Source: Diadema antillarum | Lineage: Eukaryota | Length of the DNA: 64,000 nt | Assembly (NCBI RefSeq): GCF_040938485.1 | Contig: NW_027271688.1 | Span: 620,001-684,000 of the forward strand | Reading direction: 5' to 3' | In this document: positions 1 through 64,000 of the stretch, piece after piece | Layout of the letters: each line of letters begins with the position of its first letter | Position numbering within the stretch: position 1 is the stretch's first letter | The notes under the pieces: model-generated | Database searches by the model: none | Told to the model about the DNA's origin: nothing | Seen by the model: the letters and a program-made list of their open reading frames with translations, nothing else | Made by a program: the position numbers and the translations under genes

Positions 1-660
1 TCTGCGAAAAAAAAAAGTGCACCAAAAAGAATATGGGATTTTTGTTATTTTTGTCAATATTATGTTACTTTGTTACAGCAGTACCACTCTATTATATTGT
101 CTTTGATTCTTTTTAATGGAAATGAATAAATACCCATTGGAAAACAAAAAAAAATAAAGGCGAGAGGTGGCCTAGGGCAATTATGTGACCACAAACTGTA
201 GGATTGATGAGTGGTAAATGTTTGCAATGAAACAACGTTACTTATCATTCACTTTAATGATCATTAAAAAATTAATTACGTTAACTTTCAATATTATGCA
301 GTATAACGTTTTGATATGATTGTTTTATACATTCTGTTCATTTCACCTCATTCTTTGTTACCAAAAAGATGAAAAATAAAGTGTCATGCATGCTATTATA
401 TTTTGTCGAAGATAAATTTGAATTTGATTGAAGTAAAGTGAATTGAACTATACTCATTAGTTGGACGGAAAGTCGTGAAAACACAGATTAAGAAAGATAC
501 TGAATAGAAGGATGAATCAAAACCTGTTAAAAAACAAAATGACTGCAAGGTAAAGAAGGTGAGCTAAAAAGAGGAGCGCGATTAAAGGTGGGATGGAATA
601 GGTTACGAAAACAATAGATAAAGAATATCAAAGCGTGGGGGAGAGAGAAAGAGATCCAAC

Positions 661-700
661 CGAGAGAGAGAGAGAGGGAGAGGAGGAGGAGGAGGAGGAA
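661..700. repeat. (GA)n/(GAG)n simple repeat
   Basis: Seen directly; explains the E/R-rich ORF 635-856. Confidence 0.9.
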
Positions 701-1229
701 GAAGAATTAAGGGCAAGGAATAAACCCCACATGTATCAGAAAAACAAGCCCTGGCCCTTTGGAGAGAAAAATAAGAAAACTATTCACGACATCACAAGGG
801 GTAGAGACAAACTAACTTGTTGCACAATACACGTCTTCTCGCGAGAGACCTTATAAATCTATACCAAGGCTAACGGTTTCTATTTTCTGTTTGTTTTTTG
901 TTTCTAGAAAAAGAAAGGTCCTATAGTCGGAGACGTACAGGTGGGTTTCTCGTGTTTCCTGCAAGGGTTTTGTATTGTTTGTTCGAGATACAGTGGCGAT
1001 GGTTAAATTGATGTGAGTGCTCCTCTTCCTTTTTCAGCACGGCGGTGCTCTCTCTCTCTGTCTCAACCATATGCGAGCGGACTGCTCCCTGCGCCAGAAT
1101 TTGCAGTTGTTTGGCATTGCTAATCATTTCTTCTGTTGTTTTGTTTTGTTTCTGAAAATAACGGCTTGAATGTGGAATCATTCATAAAGATGAAGACGTA
1201 AATATTCAACCTTGAATGACGCGCCTTTT

Positions 1230-1335
1230 AACAACGACAACAACAACAGCAAAAACAGTAACAACACAACAACACAACATCATCAACAACAACACAACAA
1301 CAATAACAACAACAACACACACAACAACAGCAACG
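1230..1335. repeat. (AAC)n-rich low-complexity tract
   Basis: Imperfect acaacaacaac repeats. Confidence 0.85.
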
Positions 1336-1671
1336 AGTGATTAAAAAGCAAAGTTGTTGCCCAAGAGAGTATCATTATCTACTTTTTTTTAAATGTTCCC
1401 AGTCTCAAAGGATACGACTGGATGATTCAAGACGTGGCAACAAAATATAACAAGTAATCAAGTTGATTAGAGTTAATCAAGTTGTATCTTTAGCTGGTAT
1501 TGCGTGACCAGCTCTGACAACTATTTTTGATCCTTGTAGATGTATCCGATTTTTCAAAAATTCTGAAAAAAAAAGGCAACTTGGCGGAATTGATAATATT
1601 CATCTTGCAAAGTGAATATTGAGAGTTAAAATAAAATCGCAGGTGAAGAATCAAAGCTGTGCCCTGCTTAC

Positions 1672-1863
1672 AATAATGACTCTAAAGACAGGCGATCTTG
1701 CCGAGAATTGTAGAGACTCTTACTCAATGTTAGGATATTTCTTGATATTTCAGAAGTAGATATATATTTCATGAGTTGCTCAAGTTTCTCATCGCTCATA
1801 TCTTCACCAGGCAGAGTTGCATAAGGAGAACACACGGTGGTGTCATCACTTAAATAGTACAAG
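1672..1863 (-). CDS. Probable internal coding exon (192 nt, phase 2-2) of an unidentified minus-strand gene continuing left of the window
   Basis: Acceptor tttttttttAG|C (exon starts 1863) and donor TT|GTAAGC (exon ends 1672). Length is a multiple of 3 and only one frame is open across it (LYYLSDDTTVCSPYATLPGEDMSDEKLEQLMKYISTSEISRNILTLSKSLYNSRQDRLSLESL). An alternative internal donor GA|GTAAGA lies near 1722. Family not recognised. Confidence 0.45.
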
Positions 1864-2686
1864 CTAAAAAAAAAGTGACCGGCGTACGTGTTTTTGTCGG
1901 TTACAATCATTTTGCCGAACTCAGCTCCTATTGCTGTGCAACCGCAACAAACTACTCGATTCACCTCTTGCAGAGTAGATTTGAGTTGTGGTAACTTCCG
2001 AACAATAAGACGAGAAAACTATAATGCTAGCTTTTCTCAAAAGCGGTTAAAAACAGGAGAGGAAAAGAAGAGGCGCCCGTTTATTTGTGATGATGAGATG
2101 AATAACGTAAGTATCACTTGATAATTGCCGATTCATTGCCTACATTTCGCAGGCTGGATTTTGTCCTCACCAAAATTTCCTCCGTGTACTGCGAACAGCC
2201 CCTCCCCCAATTGAATAGCCTAAATTATCTTGTTTTCGTATTTTCTTCATAAAATGAGGATTACCACGGAATTCTAAGGTGCTCCACCAGAAGACACGCT
2301 ACACTGGATCTATACATTCACTATAATAAGGTCAATGTACTATGAGAATCGTTTATATTTACTGTGTTTTTTATTTATGTTTTCTTTTGATGCAATACGC
2401 TGTTGTAACACATATCGCTGTGCCTTCTGCGGTTTTGTAATGATGCTGCAATGAGGGAATTATACATCTTCAATTCTCTTGCGCATCTTAATTGGTTTCG
2501 ACGATCATATTTTAGTTTGCATAGACTATTTTGTGTCCATGTAGCTGTAAATCATTTGCGTTCATAAAATTAATGTGTAGTAACAGAAAATGCGCTTTGC
2601 TTCTGGTGTCTAGACTTCAACAAGTCACAATGAAGCAGATGTAAATTTACTTTTCAACTTTACAAACTTGTTCATCGTCACGTAAC

Positions 2687-2727
2687 CTTTTATTCTCCCA
2701 TTCCGTCATCGATAAGGATGACGACAT
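2687..2727 (-). CDS. Possible first coding segment (MSSSLSMTEWENK + AG) splicing in phase onto exon 1863-1672
   Basis: ATG at 2727 with A at -3. 41 nt to an AAG|GTTACG donor (phase 2, matching the next exon). Candidate acceptor ttctgtccAG at 2904. The donor is non-consensus. Confidence 0.25.
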
Positions 2728-3240
2728 GATTATATTCGTCCGAGAGCTTCGAACGGCCGATCCCAATGTCGAAAACACAGTGCCTGGTCAGCTCCACCCA
2801 AACTCCAGGGGCAGTGTCCCCGATCCCTTCGTCCTGTCTGCCTGGAAGTATTCCCTTGGCTGGTAGACCGTGAACTCAGGGTAGTGCCAGAAAGGTTGAT
2901 AAACTGGACAGAATGTGCGTCCGAGTTTTGTGCTCAATGCCAGACGGAAACATGATTGCACAACAGGTGAAAGAGAAAGAAAGAAAAAAGAAAGAAAGAA
3001 AGATGTCACACTCTCTCTCCCTCATCCTCTCCTCTCCATCCTCATCTCTCCCCCCCCCCCCCCCCTCTCTCTCTCTCTTCGTCAAAAAGGCGGAGCCAAT
3101 CGCAGGGGTCAAGCACTCTTTCCCAAGTTGAATTCGATGCTTAATTTGTCGTTGAAGAGAAACCGTTATCCCAAGGATATTCATTGATGTGACTAATAAC
3201 AAATATTGTCTAAACACACATTGCTTATTCAGAATATGTT

Positions 3241-3244
<4 letters not shown>

Positions 3245-3300
<56 letters not shown>

Positions 3301-3345
3301 ATAGATAATATAGATATATTCTACAAACACTTCCATAATATACAT

Positions 3346-3377
<32 letters not shown>

Positions 3378-3413
3378 CATACATACATACATACATACAT
3401 ACATACATACATA
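3245..3413. repeat. Compound microsatellite (TA)n-(GATA)n-(CATA)n
   Basis: Seen directly; source of spurious ORF 2876-3412. Confidence 0.95.
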
Positions 3414-6400
3414 GAAAGATTTATTTGATTTCATCAGTTTTCTCATGATGATCATGAATATTACAAAGACGCAAATGAAATAACGTTACAAAAATTAACC
3501 AAAAATACAAAAATACATAATTGTTATTAGAACAACTTTTCTTAACTTGGAGAAAAATAGTACAATAGATTATCATGGAGGAAGACCTAAAAAACATAGC
3601 TTATAAAGTATAAGTTATCCATATGTGACGTAATGACGAGAGGTGCGGAAAATGAAGATATTGTATAATAATCACTGGAATATCTATTTCCTTCTTAATA
3701 GATGTATAGATACAAGAATTATAGTGGACAGTACATGTTTACTATCAAAGTAGTCCATTATTGATATAATTTTGGGTTAGGGTTAGAGTTGATTTCACCG
3801 GAAGTGCACCACGGACATTCACTTATCTGTCAAAAGAAACGCGCCGAAAAAGGAAAACAAAATTAAATTGGTAAAGTGGAGAGGGGAAGCGCACAAAACT
3901 TTTGCTTTGCGTGGAGAAACAAAAGGAGAAAAAGAATATTATTGTTCTTGAATTTATTTGTCTCTTGGAAGTCCTCGGGTTTTTCGTTCTAAAATTCCAG
4001 TCGTTGTCTTCATTTCTTTTAAGCTGTGGATTGGATAACAATAGCCGAAGGGTACTCGACAATTTTCCTCCGAAGAATAGCCCTGGTGATTCGATTAAAG
4101 CAGGGATCAACACCGTTCCACCACGCTCAACACGTCAATCGTGTTCCGCTCTCCGACCTCACCACCAAACAAAATGTACCGTAACCACCTTCTCTGGCAC
4201 CCCTCCATCCATTTCAGCCCCCCCCCCCCATTTTTCTTTCCTTCCTATCCCCCTTTCAAGCTATTATACGGGATTGGCTTTCTTTTTTACCTGTTTGACC
4301 TTTGCCAAAAAGTACATTCGCCGGCCATTCGTACTCCTTACCTTGTGACCAACGAGATAAAAGAACGGGGGGTATAATAACTGGCTTTTGTGGTCTCATT
4401 AACAAACATTACATAATAGCCTTCTCGACGTACCCCTTTCCTATTCACTCCCGGATCTATTATAGTAATCCCATTTCGTTTCACGTTGGCGCCCGCATTC
4501 ATTCCTATTGACTTCTGTCTGTCTTTCAGTTCATCTTGGCTACAGTTACTTTTTTTTTGTAAGGATGCGCTGAAGCTAAGGAGCAGACATGTTCCTCCTT
4601 TCTCTCCCCTCTCTTCTCTCCTTTTTTTCTCTTTCTCTCTCTCCCTCCCTCCCTCTCTTTCTCCATTTTATCTTTCTACTTTATTCAACAATCGCTTCTT
4701 CTTTTTCATTTCCCTAGCATTTCTCCATTTTCTCTTGTTTCCCCCTTAGAACAGTTTGATTTTAAGACTAATGTTTCAAGATGTCGCTTTATTTCCAAAG
4801 GATGGTTTGGATAAAGCAATAAATCGACGGTATAGATTTACATAGGTATTGAGGAGAGAAAAAAAAAACTATGGATGGAAAGGGGTGAACTGCTAATCGT
4901 CATTAAGTATTAGATGTCAAAATTGATCAAGCAAGTGGTGATACATACTTGATTAATGTCACGTCGGTTTAACGAAAGTAAGGAACATTCATCAAGACAA
5001 CCCCTATAAGACACTAAACGCAGAATTCAAAGTGGAAAACAAAATTGGTGTTGAGACAACAAAAAAACATACAAGTCTCACTTAGCATAACAATCTATTT
5101 TAATAGAACAACTGACAAGGCTTCCTAAGATGGAAACATTACATTCGCCCACTTAAAAAAAAATAATCAAATAATCAACGATCAACTAAACAGAGTTTCT
5201 CAAACTATTGACCTAAACGCACTAGTAACTATGCACCTCCAATAAAAAAGAAGAAGGAAAGATGAATATATTATCTAAATGACAGGAGATTGTCTCATCA
5301 ATGGTGAGGCAATTATGTGACTAAAAAACCTCTCACATAATATAGTAGATTGTGTACACTTTGAAAATTACTGCTTGTACGACGACTTAGGATTTAATAG
5401 TTGATATTGTGCGAGTTGATGGTTCCTCGTTACACGGAGTTTAAAGTTTTTGACCGATTAATAGCGAACAACAATGCAAAGGTATTCGAATGTCTTTCTT
5501 TAATTTGTCTTCGACGTTTGATTGGGATCGCGCGCACCAGACCAAATTAAGGGTAAAAGCAAACGGGCGGGTAGGGAGTTCCAGTGGATGAAGACGGAAC
5601 TATCGGATTATCTCCTGGAGCAAGCAACTGTCCTGAAGAGATAGAGAAAAAAAGGAGGTGGGGGATACTGAAAAGACGAAAATCAATAGCTCCCCCAAAC
5701 GACAAGATTAAGTGCCGACAGACCTTCCAACCGAGTGAAAGCGTTTATCCCGTTTTACCTTTCAAAAGAGCCACATTTGTTTGTTTAGATTGGTATGCAT
5801 GCAGGATATCAATACCCCTCTCCAAAAAAAAAAAATGTTGCCTTTGAATGGGAGCGGGGCTGACAGCAACGGAGGGCGCGAATCGTCGGAATACTTAAGA
5901 CAAATTGCGCGGGCTCCGGCGGCCGGGTTGAAGGTATCGACGACCCGGGTTCTCGATTCTTGTGCCAGGCGCCAGGCGTCCGGCAAAGACCCGCCGGGAA
6001 ACTTCATCCCTCTTCCTTGCCCCTGAAAGAAAGTCATTCTTTCACCGTATTGATCGGCTTTCATTTTCCACGTCTGAGGACCGAAGAATGCAAAAAAAAA
6101 AAAAAAAAGAGAAAGAAAAGAAAAGCCAGAAGACAATTGGAAAAGCCTCTTTCATCGAATAACAATGAGTAAAATCAACAGAACTGGCATGCTCGTGGCT
6201 TAATGAGTCCTTCTTCTTCTTTTGCTGTTGTTTCGCATGGACGTTCTCCCTCTCTCACAAGTAAAAAAAAAAAATCGATTCCTAAAATTTCATTGAAAAA
6301 AAACTTGTATATATAGCAATAAGGTTTCAGCTCTGCGCATGTGATTAAAGAATACAAAGAGTAAAGGAGCTTTGCCGAGTTGGAAAGTACAGGAAGGAAT

Positions 6401-6722
6401 ATCTCCTAAGATGCTAAGTTATAAGGTCATATCGCAGCATTATGGACTCTATACGTACAATGATTGGAAGACTTCTACCTCGAAACAAGTTAGGTAACAT
6501 GGATGGTACGCAACGATTAGATAAACAATAAAAAAAAAGCAAAGCAAGCTGAAACCTCCATCATACTGTCATATGTCATGTTGGAAGATAATATAATCAT
6601 GAATTCGACATCAGGCATTGTACTATTATAACCAGTATCGGAGTGTGACATCATTTCAAACATATTTACTTGTTATTCAAAAAAACTGTTAAAGGTGCAT
6701 TAGATAAAATTAGAATCATTAA

Positions 6723-7114
6723 AGGGATGGCACAGTTTCGATTGAGATGGTGCTTAAGGTTTCCAAAGTTTGTTTGATGATGATTTTTTAGATACTGAGA
6801 AATCTTTTATGAAATAGGAAAGATGAATATAATTCTAAGAGAAATTGAAAGCTTATTGGATGAAAGTTGGTTTCAAAATGGCTGAGATTTCCAAAACAAA
6901 AACGATGCTAATAAAAGGTGGGACCCACTTTTTATCAGGATCGCTTCGTTTTACCTTTGTTTTTAGATATATCAGCCATTTCAAAACCAATTTTCATCAA
7001 CTAAACTTTGAACTCCTATTAGAATTGTATGCTCTTTAGCATTACATAGAGTGGTTTTTAAGTATCTTGCAAGAAGTTGAATCCTCACCTCAACCAATAC
7101 TATAGCAGGGGCCT
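6723..7114. mobile_element. TTAA-flanked non-autonomous DNA element (Kolobok-like), family A copy 1
   Basis: Begins TTAA|AGGGATGGCACAG. Internal sequence shared with copies at 12300, 37556 and 49856 (gaaaattggtttcaaatggctgagat...ctcacctcaacc). Right end degenerate. TTAA target plus RR...YY termini fits Kolobok rather than piggyBac (CCC...GGG). Confidence 0.7.
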
Positions 7115-8015
7115 TTTGACGTTCATAAGCTAAGGGTCATCACCAGGATCAGTGTATCAGTAATGCACAGAATGCTTTGTTAAAAGATGACCAATAATCA
7201 CTATACTCATGGTCGCCATCTTCATGAAGATCAAGATCACCATCATCATCATCAGCAGTAGCAGCAGCAACATGCATCATCATTAGAGCTGTGCATACGC
7301 AGTAGCTGTCACCTATGGTTACTTATTAAATTATTCTGCTTTTCTTCCCCCAATTTCTATTAATCTTCCTCACTTTAACAGCCCCCACTTTTCCTTATTT
7401 TTGATAGTTGTATCTGCAGAAGCGTTTTTTTCCCTTTATTTCCAATCTATTAACACCTCGTTTTGCGAAACCCGGTTTCATTGTAACGTATCCAAAATGG
7501 TAGACAGTAATTATTTATCTTTGAATTCTCTTGAGATGTCGAAATATATCACGGCGTCTTGTACAGCTGAATTCTATTTCTTGGTAGGTTTGTGTTTTCT
7601 CTCGCGGTCTCCACATTCAGTTATATCAGTTGATTATTCTTAAGACGATTAAGTCATTGTAGTTGTTCATCTACTGTCTAACAACAATTCTTTATAGCGT
7701 TTATTTTCGACAGCGCAGCTCAAGCGACGCATTAAGCACCGATATTTCCCTCACCATAAAGGGGCACATTATCTTATGTGAAGGGATTACTGTATAGATA
7801 GTCATTCCAACCTCATTTACCTTCTCATCACATTCCTCACCTCAGACAATGTCTAAGAGACACCTTTTACATTATTGTTGTATTTTTGTTTCCTCTGGAG
7901 TATTTTTCTTCTACTTTTGTTTTGTGTGGTGAAGACGTTTAATCGCTTCCTCTTCGATCTCTCTTCACAGCAACATTATCTTGTCTCAGAACACAACAAA
8001 AAGAAAGAGTACGGA

Positions 8016-8016
<1 letters not shown>

Positions 8017-8085
<69 letters not shown>
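8017..8085. repeat. (GA)n microsatellite
   Basis: Seen directly. Confidence 0.95.
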
Positions 8086-8087
<2 letters not shown>

Positions 8088-8316
8088 CCGTTATTTTGAT
8101 GTAAGTAATCTCCGGTGGCATTTCAAGGACGATACTTTGTCCAAGGATTTTGGGTTATAGCACTTTCTTTCTTTTAACGTACATATTTGTTGTTGATTTT
8201 TTTTCTGATACAGTTTCTCAACGCTATACCCTCATTCACCTACAGTACATGTATACTGACAGGAAAAATTCGATTATCATTTTTCTTCTGTTTCTATATA
8301 AGATCAAAATTATATA

Positions 8317-8395
8317 ATATATTACATAAAGACGCGATGATATCATATATTACATAAAGACGCGATGATATCATATATTACATAAAGACGCGATG
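8317..8395. repeat. 28-bp tandem repeat, about 2.8 identical copies
   Basis: Unit atatattacataaagacgcgatgatatc at 8317, 8345 and 8373 (partial). Confidence 0.95.
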
Positions 8396-9604
8396 TAAAG
8401 ATATCGACAAATATCGATAAAAACGTCGATGCAAAGTTGTCGGCGAATTTCGCTTTTCCATCTGTCACTGGCACTGAGTTACAGCGATTCACAAACGCAT
8501 ATAATAGGTACTATACATGACAACTGTCCCCCACTGAAATAATGATGCTTCTTTTGATCTGTTTTCCGTTTTTAAATCTTGATGGGCATCCACGAAGTCT
8601 CCAAAGGAATTTTATTTTTATACTTTTTTTTCAAGTTATCCTCCTATTCACATAACGGGAGCACTTTTGGATTACAAAGAAAATTCGATCTGCGTCGACG
8701 AAGTAGTTGTTCCCTTTAAATGCTTGGACGCCGCCCTCAAGTCTTGTCTTTTGCAAGATAAACCATAAAAGTGGTCGACGTTGTAAGCTATCCGCTGTTC
8801 TTATTATTTTTTTGTTGTATGATGTGGATTCCCTAACTGAGACTTCGGAGAGCACTGACAAATGGATGGGCAAGTAACAAAACAAATTAGATAAAGGATA
8901 AACAAACGAGAGAGTTGGTCTCTCTTAGTCTTCATATTGTCAATACAATCTTTCGTCTGGCCGGGGTAGAAATTCCATTCCCCGTCGTCTGTTAGGAACG
9001 GGCATGGGTGATGAAGTAGACTACAGATCACCCGTTCGAGATTAGTTCGAGTCCAGACAGAATTCTTGGATGCAGCCTTATTCAACTGGCAGCATTGGCG
9101 TTATAATCGAAGTTGATTCACGCCGAAGTAGCATTATTTGGAGGAAAAAAGAAGAAGAAATGATCGGTGCATGTCGAAAAGCCAAGAATCTTTCAGCTGT
9201 ATGGTAGCATTTAGGATTAATTACCCAGTCACTTGATTATCTAAGAAAGCATGTCCTTTGGAATGGTATTAAAAAAAGAAACACTTTCTTGACATCTGTT
9301 TGTTACGGCATGTCGATTAACCATATGTCAAATTGATCAGAACAACAACAACAACAACAACAAAATAATAGTAAGAGTAATGACGACGACGACAACGACG
9401 ACGATGGTGATGATGCTGATGACGACGACGATGATGATGATGATAAGGGCAACGGCATGGATAGGGTGCTGTCTGCAATGTAAGCACCGTTTTTCCATGT
9501 AGAGGGCAATCACAATGACACTACTTTAATACTGACAATGATTAAAATCACATAAAGACAAAGTGATCAGGGAAGTGCCTTTTTCCCCACCTCCGTTGAG
9601 ATAC

Positions 9605-10048
9605 GGGTGACGTTCGTTATTCCGAAGGTTCGTTAATCAGAAAATGAAATAAGCTTCATTACGCCGAAGGTTCGTTATTCCGAAACACGCTAATTTCCCT
9701 ATACCTATATTTAGGTTCGTTAATCCGCCGAAGATGAAAAAGGGTTCGTTCATTCGAACATTTTTCGGTTACAGCTCGTTATTCCGAAGGTTCGTTACTC
9801 CGAAGGCTCTTCAGTCCGAAGATTCGTTATTCCGAAGGTTCGTTTTTCCGAATTTCATTTTCGGATGAACAAATCTTCGGAATAACGAACCTTTGGAATA
9901 ACGCCACAAACGTTCGGATTAACGAACCCTCTTTCATTTTCGGATTAACGAACCTCTAGGTATAGGGAATTTGTGTGTTTCGGATTAACGAACCTTCGGA
10001 ATAACGAACCTTCGGAATATCGAACCTTCGGAATAACGAACAGCACCC
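9605..10048. mobile_element. Foldback/MITE-like palindromic element built from TTCGTTATTCCGAAGG subunits
   Basis: Left arm GGGTGacGTTCGTTATTCCGAAGG...; right arm ...CCTTCGGAATAACGAACagCACCC. Subunit orientation flips near 9850. Confidence 0.8.
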
Positions 10049-10055
10049 CATTTTT

Positions 10056-10255
10056 CGTGGTGTTATTTCGAAGGTTCGTAACTCCGAAGGTTCATGAAGT
10101 GAAAGAAGGTTCGTTTTTCCGAAGGTTCGTCAATCAGAGAGTAAGGAAGGTGAGGAATTCGGATTCACGATTAACCTTACTTTATTTTCGAATGAAAGAG
10201 CCTTCGAATCAACGAACCTTCGGAATTCCTAACCTCATATCATTTCCGGATTAAT
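10056..10255. mobile_element. Adjacent degenerate copy of the same foldback family
   Basis: cgaaggttcg units followed by inverted cgaaccttcgg units. Confidence 0.6.
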
Positions 10256-12299
10256 ATCATAGTAATTTTGTTTTATCCTTATAGATATCATTATCACTAA
10301 AATGATAATGATGAAATCATCATGATAAGATGACAATGATGATAATGTCAAATATATCAACAATCACTTACATCACCATCATAATCATATACTTATCGGA
10401 ATGTATTTTCAAAAACATTCGGGAATAAAAGTGAACTGATTTTCATCATAATAATTTATGAACAAACACATTCAACATTGCATTGATGGTATATAGATAT
10501 ACTATTCACTTATATCATTATCACTCCTTAACAGTTTCCATGTGTTCTCCGAATGTATAGCCTTGTGCGATAGCAGACAGAATAAAAAAAAAAGAATGAA
10601 ATTTAATCTAAGACACATCGTAGACAAATGCAGAATGTTAAATGTTGGAGGTGGTACGATGAGAACATGGGAACATGAAATACGAATTCTTGGAATTACC
10701 ATGATTAAGCTATCAAACATAATCAAGCCGCGGAAAAAGGGGGCAATTAAATTTCCAAGAAGAGCGCAGAACCAAAGGGAAAAAAAACAAAGGACAGGGC
10801 AAAGAGGAAAATCACACTCGGCGGAAACCAATTTGATTGACGTTTGCGTTGTCAGGGCAAAACAAAACGAGTAGGGCTTCTTGACCCGTCCTAGGCAAAT
10901 ACAAAAGAAAGAAAGAAAAAAAAATCGATCGTAACAGATAAACAAAAACAAGAATGAGCTGCCACATTCTCCTTGAGAATGACTTTCTTAGGCGGAAAGG
11001 GGCGAAGGCAGAAACACCTTACGTAATAGTGCGCCATGCTTGTCACGCACGCCATAATGTCAGCATTCAAACAAGCTTTAATGTTTATGTTATCGCAATG
11101 CCAAACTGCAACCCAAATGTAAATTCATGTGATGAGAGGATTGAGGGGGAAGAGGGGGAAGAGCCCGTTAAGTCACCGTGACCAGGTAAAGATCTTATGA
11201 AGATTCTCCCCGTTTCCTCTTCGGGAAGAAATCTCACTGGCAGAGCTGGGTTGTCTATTGATCAAACTCTTAAAATATTCGTCGTCGGTTCCTCCGGGCT
11301 GGTCGATATTCTGTCGCAGTTGAGCAGTAGCTCGAGTCGGATCCGCCCGAGCTCCGGCATTCACCATCGCAAATTGGACTAAAGGTTAATGTGGGGCTTT
11401 ACACGGTCATTGAACCCCGGGATTGCTCGTAATCCAATTTGAGGGAACACTTTCCCTAATCCCGTGTTATCAACCCCCATGGTTGCACTACCCTTTCTAG
11501 CCAGCGGAACGACGAAAGCCGGTAAGCCCGGAGTATCGCCGTCACCGATCTACTCCCACACGATAGCCAAAGAGATCATCGTCAGCTGAGTTAGCGAACG
11601 AGCAGTGCTGCGAAAGCTCCGAGTCAATCACAGATTTTCAAACTCCACGTAAAATCCCCCACAAAGTCCTAATCTCTGTCCGTTGTTTCATTAGGCAGTA
11701 GAACACTTGACAATATGTATATGAAAGAATATCATACGTTTTGTCTTTCACCGTAGAGCCCTGAAACAAGTGTAGTACACAGTAAAGATAAAGATAAAGA
11801 AGCCATTTTCTGCAACTTGGTCACCGATCAGTGCTGATAGCGATGAATAGTTGAGTCTTAATACACCCATTCTCCTAGAGAAATTACCCTAACACACTTT
11901 AAAATCAGATACCATAATAATACTTTCACTTGATTTATTGACAGCAAGTAATATTTCAATACGTGCATCATAATCATCCTTGTATTGTCTAAATTATTAT
12001 TTTTTCACTCGTAAAATACATTTACACTCAGGCAGCACATGTTTCAATAACATATATAAAAGACCCCCCCCCCCTTTATTTACAGGCTGTGTGTCCTTAT
12101 CCAGCTGGCCGCTTAATAAAGAAAAAAGAGCATTAATATTTTGTAAGTCCTTTCACGTGAAGTTACTGATTTGATTGCGGCAGTATCTTGTATCGGTTAA
12201 GTTTATATGATTAAGTTTCTATACAGTTTATTGTACCGAATATCGGTTTCTTTCAAAGAGTAGTAGGATTGTCAAAATGTGAATTCATAGTCCTTACGA

Positions 12300-12687
12300 A
12301 GGGATTGTATAGTTGGGTTGAGATGGGGCTTCAGGTTTTCCAGCTTTTTGTGAGATAATTAGAAATCATTTGTAAGATATAAAAAAACCCTAACAATTTA
12401 AAGATGAATTCAAAGTTAATTTGATGAAAATTGGATATGAAATGGCTGAGATATCCACTAAGAAAGGGTTCCTAATAAAATGTGAGACCAACCTTTCATC
12501 AAGACCACTTTGTTTTTACTTTGTTTTGGACATGTCGTTGTTTCAAACCCGATTTGTTTTAATCAAACAAACTTTGAATACCTCATAGAATTGTATACTC
12601 TTTAATGTTTCATAAGTGGTTTTAAATTATGTAATAAAAAAAATGAAATCCGAATCCAGGATCTCAACAAAAACTCTACCATCCCCT
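12300..12687. mobile_element. Kolobok-like non-autonomous element, family A copy 2 (degenerate)
   Basis: AGGGATTGTATAGTT...GTTGAGATG left end and ATCTCAAC...AACT...ATCCC right end; internal similarity to copy 1. Confidence 0.65.
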
Positions 12688-15674
12688 ATGGCCTTAAGAC
12701 ATGCATGGCAACAAGATCATGCGATAAAACTTGAATAACTGATAACTTTGGCATGAAATAAGAAAACATGATACACACACTCTCGATCTCACTCATTCTC
12801 TTTCCTGACCAGTGGCAATGGACATCACAAGTGAAATCTAGGGATACTGGTGAAAAGTTTAACCTCCACGTTTCTTGTGGTCAAGGATCGGTTTCGCTGG
12901 AGAAGGCTCTCTAAATTGAAACCTATTCTTACTCCCGTCTGAGCCTATTTTTCGGTAGGCTTAGCACGACGTAATCCCCTACTCGAAGTTCCTCCAGCCG
13001 ATCAGGGTTAAGAGGGGAGAATTTAACGATGGGCTCAAAATCTGTCGAAGATAATGCATATATAGAGAATTAGAAATTTAATATGTCTATTATATATCAA
13101 GAATTCAAATGCAACTTCTAACACGTCCATATTAATATGTGATAATTTTAGTGATACCTTACAGGATATTCTTGTCATTTAGGGAATGCAGTAGCGTTGA
13201 AAAAAATACTTTAATTACATTACTTTCAAAACATTGGAAATGCCGTGTCTTTGTTATTGCGTTTAAACTCTTCATAATATAATTATGCTTAAGCATGTAT
13301 AGATAAAATGAATGAAAATTACGAATGGAATAGAAGCTGATCCCTTGAATGGGAAAATATGAATAATAACATACTAACTTTTACCAAACTATATCATAGT
13401 ACTTATAACGTATCGACTGAAAGTGGTATTCTGTTAGATGACAAATTGGCAGTCCATACATGCCATATCAAATTGAGATAACAGGTAAATATATAAATCG
13501 GACACACAAACACACGCACGCACACACACACACACACATATCGGTTGAAGCAAGCAAACAAACAAACAAGCATTCTAATTGACATGTACTAGAGCTGCGC
13601 TTTAGATATTTTCATGACTGTCATGCATTACTATATTAATACACTTTCAGCCATTTCCAGTCACAAAGCTTACGGTTGAAGTATAATAACTATACTTTGC
13701 AATTCCTATGAAACCTCATCTCCAGTAGGTTGACAGTTTCTGCCGAAGTGTATACATACACTTATTTTTAGCTCAGCTCGGGGGTAACTGTGAACTTTTC
13801 GAAACCGGGTCGATTCAATACAGCACGATCGATCAGCTACAACAAACGCCACAAAGACTCACTCGATAGTCAATCGATAGGCGTAAACGATATAACCCTT
13901 TGGGAGAAGAAAAGAGCAAGATTCTAGACTGGTAGGTTTGAAAGCTAAGTGAACACATATCATCTTCGATTCTTCGGAAAGGATTTTTTGACAGGAGAAA
14001 ATGGTGACGCTTTAGTCAAGATCGGGGACAAATACAGAAAAAAAAAGCACACACACACAAATGATAATCAGTGGTTCAATTGAATCCGCCTGTCAATCGC
14101 TGAAAGATTGTAACAAATTCTATTTTTAGAGGGATGTTGACGAAGAGAAGAATTTAAAGTAGAGAAGATTTCCGTAACCCAAAAGATACACAATACTAAG
14201 GACAAATTATGAACTGAAAATAATTCGTGAACTGCCATGCCGTTACCGCTAACCATGATCAGAAGATGTATATATCGGAGAGGAGACGGGTGTTTATTCT
14301 ATTTTTATTGTTGTTGTTTGGGGGAGGGGGGGGGGGGGGAAGACGCATTTTCTCCCTTCTCATTGGACTTCATTTCCCTCTCAGTTACCCCATATTAAAT
14401 TATTCTTAACTATCACTGTCACAGTATATTATGTACAGATAGTCACATCTTCATCGTTTCAAATGTAATTTGACATTGTGGGCCTACTGTATCATCAATC
14501 AAGCTTTTTTTTTCCCTGGCGTACTAGAATTATGATGTCAGTGATGTTTAGTTCTCTTTTTACTTCTTTTCTGTTAGTTTGTTTGTTCTACATTCGTTGT
14601 TGGAAACATGGTCAGGTATTTCTTGTGATCCTTCCCCTTTCCCCTAGCGCTTGATATACCCAGGTGAAAGATAACGACCACATATTGATGAAATAGCACA
14701 AAAAATAACGTCACTGCAAAACGTAAGTGAAACAGGGTGCAAACCTTAACTGCAGCAAACTTGAGATTCATTGGAATGTGAGATTTATTTATTCTTCAAC
14801 AGTTCAATTCCGCATCAAAGCGGGCAATAATTCATAAAAAGAATAGATTCAAACAAATTAATAAACGTCTCATCAGAAAGAGATAACAAATAAGAAAATT
14901 GTGAACTTCAATCGAAATTTGTAGACTTTTTATAGGAATATTATTCTTCATGATTTAGCGACTGCAACTGCTTTTCCCTTGAAGTCCCTTTAATATGCTT
15001 TTACAAAATTACAATAATCAATAATTTGATGCAAAAGTGTGGACCTTACTCCTACTGACTCCATGTCTAGAAGGGGAATTTTAGGGAAGATTTGTGACTA
15101 GATAGTTCAATGGAAAACTTGTGAGGCGATGGCATTTGATTATCTAATTGCCGGTTTGAGTGTGTGGTTGTGACTAATGTCACTGATTCGTGCAAGCTAA
15201 TGGGAAATTATATACATGATTCTATAATTTTCTTATTCTAGCTCCGATTTTGTTGGAACCTCTCTCATTCTGTCATCTAATTTACTTTATTTATCAAGGC
15301 TAATATGAATAGGCCTATATTATATGGTGCTGCGGAATTGCAGTTTCCGCTAAAGTTACATGAATGGAATGTATAGCCAGCAGAGTCAGTGGTCGTGTCA
15401 ACTTTCTGTTAGGTCATTTCTCAATAGAAAGAATACTTTTTGAAGGATAGATATCAGTTTTGTTTCACGCGAGGCGATTTTTAGTCAACGGGTAATAGAA
15501 AAAACAACAATAAACTAACACCTAATTCACACTGAACAGGTCATGTCCTGTATAGAGTTGAAAACACAGCATATCTCAGTCTACACAACAACAGAGTGCA
15601 CAGTGAGTGCATGCAGGGCAAAGATCAGTGGTGGTGAGCGCCAACATACGGGTGACGGGAGCGCGGCATGATGG

Positions 15675-15690
15675 ACACAAGAGGGCGCTA
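15675..15690 (+). promoter_or_regulatory. CTCF-like motif in a small CpG-rich island (about 15590-15840)
   Basis: ACACAAGAGGGCGCTA resembles the CTCF core CCAC(Y)AG(R)GGGCGCTA. A weaker look-alike lies at about 15627-15644. Confidence 0.4.
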
Positions 15691-16056
15691 TGCTTGTTAA
15701 ACAGCCGCAAAACCCGCTTACACGGATTTTGGCGAAGACGCCAACGGCAACGTAAAGCCGAGTCTACGACGCACATGCCAAACGCACTGCGTTTGGGACG
15801 TTAATTCATTAGCATGCGGCAAATGAAGGTTATAGCGAAACGGTGATTTACCTCTCAAATGAAAACAGTGTGTGTATGTCTGTTTTGCCATGTTTTTTTG
15901 TTTTTTTAGATTGTCTTGCTTTGCCTTTCAGGAGGTTGTTCTTTGGTGATGCAATATACAATCGCACAGAAACGAGGTGATTATCATTATCCAATGTATG
16001 ATTTTTAGCTACCGAACTTGTTTTTGGCTCTAGTTATCAATCCTAACAAAATCAAG

Positions 16057-16058
<2 letters not shown>

Positions 16059-16093
<35 letters not shown>

Positions 16094-16110
16094 CCTCACA
16101 CACACACAAA
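16059..16110. repeat. (CA)n microsatellite
   Basis: Seen directly. Confidence 0.9.
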
Positions 16111-16500
16111 CACATGTGAACGCACAAAGTGAATGATCAAGTCATGTCGCATATTACATATGCAGCATTCTACATTTTTGCATTTCTCAGACATTAATTA
16201 TACTAATTTCCCAATCATGCGCATTCATGATGGTCATGTGCGAGAGTCAAGGCACAGAGTGTATTCAATTATTTAGACCTCTGCTCAATGGAGTTTCATT
16301 GATCACAGGATAGGGTTTTGTTACATCTCACATCTTTATGTTTTGATACTGAAAATTGGAAGTACTGTAATTGCTAAAAAAAAAAATGAAACAAAAAAAG
16401 AAAGACAGACAAAAGATCCACGGATGAGATTGCAGGAAAATTGAGATTGTGGCCAGAAACTTGAGGAGGGTCCACATTTAAAAAGGACGAGCTTTGTTTG

Positions 16501-16637
16501 NNNNNNNNNNNNNNNNNNNNNNNNNNNNNNNNNNNNNNNNNNNNNNNNNNNNNNNNNNNNNNNNNNNNNNNNNNNNNNNNNNNNNNNNNNNNNNNNNNNN
16601 NNNNNNNNNNNNNNNNNNNNNNNNNNNNNNNNNNNNN
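16501..16637. other. Assembly gap (N run)
   Basis: 137 N. Confidence 1.
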
Positions 16638-17822
16638 TCCATGTGTCACCATAGACATGTCTACCAGCAATTACAATGCCTTGATGCAAAACAAAAATCT
16701 ACATAAGTCATAATATGGTAAACACAAATAATGTCTCGATCATCACATAATTATATGTGAAGAGGTAGTTTGTATATACTTGTACATGAACGATCTCCTG
16801 CTGTTAGATTCTTCCTGAAAATAAGAACATGATTGTAAAAAGCTTGAGGATAATAACTAAAACGGGACAAAAGACATAGAAATAAACACACTACACAGTC
16901 TCTTTCAGTATATCATATCACAACACGACTTTAATCAGTCAACATAACAAATATTTCTAAGTGATGTTTGCACATACTGGCCGCTTGTTCGAAGGGAACA
17001 CGTCTAGTTTGCAAATACAAGCTGGATCATACGACCGACTTAACCCAGAAAAGATTTTGGGATGAGAAAACCATTCAGTTGTATTGATCAAATGTTTTTC
17101 CGCGAAGCTTTACGGTGGAGGAGGGTGGCAAATTACCGGTATATAAACTTCATGTTGATCACACATAGGAAGGTACAGAATATAACAAGCAACAGAACAA
17201 GAGTTTTGATTTTCAAACTGCCTTAATTTTACACATTTTTTATTCTTTTTACACATGTGGTGAAGGAAAGACTTTTCTCTTCCTTCTTTCGTCATAGGCC
17301 AGAAATGAATTCATTTAATGTGAAATACCTCAAATATACATACTGCCAGTAGAGTCATTACAGAAGAGCAAACACGTCAACAACGTCATCGGTGTTTTAA
17401 ATGCGAGAGTGTTACGACTACTTTGCAGAGATATCTTGGTGACATCAAATCAATGCCTATCTACGATTCAGTATTGATACATGAAGGGCCAAGAGTACAA
17501 CATGTAACTAGGAACGGTAATTGTGTTTAATAGGGAAAACATGCAGCAGTCTGTTCAATACAGCCCTCGGTTCTTGCATCCATAAACTCTTCTTAAAACT
17601 TGGGTGTGCGGCGAACCCATACAGGGCTGCCTACAAGAGATGCTCGACCACGGTAGGGTCTCCTAACAAACAAGGATCTGTGAATCTATCAGTCTTGTGA
17701 AGCAGCAGATTAAGACTTCCAAAAAAGAAAAAAAAAATACAGTATTTCTTTTCCTCCGCATGTGCATTCCACCCGTGTAGACTCCTTTTCATCACGGTGG
17801 ACAACTTGATGGATCAGTCCTG

Positions 17823-17991
17823 GGCCCTGTTTCATGAAGCTGTTCGTAAAGTTACGAACAACTTACGAGTGACTGGTGATCAGTTCTGATGTGCTATACT
17901 TACCAGAATTTCCATAATTCAGCACAAGATCTGATCACCAGTCGCTCATAAGTCGTTCGTAACTTTACGAACAGCTTTATGAAACACCCCC
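17823..17991. mobile_element. PIF/Harbinger-type MITE (169 bp palindrome)
   Basis: TIRs GGCCCTGTTTCATGAAGCTGTTCGTAAAGTTACGAAC / GTTCGTAACTTTACGAACAGCTTTATGAAACACCCCC; flanks ctg / cag. Second copy at 59067-59219 in the opposite orientation. Confidence 0.8.
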
Positions 17992-20272
17992 CAGGAATGC
18001 CACATATATGCATCATCATGTGCCAACAACATTATCTTGAGCTACTCGTTCAGCCTTTACGCTTTGCTTCATTTGTTTGCTTCATCTATTTCGGGAGCAT
18101 TTTATAAGTTTTAAGATTTCAAAGAGAGATTGTATCGAGTAGATCGAGTTCGACAGACCACCCCACAGCTCCTCACATGCTCTATGGAGAGCTCTGTAGG
18201 TGACGAATGTACGCTTGATATATGAAGAATAGATAGACTGTAGCATCAGGCTTACACAGAAGAGGTGCTGACTATCAGAAACATTATAAAGACTTCATAC
18301 AATCACCAGAGTCTATATACATCATGCATTCTGTCATGTAGACTACAACACGTGAACAATTATATCAATACAACGAACGGGGAATTCTGAATGTTCCGGA
18401 CAGGGTTTACCCTATGTATATATTAAAACATGAAAATAAAACTAACATCATTTTTATACTCCTCATATTCACTCAGTACCAATTTGCTGCATATTCATTT
18501 GTTATTCTTAAAAATAAAAAGAAGTGTCTTGTTAACATACCAGGATCTTTTTTTTTGAATGCAAATATATACTTTGAAAGATTTCATGAAACATGCTGCA
18601 TCGTATCTCCAACAAATATTACAGCCAGGTATTACAAAGACTTGTTGACAATACAAAGCTAATTAACATGTAAAACTGCTTTCCCCTGCCCCTATGTATG
18701 CAAAGGATAGACACAGGATGATTTTGTACTTCAGGCCGACTCCCAGATGTATTGTGACATTAAAAAAAAAGGGACAATAAGATGCAAACTACATCACACA
18801 TACGTACAACAATCTCTGTATGTGTCTCTTTGGCTGTAATTTGCCACTACTGTAAAATAGTATCATCACAAAAGGACTTTGATTAAATAGCGATTATCTA
18901 ATTCAAACTTATCTATGGTATGAACTAAAGATGGAGAATAATCATACATATTGCATTTCTCAACAATCGTTCCAAAGCCCTCCTAGTTTTCATCACCACT
19001 GGAGGATATTATAATGCAGGACATCATTCACACTACATTGGTCTCTTATCAGTTTGAAGTTTTGGTTGGAAACTTTGCAATTTTGCACCAGTTTCCTTCT
19101 ACCATAAAGAGGAATAATCGGTATGCCAAAGCGAGCAGTTGTAACCTGTGTCGATATAGAAATCCACTCCCAAATAGGCAGAGTAAAATCAAATTCATTT
19201 CTTTAAGTATTTGCAAGTTTGTGTTTTTTTTTTCCATTTTCAAATTTGTGTTCACACAAATTTGCAATTGGCTCTATCACCTTGCTCCAAAAAAAAAAAA
19301 AAAAAAAAAATTGTGGCATACATTTTTCTCCTCTTTTACCGGTGCATATTCAAATACTTGCTACTTACAAAGGCAATCCATTTACGATTGCCGAGAATTT
19401 ACAAAATGTAAAATTAACCCTTGCAACATCAAGCTCTTGAAGCAATTACAACTAGTCATGCATGCCACCGAGCTCTTGCTTAATATACAACAGAGACAAA
19501 GATCACACTCGAAACTTAAACCTCCGACAAATTATACTTCCCTCTTTTCGACGTTCAGGCCTAACATGTACAAGTTGGGGTTTTTTCCCCTCTCTCTATC
19601 TATCTCTCTCTTGCCCTTTATTTTCTGTTGCTATCGTTTTTGATAAAGTCGGGTATGTCGATTGACAAGTTAAGTACAGTTGAATATCAACACAGAACGT
19701 TTGTTAGATGCTTGCTAGTGTTGCCATGAATCATAGGCATCATTAGTTACGTCTTGTCAATAACAACAGCAGCATGTAATACAAATAGGTTGCAATAAGA
19801 TTACTTCATACAGAGGATAAGTTGCAAAGGAACAACTTTGAATTGCTGATTTCCTACAACTGACAAATGAGCTTTTCACGTTTTCCAAAAGCAAAAATGG
19901 AAATTACGCAAAGAAGACACGACTTTCCACAAGCATTGATACAATACTGCTGCATATCACTGATGTCTGATACATGCACTAAATCAAATTGGGGTTTGCA
20001 AACCATCATACCACTTTCTATCAAATTGTTGTGGATTTCCCAACATGGCAGGCATGAGCTTAAGTATCCCCCCAACCCCCCCCCCCAAAAAAAAAGAGAA
20101 GCTTTGGGTGAAATAGAAGAGACAAAAACACATTGGTGCAGGCCCGTAGCATGGGAAATGACGTAACTGCAACGCAACGACCTAAAAATATACATGACCT
20201 TCCCGTGACGGTGCGCACTCACATTCTGCATAAATAGCCTTGGACAGCAATGACCAGGGTGGCTTGATGACA

Positions 20273-23200
20273 TTACTTCTCTTCGCACCAGCTGTTTTCT
20301 TTCCTCACCTATAAAAACAAAGCAAAAACATGACCAATGCACACCGAAATTTAGAGAAGTCACAAAATAAATAAAACATATGAGACATCTGCTTCAAAAT
20401 GTGATATATTTTTATGTTAGTGCTGCCGTAATTGACTATTGAAACTCGCTAACGACTATCAGATTTAAGCATATCTGGGAAGTGTCTTCTGACCCTTCTT
20501 AAATGTGAATCCGCACTGCACACTGTATAGCACAAAGTTCATCAATGTATGTCTGCTACCAAGAGGTTACTTGTATGTGACATAGCAGTTACGTATGATA
20601 GTTAGTCTGAAACAATTGAATTCGGTGCACATGTTCACTTCTTGTCGCTCTGAGTACTGCCAATGCCAGTACTGCCACGGACAATACCTTAGTACATGCA
20701 CCATGTTGAATGTTGTTCTTGGTTAAGAGTTGAACATCAAGCAGAGTATTTCTTTACACACTCATTGAAATTTATGGCATAGTATTTATATTTAAAACCT
20801 GAACATGTCTTGCCTGATGCACTGAAATTTACAGGACTTACTTTCAGTCATCGTTCACATGCAAACGCTGATGTGATCTCTTGCAATTGTGATAAAGCAG
20901 GTGAGGACATGAGCAATTAAGGTTTCTTCCATGTCATGTTACACCATTACAGTTATTCTCTATTATCAAAACCTAATCTTCTAATTGGAAAATCTTACAA
21001 TTGGTCGAAACACCTACACAAATACATACGCATGTATAAATTCATGTATATTTTGTGATATGCAGATAGCATTAATTGTTAAGTATTATAATTCTTATGT
21101 TTTCACTGTAAACTGACTGTATTTCAGCCTCTGAGCTGCTATTTTCTGTGCAATATACCACATCAATTCAATTCAATTATATGACCATATTTTCCCCACG
21201 CAAAATCCAACCTGTGGGACCGCAGATTTCCCATTCTCACTTTGGCAACTACCAGAGATGCAGAGCCTAACACTCACCTGTTCTTCTTCTGCTGGAGTGA
21301 AGTCATTTTTGATGTTGAACGTCTTGCGGATCTCCTCCGACGTCTTGCCCTTGATCATGTTGGCTACCGTCTTGCAGGTAGCGTCCAGGAGGCCTTTGAT
21401 GTCAAGATAGTTGGCAGCCTTTTTTGTGGAATAGCATGAAGAATGGAGAAGAAGAGTTCATGCATGTACAGGCCCATCATGAGTGTATAACACATATTAT
21501 GTTGAGTGTATAGAACATGTGTATAAATATGAATAAGCCAGTTCACAGTCCCACTGTGTACATGAGCAGAAAAAGGTCATGTGTTCAATCAGGCATGTTA
21601 GTTTGTAAAGTCACTGAGATAAGCATCCACAGTGAAAGGATTATTCATGTAATATTTATACTGTAAAAGTGGATAGTTTGGCGCTTGGCTGGGTAAGATG
21701 AATTTCACATTTTTTTTATTTCAAGGAATCAACACATTTATAAGTGAAAAATTATGATGTGCAAAAATATTTACTGTAAAACGAGGACTGTTCATGTGCA
21801 TTTTAATTTCGCGAATTTGGCGAGTGCCAAGGTTCGCGAAATTAAAATGCACACGAGAGTTCTTGTCTACACTATATGCATTGAACGCCAGTGGCAATTC
21901 GCGAAAATTTCATGCCACAAAAAAGGCCGTCTGCTCCAATTCGCGAAAATTTCATGCCGCAAATATATCATGTTTCACAGTATGCGTTAATATTTATTTT
22001 CACACTGATTTCTGATCACCCAAAATGCACAAATATTTCCACACAGCAAAAATCTCCACTTTTACAGTAAATGGTGCTCACTAGCACATCCACCCGAAAA
22101 CAGGCCTAGTATTCGATGATAATAATAATAGAAGAGGGTGTTAAAGCACTCAATACAACAAAATGAAATGGATGCTCGGCCAACTGTCAATTGACAGACC
22201 ATTCTAGTCATCTGGTCTACAAAAGTTCATTCTTTGTTTGAACATAAATTGTTATGTTGGGCAAGCTTATGCATCATGATTTTTTTTTTTGTTAAATCAA
22301 GTGACATACCTAAGCAGCTGAGAAAAAAGAGAAAGGTCATTTGCGCCAATGTGCAAACAAGCAGTGAACTGGCTTACAGATATATACTATCAAAAAGTCT
22401 GTTTTCAGATGGTTGACTGCACACTCCCATGACAAATTGGCAATATCTATGCAGTGCACACCAAATTGAAATAAAACATGGGCCATTTTCGTCAAAGTTA
22501 TCAACAGGAATGTTAGAGAAAAATGGTAATTTCTTTGATTCCATTTCACTTCTCCCATAAAAAGCACCTCTGCTCTCTCCAAGGCACGATACATCCCCCT
22601 GCAGCATCGACAGTGAAAATCTGCTCCATGTGCCATTTACCACTGTTCATAAATTTAGAAAAATCCAACAAAAGCACTATTATTTGGGATTAAAGTGGAC
22701 AATCATTCTTTGTTTTTCTACGAGACAGTGATATTCAGCCACAGGTATGGTACGTTAAAGTTAGAGGACACGACTGTATCATCCCCTGAACTATCTCCAA
22801 CCCCAGTGTCCTTTTCAAGTAAAGTAGAAGAACACAAATCCTTTTGTATTTTCTGTTTAATCTGAAAGAAATGTTCACAGTGTAATGTTTGTATTTGGTG
22901 ACTTAGATTGGTCCGACAAAGAGTGGCACTTCCCTCTGGGAATATGCTCTCTAAGGCCAAGACTGTGCAATGATTCATGCATTATGCATAATAAAATATG
23001 TTTGGGGGTGAGGGTCAAAAACACACCAGTATGAGCTCGAAGAGCGTGCCCTGGTCGACTTTGAGGAATTCCTGGTCGTGGGGGCAGATGTCGTCCGTCC
23101 TCTTCTCCCTGTTCTCGTCGTCTTCCGGTGGCGGAGGATCATCCTTGTGGTAGTGGCACCAGTGGAGGACCTTCTTTAAGATGGTGGAGTTGACGTTGGG

Positions 23201-24653
23201 GAGTGGGATGGCGTCATCGTCGTCCTCATCCATACCAAGATCTGGGTTGTGTGTGCACAGAAAAAAATTGGTCAGCAAACATTATTGGCATCATCATTAT
23301 CATCATGTCTGTCCTGTTGACATTTATCTTTTACGTACCTGTATCTAGGGTTTTGGTGCTTTTTTTCCCTCCTCATATTGCTTTTTTTTTTTTTTTTAAT
23401 AAACTTTGTACAACTTGTATCATGTTCCTCCGCTAACACACAATGGACCTGCATGTGGTAGTAAAAGTCTGAATTCCCCTTTGCCTATTCATTGCACTGA
23501 TTTCTGATCATCTTTGTTCATCTGGAGATAAAAGTGCATATGCATACACACGTACATGTACATACAACATGTAAAGCAAGCATATGTATACAAAGAGAAA
23601 ACACCTTCTCTCACACAAATACCTTGTACATCACATTGACCAAGGAGGTACACCTACTCTAGTACTTCCTTGGACTGACAAAGCTTTTAGCACACCACTC
23701 ATGCACACAAGAAACAAATTTTTCTTGAAATGGCAGAAAAATCCCACGCCCATAATACCGTACCTGCATACATAGACCTGGGCCCTGTTGCATAAAACCC
23801 TTACCGCTGGACTTACCGCTCCTTTCTAGCGGTAAGTCTTCAAATTAGCGGTAAATTTTAGAATCCTTGATGCTGATTGGCTGTGATGCCTAATTTTGAC
23901 GGTAGTTACCATTGAAATTCAACGGTAAGTTTTATGCAACGGGCCCATGTTTGTTTGTTTGTGATGTTCAGCTATATTTTCCTGTACTGTCTACCAGACT
24001 ACGGAAATATCTAGGAACGTAACAACACAAAAAGCACTTGTATACAAAGTTTCATAGTAGCATTATAATCACGTTAGTACAAGCACTGTAAGGTCAAGGA
24101 TGATAGCATACCATAAGCAGCAGTTTTTAGTCTGTGGGTCTCTATACATGTAAGTTCCTTTACTACTTTTGGGAAATATAACTCCTTTTTTTTTCAGGCT
24201 TTACAAGGGAAATGATTTGATAATTCAACAGTTTTCTTCAGGATTAGGACTGCAATTCCAGCTTTTGATTTCAATATTCATCTACACACATTCAGCCTCA
24301 CAAGGCTGTAGGTGTGCATGTAAGCATGTAAACTCTGATGAAAAACATCATAAACTGAATGATTCAAGGCCCCATTTCATAAAAAGATGTTAGGATAGCA
24401 ACTCTTGCTGGAATGGCAACTTCCAGTAGCAACAGCCAATCAGGAAGCTGGATTCTTGTCATTACCATGACATTACAATTGCCATTCCAACAAGACTTGC
24501 TATCATGTCGTCTTTTTATGAAATGGGACCCAGGTCTTACATGAACCAGGCCATACCTTCTAACATAGTCTTGATAATTACTGACTGCCTCGCTACCTCC
24601 ACGTCGACTTCAAATACTTCTCCATCTGAACTCTGTAACTTGATGTTAGGCAT
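20273..24653 (-). CDS. SKP1: S-phase kinase-associated protein 1 (SCF adaptor), 162 aa, 4 coding exons
   Basis: Exons 24653-24557 (97 nt, cag|[35 protein letters not shown]), 23241-23027 (215 nt, [25 protein letters not shown]...[11 protein letters not shown]), 21418-21278 (141 nt, [25 protein letters not shown]...EEEQ), 20308-20273 (36 nt, [11 protein letters not shown]). All introns GT-AG, phases consistent, 489 nt in total. Confidence 0.98.
21659..22069. mobile_element. TA-flanked (Tc1/mariner-like) MITE with a nested second MITE at 21772-21982
   Basis: Outer TIRs TACTGTAAAAGTGGA / TCCACTTTTACAGTA; inner TIRs TACTGTAAAAC / GTTTCACAGTA with TTCGCGAA repeats. Confidence 0.75.
23781..23946. 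mobile_element. PIF/Harbinger-type MITE (166 bp)
   Basis: TIRs GGCCCTGTTGCATAAAAC / GTTTTATGCAACGGGCCC; flanks ctg / atg; internal ATTGG at 23876. Confidence 0.75.
24368..24530. mobile_element. PIF/Harbinger-type MITE (163 bp)
   Basis: TIRs GGCCCCATTTCATAAAAAGA / TCTTTTTATGAAATGGGACC; flanks caa / caggtctt; CCAAT at 24436. Confidence 0.75.
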
Positions 24654-24919
24654 CTGAAAAGAAAAAAAAGGACAATACATACATGTTACAAAAATAGATC
24701 TCGCCCTTTTTTTAAGAGCATTTACACTTCCAACAATCCATCACTTCCAGACAAGATATACAGTAGAATAATGCTTTTCACAGATGTTGTAGCATCCTAG
24801 AAGAAAAAGAAAAAAGAAAATGTTTTGGTGGAATGTTGTTTCAAGTCAGAGTTGCGAGTATAATGTGTACATGGCTATACAGGATAATGCACTGCACTTT
24901 TATACATGTATACCCATTA

Positions 24920-25132
24920 TACTGTAAAAGTGGATATTTTTGCGCGACTAATTTTTCGCGCTTAGCGGGGTAAGAAGAGTGTCACATGCTTTTAATTCTG
25001 TGGAATCAAGACATCAACTACTGGAACATATAGCAAGCAAAACTCTTCGCGTGCTTTTATTTCCGCGTTAGTTTCAGGTTGTGCGAAGTGCGCGAAAATT
25101 TCAACACCGCTAAGATTTCCACTTTTACAGTA
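24920..25132. mobile_element. TA-flanked MITE, copy 1
   Basis: TIRs TACTGTAAAAGTGGA / TCCACTTTTACAGTA; internally the reverse complement of 25697-25910. Confidence 0.85.
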
Positions 25133-25696
25133 CTATGCAATTCATGAGAAATGTGCATGTCAGTGAAAATACATTAAAATTAAGTACATGTATGTGCCAT
25201 ACAGTTTGCGAGAATGATATTTCGCAAACTGGGACCTGGGAGACAATTTCATGACTGGTTGCATTCATAATTGAGAACCACTTTGATGGGATCAGAGAGT
25301 TCTAAATATTACCCCTTTTCCCAGAGAACTACATGTGTGCTACATGTACATATTAAGCATTTGCCTGATTGCTTGGCGCAAGTGGAAATCAAAGTCGGGC
25401 AAGTGTTTTCACACAATGAGAAAAAATGCTTGTCCAAATTGGGTAAGTAAAAAGATTTGAAGCCACATTCGTTCACTTTTCCCCCTTCAAACTGACAAAG
25501 TCAACCATACAGAAGCCAAGGCCAAAGATAATGACTGTTTAATGGTGCAATGCACTTTAATTTCATTTCAGCAACTTTCCAGCACTTACATGAAGAAGTC
25601 CCAATGCAATGCGACACCAACAGAACAGGAATGCAATCGAACCAAGTTTTTTACTCCAATGCGTTTAAGTGTGTGAATCAATGTGTGTTGTTCATT

Positions 25697-25910
25697 TACT
25701 GTAAAAGTGGAAATTTTTGTGGTGTTGAAATTCTCGCGCATTTCGCGCAACCAGAAACTAGCGCGAAAATAAAAGCACGTGAATATTTTTGCTTGCCATA
25801 TGTTCCTGTGCGTGATATCCTGATTCCACGGAAATAAAAACACGCGAAACTCTTCTTACCCGGCCAAGCGCAAAAAAATTAGTCGCACGAAAATATCCAC
25901 TTTTACAGTA
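25697..25910. mobile_element. TA-flanked MITE, copy 2 (inverted relative to copy 1)
   Basis: Same TIRs; about 214 bp; CGCG-rich. Confidence 0.85.
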
Positions 25911-26703
25911 TATTAAAATGATTGTGTTTTATTAAGTCCCTGATTCACAAGTGATTTTCTATATGATTTTCTTATATTTTTTGGACTTTCTATTCGGGCA
26001 GGTAAAATTCATGCTTGAGCAAATGTTTTTCAACAATGTGAAAATCTGCATGCCCAATCTGGCAAGTGGTAAAAAAGGTATGTAGCACCCTGGATCAATA
26101 TCGCCAGTTGGCTCATGTCAGTGTAAAATGACTTGCAGTCACCAGTAAACTGTTTTCAGCTACATGAGGTAAGTGTACAGTTCTCACTTGGGCTGGAAGA
26201 ATCTGCCCCTCCCTACCTCATTTTGCTAGAATGGCTACCGATATCAGAACCAAAAAAGAAAAAAAAGGCTGAAAAATTGCTAAAATGAGGAGAAAATAAT
26301 AATAACAAGCATGAACACATTTAGTCTGTCTTTAATATTGTGCAATATCCATGATAGGTCTTGGTAGACTTGTACATTGTACAAGTATACACACACACAA
26401 ATGTTGCATAGTCTATTCAAGTTTTGCTAGGTCTTGCTAACATTTCTCACAGGCTATCATGACATACATGTAAGTGACTGAGGTACTGTCACATAAAGCA
26501 AGTTACATGCCATAGGATACAGGCAAATGGCTGTAATGAGAAGCAAGCAGAGATGACCAAATTTGGTATCTACAGTGTATGTGTCGTTGTTTGGGAATCG
26601 ATATTGCACCATTATTCATTCATATCATTACCACACCTTTCTTGCATAATTATCCGCATGATGCTCAACCTTTGTACGTACAAAACAAGCATAGCAGAAT
26701 GAA

Positions 26704-26704
<1 letters not shown>

Positions 26705-26754
<50 letters not shown>
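26705..26754. repeat. (TG)25 microsatellite
   Basis: Seen directly. Confidence 0.95.
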
Positions 26755-26756
<2 letters not shown>

Positions 26757-27314
26757 CATGCGTGTACAGGTATATGTGATATACATCCTGATGCTGTTTT
26801 TATCTCCATTTAGCCCACCATGCAATGAAGTGCATCTAAAGTTCATGACCCATGTACTTGACTCAATCAATACACAGGATTTCCTTTTGGTGCATGTCAC
26901 CCTCTATTGCCTCACACAGCCAGTGCATGCAATAAACATTCCTGTCATGATTTAGCCGCAGTTGCTAATCTTGGCACTCAGGGGAAGTGCTGGCATCTAA
27001 TGCACGCAGGAGTAACATTGGCACAGCTGGAAATGTCCAAACCAATCAGTTGACATTGCCATAATAGACAAAATCTGTTGTTTGTTTGTTTGTTTGTTTG
27101 TTTGTTTTTTTAATGTTTTATCAGAGATCAATAATGGAAATGCAAGTACAAAGTTACGCAAGTTCAGTGGCAATCCAACATTGGCACACACTTCGAAAAT
27201 AAAAAGGGCTCAGCCGACATGCATGTATCGGTAATTGTACACTGTTTGTAAAGAGGTATCAAGAACTGGCATGGCCCCACCGCACTGACCTGCAAAATTT
27301 CTCCAACCCTGAGC

Positions 27315-27348
<34 letters not shown>

Positions 27349-28476
27349 TTGATCTTGCTTTCATTATCACAACAGTGCAAGATTGAGATATCATTCTTTT
27401 AAATCACTGCCACATATACACTACATGTAGATGCACCTTTGTGCATTCTGTGTGGTCACATGTGTTTGTGTACATGTTGTGCATAATTTGCACATTGTAC
27501 AAACATGTACGACATTGCAGCATGTTTTCATGTAACTTTGTGGTCTTAAATGGGCAAACTCTGCAAGTTACAAGGTAAGTATCCCATGCCAAAGAAAAAC
27601 TAACAAAAGCAAAAAACCAAAGCAAAACCTGATCAACCTACAATATATCTATGGCCAGTTTAATACTCAAATATGTTATTTTTTCCCCATAATTCACATT
27701 TACCAACTGTTCAATTATCATGCAAATGCTGATCTGTATATCGTGACTGCTCAACATTTCTGCAAAGTCACATCTCATAGGAGTGCAAAGTAGTATATTT
27801 TCTGTCTAGGTAAACTGTAAAATGTTTTAAATAGTCTTTGCACCTCTTTTTCATTGTCATGTAATCTGTTTACTGTTGCTGCTTTTTTTTTCTCTCCCCT
27901 TCTCTGTGTACAGGTACATGAGTGAGCTGGAATAATTGTTTCACAGAATATGACTTTTTGTACAACCCATTTACAATTTGTAAAAGATATTTGGAGTACG
28001 CCTTTAAAACATAGCATGAGAAAACATGACATCCTGATTGGAATCTTATTACCCAGTGAGATATTAAAGCGCGTTACCTTGGCACGTGTAGGCATACATG
28101 TACATGCCATTTCACAGAGCTCTGAATAGGCAAAAGAACATCAGACATTGTTTGGTGAGGCAGCAGCACTTTCCTTGAAGCCATAATCTTATTCTTTAAT
28201 TTTGTCATCATTTGATAAAATATTGTCTCATTTTCTCACAATTTGTGGTTTTGATACTCAGCACTTTTTTAAATCTCTGAAATGTATTCAAGTACACAGA
28301 AGCAACAAAAAGTGATTGTAAATGCTGTATTAATTTGCTTGACAGTATTCAAACTTGCCTTTGAAGCCACCTGTCTATGACTTCCACCTACAGTTGTATG
28401 TATCATATCCCCCTCCCCCTCCCCCCAAGAAAAAGCTAACTTTAAGACCCTGTGCATAGCAGCCACCTGTCTAATG

Positions 28477-28756
28477 TGGCCAGCAGCCACCAATATTGTT
28501 TCCTGTGGTAGATTTTAACATACAAGTGTTAAGTGGCAACAGACTTGAATATATACAGATCTGCAGGAAATCCAGCAACTTACAGCACATACATAGTGTG
28601 TTTTTCTGCTTTGCAGTCGAATATGGCCAGCGGCCACCAATATTGTTTCCTGTGGTAGATTTAAACAATGTTAAGTGGCAACAGACTTGAATATACAGAC
28701 CTGCTGGAGATCCAGTAACTTTTACAGTGTACATAGTGTCTTTTTCTGCTTTGCAG
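28477..28756. repeat. Direct tandem duplication, period about 147 bp (2 copies)
   Basis: tggccagc(a/g)gccaccaatattgtttcctgtggtagattt...tttttctgctttgcag at 28477 and 28624. Confidence 0.9.
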
Positions 28757-29384
28757 CCACGCCGGTCATGCGCCGTTTAGTGATCACCACTACTCTACTT
28801 ACCCATAATTTATAATGAAATTGTGAAGAGCTTGCTTGCTGTACGCATGCCAGGTTGAAATAATTTGATCAATAACGGCATTGTTCAATGCACGAGACAC
28901 ATGCATACAAAGTGTACTTGTACCATGATACACATTACAAGTACAGTGTACATTGTGCAAGTAGAAGTATGACTTTATACCTGCAGCAACAATGATACCT
29001 ACATGTATATTGCATGCAATACAAGCAAAAAGTTGGATAACCTGTCAATAGTGGCCACTTATCTATAATGGCCACTTTTTCAATTCCCTTGGGTGGCCGC
29101 TATAGACAGTGTTGACTGTATTTTTTATAACCATGCCATGGCCTAAGGCTACACGCATTTCATATGCACAATAAATGGAAATCATCAAGGGGACATGTTT
29201 GGAGGATAAAAAAAAGAAGATTTATACAGAACATCTCAGGCATGCAGGCGAGTTTCTACAGTAAAATGTGTACAGTGTACTGATTTTTTTCATAATGACG
29301 GTATGATCAACGCACAGATACCTATGGAGTCACCATACATAATGCAGGGAGGTGTCTCTCTCACACCTCCCTGCATAATGTTCT

Positions 29385-30175
29385 TGGGCATTTTCAAGGT
29401 AATGGGACCCCCCAACGTTACATTTGGTGTTTCGGACATATCCACAGTGCTTTACATTCTAAATGAAATACAATGGCTTTAAGTGATTCCTGAATAATAT
29501 TTTTTTCTTTAAATGAGTCACTTATATATTTTTTTATTTCTGCAAATTGAAGATGAAAATTTCATGTGAACGTATGTAACAGGTGGACAGACATTGGTGT
29601 ACTAATGTATGACGGTCAAATTAAGTATCTTCCATGGAAAATGATCCTTTGTTTACTAAATGAACTGATATGGATGATAAGAGATAACATCATCCAAAGA
29701 AATCAAATTACCTGTGCATTAAGGTACTTTTCTAGAGTTTAGGCTGAACGTATGTAACATGGACGGACAAAAATGTAACGTCCACGTCTGTCCACATGTT
29801 ACATACGTTCGTTTTTTCTACAAGTGTACTATAGTGCACAGTTAATTTAAATTTTGGGGGTGATATTGTATCTTCTTATCCATATCAGTTGTTTTAGTAA
29901 AGAAAAGCTCATTTACCATAGAAGGTATTTAATTTGACTGTCATGCATTAGTACACAAATGTCTGTCCACCTGTTACATACAAACACACGTTCACTATTT
30001 TTACGTTTTTTGAAATAAATTTTTATAGATAGCCTGCTTGGAGCAAAATCTGGACAAAGTTATCTCTCCTAGGTGAGCTTTATACAGTGCTAAAGTGTTT
30101 GGTGGGTTATTCACATTGGAAACATAAGATTACCTAGTGTCTTTGAAATGGACCCCATTACTGCGAAAATGCCCA
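29385..30175. mobile_element. About 790-bp non-autonomous TIR element, superfamily unclear
   Basis: Ends TGGGCATTTTC..GTAATGGG.CC / GGACCCCATTAC..GAAAATGCCCA. Internal repeats GAACGTATGTAACA.GTGGACAG (two forward, two reverse). Confidence 0.55.
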
Positions 30176-31614
30176 CATATAAATGCAATAGCACACATTT
30201 TTGACAGTATAGGAGGACAAACAGGTCAGGCTGCCAGATGAGACTAGTCAAACTCTAGTAACCCTATGCCTATTCGGTAATACTGTACTTGGCAAGGATC
30301 GCTGTATTTGCATTGTAAAGCAAGCTACCCATAATTCGATCATAACACCGACCAAAATTCGACCACTTGCTTCATCTTAGGTTTCATTTGTAGAAACCTG
30401 TGCTTTTGTGCATGGTGGAACATTGGCACGGGAAGTAGAACCTTGGTGCAGGTGCAGATAAGTGTACCTTGTTTCCTTGTTCATCTATTCATTTGTTGTT
30501 CAAGGGTACTAAAGTTTTAGTTGTTTTTTTATTGTTGTTTTAGATAGCAGGGAGCAGCTATTTTCTCTTATGTTTTTGTGGTCACTTCAAAATAGTTTCT
30601 ACAAGGAAATGAAAATGTTATTGAATACACAAGAGTCTGGCACAGCTCATGTATAGTGTACATTCAGTTAACTACTCGTAACTACATCACTAACCTCAAA
30701 ATGTACAGCTATTTCATGGTGATAGTCACCAAAGCATCCCATCCAGCCTACCTTTTTTTATTCCTCCTCCAACAACAACAACAACAAAAATTGGGTTATC
30801 TTTCGTTGCCTCTGATTTTGTAGCTAGCTGTATATTGTAATAACTTTGTATAAAAACCTATCATTTGCTACTTCAAATTTTTTTGGGTATTTCCACAGTA
30901 AAAGTGGCCATTTCAGAGATGTCAGGTTATTTTCTATTTCCATTGTGCATTTCCCCCAAAATACAATATGATCGCTTAGACCACTTTAATGAGATATAAT
31001 TTTGCCTTAAAATTGCTTCAAACAGGCAATCTTTCAGAATTTTTGTCAAAATAAAAATGTTACATTTGACTGACAAGTACAACTTGTACTTACCAACATA
31101 TGAAGGTCAAATGAACAATGTTTACTGAAAATTTGTTGCTTTTCAACTAAATGGCTTGATAATAGTGGTATTGATTAGAAAAAGATAAGAACAGCCTTAA
31201 AATTCTATTGAAATGAACTCTGTGTTTCATACCACTTCTAGACACTTCTAAGCTGTCACATTTTGGTCAGTCCAATTAAAGATTTTTTATGTTCACCACA
31301 AAGTCTTCGAAATAGTATAAAACACAGTGTTCAATAGAACTTTAGGGCTGTTCGTATCATAACATCTAACCATTATACATAATGATACCCACTCTGAGCA
31401 ATTGCATAAAGATTGATCAGTATTAATACTACTAACACTATCAAATCCTATTAAATAGGATACACTTCCATACATTATGAGGCAATCATGCTCTTTAGGG
31501 CCCTATACAATCGGTACCTCAATGCCTGTATGCCAAGGCGATATCCCATGAACCGCGCAATGAGAAGCTGGCGAGCTTCTCTTGATGTACATATGAAATG
31601 CCTTGACAAGTAAG

Positions 31615-31798
31615 CAGGGGTCGAAATTGGCGATGGTCCGCTGGCCATTGGCCACCCAAAATCACGTCGGACTAGCTAAAAATCATAAAATTCTGAAGTT
31701 ACTAGTCCGTCTGGCTAGCCAAAGTATTGCTTCAGCGTCAAAATTGATTCTAAGTAGTCCGCCTGGCTAGTTAAAAAAAAAGTGAAGTGCGACCCCTG
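31615..31798. mobile_element. CAGGGG...CCCCTG MITE (hAT-like termini)
   Basis: CAGGGGTCG / CGACCCCTG with internal ctggctag repeats; no TSD visible. Confidence 0.55.
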
Positions 31799-32103
31799 GA
31801 AGGTCAGTAAACTTTCCTCACACTGCGATTTTGAATGGCGATCACCTAGATGCTGAACACTGAGCGATATTGTGTGCCTTTTCTCCCAGCTTTTCTCTCC
31901 GTGGCAGGATTATCTAGCTGTACGTGCCATCATATTATTTAATATGATTTTAAGGTTGCCTCACACTGTGCGATTTCTTGCGATACAACAGCCTCTGATT
32001 TTTTTTAATGTAGGCCCCAACAGTCGCTAGCCACATTAATCACAGTACAAATGTACATTAGTATCATGCATGACTTTAGATCTCTACACATGTATGCCTA
32101 TCT

Positions 32104-32332
32104 TACTGTATATTAAAGCTGTTATTTTCGCGAGGGTTTAATTTTAGCGAATTTCGAAAATAACAGTTGGATCGCGAATTTAACAACACGCGAAAATGTC
32201 TCCATGCACTGTGTTAATAGAGCATTAACGTAAGCGTCGGCGTCGATTCGCGAAAACAACATCGCGCGAAAATGTCTATGACCTCGTTATTCGTGGAAAT
32301 ATCTGTACGCGAAAATAACAGTGTATACAGTA
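32104..32332. mobile_element. TA-flanked MITE
   Basis: TACTGTATA...CTGTTATTTTCGCG / CGCGAAAATAACAGTGTATACAGTA. Confidence 0.8.
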
Positions 32333-32885
32333 CTATCACTGCACTGGACCCTTCCAAGTCCAGTGAGTCCAGGTATCATTAGGCTATTAATGGCACGAGC
32401 ATGAACACTGCACTCCACGCCACTGAATCCAAGTTCTCATCAATTTTAGTTTTATACTACTACTAGTATAGTAGGTGTCCAACACATCAACTCTGTACAT
32501 GAAACAGACCCCCTCTATTTGCTGCATTGCATATACAAGACGAACATTCACGCATGAGATACAATGCAGTGGTTTTGTATTTTTCACTGGGGATTTGATG
32601 ATGTCAAAATATTACTGAAAAAACCAATAATAAACAAGATCAACAGCAAAACAATGATAGATTATAAATGACACATACTAGGAAAAGCACTACTTGCATT
32701 TAACACGTATTGTCAATAGTGGGTAGGGGTGTTGGTTTCAAAGTACCGCACAACTGAGCGCGTCAAAATAACAACCCATGCATTCAAAGCAGTTACAGTG
32801 ACTAGTGACAGTGTATCTCGGACTGTGCGCTCTCGAGAGTGTATTCTAAATTTACCGCAAATCACATTTTCAATGCGCACATGTG

Positions 32886-33194
32886 CAGAGACTCCAACCC
32901 AAAGCACCTTCTGATCTGGAGATTCTCCTGCCCGAAACCCCTAGCAAACAGGAGACTCCAAGTTGATGTGTGCGAAGTGCGAAGTCCCTAGGGTTCTAAC
33001 GTTAGATGTTCTCTGGTGCTATCTAAGGCTTATTTTTTCAACATACTATAGCAATAAGTAAGAAATCCTTTCCACCGGGAGACACAGAGCCAGGGCGGGA
33101 GAAATCAAATCTCAAGCGGGAGAACGGGAGATTTTGCAAAAATGGGCTTTCGGCGGGAGATCTCCCATCGAAAACGGGAGAGTTGGAGTCTCTG
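32886..33194. mobile_element. MITE with 13-bp TIR and apparent 6-bp TSD
   Basis: catgtg|CAGAGACTCCAAC ... GTTGGAGTCTCTG|catgtg; subterminal CGGGAGA repeats. Confidence 0.8.
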
Positions 33195-33429
33195 CATGTG
33201 GATTCAGAGTATTTTCTGTACATCATGTGAGTAAAATTTTAGGCAAATTGTGAGATATCAATTTTAAGTATCTAGTGATAGAAGAACATTAGCATGATTA
33301 GGGTGTCGATGTGTTGGACACCACCCATACTAGAATTAAAAGACAACAAATGCATGATTAAATACCCAATTCTCACTGCAAATCCCCTGTCTTTCATGGA
33401 CGCCCAACTTTATAGTTTATAGAATTTAC

Positions 33430-35350
33430 TGGTCCGACGTAACAACGGCGCGGCGTTTCATCCCTGTACCTGACTGCTGTAGAATGGGGAACCCTGTAGA
33501 ATGAAGTGATTTGTACTGCCGGCGTCGCAATAATGACCATGATAACACACGCAATAATTATGCCATGTATGTACTACTGTAACCCCGTCGCGGGGCGCTG
33601 TATTATTAAGCGAAGTAACCCTTTACGGTACGTATTTGTCCGTATGGGGTCGCTGTAACTACACGCAGCGCTGTCGCGAAGCGACAGCGCTGCACCTCTA
33701 TTCCTTCGCGGACGTTGTTATCGTTCACTGTTTCCTTCATGAATATCTTTATTAATCGTGGAAAACTAAAATATAAGGAATTATCGTAATCTATGACCAT
33801 CATTCAATAACCGGTATGCGATTTTTTGTTTAATTACGTCTAAAACTTACCGAAATCTATGGCTGAAATCAGGTCTGTAAACGTCCTTACTGCTTCACTC
33901 CTCATCTGCGTGTTATATGAATGGCATTCACTCTCGTATACTACAACGTAGGTAGTCGGGGCGGAAGTGATGAGATAGTCGGATGACCCCAACTAAAAAA
34001 GTTCAAATCATTGCCGGTGCAGCACGCGCGGATCTACTACAAGCTTTACGTAACACATGAAACGCACGGGCGCACGGGCGTACGTAAAAAGCAACCACTT
34101 CTGAATGCGCATGCGTGGTAGTTTGTTGCTTTTGTGAAGCTCTCGAAGGAAAAGATACCACCGCACGATCTACTCCGAAAAATTCAACAATAAGGTCTGG
34201 ATACCAACAAAACGCCGAATTCAACACAACCATCAGGAAAATACGCTGTAGGTAAGTGTTGCAAATTATATTACTCTTAAAATCATACAAAATAAAAGGT
34301 ATTTTATGTGATTTTGCCGTCAATAGTGACGGTCGTTTACAACGTTGAAACACTAACACATGTCAGACCCTGTGCGCAGCACAGTGTCTGGTCAGGCTAG
34401 GGTCGCTGCTGCGGTAAGTACTACTGTAGAATCTAAGCTAACTACATTATCTACAAGTATGATAGCCCTACTACATATCGACCACCGTCTTTTAAACCGA
34501 CCGCGTATTCATTGGCGCACTAACACTTAGTACGCACTTCACTGCGCGCAAAGCACATAAAAATGGATTGGCTTTGAATGTTGATGAGGATGGTGTGGGA
34601 AAACGCGAAAATTCACTGTTCATTAATGGTTTTAATCAAGGACAAAATTTCGAATAAATATTTTCACCGAATCGTAATGACAGCACAATGTAATGTCTAT
34701 GGAAGTTTCTAAAAAGCTTCGTAGACTTTTTCTACAACACGGTGTTCAATACAACTCGGTTTGCGTGCTCAATGCAAAAACAGCGGTCGATCCTGACGAG
34801 CGTTTACCGCGGGGAGCTGAAACGAGGCCACGCAAGTTCGTCGGCGATATTTTTGCACTGAAACTTCGAATCGAAAATGGAACAACGGCATTTGATAGAG
34901 CTGGATTTTCTCAATCACGTAGGTCAAGTTTTTTACGTGAATTTCAGTGTTAAATATTCTTATCAAGCAAATAAACATTAGGCGGTCGATGAGTAGTAGG
35001 TCCAACTCTACAAATTGTACATCTGCGATGACATGGACGCAATTTCCTATGATTGGGACTACGTAATACACATACAGACTTATCGAACATTCAAAATTAC
35101 TGCAAAATGCGGGATATGTAGACTTCTTTCGACATCATTCAAAACTACCGAAGACATAGTTTACGAAATGACCAACATGGACTCACCTTACAAATGGAAA
35201 TAATGCACGATTACGAATTATTTCGATCAAACACGGCAGCTGATGATGTCACTGTTTCCAGGCAGTAATAACGCAATGAATCATGGGAAATAAACCTACG
35301 AGTATCGTATCGCGAATTTCACGATCGACCGACACACTGCATGCATGCAC
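33430..35350. promoter_or_regulatory. CpG-rich promoter region of SKP1, probably bidirectional
   Basis: Sharp rise in CpG. ETS/GABP-like GCGGAAGTG at 33961, NRF1-like TGCGCATGCGT at 34106, ATTGG at about 34512. Donors point outward on both strands. Confidence 0.65.
33851..33950 (-). other. SKP1: Probable non-coding first exon of SKP1 (5' boundary approximate)
   Basis: The SKP1 ATG directly follows an acceptor, so a 5'UTR exon is required. A perfect donor TTTCG|GTAAGT lies at 33850 (alternative GCA|GTAAGG at 33890), at the edge of the CpG island. Confidence 0.55.
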
Positions 35351-35701
35351 ACGACACCGAAATTTGGGTGGCATCATGGAAGTACAAAGAAAGACTAAAA
35401 GTGGAAAAAAAGATACGAAGAGTTCAAATATCTATACGTAGACCTCGATTGAGTAAATCTCTTTGAAATTTGGCAGGGGGGTGGGGGATTTGGATACAAA
35501 GAAAAGACATGGAAATAGGCGTTGAGACAAGAAGCAAGAATTTTCCCAGAAAGTCCTTGGGTATCTCATACCCATGATGACATTTACATACAGTGTAGTT
35601 CTGTTTCATCATTTTATTCATGTATCTAGTTATTCAGTGAGTTGTCTGTTCAGTAGCCATGTATGTATTTATGTATTTATGAATTTATCTATTTAGGAAT
35701 T

Positions 35702-35847
35702 NNNNNNNNNNNNNNNNNNNNNNNNNNNNNNNNNNNNNNNNNNNNNNNNNNNNNNNNNNNNNNNNNNNNNNNNNNNNNNNNNNNNNNNNNNNNNNNNNNN
35801 NNNNNNNNNNNNNNNNNNNNNNNNNNNNNNNNNNNNNNNNNNNNNNN
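35702..35847. other. Assembly gap (N run)
   Basis: 146 N. Confidence 1.
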
Positions 35848-36360
35848 GGTGAGACGCTAGAGGGGCATTATGTAGGGCCTAAAATTGCAACAGTTAACAA
35901 TACTTTACGTTCTCGTCCATGAAACCCAAAACAGAAAGAATGAATTAAACTTCTTCTCATCTCAAAGCTTCTCATGTCCATCATAATGCATCACATTAAT
36001 TTTGTCCTTAAACAATTAATTAATGATCACACCATGAAAAACTGGACAACGACACGTAAGTCAGTATACCACGGAATCCCAACTAGTGTTTACACAAACA
36101 CCTACGAAAACACAGTCAAACTGATATTGATACTGAATGTCTGTCCTTATGTTTCTTTGTAAATATTTTAATATACATGTAGTCCTCTATATCTCTCCTC
36201 TGTATAGTTCTCGCATTTCTACATTGTTTTACTTTGTACTTGCACAGCACTGTTATCGTATCGTAGTTCCTGTTACCATGGTTACTGTCATGATAATGAT
36301 AATAATAATAATAATAGTAATCGTCATCGTCATCGTCATCATCATTATCAATATCATCAG

Positions 36361-36525
36361 CAGGGGCGGATCCAGGACATCAAATAAAGGGGAGGCGCCT
36401 TTACAAAATTAAAGGGGGTGTACACCCCCCCCCCCATTTTTTTCTTTTGTTTTAATCCACAAAAAAAAAAAAAGATAAAGAGGGGACGCGCGCCCGGTGC
36501 GCCCTCCTCTCTGGATCCGCCACTG
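36361..36525. mobile_element. MITE with 5-bp TSD
   Basis: atcag|CAGGGGCGGATCCAG ... CTGGATCCGCCACTG|atcag. Confidence 0.8.
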
Positions 36526-37555
36526 ATCAGTAACCATGAGATGCTTTTCCAAAGAACGATATTCAAATGGGCTCCATGACCGTTAATTTGCTCCTTCGAC
36601 ACAGCTCCCATGAAAAATCTCACCACAGTTGATACGCTAAGCCAAACATGAATTCTACCCACAAACATAATTATTGTAACCCTAATAACCCTAATCCTAA
36701 TCCTCATAATCCTTCTCAGCAAGTGTCATGTCACCGTTCGCAATGACCTTCGACTCTACTATAGGGCCTGCGTATAGGATAGGCTTATAATTATCTAATT
36801 AGATATTAAAATTGTCGGAAGCCGCGGGGTTGCATGGGGACTGGGGACTTCAGACCCCTCCACAACACACATTACATGCTTATAAACACATACACACTCT
36901 CTCACACACACACACACAAACACACACACACCCCTACATTCTTTTTTTTTGTTTCATGATATTCTTTATTTGAATTGCATTCAATTAACAACGAAATTGA
37001 TATGAACAAAAATAAGCAGCTGTATTCTTCTCTCTTGTGCTGTTAAATCATATTTTTTTCCCCGAACATACACAGTACAATATATTTCGGGTTTTTTTTT
37101 TTTCAAATCATATCATGTATAAGAGAAATGACATGAAATTCTGCATGACTCTCAGAAAAAGCTATATTCATCAACCCAATCAAGCCAATCCATATCTGCC
37201 GTATTACACAAAAACTTTTGCTGCTGAATCACCTTCTTTTTTTAACATACTTTTTTCTTTTTGCAGAGCATACTCTATACGAAAAAATTATATCAAATTC
37301 TGCATAATTCAGAGAGAAAAAAATATATTAATCAACTTGATCAAATTAATCGTATCTGTTTCATTACATAAACTCCCTAACACTCCCTTGAGAATACAGC
37401 ATTTCCCAAAACCTACAGTGAACTGAAAAAAAAGATCATGCTTGAATTAACCGAACGAAACTCTTCATTTTTTTTAAACCTATCAACCTACCCCCTGTAC
37501 AAAACAGAATAGCCATAATGTGCATACTGTCAAAGCAAACCGTATTCCTGCTTAA

Positions 37556-37938
37556 AGGGATGGTACAGTATTAGTGGAGATGAGAATTGGGCTTTTAACT
37601 TTTTGCGAGATACCAAGAAAACACTTGTGATATAGTACAGAGCATACCATGTTAAGAGGAATTCAAATTTTGTTTGATGAAAATCGGGTTTGGAAGGACT
37701 GAAACATCCAAAAACAAAGTAAAACAAAGCGATCGTAATAGAGTGTGGGTCCCACACTTTATTAGAATCGCTCTTTTTTTGATATCTCAGCCATTTGAAA
37801 ACCAATTTTCATCAAATAAACGTTGAATTCCTCATAGAATTACGTGCTCTTTCATATTTCATAAGAGGTTTCTCATTATCTCACCCAAAATTGTTAGAAA
37901 CCTGAAATTAGGTCTCAACCAAAACTATATGATCCCTC
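37556..37938. mobile_element. Kolobok-like non-autonomous element, family A copy 3 (opposite orientation)
   Basis: TTAA|AGGGATGGTACAG ... ATCCCTC|TTAA; the internal part is the reverse complement of copies 1, 2 and 4. Confidence 0.75.
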
Positions 37939-39753
37939 TTAACTTGCACATACTTTACTATCACCTAACTACTTTTTATACATCTACCCAACCCCACCCA
38001 TCCCATACTTTTCTACACAGGCCTATTCCCCCCCCCCCCCCGGAAACTGACCCTCAACACCCACAAACACATACAGACACACACACACACACACACACAC
38101 ACTTTTGGCTCTTAAGAGTGGGGGGGGGGGGGAGGAGGGGAGGATGTGTCTTCCTTTGAGCCAATCACAGCCACTGCCGCCCCTACGCCCCCCCCCCCCC
38201 CCAACGCACACACGCAGACAATAGAAATGTTCCGCCATATGGCTTCATAAGAATAACAAGTTTTTATATTCCACTGTCTTGTCTCTTTGAAATCCACTGA
38301 AATTTGATGTGAAAAGTTTCGGTGCCGCAATTTGGTGGATAAGAAAACTTTTACAGTTCATGCACGTCATCATGCGCGTTCAACGATATCAAGAAAATTA
38401 TAAAGAGAATAAAATCTTAAATATTTCATGAAAATTACCTATTCTCTCAACTTTTTACTCACATAATTAATGTTAAGCGTGGTCATATATATATACGAAT
38501 GACCTTTCTTTCTTTTTTCTCAGTATGTTAGGGGCACTTCACTCGTTTTCAGAGCGACATAATGTATAAGCTTTAAGTAACAATTTATGGGATTCATCAA
38601 TCCTGTTCAAACAAAGAACTTGCGTAGACCAGATAACCAGAATGATCCTTTCTATTGATATTGCCAAATACAACTTCTGCTGTCAGGCAGATGTGCTGGC
38701 AAGCAGCATATTATAAGGATTACATGAATAATCATTACATCACAGATGATTCTCTCACGGAATTTTAAAACTATAACATGCCTGTTGCTACGAATAACCT
38801 TTTTCTGCTCATGCGCAGATCTCGAGTGGAACTCCGAACTGGCTTGTTGATTCACGGGTAGTCAAATGCCTTTTTTTTTCTACCTTGTGTTGGCTTATTC
38901 CTGTGGTTAAAAATGAATGCAAATAAGTTGAAGACACCAGACTTATCGGAGAATATGTCCTGAACAAAGGCGGAGGGAAGATTATCATACGTAATTCTTG
39001 AAACGGGAGTAGCAATGTCAGTACTATTGACGTCTCAAATAATTTGACTATAATTGATTACGATTACCATCGTTCGCAGATGTGCTATACAACAATCTGT
39101 AAATCACACGTCACTGTTAATCTAAAGCGCAGCAAACAAAAGTAGAGACAACTTTATAAACTCGAAAAATTTACTAGTTCAGTTTATTTGCTTTTATTCA
39201 ATTATAATTTTAGCTGGTTTGTATAATGTTGAGAAAATATAACATAAGACACCATGTGTATCGACAATACATTGTGATCATTGTTTCTACATAATAAATA
39301 AAACGTATTATTGTTTGTCCTGTACTTACTTTCAACAATGCGTATTATGACATAATGAATATTATGAAAGCCCCATTATAGTAATTATTGTAGGATCGGT
39401 ATTTTAGAAAACGAAATAACATTGTCCCATATAATACAAAATATTCATATCCATTTCAATGTCTTCTTGGGGAGGGGGTGATCAATGATATTTTACCAAA
39501 TTGTTCTTACAGCAATTATTAACAGCAATCTCTGAAGAGATCATAAATTGATTATTCCATAACAGGCATATCATTCCCGAACACAGTTTTATTACCCTAT
39601 ATATACCATCTGACCTATCTTTTTTATAGAGATGGAAACAATTGAACTGGAGTTCGAATAAAATCAGTTTTACTGTGATATTATGATATGGTTTCAACAG
39701 GATTCGGTTCTTGTCTTTCACAACGACGACAAACGAAAGTCATCGACATGCGG

Positions 39754-42700
39754 CTAGGGTGACGCAATCACTGCTTCAAGCTCAAACTGGTCTGGTCTGA
39801 ATGTCGCCCCCATGCGTCCGCCGAGTTCTGTCGAGGCGCCGGCGGGAAGACGCAAACTGAACCGCTGGAGGACGAACGTTACGAAGAGGAACAACTCCAT
39901 CCGGGCTAATTGCTCGCCCGGGCATGCTCTCTGGCCTTATTGGGAGAAAGGCAGAAAAGAGATTATTAATATTGCTGCTTCCAGATTGTTGACGAAATAG
40001 TTTCTACTCTGTGTCAAACAAGAAAAAGAAAAAGAAAGTTAAATGTAAGACAAATAATATATTGTATAAAAACCTTAATCTCGTATTATATTACGAACAT
40101 GTTGTCACGCGCATTTGCGCATTATGTAAAGAAAACAACAGGAAAGTGTACGGTACAGTCCTTCGTGAATTCGAGATTATAACTGATTGTAGCTACTGTA
40201 GCAATTTGGCTTGTCGGCCAGTTCACCATCATAATTCACCGTCACCCCTTTTAACAGTTGTGTGCAGAGGCAAGATGATAGACCAATGAGTTTATGATTC
40301 TATACGCAAACGGGAACAGTTAATCAAGAGAGAAAGAGGGACAAAATAATAAGTACATAATTTTTGTTCCTGCTGGGAACCTGTAAGAACATCAGTCTCT
40401 GAAATGTTGACCATACCGTAACTGAAGAGAACTGGCTCCAGCGATCTATCGAAGCACCCCTCTTGGTCCAGAAATCGTTCTGGTCTGAACTTGTCGGGTT
40501 CGTCCCACAGCGCCGGGCTGCGCGCCACGTACCAGAGGTTAATCGTGACTCTTGTACCGGCCGGTACGTCATATCCGGCTATTTTACGATCACGTGACGC
40601 AACGTGCGGCGCCACATAGGGGATGACTGGCCGCAGTCGCATGCTCTCGGCAATCGTGGCTTCGGTCAGGGGAAGGTTGTGGCGGTCGGCAAATGTCGGT
40701 AGCCGATCGGAGCCGACGACATCCGAAATCTCCCGACGGACCCGGGCTTGCAGCTCGGGATGACTCGCCAGGAGGTGGTAGGTCCATCGGAGAGTAGATA
40801 TCGACGTTTCGAAGCCGGGGAAAATGGCGTCCCAACATGTCTGGAGAAGGTTGATTTCATCGAACGTCGATTCGTCGTCCGGAACCTGTAGAGTATAATA
40901 AACCATTTACATTATCTCGCCAAAAACAACATAGTCCTTTAACAAAACTCTTCATGTAAGTCTTTTCTGCCTATTGTTCGTCAACCATAAAATTATTATA
41001 AATTCAGTTCACAGTTTGGATGGCCATTACACATAAAAATAGTGCTTGATAAACAGCGGCGTCAATATGATTTTAAGCTACGGAATACTTCTTATGTTTT
41101 GACAAAACAGTTCAAGTGTCCGTGGTGTAGTCTTTAAAAATCAAACCTTTCTGTACATTAGGCCATATATGAATTAAGTCTAAGGACACACACAAAACAA
41201 AACTGTTCTTATTCGACGTCGCAAGTTACTACACGGTCACTTAAAATACATGTTTTTTTCTCGAAGTGCTAGCTAGTTGAATTACATGCATTTATTTACA
41301 TGTATTTGTCACTCTGCTTTCTATTATGCGAGATAACCTTCTCTCTGTAAGAATTTCCTAGTTTGACGACCCACCTTCGACCTTCTGGCCATTTCTTTGA
41401 GATAGCAGGATATGAAGTCCGTTGCTGGTTCGTCGGGGCTGTAACTGGCCTTATGCTCGTCAACGTGCTGCCTGATAAAGCCCAGCATCGTTCGCATCAG
41501 CTCCGTGAGCTCTTCCTTGGCAGGGAGTGGGAGGGACGCTAACCACGAGATCATACCTGTAATAATACACACACCGTTGGTATACAAGACAACACAAAAG
41601 CGTCAGAGTGAGAGCAGATTGGTAAGAGGTATATGGAAATACATAAAGCAATTATTATAGAGTTTCATATAAAGAGTTACAGCGAAAGAGGGGGTCAATA
41701 AGAGAAAGGATTAGAGGGTGATTATTTTGTGTCCTCTTTTTGTGAGGGGGCATGTGTGTTTGAAAAATGATAAGATATAGAGACTTAACGAGAGGCAGTC
41801 AGCTATGCATATCATGCTGCTATTGTTTTCATCTACAGAAGTTCGTGGACTCAAGGTTGACATCACGGAAGCACGTTGATATCATGATATCACAAGTATG
41901 CTCGAATCTAGCCTCTGGATATACTAAGACGCTATGGTGGAACTTGAACGAACAGCTGATTGAGGAAGATGTGCATACTCTAGCAATAAGGACGCAACTC
42001 TCCCAGGCGTTCAGACGGGGGTCATCCCACGAGACCGACAGCCACGAATCATACAGCACACGAGCTAGACACTAGGCAGATGAGGCTCATGAGTTCGAAA
42101 ATAGGCAAACAAGACCCACGAGCCCAACATTACATCACGGGGCTAAAATGTTTCGGTCTCGTGCTATGGGCCCTTCTTGCTTAGTGTCGAACTCGTGGGC
42201 CTTGTTTGCCTAGTGTCGGACTCGTGGTTCTTGTTTGCATAGTGTCGGACCTATATGGGCCTTATTTGCCTGGTGTCGAACTCACGGGCTATATGACTCG
42301 TGGGCTGTATCACTTGTGGGCTGTATGACTCATGGGTGTCGAACTCGCATAATGTGCACCCAATCCACGTGCCTCGCCGTCCTGAGTGTGACGCAAACCT
42401 CAACCACGAGAGCTTTTCAAAAGGCTGGTATGAAGCATAAAAATGCGTGTGCTTACCTAGTAGACCGGCAGGCCCGATTATTTCAGACAGTCTGTCGGAG
42501 CACGCGGCAATCCGGAGGAAATCGGGGTCGTCGAAACTGTACGTCTTTCCCGTGACGATCTTCATGATGACGTTGGAGACGGACACGGTGACGAGGTCGG
42601 TTGGGTTGAAGCTTTTCCCACCGTAACTCTCCATCTCTTCGAGAAACCTGAGAACCTGCGATGCAATGATCTCCTCGAACTTGATGACGCTCGAGTTGAC

Positions 42701-43737
42701 TTTTCTGAAGACGGTGAGGAAAAACCTCTGCTGCTCCTTGAATACTGACCCACTAGCGAAGGCGATGCCTATGGGCATGAAAATGTTCATTTACATATTC
42801 AAAAAAAAGTGAGAATTTATTACAAAGACAGCAGGATCAAATCTAAGGGATTATAAACAAGCAGTAATAGTCGTTACATTATGACATTCAAGGTGTTATT
42901 TAATCAATCAATGACATGAAATGCATGAAATATTACGACTTCATAAATGAGTCGGGAAGACACTGACTTACAGAGAACAAAATATACGAACCCTGTAGCA
43001 AAGGGGCGCTTTTAATGCACAAGATGTCAGAGGTCTGAACTGTTAAATCACTTTGTAGCAATGTTCGTGACAGACACTGCATGCATATACATTGTGTGTG
43101 TACGAAGTATGTTTTGGTAAAACTTTTGTGATATTTGCAGCCAACTTTCTACCCCTGATCAAGTTCACTATTGGTGTAAAAGGTCAGGGAATAGGCCGTT
43201 TCATACAACGCATCATGATATCTTAGAACTAACCTGATTCAGTAGATATGATGTAAGTTTCAGATGTTTCTATTTTTTTAGGGAATGTAAGCAACCTAAT
43301 TTATGTCATAATACAAAACGCGTACATGTATTACGATGACACTTTGCACATGACAACCATTATCGGATAGCGTTCTTCACCAACTTACCTGTGTTTGGTC
43401 TTCCCAGGATAGTCTCGCAAGCGGGAAAGGGTATCTTGTCGCTGACGTACGGATCTTGGAGGGTCTCGCGTATCAGCTTCTCGTCGCTCAGAACAACCAC
43501 CCTTGTGCCCAGCATGGTGAAGGAGAATATGCCTCCGTAGGTGGCGCTCCACTGGAACAGAATTTCGTGCTGCTGCAGTTTGGTGAAGAGCAGACTGAAG
43601 ACGCTACCGAAGACGGGCCATTCTGGAGGACCCGGAGGGTGGTTCCATCTCCTCGTGCGCCGCCCGCGGACAACTAGGTAGAAGACCAGAGCGGTGAGTG
43701 CGCCGCCAGCGAGAATTGTCGTAGGGGTGATGTACAT
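39754..43737 (-). CDS. Cytochrome P450, clan 2 (CYP2-like), 497 aa, 5 exons
   Basis: Exons 43737-43389 (349 nt; TM anchor and PPGP hinge), 42768-42457 (312), 41556-41375 (182), 40885-40417 (469; I-helix PGFETS, ESMR, PERF), 39935-39754 (182). Heme motif FSYG|QRACPG spans the last junction. All GT-AG, phases consistent, 1494 nt. The track start at 43809 is a TTG; the first ATG is 43737. Confidence 0.96.
42026..42346. mobile_element. Foldback-like element in P450 intron 2 (about 29-bp subunits, inverted arms)
   Basis: cccacgag...acactaggcaaacaag units inverted against cttgtttgcctagtgtcg(a/g)actcgtggg units. Confidence 0.6.
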
Positions 43738-45772
43738 AAGTGAGCTTGACGCTGCCGCCAATTCTGTCAGAGACGAGCAGTAATTAGCTGACGCTGATTG
43801 TTGTGGCAAAATTATATCAACTCAAACTTATAAGATGTCTAACCCTCCCGGCTTGTTGGACAAAATCTCTGTCACCGCCTTTACGGTTTTCTTGCTATCC
43901 CCACGGAGCTACCCCCATGCTATACCCAACTATACGTTTACTATTTTGTTGTTGCGTCGAACAGTATACCAGGGCACTCTGCGTAAGTGTAGTGAAGAAA
44001 AAGTATTGCCTCGTTTACTTTCTGAGAAAATCAAGCGCGCAGCTCTAAGATTGAATCCAATTGAATCCAATTTTGTGTGGACTAGATCTCGTCAGCTCAG
44101 CGTGTCCATGCATCGACCAGAAATCTCCGCACTGTACCGACTGTATAATGAGAAAATTGAGAAAGCGCTATATGAATGCACGACACTCACTGAAGTACAC
44201 GATGTACCACTATTTACACCCATCCAGGTTTGTTATCTACTCGCTGTATGTACCAATATGCGCTATCCGTGAGGAAAGTTACGCTTGGGAGGATCACAAT
44301 GTATCAACGATTACAGGCCTCAATCCGCATTCGTCAATGGATTTTACGTCACACTATTATAGGAGCATTACATTGAGTCCTTCACGTCTCGCCACCCCAC
44401 CCCTTTTCTCACTTAGATATTTGTTGTTGTTTTCCTCTCATGATAAATCAATAGAAAGATATCTAGGGTCAGCTGTTGCTTTGCACAAAACAAGGTGAAA
44501 ACTGAGTTGTTCACTGACATCGACTGATTCATGGGTATTGTAACGCCGAAATGTTTGCATCACTTTTGATAGAAAATGACGTTCTTCTCATGGTCGCAAG
44601 TGTGCAAGTGACACTTATTGACAGAACATCGGAAGGTACAGTCGCTTGTCATTTATACAGAGCTCATTTGAATGTGATATCTTTTTTGAAACATAAATGT
44701 TATGAAAGGCAGAAGGATAAAAAACACTATCCAACAATTTCTGAACTTGCGCATAAAAAGCAATCTTCGTTTCATATTCGCAAACATAATACGGTGGCGT
44801 TCATATACTCAGCCGGAGAAACCTGCAGCCTATAGCATTCATTGAATTGCCCCAAGGGCATACTCGTGTGTGTTCTACTTAAGAGTTCAAAGCTCAGTAT
44901 GATTTCAACGATTTACTGAAATATCTAAACATATTTGCACGTCTAAGAATGATAAGTCAACGGTAGCAGGGTCAAAAGATAAGATGGCATTACACCGTAT
45001 CAATAAAAGGGATCATTGTTTGTGGTTGTTGTTTTGTAGTAAAATCAGAGTTACAGGTGGTAGAGAATTACGCCTAATCATCTCCACAGTATCGTGTTTG
45101 TGTTTGCTAGATAGCGCGACCTAATTAACTGTACGTTGTCTGTATATTAAAGCGGGTGTGCGTGCAGGATGACACGTGATAATTAAGTATTTTAAAACAA
45201 GAAAGTAGTGCCCGCCGATTTCAAGAACAAAGGGGAAAAACAAAATGCAGTACTGAATTTGTATGAGAAAACAGCAACTGAGCAGGGGTTGCGAAACTTT
45301 TGTTTTGTTTTGTTTTTGCTTTTTTTGTTTTGTTTTGGTTTTTTTTTTAAAGGGTGGGGAGGTGGCCTGCATGCCGGAGGGGAGGGGGATGGTCAAGAGT
45401 CAACCCCCCCCCCCCCCCCCGCACGGGAAGAATCTAACTGAAGAGCCTTCGGAAAGTAATGGGTATTGTTATTTCTTTTTCAAATTTTTTCCATCGACAT
45501 TTTCCCCGACTTTTTTTTCTTTTTTTACCAAAAACGGTATAGAGACCCTTGCCCAATGGTTGAATGAAATCACAAATCACATCGCATAGAGTTTCCATTT
45601 AGATGTGGTGGCAAATACATGAATACATAATAAAATCTTGTCCGAATTTCTTCTAAGTTTCATGTACAGTATTTCAGTTATCTCTCCGCGTTCACTGAAG
45701 CCACATAATCGTACGTTTCGACAGGTAGTACAGTTGCACAATCTCTTTGAAGCACCAAATGCAGAACGAACT

Positions 45773-46028
45773 NNNNNNNNNNNNNNNNNNNNNNNNNNNN
45801 NNNNNNNNNNNNNNNNNNNNNNNNNNNNNNNNNNNNNNNNNNNNNNNNNNNNNNNNNNNNNNNNNNNNNNNNNNNNNNNNNNNNNNNNNNNNNNNNNNNN
45901 NNNNNNNNNNNNNNNNNNNNNNNNNNNNNNNNNNNNNNNNNNNNNNNNNNNNNNNNNNNNNNNNNNNNNNNNNNNNNNNNNNNNNNNNNNNNNNNNNNNN
46001 NNNNNNNNNNNNNNNNNNNNNNNNNNNN
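45773..46028. other. Assembly gap (N run)
   Basis: 256 N. Confidence 1.
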
Positions 46029-46464
46029 AGAGAAATAACATATTATGATATACATTTACATAATTATAATATATTACATACAAATGTGCGCATGCGTGTG
46101 TGTATGTGTAATGAATGCAAATCAAAACTATCCTAAATATCAAATGGACATCACTCACGGATATCTTTCATCATCTTTAGCGTAACAAATGCTGTTCTCC
46201 ACGCTGGGCACAAAACACCATGATAATTCTCGTCTCCTCTTCTCTGTCTTCCTCCCCCTCTCCCTCGTTTCCATTCCTGAATGCCTCTCTATCTGTCAAT
46301 CTTGTTCTTCAGTCTTTCTTTGCTCTTTCTCAACCACTGCCCTCCTCTCACCAAGACTCTTTAACTAATTAAAAAAAAAATCTTCCATACAATCTTTATG
46401 CTTAACCTAGTTTTTGATGCTGTATAAATGTCAACGCTGGCTTTCAACACAAACACGACACCAG

Positions 46465-46621
46465 GGAGGTGTTTCATCAACGCTTGTCAGCGCCGACAAC
46501 TGTCGCCGCTGACCAATTTCAGCAAAATCCTTGGTTTTGATTGGTTGAGATGCTCTGGTCACTGACTGTTACTATGGTGATTCAAGTTGTCAGCGGCGAC
46601 AAACGTTGATGAAACACCCCC
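46465..46621. mobile_element. PIF/Harbinger-type MITE (157 bp)
   Basis: gacaccag|GGAGGTGTTTCATCAACG ... CGTTGATGAAACACCCCC|caa; CCAAT at 46513 and ATTGG at 46540. Confidence 0.75.
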
Positions 46622-48250
46622 CAAGAGGCGCTTTGTCAATTACTGAACAATTACCAGTATACCTCATTCAATTTCCAACACGTTTGCAAGAATGTTCGAA
46701 TATTGTAATCCTCAGAGGCAAAACACACCTCAATTTATATGTGAATTTAGCGAATGCAGCACCAATAGTATATCAGATGAACGCCCACATCAGCAAATTT
46801 TTAGGAAATTATTAATAGGCAATTCATTTAAAAGTTATGAATTTTCGAAGCTGTGGTGCTGCCATTGCTGGTTAAAAAGGCTACAAGAGTTCAGGATATT
46901 TGAAACAATAAAAAAAGGAACAAAAGAATTCCTTTCTTTATTCTAGTTTGTTAAAAAGAACTTGACCTACCTCTTTCAACAGGCAAAGTGACAGGGAAAA
47001 TAATATTACCCATAACGTAATGTCAGTAGGCCTAATAAGTCGAGGGAATGTGTATATTTCATTAAAAAGGAGCTAATGTGACATCACAAATTGTTGTAGC
47101 CTTTTTATCCTGCAGTGATGGTACATTGATTTCATGAAATATTTGAAAATGTTCAATTTTAGAACTGATTGTCAAATTGTCCTATAAGTTCCTAAATGTG
47201 TTCAATGTGTTCATTTACTGCTTCTTGTATACTCTTACCGAAATCACATAATATATTTAGGTGTACTTCCTTCAAGTACAAATACATGAATTGATGAATT
47301 GATTTCATGAATTTGAATTGATACATCCCAGTGCATGTAATCAATTGAACAGTGAGTGTATATCAAGCTAGAATACGTGACCGTATATTCTAACTGTAAC
47401 TTCTGTTTACGAAATCTTCAATCTTCAAACCACTTGTCGACTGGTGAAGTAAAACATCTGCCTACGTAGCTGTTGCCGTCACGTCTTATTGGCGTGTGGG
47501 CAGGAAGTTAACGAGACGTTCCATGAAAGTATTAACCTCGTTCAAATAAACTTTGAGATGCGATGGCAAGTTTAAATGTAGTCGTGCGACTTCTTTGTCT
47601 CTCCCAAAGTATCTCCCTCTCTCACTAAACCACACAGGCACGCATAATGCAGAGAAGCATGAGAGCACGCGCGCACACACACATACACTCACAGTTTCTC
47701 GCACACACCCACGCATCAGATATCAATAAAGAGTGAAGAAAAAAAATCGATCAGATGGTCTTGGTGAGAAGATCTGAGGCATCTTGAAAGAATACAGTGA
47801 AGGTGTTTTTAAACGCAGGCTAAGAACTTACAGAATCAGAAGGCATTTTCATGTGGAATAGTACGCTTAAAATGCAACAAAGACTGACACAGACTTGATA
47901 TATTGAAACATAGTACTGGCGATACTCCTGCGTGATCGTACTTGACCGATCATTTTTTTTTTCACGAATGTGAAGTCACTGCTATCGCCTCGCGGACATG
48001 CTGTTACAGCTCACAACCTCTTTTGGTCGGAACCGCATATGGAGGAGACAGTGTTAGAAGAGACAACAAGTGTTTGCCCACTTGTTTGATAAAATCCAGA
48101 AAACTGGATAAAAAAATAACCGCAATAGACAAGGGTTGCATGGTTTGGGATATCTCTCACTTCATGAATCAAAAGGAGGAAAATTTCCGCAACTATATTC
48201 GTTTCTTTGCTGCTCTATTGAGGATGGAAAAATAAGTCTAGCCAGGCAGT

Positions 48251-49341
48251 ATGTCGTTTATGCAAGATGAGAATGCTGCCATGACGTCTGATGACATTAC
48301 CCCAATCCCAGCCGCGTGGATTTTAGCGTTCATCTCGGGGGTATCTCTGTTCTGCAACGCGCTGAATCTCCTCATCATTCCAACACTCAAAGAGCTCGCC
48401 GACGCTACCAAAGTTTTCTACGCGTCACTGGCGATCATTGACCTCGTCTTTACACTCCTCATCATCGTGATGGTTAAGCCCTCCCTCACGGGCGAGTGGG
48501 AATACGGAAGACTGATGTGCAAGGTTAGTGGATTTCTGATAGGAATAACTTCCGGCTCATCTGCGACTGTGGTGGCCCTTTTGAACGTAGATCGCTTTGC
48601 ATTCATTATCAAGCCCCTCCATTACTCGAGGATTGTCACCACGCGGCGGTGCGTAATTGCTGTAGCTGTTATGATTCTGTTGCTAGTCTTTGTCGGCGTT
48701 GTGGAACACGTCTTCGCCGGCGACTTGTTCGACATCGTACGATTTCGAGAATTCGGAATATGTTTGACGGACAACCGGCATCGACGATTTTTGCCCTTCA
48801 CCATCTTCAATTTCGTGATCGGATATTGGTCTCCGGCTTTGGTGATCCTCTGCCTGTACGTCGTCATCCTCCGGACGGTGTGGCGACATTCGAAGGTCAT
48901 TGCTACCCAAGAGAGAATCGTTGACCAGTTGATGGCAAATGTAGTCGAATGTCTGTTGTTCACTCCGCAGGAGCGTTATCTCCTTTCGAGAAACGTAGCG
49001 AAAAAGTTCGGCTACTGCGATCCGAACATCGTCGACATCTTAAGTCGGTCGCGATTGCCATATCAATCACAGGATCGTTCATCCTCTCTTGGTTGCCGAT
49101 CACGATATCCGAGACAATACAGCCGATTACTGGTCGCCCGGTAGCCCGAGGTTACCAAATCGCTTTCCTGTATCTCGCATGCTGTAGCACCTGGCTAGAT
49201 TCTCTCGTCTATTTTGTCCTCAACAAAGAATACAGGAGTAATCTGAAGGAAATCTTACGAAGAGCTAAGACGATGTTCTTATTTCTCTGTTTTGTAAAAT
49301 GGAGTCATAGATTTAAAGTGAGTAACGATGAAGACACTTGA
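48251..49341 (+). pseudogene. Intronless class A (rhodopsin-like, aminergic-like orphan) GPCR disrupted by a 1-nt frameshift in ICL3; pseudogene, null allele or assembly error
   Basis: ORF 48251-49144 encodes TM1-5 (LAxxD, TM3 Cys, LLNVDRF, KPLHY). ORF 48949-49341 in the -1 frame encodes TM6-7 (FILSWLP, WLDSLVY, helix 8). The second frame opens after TGA 48922-48924. One inserted nt would give 363 aa. Confidence 0.8.
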
Positions 49342-49855
49342 CAGATGGTTACAATTGAGACAGTCCGTGGTTTATACAAGCGTTACACACCTGCAAATCA
49401 TTATCTATAACAAAGGGCAATCATTTTTTCATAAATAGTTGATTTCTTTCCTCATGTGTTTAAGTGATGAGGGTTTTACACCGTAAAATACAGCGATACA
49501 TGTATAAGTGGACAGGAGTTTATGTGACTTGAACTTTCAACGAACAGCTAGTCAAATGTGACTTTGGGGAAATCATGGAGCAAACATGGCAAATTTTACA
49601 GTTTTGCTCGAAGGCAGATGCCCTTTGTTTTTAAGAGTATGCAGCGAGTAATACCCTCCCTCTGCACTCACTGAGGGCGAATTGAATTGAATGGAAATAT
49701 GATTTTTTTTAATGTGGTCACTCGGAAAGCAATGATGCTTGTATTTGTAAGCAAGCAACTTCGGCGTCGACGGCTTTTAGTCCCTTCGGAGGATGATGGA
49801 TAAAGTTCCTCGAAGCAAAACCCCTCCTGTCGAGCTCTGAGCCACAATAGGTTAA

Positions 49856-50239
49856 AGGGACTGTACAGTACTGGTTGAGGTGCGGATTCAGGTTTATAAC
49901 ATTCCTAAGTGAGATAAGGAGAAACCTCTTATGAAATATGAAAGAGCATGTAATTTTAAGAAGGATTCAACGTTTATTTGATGAAAATTGGTTTTCAAAT
50001 GGCCGAGATATCCAAAAAAGTGATAATAATAAAAGGCGACAGGCCACGCCTTTTATTAGGATCTCTTTGTTTCACGTTATTTTTGGATATCTCAGCTATT
50101 TCAAAACCGATTTTCATTAAATAAACTTTTGATGCCCCTTAGAATTGCATGCTCTTTGACATCTCATAGAGTGGTTTCTGAATATCTCGCAAAACATTAA
50201 AAGCTAAATCCTCACCTCAACCAGAACTGTACACACCCT
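49856..50239. mobile_element. Kolobok-like non-autonomous element, family A copy 4 (best preserved)
   Basis: TTAA|AGGGACTGTACAGTACTGGTTGAGGTG ... CACCTCAACCAGAACTGTACACACCCT|TTAA. Confidence 0.85.
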
Positions 50240-51233
50240 TTAAGTGCAAATGCGTTAATCAATATTGTGTTTTGATTTAGACAAGATGTTGTTCACCGAT
50301 GTATGATCGGTACATGGTCGTGATCATTCATTCTTTCAGCAGCTAAGCTTAATTGTAGGCTCTAATGGTTTGATTGTATTATGTGCCATGTTTTAATAAC
50401 TGCTTTAAACACTGCTATTTTCAACTATATTGTTTCTGCCATATTCTTACTCCTTCATACTGTGTTTGCAAACTGTGTTTTTTTTTCTATGTTTCATGAA
50501 ATGCGATTTTATATTTATGAACTCGAATCGTACAGGACCTTGATGTGAAACATCGTCTACTTGTTGATCTTGTTATCATGTCAAAATATGTTGAGAAAAA
50601 ATATGTCGAAATAAATAATTTTTCTCAAACTGAAACATTTATGCAACTTAATAACTTTGTCGTCACTTGGTCGAACGGAAAACAGACTGCTGATAAATTA
50701 AGTTCTGACACCGATTACAGAAAAACGTAATCATTGTTACATATATAACTTGCCGAGTGCGAAATATGGCTCTCGACAAACACTGAACCATGCACACGGC
50801 TGCACATTGGATCACATGCTACCGTTTGATGTGATGTTAATTGGACAGATTAACCCCCCTCCCTGCCCCTCCATCCTCTATGGCGAACATTCAAAACGTT
50901 TCACATATCTACCTCCATTTGGTTAAGTTTGATCGAACGCCCTGGGTCTAATAATTAGCCTGACATGTTACGTGACGTCTAGAAGCTTGTCGCCAGATTT
51001 TGGCAACGATTCTTACAGATGATGCAGATTCGCAATAAAATGAGATGTGAAAGGGATAGCCTAAAAAAAAAATAAGCAAGAAACAGAATTAACTGCACTG
51101 AGTTCCTATACTAGTAAATTGTATCTTCAGGTAGCATTTCCTGTCATCCGCATTCGAAACATCTGATATCTCAGTCTCCATACTCGTTACTTATTTCATC
51201 TTCCTCATTGAGAGTGACTAGTCTGTAAATCAG

Positions 51234-51317
51234 TATATGAAGAGCTTGCTTCCAAAAGGCTCTAAATCCATTGAAAATGGTGGATTTAGCGCCTTTTGGA
51301 AGCAAGCTCTTCATGTA
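51234..51317. repeat. Near-perfect 84-nt inverted repeat (hairpin)
   Basis: ATGAAGAGCTTGCTTCCAAAAGGC-T-CTAAATCCA / TGGATTTAG-C-GCCTTTTGGAAGCAAGCTCTTCAT, 10-nt loop, TA at both ends. Confidence 0.9.
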
Positions 51318-52920
51318 TGATTATACACATGCACTATTCTACACCCATACGAGACCTATTTCCATGACTGAGTCACGATGACTAATCCCGGTCTAAAGGA
51401 GAATTATCCCAAGAAGAACGTTGGTATAAATCAGAGCAGGAGGATAAGAACAGCAAATCAGTAAAACCATTCACGGAATCGCATCTGAACGTAACCTTTC
51501 ACCTTATATAAAGAGTGAAGCTCCAAATTTATCCTGAAAATATATGAAATTTTGCATCTGAATATCCAATCGAACTCTCTGATCAATCAGCTCTAAAATG
51601 TCCTCGTAAAACCAAAGTAAACGCCATTTTCATAGTCGGCTCTTCCACAATCGGGCCCGATATTTACTGATGGCCTTACGCAAACATGACGGTATACCAC
51701 TTGTCCCACAGCTCGCACTAATTCAACTTTGATTGGGAGCGAGTGGATTTGTGTTGCTCTTGATGGGTGGAAGCTAGCTTGACACGCTGTTTGATTTCAA
51801 CATCCTCTCTGCAGAGTGATCAGAATGGAAACTTGATTGCGTGTACTCTAAACGTGATCTCTCACGTTTCTCTGTCGGGAATGGGAGGGGGCAGAACAAA
51901 ACACAGAAATATGGCATGAACTATGGTTTTCTTTCTTTTTTCATATGTTTCATATCTATGGTACAAAACAGGAAAAATAGTAAAGACAACGAGATACATC
52001 AATATTATAGTACCTTTGAATACTTCCATTTGAGAACATAAGGGTATAGTGCTTAATCTATTCTCTTGGGCTTTAATCTACTACTGACCAGCGATTCCTC
52101 CTCGCTCTATGGCTGCGTCCTCCCCTCCCCGTCTTATTCTGTCATCCTAAAGATATCATCGTGCATGAGCTGGCCATTAATCGTGACCACAGTGCTTCCG
52201 TAAGTCATTATTATGCACAATGTATCTACGGAACCACCATCTACAGTTTATTTTCCTCTGAATTATTATAACAATGTATGATTATTCTCGCCGTGCCGTC
52301 CAATAATTGTGCAAGCCAAACCTGACATCGCACCGCAGGAATCGTTAGTTGGTCACGAAAGAAAATAAATATTAGCACACTTCAAAGGGACATCACCACA
52401 TGTCAAAAATCCCATCCAAGTCTTGTGGTATTCTTGGGGTCCTCGATGCAATTCAAAACGTTTGCACAACCGTTGATCATTTTGGTCTTTCTTGAGCTTC
52501 AAGAAGATGCATTCATCGAAATGTAGTCTCTCTGTGGCTTTAAATTGCTCTTGTCTATTCATAATGATTACTTTCCCCATATATGTGTAATCATATTCTG
52601 TTATTTTTGTGTGTGCTTGTTTTGTTTTCCATGCTCCGTTGATGACTGCCGATACGTCGTGCCCTGGCGCAAAATATTTCCCTTTGTAAACAGTGGAGAT
52701 TCCATTTTATTCTATAGACACCGTGTAAGTGCTCCGTTTCCGTATACAGCAATATGCATGCACCAACGAAACACACTCGCAAAATTCCAAGGTGCCAAGT
52801 GAGAATTTAGAGAAACACTGATGCAGAATCTTTTGCTCACTGGAATGTGAAGTTTTCTGATGATTTATTTGACACAACATCTTATCACTTACAGCAACGA
52901 TGGAGTGTACAAGTGTACTT

Positions 52921-53010
52921 CACAAATAGAGAGCGTTGCAATTTCAAGACCAATTTTGACACTTGCGTGGTTTAAAAACTGGTCCATCATTATTTTCTCC
53001 ATGTCCTGTG
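52921..53010 (-). promoter_or_regulatory. SECIS element, type II, in the 3'UTR of the selenoprotein U gene
   Basis: Minus strand: A-UGA-U (52990-52986), 11-bp helix GGACCAGUUUU/AAAAUUGGUCU (2 GU), apical AAA (52973-52971), ministem CAC-GCAA-GUG, U-GA-A (52946-52943), lower helix AUGGAGA/UCUCUAU. AATAAA at 52869-52864. Confidence 0.88.
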
Positions 53011-54126
53011 AAATAAACTTGCACAAAATTCATCATTGTGAGCGACGACTGAGAACGTCTCAATTGGTGATAGATATACAGTCACGAATCGCAATATTAA
53101 CCAATAAACAGATACTAGTAATGTCATAAATAGAATACAATCGATTATGCACGATAATACATTTTACATGTACAAATAGGTATCATAGCTATTGTCAAGA
53201 CTGTAAGTTTATATCAAACGTCAAATGCCGCGGGTCTATAATTGCACTTTACCACGTATACAATAAGATTAACAACCATTCGTCTGACACATGTTACAGG
53301 CTAAATGGCCACCGCTTGAACCCTGTTCACACTGTACAACTTACCTGTTTATGTATTGATCGTTAGCAACATTGTTCATGTGTTTGTTGCTTTGTTGGTT
53401 AATGTATACGGACAATGTGTATCACCAAGGTAAACGTCAGCTTGACGTAGTGGCAACTGTTGAACAAAGTGCGCGTATAGATACTCACATGACTTATAAT
53501 TAATGTAAGCCTTATCTTAACGAACATCATTAGACACATAAAACACTGTTGAAAAGAGGAGACGCGACGTGATATGCATAGGTGAGTTCTGGTTTAGATG
53601 TAAAATAGATTACTCAATCTTTGTACTGCCACTCTGACGTGTAATACTGGTTGTAATTTCATGTATAATACTTGCATGTACATAAAAGACTTTTCCCGAG
53701 GACATGTACTACGCCGTATAACACGAGTCAAAATGCCAGAGCTAAAGTAGAATTATTTGTTACTTGAATACCAAGAATATAATACATAAATCCATGAAAT
53801 CAATTTCTACGTGTTCACTGGTTTTCTTTTTATCATTATTTCATACAAGTTACTACAGAATGATTTTATAGGCGGTGAGACCTTAATGTAGTTGAGGTAT
53901 GATCCGTTTACGGAACACGTTTCGAATCGTCGGTTTATTGAAGCTCTGTTGCGAAGAATCGTTAAGACACTTACCAAGGAAAGGGCTTGCTTTTTTTATT
54001 CCATTCATACTCAAACATTTAAAATGCATTCAAAATAACAAAAAATTGAGCAATGAATGTTTACAATTTAAGATGGAATAGGAATGTCAAATGTCGTTTT
54101 GAGTTGTGACATACTTACTTTCCTTA

Positions 54127-56518
54127 AGCGGGGTTCCCACTATCACGATTGGCGCCACGATTGAAATCGTGGCGCCAATCGTGAAGGAATCGTGGTGATC
54201 TTATCAAATCTTATCAGATCTTGACGTCAGTCGTGGCAATCGCATTAATCGTAGAAAAAATTTGGACGGTTCAAAAATTTTCTACGATTAACACGATTAA
54301 TTGTTGATCGTGATCATCGCATCAGGTTGTCTTGGATCGTATCAAAACGCAGCAAATCTCATCTAATCGTGCTTCTTAATCGTGTTGATCGGGATCGACT
54401 TTTTCACTTCCCTCCTACTTATATGTATATGTTTATTCTTCTTTTGTTTTATATTTGCCCTTATTTTGCTCCAAGATCGTACATATTTTGTATTCCGCGA
54501 GTATTAGATATTTTTATACATATCATTATTATTACTATACATAGTTTTACCATAACACAGACGCACAAAAAAGGGAGTTCCCCGTAATCAATTTGGGGTA
54601 ATTTTTTAACAAACAAAAAAATAGCAAAACTAATACGACTGTGGTATGTCTGCACCTATTGACTAAGGTCAGTATAAAAATGAGAATGATTTCCTGAATC
54701 GTGCATGAGTGAGCACACATCAAAGGCAAATTTGATTACTTTTTAGAACTACTTTTACTTTTTACTTTTTTTGTTGGGTTGTTTGTTTGTTTGTTTGTTT
54801 GTTTGTTTGTTGTTGTTGTTTTTTATTTTGGTGGGGGGGGGGTAAAGTATTGTTTCTTGTGTATTGCATATAATTATCAATCGCTGTTGTTGTTTCATCA
54901 TCCATCATTTGACCCCTTCACATCTATTGTGACACTTTTCATGTTTTGTTTTTTGTGGTTTCGGTTTTTTAGAGGAAAATAGCTGTGTCTACTCTCATTA
55001 AACTGCAAAATCCATTTAGTTTAAGATTGTTGTCAGATAATGCAGCTAAGATCTAGCAACCCATGTCAAGTGAGCATAAGAAAGAGTAGTTGTGTCTTCA
55101 TTGAGTAAGCATGTACACTTTAAAGATGGAGCATAAACTGCAAAACTGTACGGTTGATATTGAATAGAAGAGGGCTGGCACAATGAATCCTAAAACAACA
55201 CCACTGAAACATTCACCGGAAGCAGAATGTTTCTCACACCCCACGAAAACTTTTGTGACTTTTGAAAAGTGACCATTGTCACTCATACATGACTATAAAG
55301 ATCACTGTCATTTTTCACATAGAGGTTAGTTAATAAGTGTAGCAACACCCCAGCGAAATAATTTTGCTTCAAACTTATTTTGTGTTAAAAAGTGACTTTA
55401 TTTTAGGTGAGTTACTTCTCTGTTGTGTGTATATCGGTTTTGTTAAATACTGTTAAATAAAACTATTTATCAAGCCAAACCCACCAAACTTTCAATACCC
55501 CATGAGATAACGACATTTTGAAATACAAAGGCATATATACATACTATGCGAATATGAAATCAAACACATAAGCAATACTATAAGTTCGGTCAACTTTCTT
55601 ATACTGAGCCAGCATTCAAAAAGATCCAATCCTCTTTTTTAGCTTCCATTTCATCATATTTTCTTCATGTGTTTCAAAGGAAGGCGAACACCTTTTGTCT
55701 TTATCTTCTTCTTCTTTTTTTTTTTTTTTTTGGGGGGGGGGGGGGAGGGGGGGGGGGGGAGAGGGGGCAATGATTTGATCTTGCGTATGCAGTTTTTATT
55801 TTATTTTTTTTTGGGGGGGGGGGGGGGAGGGGGTGATGAGGACGAGCATGTCGATTCAATAATCTTTAGGTTGAATTAGAAGAGGGATTTTCTGACGTTG
55901 TGGCTGGCCTAGGCGCTGCTTTCTCTCTGATGATAACGTAATCGTCATTCGCAATATTGCAAAGGTCACGTTGTCATCATCCTCAATCAGTCAACCCTTG
56001 CCATCATCAATGGTTGTGGATAAATAGGCCTAATCACTCTTCAGAAGTTATAGAAATAATGAAAGACATTGTCAGTCGGACTATAATATTCCCATTCGGG
56101 TCCAATCGCGCCTTAAATCGAGTCGCTTTTGATCCCGATCGTGAAAGATATCGTATCTTATCTCAACAGCCCGCATTGCTTCGCGGTATTCGTACTAAAA
56201 CGTATCAGAACATAGCTGCACGCACCAGATCGGGGATCCCGATCGTAATGATCGTGTTAGATCGAAACCAATCGTAGACTCAATCGGAACAATCCTATTG
56301 GGTCATATTTGAATCGGAGACCACATCGTGATAGATCGTATTGCTTAAAATAGCCCAATCGTGACCATATCGCATCCCAGCGGACCAACACGTATTGACT
56401 CGCATAACCTCGTATCCAAACGTGAAATTTCAGACAAGTTCAACAAATTTTCCACGATCAGTTACGAATGTCCAATCGTGGCGTTCGCAAAGGATCGCAC
56501 GATAGTGGGAACCCCGCT
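54127..56518. mobile_element. 2.4-kb non-autonomous PIF/Harbinger-type element
   Basis: tta|AGCGGGGTTCCCACTATC ... GATAGTGGGAACCCCGCT|tta: perfect 18-bp TIRs and identical 3-bp TTA TSD. Subterminal ATCGT/ACGAT arrays at about 54145-54400 and 55960-56500. No transposase ORF seen. Confidence 0.85.
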
Positions 56519-56707
56519 TTACCAACGTATATTTTCCTTGAATTTGCTAAAATAGTATAACTGTGGCTGGCCATTCATTATTGTCAATCCATGAGTGCGA
56601 CACGGTAATGGATTCACATCGTTGAAGGTAATAACTCATTACGTCTAATTTCGGCAAATCAGGAACCTATCGGTAAATGTGTCTGTGATGACGTGCAGTG
56701 TATGAAA

Positions 56708-59700
56708 TTAATTCTCTGCTTCTGCGATTGGCCTGATCTTATTGGCTGCCTCGATGACGTTTTTGGTATCCACCGTATCTTCGAAGGTTTTGTTCGGATA
56801 CTCGTAGATGAGACCAGTGTCGCCGGGTCCGACGACGAAAATGCCCCCTAGAGTCCAGCCGTCACCTGTAGATGGTATAGGAATGGTTACAAAAGAACGT
56901 ATCTGCTGAAAGTTCATGTCATGTATTGCATCTTCACTGTCAATGTCATAATAACGAGTAGCGAATGCTCTGATCCTCTTCCATTGTTGACCCATCTCAT
57001 ATTCTATACTTTTCATTGTATCAGGGCTAATTCTGCAATTATCGACGGGCTGAAGGCCGCCGCACACTATACGACTTTTGGTCGCACGATTGACAGACCT
57101 TGAATCCGAAATAAATCATAGAATAGCCTCAGAATAAACACGTTTGTTTATTTCAGATCCAAAGTCGCTTTAAGTCGTGCGAAGGATAGCCGTATAGTGT
57201 GCTGTGGCCCTATAAACAAAGCTATCCGGAGTTTAACCATTATTGTACATTTGTATTACAAGAATCTGAAATCCCTATGCCCTGAAGACATTTCTGTGCA
57301 ACGGCAACGCGGTACGTGCCCAAGCAGTATATCGATTGACGTACACATTTTATAGTACACTGATTATCATGGAGGTAAAATTTCTTGCCGAAGTATACAA
57401 GCTACAAACGTAACTGTATCATACAGGTATACTGAAAGGTTAGCCTCAGAATTAAGTGCGTCATTATATCTGTTCTCTTGCATCAAGATGTCTTGCATGG
57501 CCGATTATCAACTGCGATGCTTGATTTAATCAAAACGGTGTCCTACGGGCAGTCGCCTTGTACCCCTTTAACATGTTTCAATGCTCTATAAGAATTCCAT
57601 CGCTACTTTGAATCAAAGGACACTTCAACCGAGAGCGAAACTAGGACTCCTGATTATTATTATCCTCAGACTCAAGTCCATTGCTAATATAATGTCTCCC
57701 CTTCGTCAATACACAATGAATTGATTTGCTAAAACAATCGAGCACAGTAAGACTCTGCGTCAACGCAAACTGTCAAATTATCACACAATGTCTCTCGTCG
57801 AGTGATGGAAGCGCATGATATTGCTTTCCCACATCGATGCAAGTCATGAAGCAGATTAATTCAACTATCATAATCATTAATTGGGTTGACGTCTTACCTT
57901 TTAAGTTGAGGGGGATTCCTTGCTTTCTGTACTTCCACCCCATAGAGAAGACACCTTTGTGGAATATGTCGAAGAACCCCCTCTTTCGAAACTTCGGCCC
58001 ATAGAACTTCATCTGTCGCGGAGGGAACGTTGGAACAAAGTGTATCATTTCTTTTGGTAAAAATCTCTGGGACGTGCTTATGTACAATGGTGCTCTAAGG
58101 AAATCAAATACTAGTACGATGTGTACGTGTACCACAATATTCATACACTGTCACTTGACTAGTAATGTAGTGTTGATCTTTACAGCATCTCGTAGAATAA
58201 ACCATGTAATGTGTACTGTTATGAGTTTTACCTCGATTTCGTTTCTGATGTCGAATTAAGTAAGAATACACGGAAACTGTTTCGCGTAAAATGATATTTC
58301 TACACACACACACACACATGCACAAGCTCATATCTTTGACAATGATGTGACTGTCAATCCACTGTTGTTGTCCACTTTGTCTTGTCACTGATGCATCATG
58401 AACATATAAACGTCTATACCCTTGAAACTCTTTGATGTCTTCTAGAGACCCTTTGATTTCGCTTGCAATCCCATGGGATTACGTATACACCTACAAAATC
58501 ATGATAAGTTTTAATGAGCAATGTGTACCTCTGTATCAAGAAAGACTTCTCCGTCGAAGAAAGGTAGGAAGTCCTGGTAACCCAGAGATTCCCGGAGGAC
58601 AGCGTACAGCTTTATGCCTCGCGCGTCCAGCTCGGGCTTGAGAGAGGAAACCGTACGGGCTTCCTACCAGAAATCACAGGAATATAAGCATAATTATGAT
58701 GGAATCATGCGTTGTTCACAGATTCGAACCGTGAAGGACCAATGTTTACAACCTAATTTCTTTCTTGATGCTTCCTATTTTAGTATGTCATACAAACACA
58801 GCTGCTAATTAACATTTTCCTTGTCATAACTTTTTCGTTACTATTCTCCATACATCACATCAGAATAACGATCATAAATTCTTCAAGTCATTTATATCCA
58901 AATCTTATACATGTACGTTTATCCACTGTTATANNNNNNNNNNNNNNNNNNNNNNNNNNNNNNNNNNNNNNNNNNNNNNNNNNNNNNNNNNNNNNNNNNN
59001 NNNNNNNNNNNNNNNNNNNNNNNNNNNNNNNNNNNNNNNNNNNNNNNNNNNNNNNNNNNNNNNNNNAAAGCTGCTCGTAAAGTTACGAACGACTTACGAG
59101 TGACTGGTGATCAGTTCTTGTGCTGAATATGGAAATTCTGATAAGTAGCACATCAGAACTGATCATCAGTCACTCGTTAGTCGTTCGTAACTTTACAAGC
59201 AGCTTTATGAAACACCCCCTGCTACTTCTACTTCTACTATCACCACTAGTATTACAACTGTTTCTATTCTACTAATAATAATAACAATCATAATTCAGTG
59301 CAATCCTCTTGCTTAAGGGAATATACTGAGAACTCTAAAACTGATCTCACGTTCAAAGGCCTCTGCCGAAATCATTGTATTCGAAGTCTAATATATGAAT
59401 TGGTGTGCTCTCACTGGTGTGTTGTCACTGTAACTTTACTACCTATACTTTTCTTTTTCTTTCAACTTCTCATTGCGTTTCTCTCTCCCTCTTTACTTCC
59501 CCTTCATAGGTAGTATAATCACCATCTCCTTCTTCATATTTTCTTGCTCCTTTCTTAAAATATCTTCTTGTTTGACATTATCATTAATAGCAGTCGTTGA
59601 CGTTCTCGCGATTATATGCTACGCACTCACCCCTTTGCACAAGGATCATCCAGGCCGCCTCACCGCCAGGACGACTGCACCGCTTTCCCGCCACAGATCC

Positions 59701-59867
59701 TTGGCCTTGAAGAGCTGCCTACCCTTCCCCGTGCCGCCATCCCCGCCGTCTGACTCGAGAAAGTTGAGATGAGTGAGGTTGGTGTTGCCTAGCAACTGGA
59801 GGGTGGCATCTGCTAGGTACGGTTCGTTGGCGCGATCCGGTACGGCAGAGGACGCAGATGCCGCCAT
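56708..59867 (-). CDS. SELENOU: Selenoprotein U / peroxiredoxin-like 2A (PRXL2A/FAM213A family, thioredoxin-like fold), 214 aa with Sec74
   Basis: Exons 59867-59631 (GCCATGG; ...FKAKDLWRESGAVVLAVRRPG-TGA-SLCKG|GTGAGT), 58663-58529 (EARTVSSLKPELDARGIKLYAVLRE...EVFLDTE), 58012-57898 (MKFYGP...LNLK), 56865-56708 (GDGWTLGGIFVVGPG...VIEAANKIRP...*). Collinear with vertebrate PRXL2A as I recall it (AVRRPGCFLCREEA...GGVFVVG). In-frame TGA at 59648-59646 plus the SECIS. Confidence 0.93.
58934..59066. other. Assembly gap (N run)
   Basis: 133 N, inside SelU intron 1. Confidence 1.
59067..59219. mobile_element. PIF/Harbinger-type MITE, inverted copy of 17823-17991 (left end in the gap)
   Basis: aaagctgctcgtaaagttacgaac...gttcgtaactttacaagcagctttatgaaacacccc; core is the reverse complement of the 17.8-kb copy. 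Confidence 0.8.
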
Positions 59868-61508
59868 GGCTTGTTTCCCCAAGGCTCCGGTGAGCGGGGT
59901 ATGACTGTATGATGTCAAAGAAGGATCTGAAAATGCAAGTGAAATCGACGAACTGTTCAATAGTTAATAGGAGGAATATAGCAATGCCAAATCACACTTG
60001 AAACGGTAGTAGCTATCTTATCTGAGTTTCAGGAGAGCATCGTATAACATTTTAAGTCATACCTTAGGTATGGTGATAATGATTATACAAGCATGATTTT
60101 GACTACTGATATTGTATGAAGAAAATCATTATTCCTGCATGGTTACTCCCTGATTTCTGTATTTTGTCATGTGAAATCGTTATCTATAATACCTCACATT
60201 TCTCTGGTTTTCGTTTGTTTGTTTGTTTGTTTTTACAGAACACAATACAACAACAACAATATGACATGGTAGCCCTGAGTAGTACCGACAATGCTGCAAC
60301 AATGTTCTTCCACATTTTTGTTTGTTTGTGCGTGTGTTTATTGTTGCAGTCATGTACTGTATGCGTAGTCTGTATAGGCCTACAGACTACACATTACATG
60401 ATTACAATGTGTTATCGAGAATAAGTTTTAACAACGCAAGACAGTACGGCTCGTACCGCTAACTCACTGCCCGTGTAGACTGAACAGTCTTCCATTTACA
60501 CAATTATACGAGTATTATCCAAGTTAACGTGGAATTTAAAATTGCACAGCTACAATAAAATTACAATCATCATCACCTGCTGGATATGTTCAGCAAACAC
60601 TATCATGACTCCCCGTACGCGATAAACAAGACGAGATCTCATCAGCCATTATTATCCTGACTAAAAACGAGTCAATTTGCACGAAAACTAAAGCGTCGTT
60701 ACGTCTGTAATAAATGGTACTGGATTCTCTGAAAGAACCTATCGGCAACTTCTAAACACACGCTTCTCTGGCACCTTATAACGTCGCCTCCATGCACCTA
60801 TAGAGCGTTTACACAATGCATTCTTTCCGTATTGTATTACACGCCTCTGTTCGCACCGCGACTGACCTGCAGTCTGTTCAATGAGGATAATTACATTGCA
60901 CTGACCTATCAGAAGTGTGTCCATAATTGGTTTATGACGACGCCAAAACCCGCTGAAAATGAACAAGATACCCATCACCATCTATATAGGCCCTATATAA
61001 TACAATCAACCTGTCGTACTAAAAACTTACGATACCTACCTTTGTTGTTCTCGGAGCTACTAGTAGTCGGGTGTTATCCAGTGCTGCAAACGGCAGGGAA
61101 TGAAGGCTGATGATGAGTGTCTGTGGCACACTGTTCGTCGATTGTTGCGTCACAGTGTTCAGGCATCAATTCTTCTCAAGAACGGAGTGGTATAAGTACC
61201 AGCAGAGAAGTTCAAAGATCAAGTAGTACACGTCAAAAACCATTAATTATACAGATTATAGGGCCTACATGTACCTAGTCCTATATGCATATGATATACT
61301 GATAATTTTGGTAGATAGCATAGCTGGCTGTACATTAGGCCTATTATATGTGCATGCATATTATGAATGCACCTTAATAACATATCTCTCTTCCCCTCCC
61401 CTCTCTTTCTATCGATTTCCTGTGAAAACAATAATACGATCAAAAATAGTTAGGCTACATAAATTGACCCTGGACATATACCCGCGTGTGACTGCCTATT
61501 TCACTTAA

Positions 61509-62014
61509 GGGAACCAAAGCTCAAATATAAATGTGGGTTGAGTGAAAACAGCAATATTAGTATATAGTTTGAGGAAAATCGAACAATCGATTCCAAAGTT
61601 AAAAGCTGCGGCACCACCATCGCTTGATTCGAAGACGACTACACTTCGTTACATCATTTTGGACAACAATATAGAGAAAATACAAGCAGAATTCCATAAA
61701 ATTTCATTTTCATGAAAACTACACATTCCATCCACTTGTCATTGACGTATATGTTAAGGGTAATTGCCCTGCTTTCTGAATGAGGTAAGTCGAGTGCTGT
61801 ATAATTTTCTTTATATTTACATTGTTGTCCATACATTAAATAATGAAGTGGAGTAGTCTCCTTTTCGAGCAATGACTGCCCCGAAATTTTAAAAAAATTT
61901 GATCGAAAAACTTTTTGATCGATTGTCGGATTTTCCTCAAACTTTCTCTGATGTGTTCTACCAAAATTTGCTGCTTTCACTCAATCCACATTTATGTTTG
62001 GGTTTTGGTTCCCT
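61509..62014. mobile_element. TTAA-flanked Kolobok-like element, family B (about 50-bp TIRs)
   Basis: TTAA|GGGAACCAAA...ATAAATGTGGGTTGAGTGAAA ... TTTCACTCAATCCACATTTAT...TTTGGTTCCCT|TTAA. Confidence 0.8.
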
Positions 62015-62498
62015 TTAAGTAAGAAAATCATGCACGTACACATGCATATGAATGGACATGTTAAAATTGAAATACCGTCAAATTGCAACTCCGATATTCA
62101 ACTAAATAATCCATCCAGTCATTCTAATATTGAAAGATTTACTTATATTCATTTGTATATTTCACTATTTATGTGCATTGCGCATGCAGAAATGATAAAA
62201 ATGATGATAACAATCATGGAAAATGTAATTAACGCTTAAGACGAAAATGTTTAGAGGCACTCTACAATTAACAAAAGAGAACAATGTAACATATAAATTA
62301 ACTACGAATACAAATAATCCACAATGAATAATCATCGGTTCTGTTCTTGAAATAAGCGGGTTTTGAGTTTCTTTTTGAGAATGCCAGTGGAGAAATAAGT
62401 CGTCAACATAGACCCAAATTCTTTGACATGAAATAAGAAAATAATCATTGTGCGTGGGTATAAATCACTCGCACTATGTGTGTGTTTAAGTGTGCTGC

Positions 62499-62500
<2 letters not shown>

Positions 62501-62540
<40 letters not shown>
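62501..62540. repeat. (AG)20 microsatellite
   Basis: Seen directly. Confidence 0.95.
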
Positions 62541-62543
<3 letters not shown>

Positions 62544-63838
62544 GGGAGAGAGACGCAGAGAAATAAATCCCTTCGTATATTATAGGCCTACTAATAGCAG
62601 AAAATGTATCAATAAGGAAACTACTGCACTATAGAATTCAATTATCTTTAACAGTTAACACAATAAGTTGGGCCGGTTGTAGGCCTACTTTCAATATTTT
62701 GTAATCCAACAAGAACCGTTTCGTCAAATGTGTGCTTTGTAACATTCCTATATAGGCCTATTTCTCATGTATAAGTCAACAGATCGAAGTCGACGTGATG
62801 CATAATATGCGACGACGTTAGGTGTTATATACACAACATCCGATCGCTAGTTTGTCTCTATTGTCGTCTAGCGATCTGCGAAGAAAATAATGCATTCCCG
62901 CCGCCTCCCATTTCTGCCCTGTCTTTTAATGTCATTTAAAGACTTGGAACAGCATGTGTACAAAATCTTAGATGTTAGATTCTTTTATCAAAATGATATG
63001 TCGCGGATTTTTAATCGTTTTATTTCCACTCTTTTTTTTCCAACAACCTGCTCCACCCCTAAAAAACAACAACAACAACAACTCTCTTCGTGCCTTGCAC
63101 GAATATGTCATCAACGGCAAAGTCAAGTTGAAATAAGCATCACAGTGCCTGTATGTTATGCAGCTTACCCCCAAAATTGAAGAAAAAAACCTGTTCGGAA
63201 TGATTTATTTGATTAAAAGAACAAAAAATGATGCATATTTCAATCGAACAATACCTTGCTTTATGGTGTACCAATCTAGTCATATATCAACATATTATGA
63301 AAGTCATTATCATGGACACAAAACCAGAATTGCATGACAAGGGGTCTTCACGCCTGAGAATATTTGGAATCACATTGATCGCACAACGAGTTAATTTGCT
63401 ATTAAAGCTCCTGAGAAACAAAGAAAATAATAAGAAAATGCTGAATTAATATTCTAAATCATAACTTCTCGCATATTTCTTGTTATGTTACAAGAAGTGA
63501 GGTATCACTGGAAAGTTTTTATAACGCTCCATCTGATGATGGTCTGTCTGACTTCAGAATTCACGGAAAGGCCATGGTCAATAATTTTGTGTGAAACACT
63601 GGGCTTAGTCACCTGATCGGTGATTATTCGCACGTGATGCAGGCGTTCGTGTTCACTGATGAGCATGCAGTACGCTGTTGAGCTGGCGCTAGATGGTAAA
63701 AATGGTATGGGTGATCTTTGGAAGAGACTTGAATGCATTGTGTGCACCGCTGTATTAACAGGGAGGTGAGCCACTCCTGTACCGCAGACAATTTACAAGG
63801 ACTAGCGGCCTATGTGATAATTTTCGGGAGAGAAGAGA

Positions 63839-64000
63839 ATGAATAGGATCATCATGCATTTCTACATGCTTGCATTTTCATTCGCCACGCTGATAACTAT
63901 AAATGCGTGCAGTGCAACGACTACAAATACATCGACCAGCACGGGAACAACGAACGCAGCGACCGACGTGACCATTACGGTGACGACGATGGCGACCCCG
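63839..64000 (+). CDS. 5' end of a secreted or type-I membrane protein with a Thr-rich (mucin-like) N-terminus; runs off the window
   Basis: First ATG after in-frame TAA (63818), A at -3: MNRIIMHFYMLAFSFATLITINACSA|TTTNTSTSTGTTNAATDVTITVTTMATP. Signal-peptide pattern with a C-S-A cleavage motif and an N-T-S sequon. Absent from the ORF track because it has no stop in the window. Confidence 0.7.
   Translation, partial: MNRIIMHFYMLAFSFATLITINACSATTTNTSTSTGTTNAATDVTITVTTMATP

What the first reader, a model, noticed from the sequence alone, without database searches (positions are those of the whole stretch)
52921..53010. Canonical type-II SECIS 3.7 kb downstream of the SelU stop codon
All hallmarks are present in register: AUGA, U.U pair, 11-bp helix II, unpaired AAA, ministem with a GNRA (GCAA) loop, GA on the 3' side and a lower helix, followed by AATAAA about 75 nt past the core. 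It is on the correct strand to recode the UGA at 59648 and independently confirms the selenoprotein call.
Basis: partly seen in the sequence, partly recalled or inferred. Interest (0 to 1): 0.8.

Follow-up and report, generated by a model that had tools for sequence, protein, structure and literature searches.

The report
SECIS hairpin of sea-urchin SelU gene
This is very probably the RNA hairpin that lets a Diadema sea-urchin selenoprotein U (PRXL2A) gene read its in-frame UGA as selenocysteine: a well-formed but ordinary example of a known signal, unusual only because a transposon has pushed it 3.7 kb past the stop codon.

Summary
The SelU stop (TAA 56710-56708) lies 3.7 kb upstream.

The pattern is not a chance match. 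It is expected 0.002 times per kb per strand in shuffles, and a perfect 11-bp helix never appeared in 100 shuffles. It is the only well-formed candidate downstream of the stop.

The gene is a four-exon SelU1/PRXL2A gene of a Diadema sea urchin with UGA at the UxxC motif. A spliced mRNA contig from another echinoid keeps the same in-frame UGA, so a SECIS must exist.

The element is identical in the D. antillarum assembly. In a related genome ("organism B") the listed changes in its 5' half mostly keep base pairs.

Both relatives lack the 2.4-kb transposon at 54127-56521. The stop-to-SECIS spacing is about 1.3 kb without it and 1.9 kb in D. antillarum.

Two weaknesses remain. Rfam SECIS_1 gives only 15 bits against a cut-off of 35, although a control SelU mRNA was not reported at all. 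No RNA run was listed, so inclusion in the 3'UTR is inferred.

Verdict: a real SECIS and a new member of a known kind. Notes s1-229760 and s1-230014 cover the same window.

The parts
52921..53010 (-). Whole SECIS stem-loop (helix I, internal loop, core, helix II, AAA bulge, ministem and apical loop)
   Evidence: MFE fold. Sequence. Identical in D. antillarum L001 15798-15887.
52987..52990 (-). 5' core AUGA, followed by U at 52986
   Evidence: Fits UGAN of the UGAN/KGAW consensus. Organism B has C at 52986, the variable N position.
52943..52946 (-). 3' core U-GA-A (fits KGAW). GA at 52945-52944 would form the tandem G.A/A.G with the GA of AUGA.
   Evidence: The non-Watson-Crick pairing itself is inferred.
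52975..52985 (-). Helix II, 5' arm (GGACCAGUUUU)
   Evidence: 11/11 pairs with 52957-52947. Organism B has G>A at 52979, which turns a G.U into an A-U pair.
52947..52957 (-). Helix II, 3' arm (AAAAUUGGUCU)
52971..52973 (-). Unpaired AAA (AAR motif)
   Evidence: Unpaired in the MFE and centroid folds. Aligned to the AAA of the SECIS_1 consensus.
52960..52969 (-). Ministem CAC/GUG with GCAA tetraloop (helix III, the type-II feature)
   Evidence: Aligned to the ministem of the SECIS_1 consensus.
52864..52869 (-). AATAAA, candidate poly(A) signal 75 nt after the core GA
   Evidence: Its use is not tested.
59631..59867 (-). SelU exon 1 coding part (ATG 59867-59865). The Sec codon UGA is at 59648-59646 in the motif VRRPG-U-SLC, and the donor GTGAGT starts at 59630.
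   Evidence: The same junction SLCKG|EARTV is seen in mRNA contig L002.
58529..58663 (-). SelU exon 2
57898..58012 (-). SelU exon 3
56708..56865 (-). SelU exon 4 with stop TAA 56710-56708
   Evidence: The 52-aa query region covering it (residues 84-135 of the 56711-57115 frame) is 96% identical to D. antillarum PRXL2A P0001.
54127..56521 (.). 2.4-kb high-copy DNA transposon between stop and SECIS, with terminal inverted repeats and a 3-bp TTA target duplication
   Evidence: Inverted repeat I1. Word depth in the thousands, and an organism B contig that joins 54123 to 56519. D. antillarum L001 is continuous across the site with a 3-nt overlap.

Best explanation
The stem-loop at 53010-52921 (minus strand) is the SECIS element of the SelU1/PRXL2A gene of a Diadema sea urchin.

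Proposed mechanism:
1. The element is transcribed as the distal part of the 3'UTR.
2. It folds into a type-II SECIS. The AUGA/UGAA core forms a kink-turn with tandem G.A/A.G pairs.
3. SECIS-binding protein 2 binds that core and recruits eEFSec with Sec-tRNA(Sec).
4. The ribosome then reads UGA 59648-59646, in the redox motif U-S-L-C, as selenocysteine instead of stopping.

Shown here: the sequence and predicted fold, their non-random character, the uniqueness of the candidate downstream of the stop, conservation in two related genomes, and the in-frame UGA in a related mRNA.

Inferred: inclusion in the mature mRNA, protein binding and recoding.

In this genome a 2.4-kb transposon raised the stop-to-SECIS spacing from about 1.3 kb to 3.7 kb.
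For: (1) All parts are in register, and the unconstrained MFE fold gives the SECIS architecture.

(2) The core is UGAU/UGAA, which fits the UGAN/KGAW consensus (PMC3753652).

(3) Chance expectation is 0.002 per kb per strand for at least 10 of 11 pairs. An 11/11 helix was never seen in 100 shuffles.

(4) It is the only well-formed candidate from the stop down to 50 kb, in both the rigid and the bulge-tolerant scans. It is also the only one in the D. antillarum locus.

(5) Rfam SECIS_1 aligns helix II, AAA and the ministem at 15 bits, E = 3.3 over 4227 families in 462 nt. By my arithmetic that is about 8e-4 for this one family, or about 6e-3 for the whole 3.7-kb UTR strand.

(6) A SECIS is required. 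The gene has the conserved VRRPG-U-SLC motif. Coding conservation continues after the UGA in D. antillarum and in spliced mRNA contig L002, which keeps the UGA.

(7) The element is 100% identical in D. antillarum.

(8) In organism B, seven changes are listed in the 5' half. Three fall in predicted pairs and keep them: G.U>A-U in helix II, and G.U>A-U and A-U>G.U in helix I. One is at the variable N after AUGA. AUGA and AAA are intact. With those seven changes put into the window sequence the hairpin still folds the same way, at -13.3 against -13.2 kcal/mol.

(9) No gene is annotated between SelU and the convergent GPCR gene in L001.

(10) L002 carries 863 nt of 3'UTR without a SECIS, so a distal SECIS is normal for this gene in echinoids.
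Against: - Rfam SECIS_1 is far below its gathering score (15 against 35 bits), and its local alignment omits the core. Nothing was reported at the gathering threshold or at E<=10 on 11 kb.
- Helix II is one pair longer than the Rfam consensus.
- No RNA run was listed, so it is not shown that the mRNA extends to 52.9 kb.
- AATAAA hexamers precede the SECIS on the sense strand: two in unique UTR sequence (54000, 53939) and five inside the transposon.
- The 3' half of the element in organism B is not documented, because the table of differences is truncated.
- The D. antillarum copy is too similar to show covariation.
- One organism B change, A>U just before AUGA, breaks a pair of the short 4-bp helix in the MFE fold.
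Confidence: 0.85

Rival explanations
1. The true SECIS of this gene lies elsewhere, for example in a bulged or non-canonical form in the UTR, in a further 3' exon, or in sequence hidden by the N gap. The hairpin at 52.9 kb would then be a bystander.
For: Rfam does not endorse the candidate. My scans use simple rules and could miss unusual SECIS forms. AATAAA signals at 54000 and 53939 could end transcripts before 53 kb.
Against: - No other candidate with a single stem, an AA bulge and a core was found from 56.7 to 50 kb.
- The N run is in intron 1, upstream of the stop.
- The hairpin is far better than chance.
- It is conserved in two related genomes, with mostly pair-preserving changes in organism B.
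Confidence: 0.07
2. The hairpin is a SECIS relic or is crippled in this haplotype. The transposon, with its poly(A) signals and A-run, ends most transcripts early, so the allele makes a truncated 78-aa product or is degraded by nonsense-mediated decay.
For: - A 2.4-kb insertion lies between stop and SECIS, carrying five sense-strand AATAAA hexamers and a long A-run.
- Both relatives lack the insertion.
Against: - All four exons are intact and the splice sites are canonical.
- The SECIS is identical to the D. antillarum copy.
- From general knowledge, SECIS elements work several kb from the UGA, as in DIO2.
- There are no expression data either way.
Confidence: 0.06
3. Chance stem-loop in AT-rich intergenic DNA with no function.
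For: Low Rfam score. The fold z-score is only -2.16.
Against: - The expected count in 3.7 kb is about 0.007 for the looser pattern and below 3e-4 for the observed one.
- It sits on the correct strand downstream of a gene that needs a SECIS.
- The other two pattern matches in the window are a T-run/A-run artefact (22276) and a site that does not fold (7140, z +1.4).
Confidence: 0.02

Closest known systems
Eukaryotic SECIS element, type II (Rfam RF00031 SECIS_1; SECISearch3 model of Mariotti et al. 2013, PMC3753652)
   Same: - AUGA/GA kink-turn core that fits UGAN/KGAW.
- Helix II, unpaired AAA, ministem and small apical loop, and helix I.
- Location downstream of the coding sequence, on the same strand as a gene with an in-frame UGA.
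   Different: - It scores 15 bits against a gathering score of 35 in Rfam.
- Helix II is one pair longer than the Rfam consensus.
- It lies 3.7 kb from the stop because of a transposon, about 1.3 kb without it.
SelU1 / PRXL2A (FAM213A, C10orf58) selenoproteins of fish, birds, platypus and invertebrates (PMC3473315, PMC2397514)
   Same: - AhpC-TSA_2 (PF13911) fold.
- Sec at the first position of the UxxC motif, after the conserved VRRPG.
- Jiang et al. report that all invertebrate SelU1 members they examined carry Sec.
   Different: - This is a Diadema orthologue whose public annotation (P0001) avoids the UGA by using an upstream splice donor.
- The S. purpuratus PRXL2A entry P0003 shows Cys at this position.
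SECIS of a SelU mRNA from a marine metatranscriptome (L003/L004, JGI)
   Same: A SelU mRNA with an in-frame UGA in VVRRPG-U-NLC and an AUGA...AAA...GA stem-loop in the 3'UTR.
   Different: - That one looks like type I, with an open 13-nt apical loop.
- Its helix II has 9 positions (8 of them paired), and the poly(A) run begins about 100 nt further on.
- There is no sequence similarity to the Diadema element.

Membership tests
Eukaryotic SECIS (type II) | 5' core (A/G)UGAN | tested here: met
   AUGAU at 52990-52986. AUGAC in organism B.
Eukaryotic SECIS (type II) | 3' core KGAW placed so that GA faces the GA of UGA (tandem G.A/A.G quartet) | tested here: met
   UGAA at 52946-52943 is directly opposite across the 11-bp helix. 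Only the sequence register was tested, not the non-canonical pairing.
Eukaryotic SECIS (type II) | Helix II of constrained length between the core and the conserved unpaired As | tested here: met
   11 contiguous pairs plus U.U, with 12 nt between AUGAN and AAA. This is one pair longer than the Rfam consensus, which is why the model alignment stops short of the core.
Eukaryotic SECIS (type II) | Unpaired AAR (or CC) at the top of helix II | tested here: met
   AAA at 52973-52971 is unpaired in the MFE and centroid folds.
Eukaryotic SECIS (type II) | Additional helix III (ministem) closing a small apical loop | tested here: met
   CAC/GUG with a GCAA loop, aligned to the ministem of SECIS_1.
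Eukaryotic SECIS (type II) | Helix I below an internal loop | tested here: met
   12 pairs, 53010-52996 with 52932-52921, plus a 4-bp helix next to the core. Two organism B changes keep helix I pairs.
Eukaryotic SECIS (type II) | Reaches the curated covariance-model score (Rfam gathering 35 bits) | tested here: not met
   15 bits, partial alignment. In the control, the stem-loop of a polyadenylated SelU mRNA (L003) was not reported at E<=10 in a search of equal size. This criterion is therefore insensitive for this gene family.
Eukaryotic SECIS (type II) | Lies in the 3'UTR of an mRNA with an in-frame Sec-UGA | tested here: inconclusive
   It is on the same strand, downstream of the stop, with no gene between. 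No RNA run was listed, so transcript extent is unknown.
Eukaryotic SECIS (type II) | Binds SBP2 and supports UGA recoding | not testable with these tools
   Needs a gel shift and a readthrough reporter.
SelU1 / PRXL2A selenoprotein | AhpC-TSA_2 (PF13911) domain with a U/CxxC redox motif after VRRPG | tested here: met
   The window encodes VRRPG-U-SLC. The orthologue P0001 carries PF13911 and is 96% identical over the 52-aa query region covering exon 4. The S. purpuratus homologue has VRRPGCSLC.
SelU1 / PRXL2A selenoprotein | [quoted passage not shown] | tested here: met
   mRNA contig L002 reads PG-UGA-SLCKGEARTV, with 70-83% nucleotide identity in all four exons. L003 and L004 show the same pattern.

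The most novel reading that the evidence does not exclude
The 2.4-kb transposon between stop codon and SECIS is a recent insertion that both relatives lack. It may be polymorphic within this species, which was not tested. It nearly triples the stop-to-SECIS spacing and adds sense-strand poly(A) signals. If carriers make less full-length SelU, or shift to SECIS-less truncated transcripts, this would be a natural allele showing how a transposon in a 3'UTR can switch selenocysteine decoding on or off.
Probability: 0.15. Interest if true: 0.45.

Novelty: new member of a known kind. Interest (0 to 1): 0.25.

Why it matters
The element completes the evidence that Diadema SelU1/PRXL2A is a selenoprotein. 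The public D. antillarum annotation misses this: its model skips the UGA and loses the redox motif.

It adds an echinoid type-II SECIS that the Rfam model does not recognise, which is useful for retraining SECIS models.

It also marks a locus where a transposon separates a SECIS from its coding sequence. Beyond that, it is an expected feature of a known gene family.

Tried and rejected
- Rfam at the gathering threshold on the whole window and at E<=10 on 50-61 kb gave no SECIS. Only a 231-nt search gave a partial 15-bit match.
- RNA evidence: the look-up of sequencing runs listed no RNA holder, either for 52400-58399 (kind rna) or for 52800-57150 (kind any). The four runs laid were all contigs and, by their intron coverage and repeat depth, behaved as DNA.
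- The exact-protein look-up of the exon 1 product found nothing. S. purpuratus P0003 has no contig on record.
- L002 does not reach a SECIS within 863 nt of 3'UTR, and its UTR does not align to the window.
- Rfam on the SelU loci L003, L004 and L005 gave no SECIS. I used this as a sensitivity control.
- The second pattern match at 7140 (minus) does not fold (z +1.4) and was rejected. The match at 22276 (plus) is a T-run/A-run artefact.
- A covariation test was not possible. D. antillarum is identical, and only part of organism B's copy is documented.
- I did not use the third word search or the large HMMER search. The protein family is not in doubt.

Full report
**What is at the coordinates**

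On the minus strand, 53010-52921 reads CACAGGACAUGGAGAAAAUA-AUGA-U-GGACCAGUUUU-UAAAC-CAC-GCAA-GUG-UC-AAAAUUGGUCU-U-GA-A-AUUGCAACGCUCUCUAUUUGUG.

- a lower helix of 12 pairs with a 3-nt bulge;
- a short 4-bp helix;
- an internal loop holding the GA of AUGA and the 3' UGAA;
- an uninterrupted 11-bp helix II (two G.U pairs);
- an unpaired UAAAC;
- a 3-bp ministem closing a GCAA loop.

The energy is -22 kcal/mol, z = -2.16, and 4 of 200 shuffles fold as well.

In window coordinates:

| Feature | Position |
|---|---|
| AUGA | 52990-52987 |
| U.U | 52986 / 52946 |
| AAA | 52973-52971 |
| GA | 52945-52944 |
| AATAAA | 52869-52864 (75 nt after GA) |

**Is it more than chance?**

I wrote a rigid SECISearch-like pattern: ATGA, N, at least 10 of 11 ungapped pairs, AA within 4 nt of the helix end, N, GA.
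- In 100 dinucleotide-preserving shuffles of the window, both strands together gave 0.25 matches per shuffle (0.002 per kb per strand). None had 11/11 pairs.
- The real window has three matches: this one, a T-run/A-run artefact at 22276, and a site at 7140 that does not fold (z +1.4).
- A second, bulge-tolerant scan used constrained folding of every [AG]TGA...GA pair from 56720 down to 50000 on the minus strand. It found no other single-stem candidate. The remaining hits were transposon hairpins or multibranched folds.

**The gene it would serve**

The minus strand carries a four-exon gene:

| Part | Coordinates |
|---|---|
| Exon 1 (ATG 59867) | ends 59631 |
| Exon 2 | 58663-58529 |
| Exon 3 | 58012-57898 |
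| Exon 4 | 56865-56708 |
| Stop TAA | 56710-56708 |

Exon 1 reads ...AVVLAVRRPG-UGA-SLCKG|gtgagt, so the UGA (59648-59646) replaces the first Cys of the PRXL2A/SelU CxxC motif.

A word search with the region covering exon 4 found "peroxiredoxin-like 2A [Diadema antillarum]" at 96% identity, with Pfam PF13911. The window therefore comes from a Diadema sea urchin.

That public protein (P0001) joins ...AVVLA directly to EARTV. The annotation uses an upstream donor and so skips the UGA and the redox motif.

Independent proof of the Sec reading comes from L002. This is a 1,763-nt intron-less Logan contig, evidently a spliced mRNA, from run SRR6173504 and a more distant echinoid. It reads CCT GGA TGA TCT TTG TGT AAG GGG GAA GCC, which is PG-U-SLCKG-EA. 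It matches all four window exons at 70-83% nucleotide identity.

Two polyadenylated metatranscriptome SelU mRNAs (L003, L004) show the same UGA.

Jiang et al. 2012 (PMC3473315) report that all invertebrate SelU1 members they examined carry Sec. The gene is therefore a selenoprotein gene, and a SECIS must exist downstream.

**Comparative evidence on the element**

The D. antillarum locus L001 (GCA_040938485.1) aligns to the window at 98.3% from 53972 to 46029. In the 401 nt around the element 400 positions are identical, and the element itself is identical. This shows presence but gives no covariation.

A more divergent genome, coded "organism B" (run X4, Logan contigs), has a single-copy contig across 52928-53972. 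It shows about 7% substitutions and many indels. Seven changes are listed in 52979-53005:
- 52979 (RNA G32>A) turns the G.U pair of helix II into A-U.
- 52986 (U>C) is the variable N after AUGA.
- 53000 (G>A) and 53002 (A>G) turn G.U into A-U and A-U into G.U in helix I.
- 52995 and 53005 fall in unpaired positions.
- 52991 (A>U) breaks one pair of the short 4-bp helix.

AUGA and AAA are untouched. The hairpin with these changes folds identically, at -13.3 against -13.2 kcal/mol.

The table of differences is truncated. The 3' half in organism B is therefore not documented, and I do not claim it is conserved.

**Spacing and the transposon**

The interval 54127-56521 is a high-copy element:
- Its word depth is in the thousands, against about 50-70 in the flanks.
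- It has 29-nt terminal inverted repeats (I1).
- It has a TTA target duplication.

An organism B contig joins 54123 directly to 56519. D. antillarum is continuous across the same point with a 3-nt overlap. The insertion is therefore specific to this genome or haplotype.

Without it the AUGA lies about 1.3 kb from the stop. In D. antillarum the distance is 1.88 kb, because of a different 562-bp insertion at window 53972/53976.

L002 carries 863 nt of 3'UTR without any SECIS. A distal SECIS therefore seems normal for this gene in echinoids.

No gene is annotated between SelU and the convergent GPCR gene (7tm_1), which corresponds to about 48.3-49.4 kb of the window.

**The Rfam result and its weight**

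Rfam reported nothing at the gathering threshold and no SECIS at E<=10 over 11 kb.

On 231 nt, SECIS_1 aligned helix II, AAA, the ministem and the loop (model positions 15-51) at 15 bits, E = 3.3, against a gathering score of 35.

That E-value is scaled by 4227 families. For the single prior hypothesis "SECIS_1 on this strand of the 3.7-kb UTR" it corresponds to roughly 6e-3 (my arithmetic).

The alignment stops before the core, apparently because helix II is one pair longer than the consensus.

As a sensitivity control I searched the 3'UTR of the polyadenylated SelU mRNA L003. It has an evident AUGA-helix-AAA-GA stem-loop at about 913-950. In a search of the same size, SECIS_1 was not reported at all. 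The Rfam negative therefore says little for this gene family.

The core sequence UGAU/UGAA fits the UGAN/KGAW consensus of Mariotti et al. 2013 (PMC3753652).

**What is not shown**

No RNA run of this organism was listed, and the runs laid were contigs. Transcript extent, poly(A) site use and expression are therefore unknown.

Sense-strand AATAAA hexamers occur before the SECIS at 54000 and 53939 in unique sequence, and five times inside the transposon.

SBP2 binding and recoding are inferred from what is established about eukaryotic SECIS elements.

**Verdict**

This is very probably (about 0.85) the functional type-II SECIS of a Diadema SelU1/PRXL2A gene.

It is a new member of a well-known kind, not a new mechanism. 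The only unusual aspect is the transposon that now separates it from the coding sequence, which note s1-230014 already raised for this window. Note s1-229760 raised the UGA itself.

Noticed in passing
window 54127-56521: A 2.4-kb DNA transposon with about 29-nt terminal inverted repeats and a TTA target duplication. It has no ORF above 106 aa, and its word depth in organism B is in the thousands. The site is empty in D. antillarum and in an organism B contig.
   Followed up: partly
L001 10001-13937 (D. antillarum GCA_040938485.1) / protein P0001: The public 'peroxiredoxin-like 2A' model joins ...AVVLA to EARTV. It skips VRRPG-U-SLCKG, so the selenocysteine and the redox motif are missing from the annotation.
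   Followed up: yes
window 53972-53976 versus L001 14273-14835: D. antillarum has a 562-bp insertion in the same 3'UTR interval that the window lacks. The UTR has therefore been hit independently in both genomes.
   Followed up: no
window 61000-46000 versus L001: Identity to D. antillarum is uneven. It is 84-94% across the promoter and gene body (60995-56519) but 97-98% from 54126 down to 46029. Divergent haplotypes or a mixed ancestry of the region could explain this.
   Followed up: no
window 51228-51322: A near-perfect palindromic hairpin of about 95 nt scores 41-48 bits against several unrelated miRNA families on both strands, all below their gathering scores. It looks like a MITE-type inverted repeat rather than a known miRNA.
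   Followed up: no
window 57064-57200 (intron 3): A short inverted-repeat element (33-nt arms, 71 nt apart) with word depth above 10,000 in organism B. It is probably a MITE.
   Followed up: no
protein P0003 (S. purpuratus PRXL2A, UniRef A0A7M7NEU3): It shows VRRPGCSLC, with Cys where Diadema and the L002 species have Sec. This could be a Sec/Cys exchange within echinoids or an annotation choice. No contig was on record to check the codon.
   Followed up: partly
L003 895-975 and L004 (JGI metatranscriptomes 3300018641, 3300019126): These are complete polyadenylated SelU mRNAs with an in-frame UGA and a type-I-like SECIS, with the poly(A) run beginning about 100 nt further on. Rfam SECIS_1 misses this SECIS, so they are useful positive controls.
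   Followed up: partly
window 7140-7086 (minus): An ATGA/AA/GA pattern with 10 of 11 pairs that does not fold as a hairpin (z +1.4). It is taken as a chance match.
   Followed up: yes

Follow-up and report, generated by a model that had tools for sequence, protein, structure and literature searches.

The minus strand of the window, the whole 64,000-nucleotide stretch of Diadema antillarum DNA that was analysed, contains a four-exon gene that very probably encodes a selenoprotein of the selenoprotein U1 (SelU1)/PRXL2A type, with an in-frame UGA read as selenocysteine (Sec) by means of a SECIS element in the 3′ untranslated region (UTR). The proposed explanation is based on comparisons of genomic and transcript-like sequences, according to which the in-frame TGA almost certainly encodes selenocysteine. 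The SECIS is presumably part of the same mRNA as the UGA, and the protein is predicted to have a redox function. The automated annotation of the gene lacks the active site, and the haplotype sampled by the window contains a transposon between the stop codon and the SECIS.

Structure of the gene

The gene extends from 59867 to 56708 on the minus strand. Its reading frame begins with an ATG at 59867–59865 in a good Kozak context (gccATGG) and closes at 645 nt, corresponding to 214 codons and a stop. The coding parts of the exons and the elements around the TGA are as follows:

59631–59867, minus strand: coding part of exon 1, MAASASS...AVRRPG-U-SLCKG, 237 nt or 79 codons in phase 0, with the start codon shared with the NCBI protein model P0010
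59646–59648, minus strand: in-frame TGA, the proposed selenocysteine codon, which opens the U-S-L-C redox motif (59648–59637)
59625–59630, minus strand: GTGAGT, the proposed true donor of intron 1; the contig L009 joins SLCKG straight to EARTV
58529–58663, minus strand: exon 2, 45 codons, EARTVSSLKPELDARGIKLYAVLRES...FLDTE, with a Pfam AhpC-TSA_2 match (E 2e-5) and 76% identity to residues 90–134 of Strongylocentrotus purpuratus PRXL2A (P0012)
57898–58012, minus strand: exon 3, 38 codons and 1 nt, MKFYGPKFRKRGFF...PLNLK(G), from the gene model and comparison with P0010 and L009
56708–56865, minus strand: coding part of exon 4, (G)DGWTLGGIFVVGPGD...IAEAEN*, with the TAA stop at 56710–56708, from the gene model and comparison with P0010 and L009

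The codons following the TGA, TCC TTG TGC AAA GGG (S-L-C-K-G), continue in frame to 59631, and exons 2–4 have AG/GT boundaries. The transcript-like contig L009 from a related species aligns to the window over the four exons only, with the same boundaries and without a break. The sequence-only reading of this DNA had proposed that the frame runs past the TGA into three further exons, which is borne out by the AG/GT boundaries, the exon joins of L009, and the purifying selection described below. A run of N at 58934–59066 is located within intron 1.

Exon 2 alone matches the Pfam family AhpC-TSA_2 (PF13911) with 25.3 bits and an E-value of 2e-5, where the cut-off of 27 bits is set for the whole protein, and exon 4 gives a weak match with an E-value of 0.15. 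The same domain is present in P0010, which is 98% identical to the protein of the window, and in a 139-residue open reading frame of L009. The gene is thus predicted to encode the AhpC-TSA_2 thioredoxin-like domain of the SelU/PRXL2 family.

Position and conservation of the TGA codon

BLASTP comparison with S. purpuratus PRXL2A aligned the exon-1 piece as far as G83 and exon 2 starting with E90, so that the residues C84-S-L-C87-R-E are opposite U-S-L-C-K-G. The motif RRFG-CVVC of the solved PRXL2B structure (PDB 9us9) aligns to the same position. The TGA had been predicted to stand in the place of the first cysteine of the PRXL2A CxxC motif, and it is indeed opposite Cys84 of the S. purpuratus protein (RRPG-C-SLC) and the CVVC of PRXL2B. 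The protein is therefore predicted to carry a U/C-x-x-C redox motif immediately behind the end of the RR(P/F)G strand.

The TGA is invariant in all seven sequences compared, which comprise both haplotypes, one paralogue, and four contigs of other samples (of these, two are transcript-like), whereas the nearby codons for Leu, Ala, Val, Arg, Pro, Ser, Cys, and Lys change synonymously. The other haplotype (contig C684) retains the TGA, and its next codon is changed synonymously from TCC to TCT. In the paralogue of the same genome (C868/C1321; L017/L018), a GT donor comes after TGA-SLC. L009 and L016, both transcript-like, lack introns, and their AhpC-TSA_2 reading frame continues in frame directly past the TGA. 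In the genomic contigs L010 and L015, the TGA is followed by SLCKG or SLCRE and then by a GT donor.

The comparison of the window with L009, carried out exon by exon, yielded pN of 0.14, pS of 0.71, and dN/dS of approximately 0.07, with dS being saturated. In exon 2, which is located downstream of the TGA, pN is 0.02. Nine of the thirteen coding differences between the two haplotypes are synonymous. As expected of a eukaryotic selenoprotein gene, a UGA lies in frame where homologues have cysteine, and the coding sequence remains conserved beyond it.

Queries for the searches were individual exons or the natural open reading frames of contigs. Protein calls that match the exon-1 piece, a query that stops before the TGA, also terminate at ...AVRRPG, and their contigs continue with TGA and SLC. 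The search of 1.84 billion representatives with this piece returned no full-length Cys homologues, only truncated Sec-type calls and the unrelated repeat proteins P0003 and P0005–P0007, because the conserved stretch of the piece is too short.

SECIS element and selenocysteine-decoding machinery

The sequence downstream of the gene contains two elements on the same strand:

52916–53015, minus strand: form-2 SECIS element, identified by a sequence and pairing scan and by its fold
52864–52869, minus strand: AATAAA hexamer some 50 nt beyond the SECIS; judged by sequence, it is likely to serve as the poly(A) signal of the mRNA that includes the SECIS

In the predicted SECIS, a long helix I is followed by an internal loop, in which AUGA (52990–52987) faces UGAA (52946–52943), and by an 11-bp helix II. 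Its apex is formed by an AAA bulge at 52973–52971 and a CAC/GUG mini-stem with a GCAA loop. The structural features of a SECIS, namely the AUGA/GA quartet, helix II, the unpaired AA, and helix I, are thus all present downstream of the gene on its own strand. The minimum free energy of the fold is −28.8 kcal/mol (z −3.1), and none of 200 shuffled sequences was equally stable. The sequence-only reading had held that the TGA would mark a nonsense allele if a functional SECIS were lacking, and the predicted form-2 element answers this concern.

The pattern-plus-pairing scan identified one SECIS candidate in the 4.2 kb downstream of the stop codon. The element is also the sole match with at least nine contiguous helix-II pairs on both strands of the 64-kb window, where shuffled sequences give an expectation of 0.1. 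The same scan, applied as a positive control to the Sec-containing paralogue, picked a comparable element 0.9 kb past its stop codon. The SECIS region is identical in the other haplotype at 106 of 106 positions, and the flanking DNA is 98.3% identical. The gene's strand contains no open reading frame of note between the stop codon and the SECIS, which therefore has no other obvious owner.

The Rfam model SECIS_1 (RF00031) found nothing over 14 kb at E-values up to 10. Within a 231-nt stretch, the element of the window scored 15 bits over part of the model, compared to the gathering score of 35; the SECIS of the paralogue scored 22.9 bits, and the best match of the whole 1.75-Gb genome 32.5 bits. 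Since no element of this genome reaches 35 bits, SECIS_1 is not a usable test in D. antillarum. The contig L009 contains only a weak SECIS candidate at about position 1549 (7 pairs, fold z +0.5), and no homology was found between this contig and the 3′UTR of the window. L009 may end before its true SECIS.

A tRNA-Sec gene with the anticodon TCA was found with a score of 79.4 bits (cut-off 47) at two loci, one per haplotype. On the basis of this tRNA, the organism appears to possess the machinery for decoding UGA as selenocysteine.

Haplotype-specific insertions between the stop codon and the SECIS

The D. antillarum genome is available as an uncollapsed hifiasm assembly of 1.7547 Gb in 2,963 contigs (bioRxiv 10.64898/2026.05.24.727502), in which both haplotypes are kept: 84.4% of BUSCOs are duplicated, and the haploid size is approximately 703 Mb (PMC13511894). 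In agreement with this, every locus that we looked at is present twice. Collinearity between the window (contig C800) and C684 extends over at least 11 kb, and they are taken as the two haplotypes of one locus. The C684 copy may instead be a recent segmental duplicate, and the argument concerning the TGA is unchanged either way.

The presumed 3′UTR of the window's haplotype contains an insertion that is absent from the other one:

54127–56518, no strand assigned: 2,392-bp DNA transposon with an 18-bp perfect terminal inverted repeat (AGCGGGGTTCCCACTATC); a TTA target-site duplication flanks it, and it lacks a long open reading frame

The corresponding site in C684 is empty and has a single TTA. 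At least 29 near-full-length copies of the transposon, 88–98% identical, are present in the genome. The terminal inverted repeats together with the 3-bp TTA duplication suggest a non-autonomous element of the type that we take to be PIF/Harbinger. The sense strand contains five AATAAA hexamers inside the transposon and two more outside it that also precede the SECIS. In turn, C684 alone contains a 561-bp repeat in the same UTR, which has at least 40 copies in the genome with 97–99% identity. The distance from the stop codon to the AUGA of the SECIS is 3,718 nt in the window and 1,881 nt in C684. Removal of both insertions results in a spacing of approximately 1.32 kb in each haplotype, which is taken as ancestral.

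Because the 3.7-kb stretch between the stop codon and the SECIS holds the transposon and AATAAA hexamers, some or all transcripts of the window's haplotype might end before the SECIS. It is conceivable, although unlikely, that the gene is a genuine selenoprotein gene of which the window's haplotype is functionally impaired, in that the transposon would cause transcripts to be polyadenylated too early or would break the link between UGA and SECIS in some other way. The product of this allele would then be a protein truncated to 73 residues or an mRNA subject to nonsense-mediated decay (NMD), while the other haplotype would work; for the locus as a whole, this agrees with the explanation that we prefer. 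The presence of the insertion in one copy only, opposite a clean empty site, its youth as indicated by 98% identity to other copies, and the hexamers that it brings are consistent with such an impairment. However, AATAAA hexamers alone are weak predictors of 3′ ends, and two of those preceding the SECIS are not part of the insertion. The private 561-bp repeat of the other haplotype indicates that the UTR tolerates insertions, and the coding sequence of the window is undamaged. Furthermore, SECIS elements work several kilobases away from the UGA, as in DIO2. The transposon between the stop codon and the SECIS can serve as a natural experiment, if a modest one, on the distance of the SECIS and the choice of the 3′ end.

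Annotation of the gene by NCBI

The NCBI model P0010 (peroxiredoxin-like 2A, Diadema antillarum), which was derived from the other haplotype, is 203 residues long, and the exon pieces of the window are 96–100% identical to it. The model reads ...GAVVLA|EARTV... and lacks exactly the eleven residues V-R-R-P-G-U-S-L-C-K-G, encoded by 33 nt around the TGA. It follows that the model uses an alternative donor:

59658–59663, minus strand: cryptic in-frame GTGAGG donor within Val-Arg codons, used by the NCBI model of the other haplotype, which skips 33 nt including the TGA

Standard annotation had been expected to truncate or mis-splice the gene, and the active site was indeed spliced out of P0010. 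Gene predictors commonly skip in-frame stop codons by such splicing.

The NCBI isoform could in principle be the real main product of the gene, a protein of 203 residues without a redox motif, in which splicing from the GTGAGG donor at 59663 would leave the TGA untranslated. The annotation pipeline can use RNA-seq, GTGAGG is plausible as a donor, and the skip stays in frame. Nevertheless, the 33 skipped nucleotides encode the most conserved part of the family and are retained in the transcript-like L009 and L016. The corresponding Val-Arg codons of relatives are GTA CGA, GTC AGG, GTT AGG, and GTC CGC; GTGAGG is absent from them, so the cryptic donor is not conserved. Selection has kept the TGA, its flanking codons, and the SECIS, and we consider it very improbable that the isoform is the main product. 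That the TGA is a plain nonsense codon of a pseudogene, of a null allele of a Cys-type PRXL2A, or of an erroneous assembly is barely credible: a TGA is a stop by default unless the function of a SECIS is proven, but the same codon occurs in two independently assembled (HiFi) haplotypes, a paralogue, and four contigs from other samples, the gene has no other stops or frameshifts and a low dN/dS, and both the SECIS and the tRNA-Sec are present.

The main value of the selenoprotein reading is a correction of the annotation: the active site is missing from the RefSeq-style PRXL2A model of D. antillarum, since the pipeline bypassed the Sec codon by splicing.

Relation to known SelU and PRXL2 proteins

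The selenoprotein SelU was initially described in fish, to which birds, platypus, and unicellular eukaryotes were added later, whereas mammals have Cys forms only (PMC3316567, PMC2397514). In six marine invertebrates, more than ten SelU proteins with Sec have been reported, which cover all three subfamilies (PMC3473315). The sequence-only reading had named cysteine in mammals as opposed to selenocysteine in fish and several other lineages, and the literature agrees, adding birds and invertebrates (PMC3316567, PMC3473315, PMC2397514). In view of the reports from marine invertebrates, a Sec-type SelU in a sea urchin is expected.

The best named relatives of the window's protein are PRXL2A proteins, with 48% identity to that of S. 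purpuratus and 50% to a FAM213A-like protein of Limulus; a separate PRXL2B-like gene is located on contig C7. Sea-urchin Sec-SelU was reportedly already noted by Castellano et al. in 2004. SelU1/PRXL2A (FAM213A, C10orf58) of fish, birds, platypus, and marine invertebrates shares with the window's gene an AhpC-TSA_2 domain and an RRPG-U/C-xx-C motif in the corresponding place, and its Sec forms use a UGA and a 3′UTR SECIS, as proposed here. The likeness is based on the best named matches, the motif, and the domain, and orthology to vertebrate SelU1 is not implied.

The gene of the window is a paralogue of the S. purpuratus-type PRXL2A that lacks the hydrophobic N-terminus of the latter (48% identity). 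This type has been seen so far in Diadema and in two related samples (L009 and L010). The S. purpuratus protein P0012 (UniProt A0A7M7NEU3) and its Diadema orthologue (C868/C1321) share the end of exon 1, the motif AVRRPG-x-SLC, and the four-part layout with the window's gene, but they have an N-terminal hydrophobic segment (MALLWGAAAAAVGG...) that is absent from it. P0012 is listed with cysteine at the motif, whereas the Diadema orthologue and the contig L015 have TGA. PRXL2B/SelU3, the prostamide/prostaglandin F synthase (9us9), has a homologous fold with an aligned CxxC (RRFG-CVVC). However, it belongs to a more distant subfamily, and prostaglandin synthase activity is not implied for the protein studied here. 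The PRXL2B-like gene on C7 also has a TGA.

Proposed mechanism of selenocysteine incorporation

Based on the gene structure, the SECIS, and the comparison of haplotypes, a mechanism of expression can be proposed for the SelU1/PRXL2A-type selenoprotein. The haplotype of the D. antillarum gene sampled by the window would encode a thioredoxin-fold protein of 214 residues without an N-terminal membrane anchor and with the motif U-S-L-C. The UGA at 59648–59646 would be read as selenocysteine by tRNA-Sec under the direction of the form-2 SECIS hairpin (53015–52916). The selenocysteine would take the place of the first, nucleophilic cysteine in the CxxC motif of Cys-type homologues. The ancestral SECIS was probably located approximately 1.3 kb past the stop codon, and the insertion of the young transposon with terminal inverted repeats would have shifted it to 3.7 kb in the window's haplotype. 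The distance from the UGA to the SECIS in the spliced mRNA of this haplotype would be approximately 4.1 kb, a spacing that is still in the working range of SECIS elements.

Implications

The gene of the window is a further Sec-containing SelU of a known family, and it leaves the present knowledge of SelU and Sec decoding unchanged. The points of interest are the mis-annotation, the number of SelU-family genes with an in-frame TGA in this genome, and the haplotype-specific transposon between the UGA and the SECIS. At least three such SelU-family genes are present: that of the window, C868/C1321, and that on C7. The others, at least two, are likely mishandled by annotation in the same way. The papers describing the D. 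antillarum genome do not mention selenoproteins. For this species, whose conservation gives cause for concern and whose genome is newly released, a curated selenoproteome would be worth making.

We speculate that in this heterozygous individual the transposon ends the transcripts of one allele early, so that a UGA would be separated from its SECIS naturally and in one allele only, although we regard this as quite doubtful. If true, a selenoprotein would be made from one allele, the other would give a stub of 73 residues or a target of NMD, and the locus would offer a snapshot of the loss of a selenoprotein gene or of a push toward Sec-to-Cys conversion.

Insertions in the presumed 3'UTR of the SelU1/PRXL2A-type gene and other features of the window

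The two haplotypes of the locus, represented by the window and by contig C684, carry different insertions in the presumed 3'UTR of the SelU1/PRXL2A-type gene:

Window 54127-56518: non-autonomous DNA transposon of 2,392 bp, with an 18-bp perfect terminal inverted repeat and TTA duplication
C684 256757-257317 (7758-8318 of its piece L013), opposite window 53973-53975: 561-bp repeat with imperfect terminal inverted repeats of about 16 bp, AAAGGTAGGG...

The transposon is heterozygous, being present in the window haplotype and missing from that of C684. At least 29 near-full-length copies with 88-98% identity occur in the genome, and the element appears to have been recently active. Of the two haplotypes, C684 alone has the 561-bp repeat in its 3'UTR. 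The repeat has at least 40 copies with 97-99% identity, looks like a MITE and is very young.

The window also contains a near-perfect hairpin of about 95 nucleotides (51228-51322). Both of its strands give hits to a range of unrelated microRNA families, each far under the family threshold (best mir-507, 47.8 bits against a threshold of 79), and the hairpin finds its own counterpart in C684 in inverse orientation. A miRNA gene is a less likely explanation for the hairpin than a small inverted-repeat element. Two overlapping plus-strand ORFs of 297 and 130 amino acids (48251-49341) together look like a putative seven-transmembrane receptor broken by a frameshift or an intron.

Additional SelU-family genes of D. 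antillarum

The D. antillarum genome contains a second SelU1/PRXL2A-type gene, which is the orthologue of S. purpuratus PRXL2A, and a PRXL2B/SelU3-like exon:

C868 818799-822962 (plus strand) and C1321 78046-81437 (minus strand): second SelU1/PRXL2A-type gene (locus pieces L017-L022 and L026)
C7 1482105-1482293 (plus strand): PRXL2B/SelU3-like exon (locus piece L025)

Exon 1 of the second gene is 83% identical to S. purpuratus PRXL2A, and the N-terminal hydrophobic segment is present. The motif reads AVRRPG-TGA-SLCRE and is followed by a GT donor, whereas the S. purpuratus database entry (A0A7M7NEU3) has cysteine in place of the TGA, which reflects either a true Sec-to-Cys difference among urchins or a database artefact. 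A SECIS-like element scoring 22.9 bits with Rfam is located about 0.9 kb 3' of the stop codon (L026 1191-1259). Rfam SECIS_1 (RF00031) identified no element above the gathering score in the whole 1.75-Gb genome (best 32.5 bits), despite the presence of tRNA-Sec and several selenoprotein genes. Therefore, SECIS calls by Rfam are unreliable for D. antillarum.

The C7 exon contains an in-frame TGA inside the motif, FLRRFG-TGA-PSC-RLGASELSSLKPQLD. This exon is probably part of a third Sec-containing SelU-family gene of D. antillarum.
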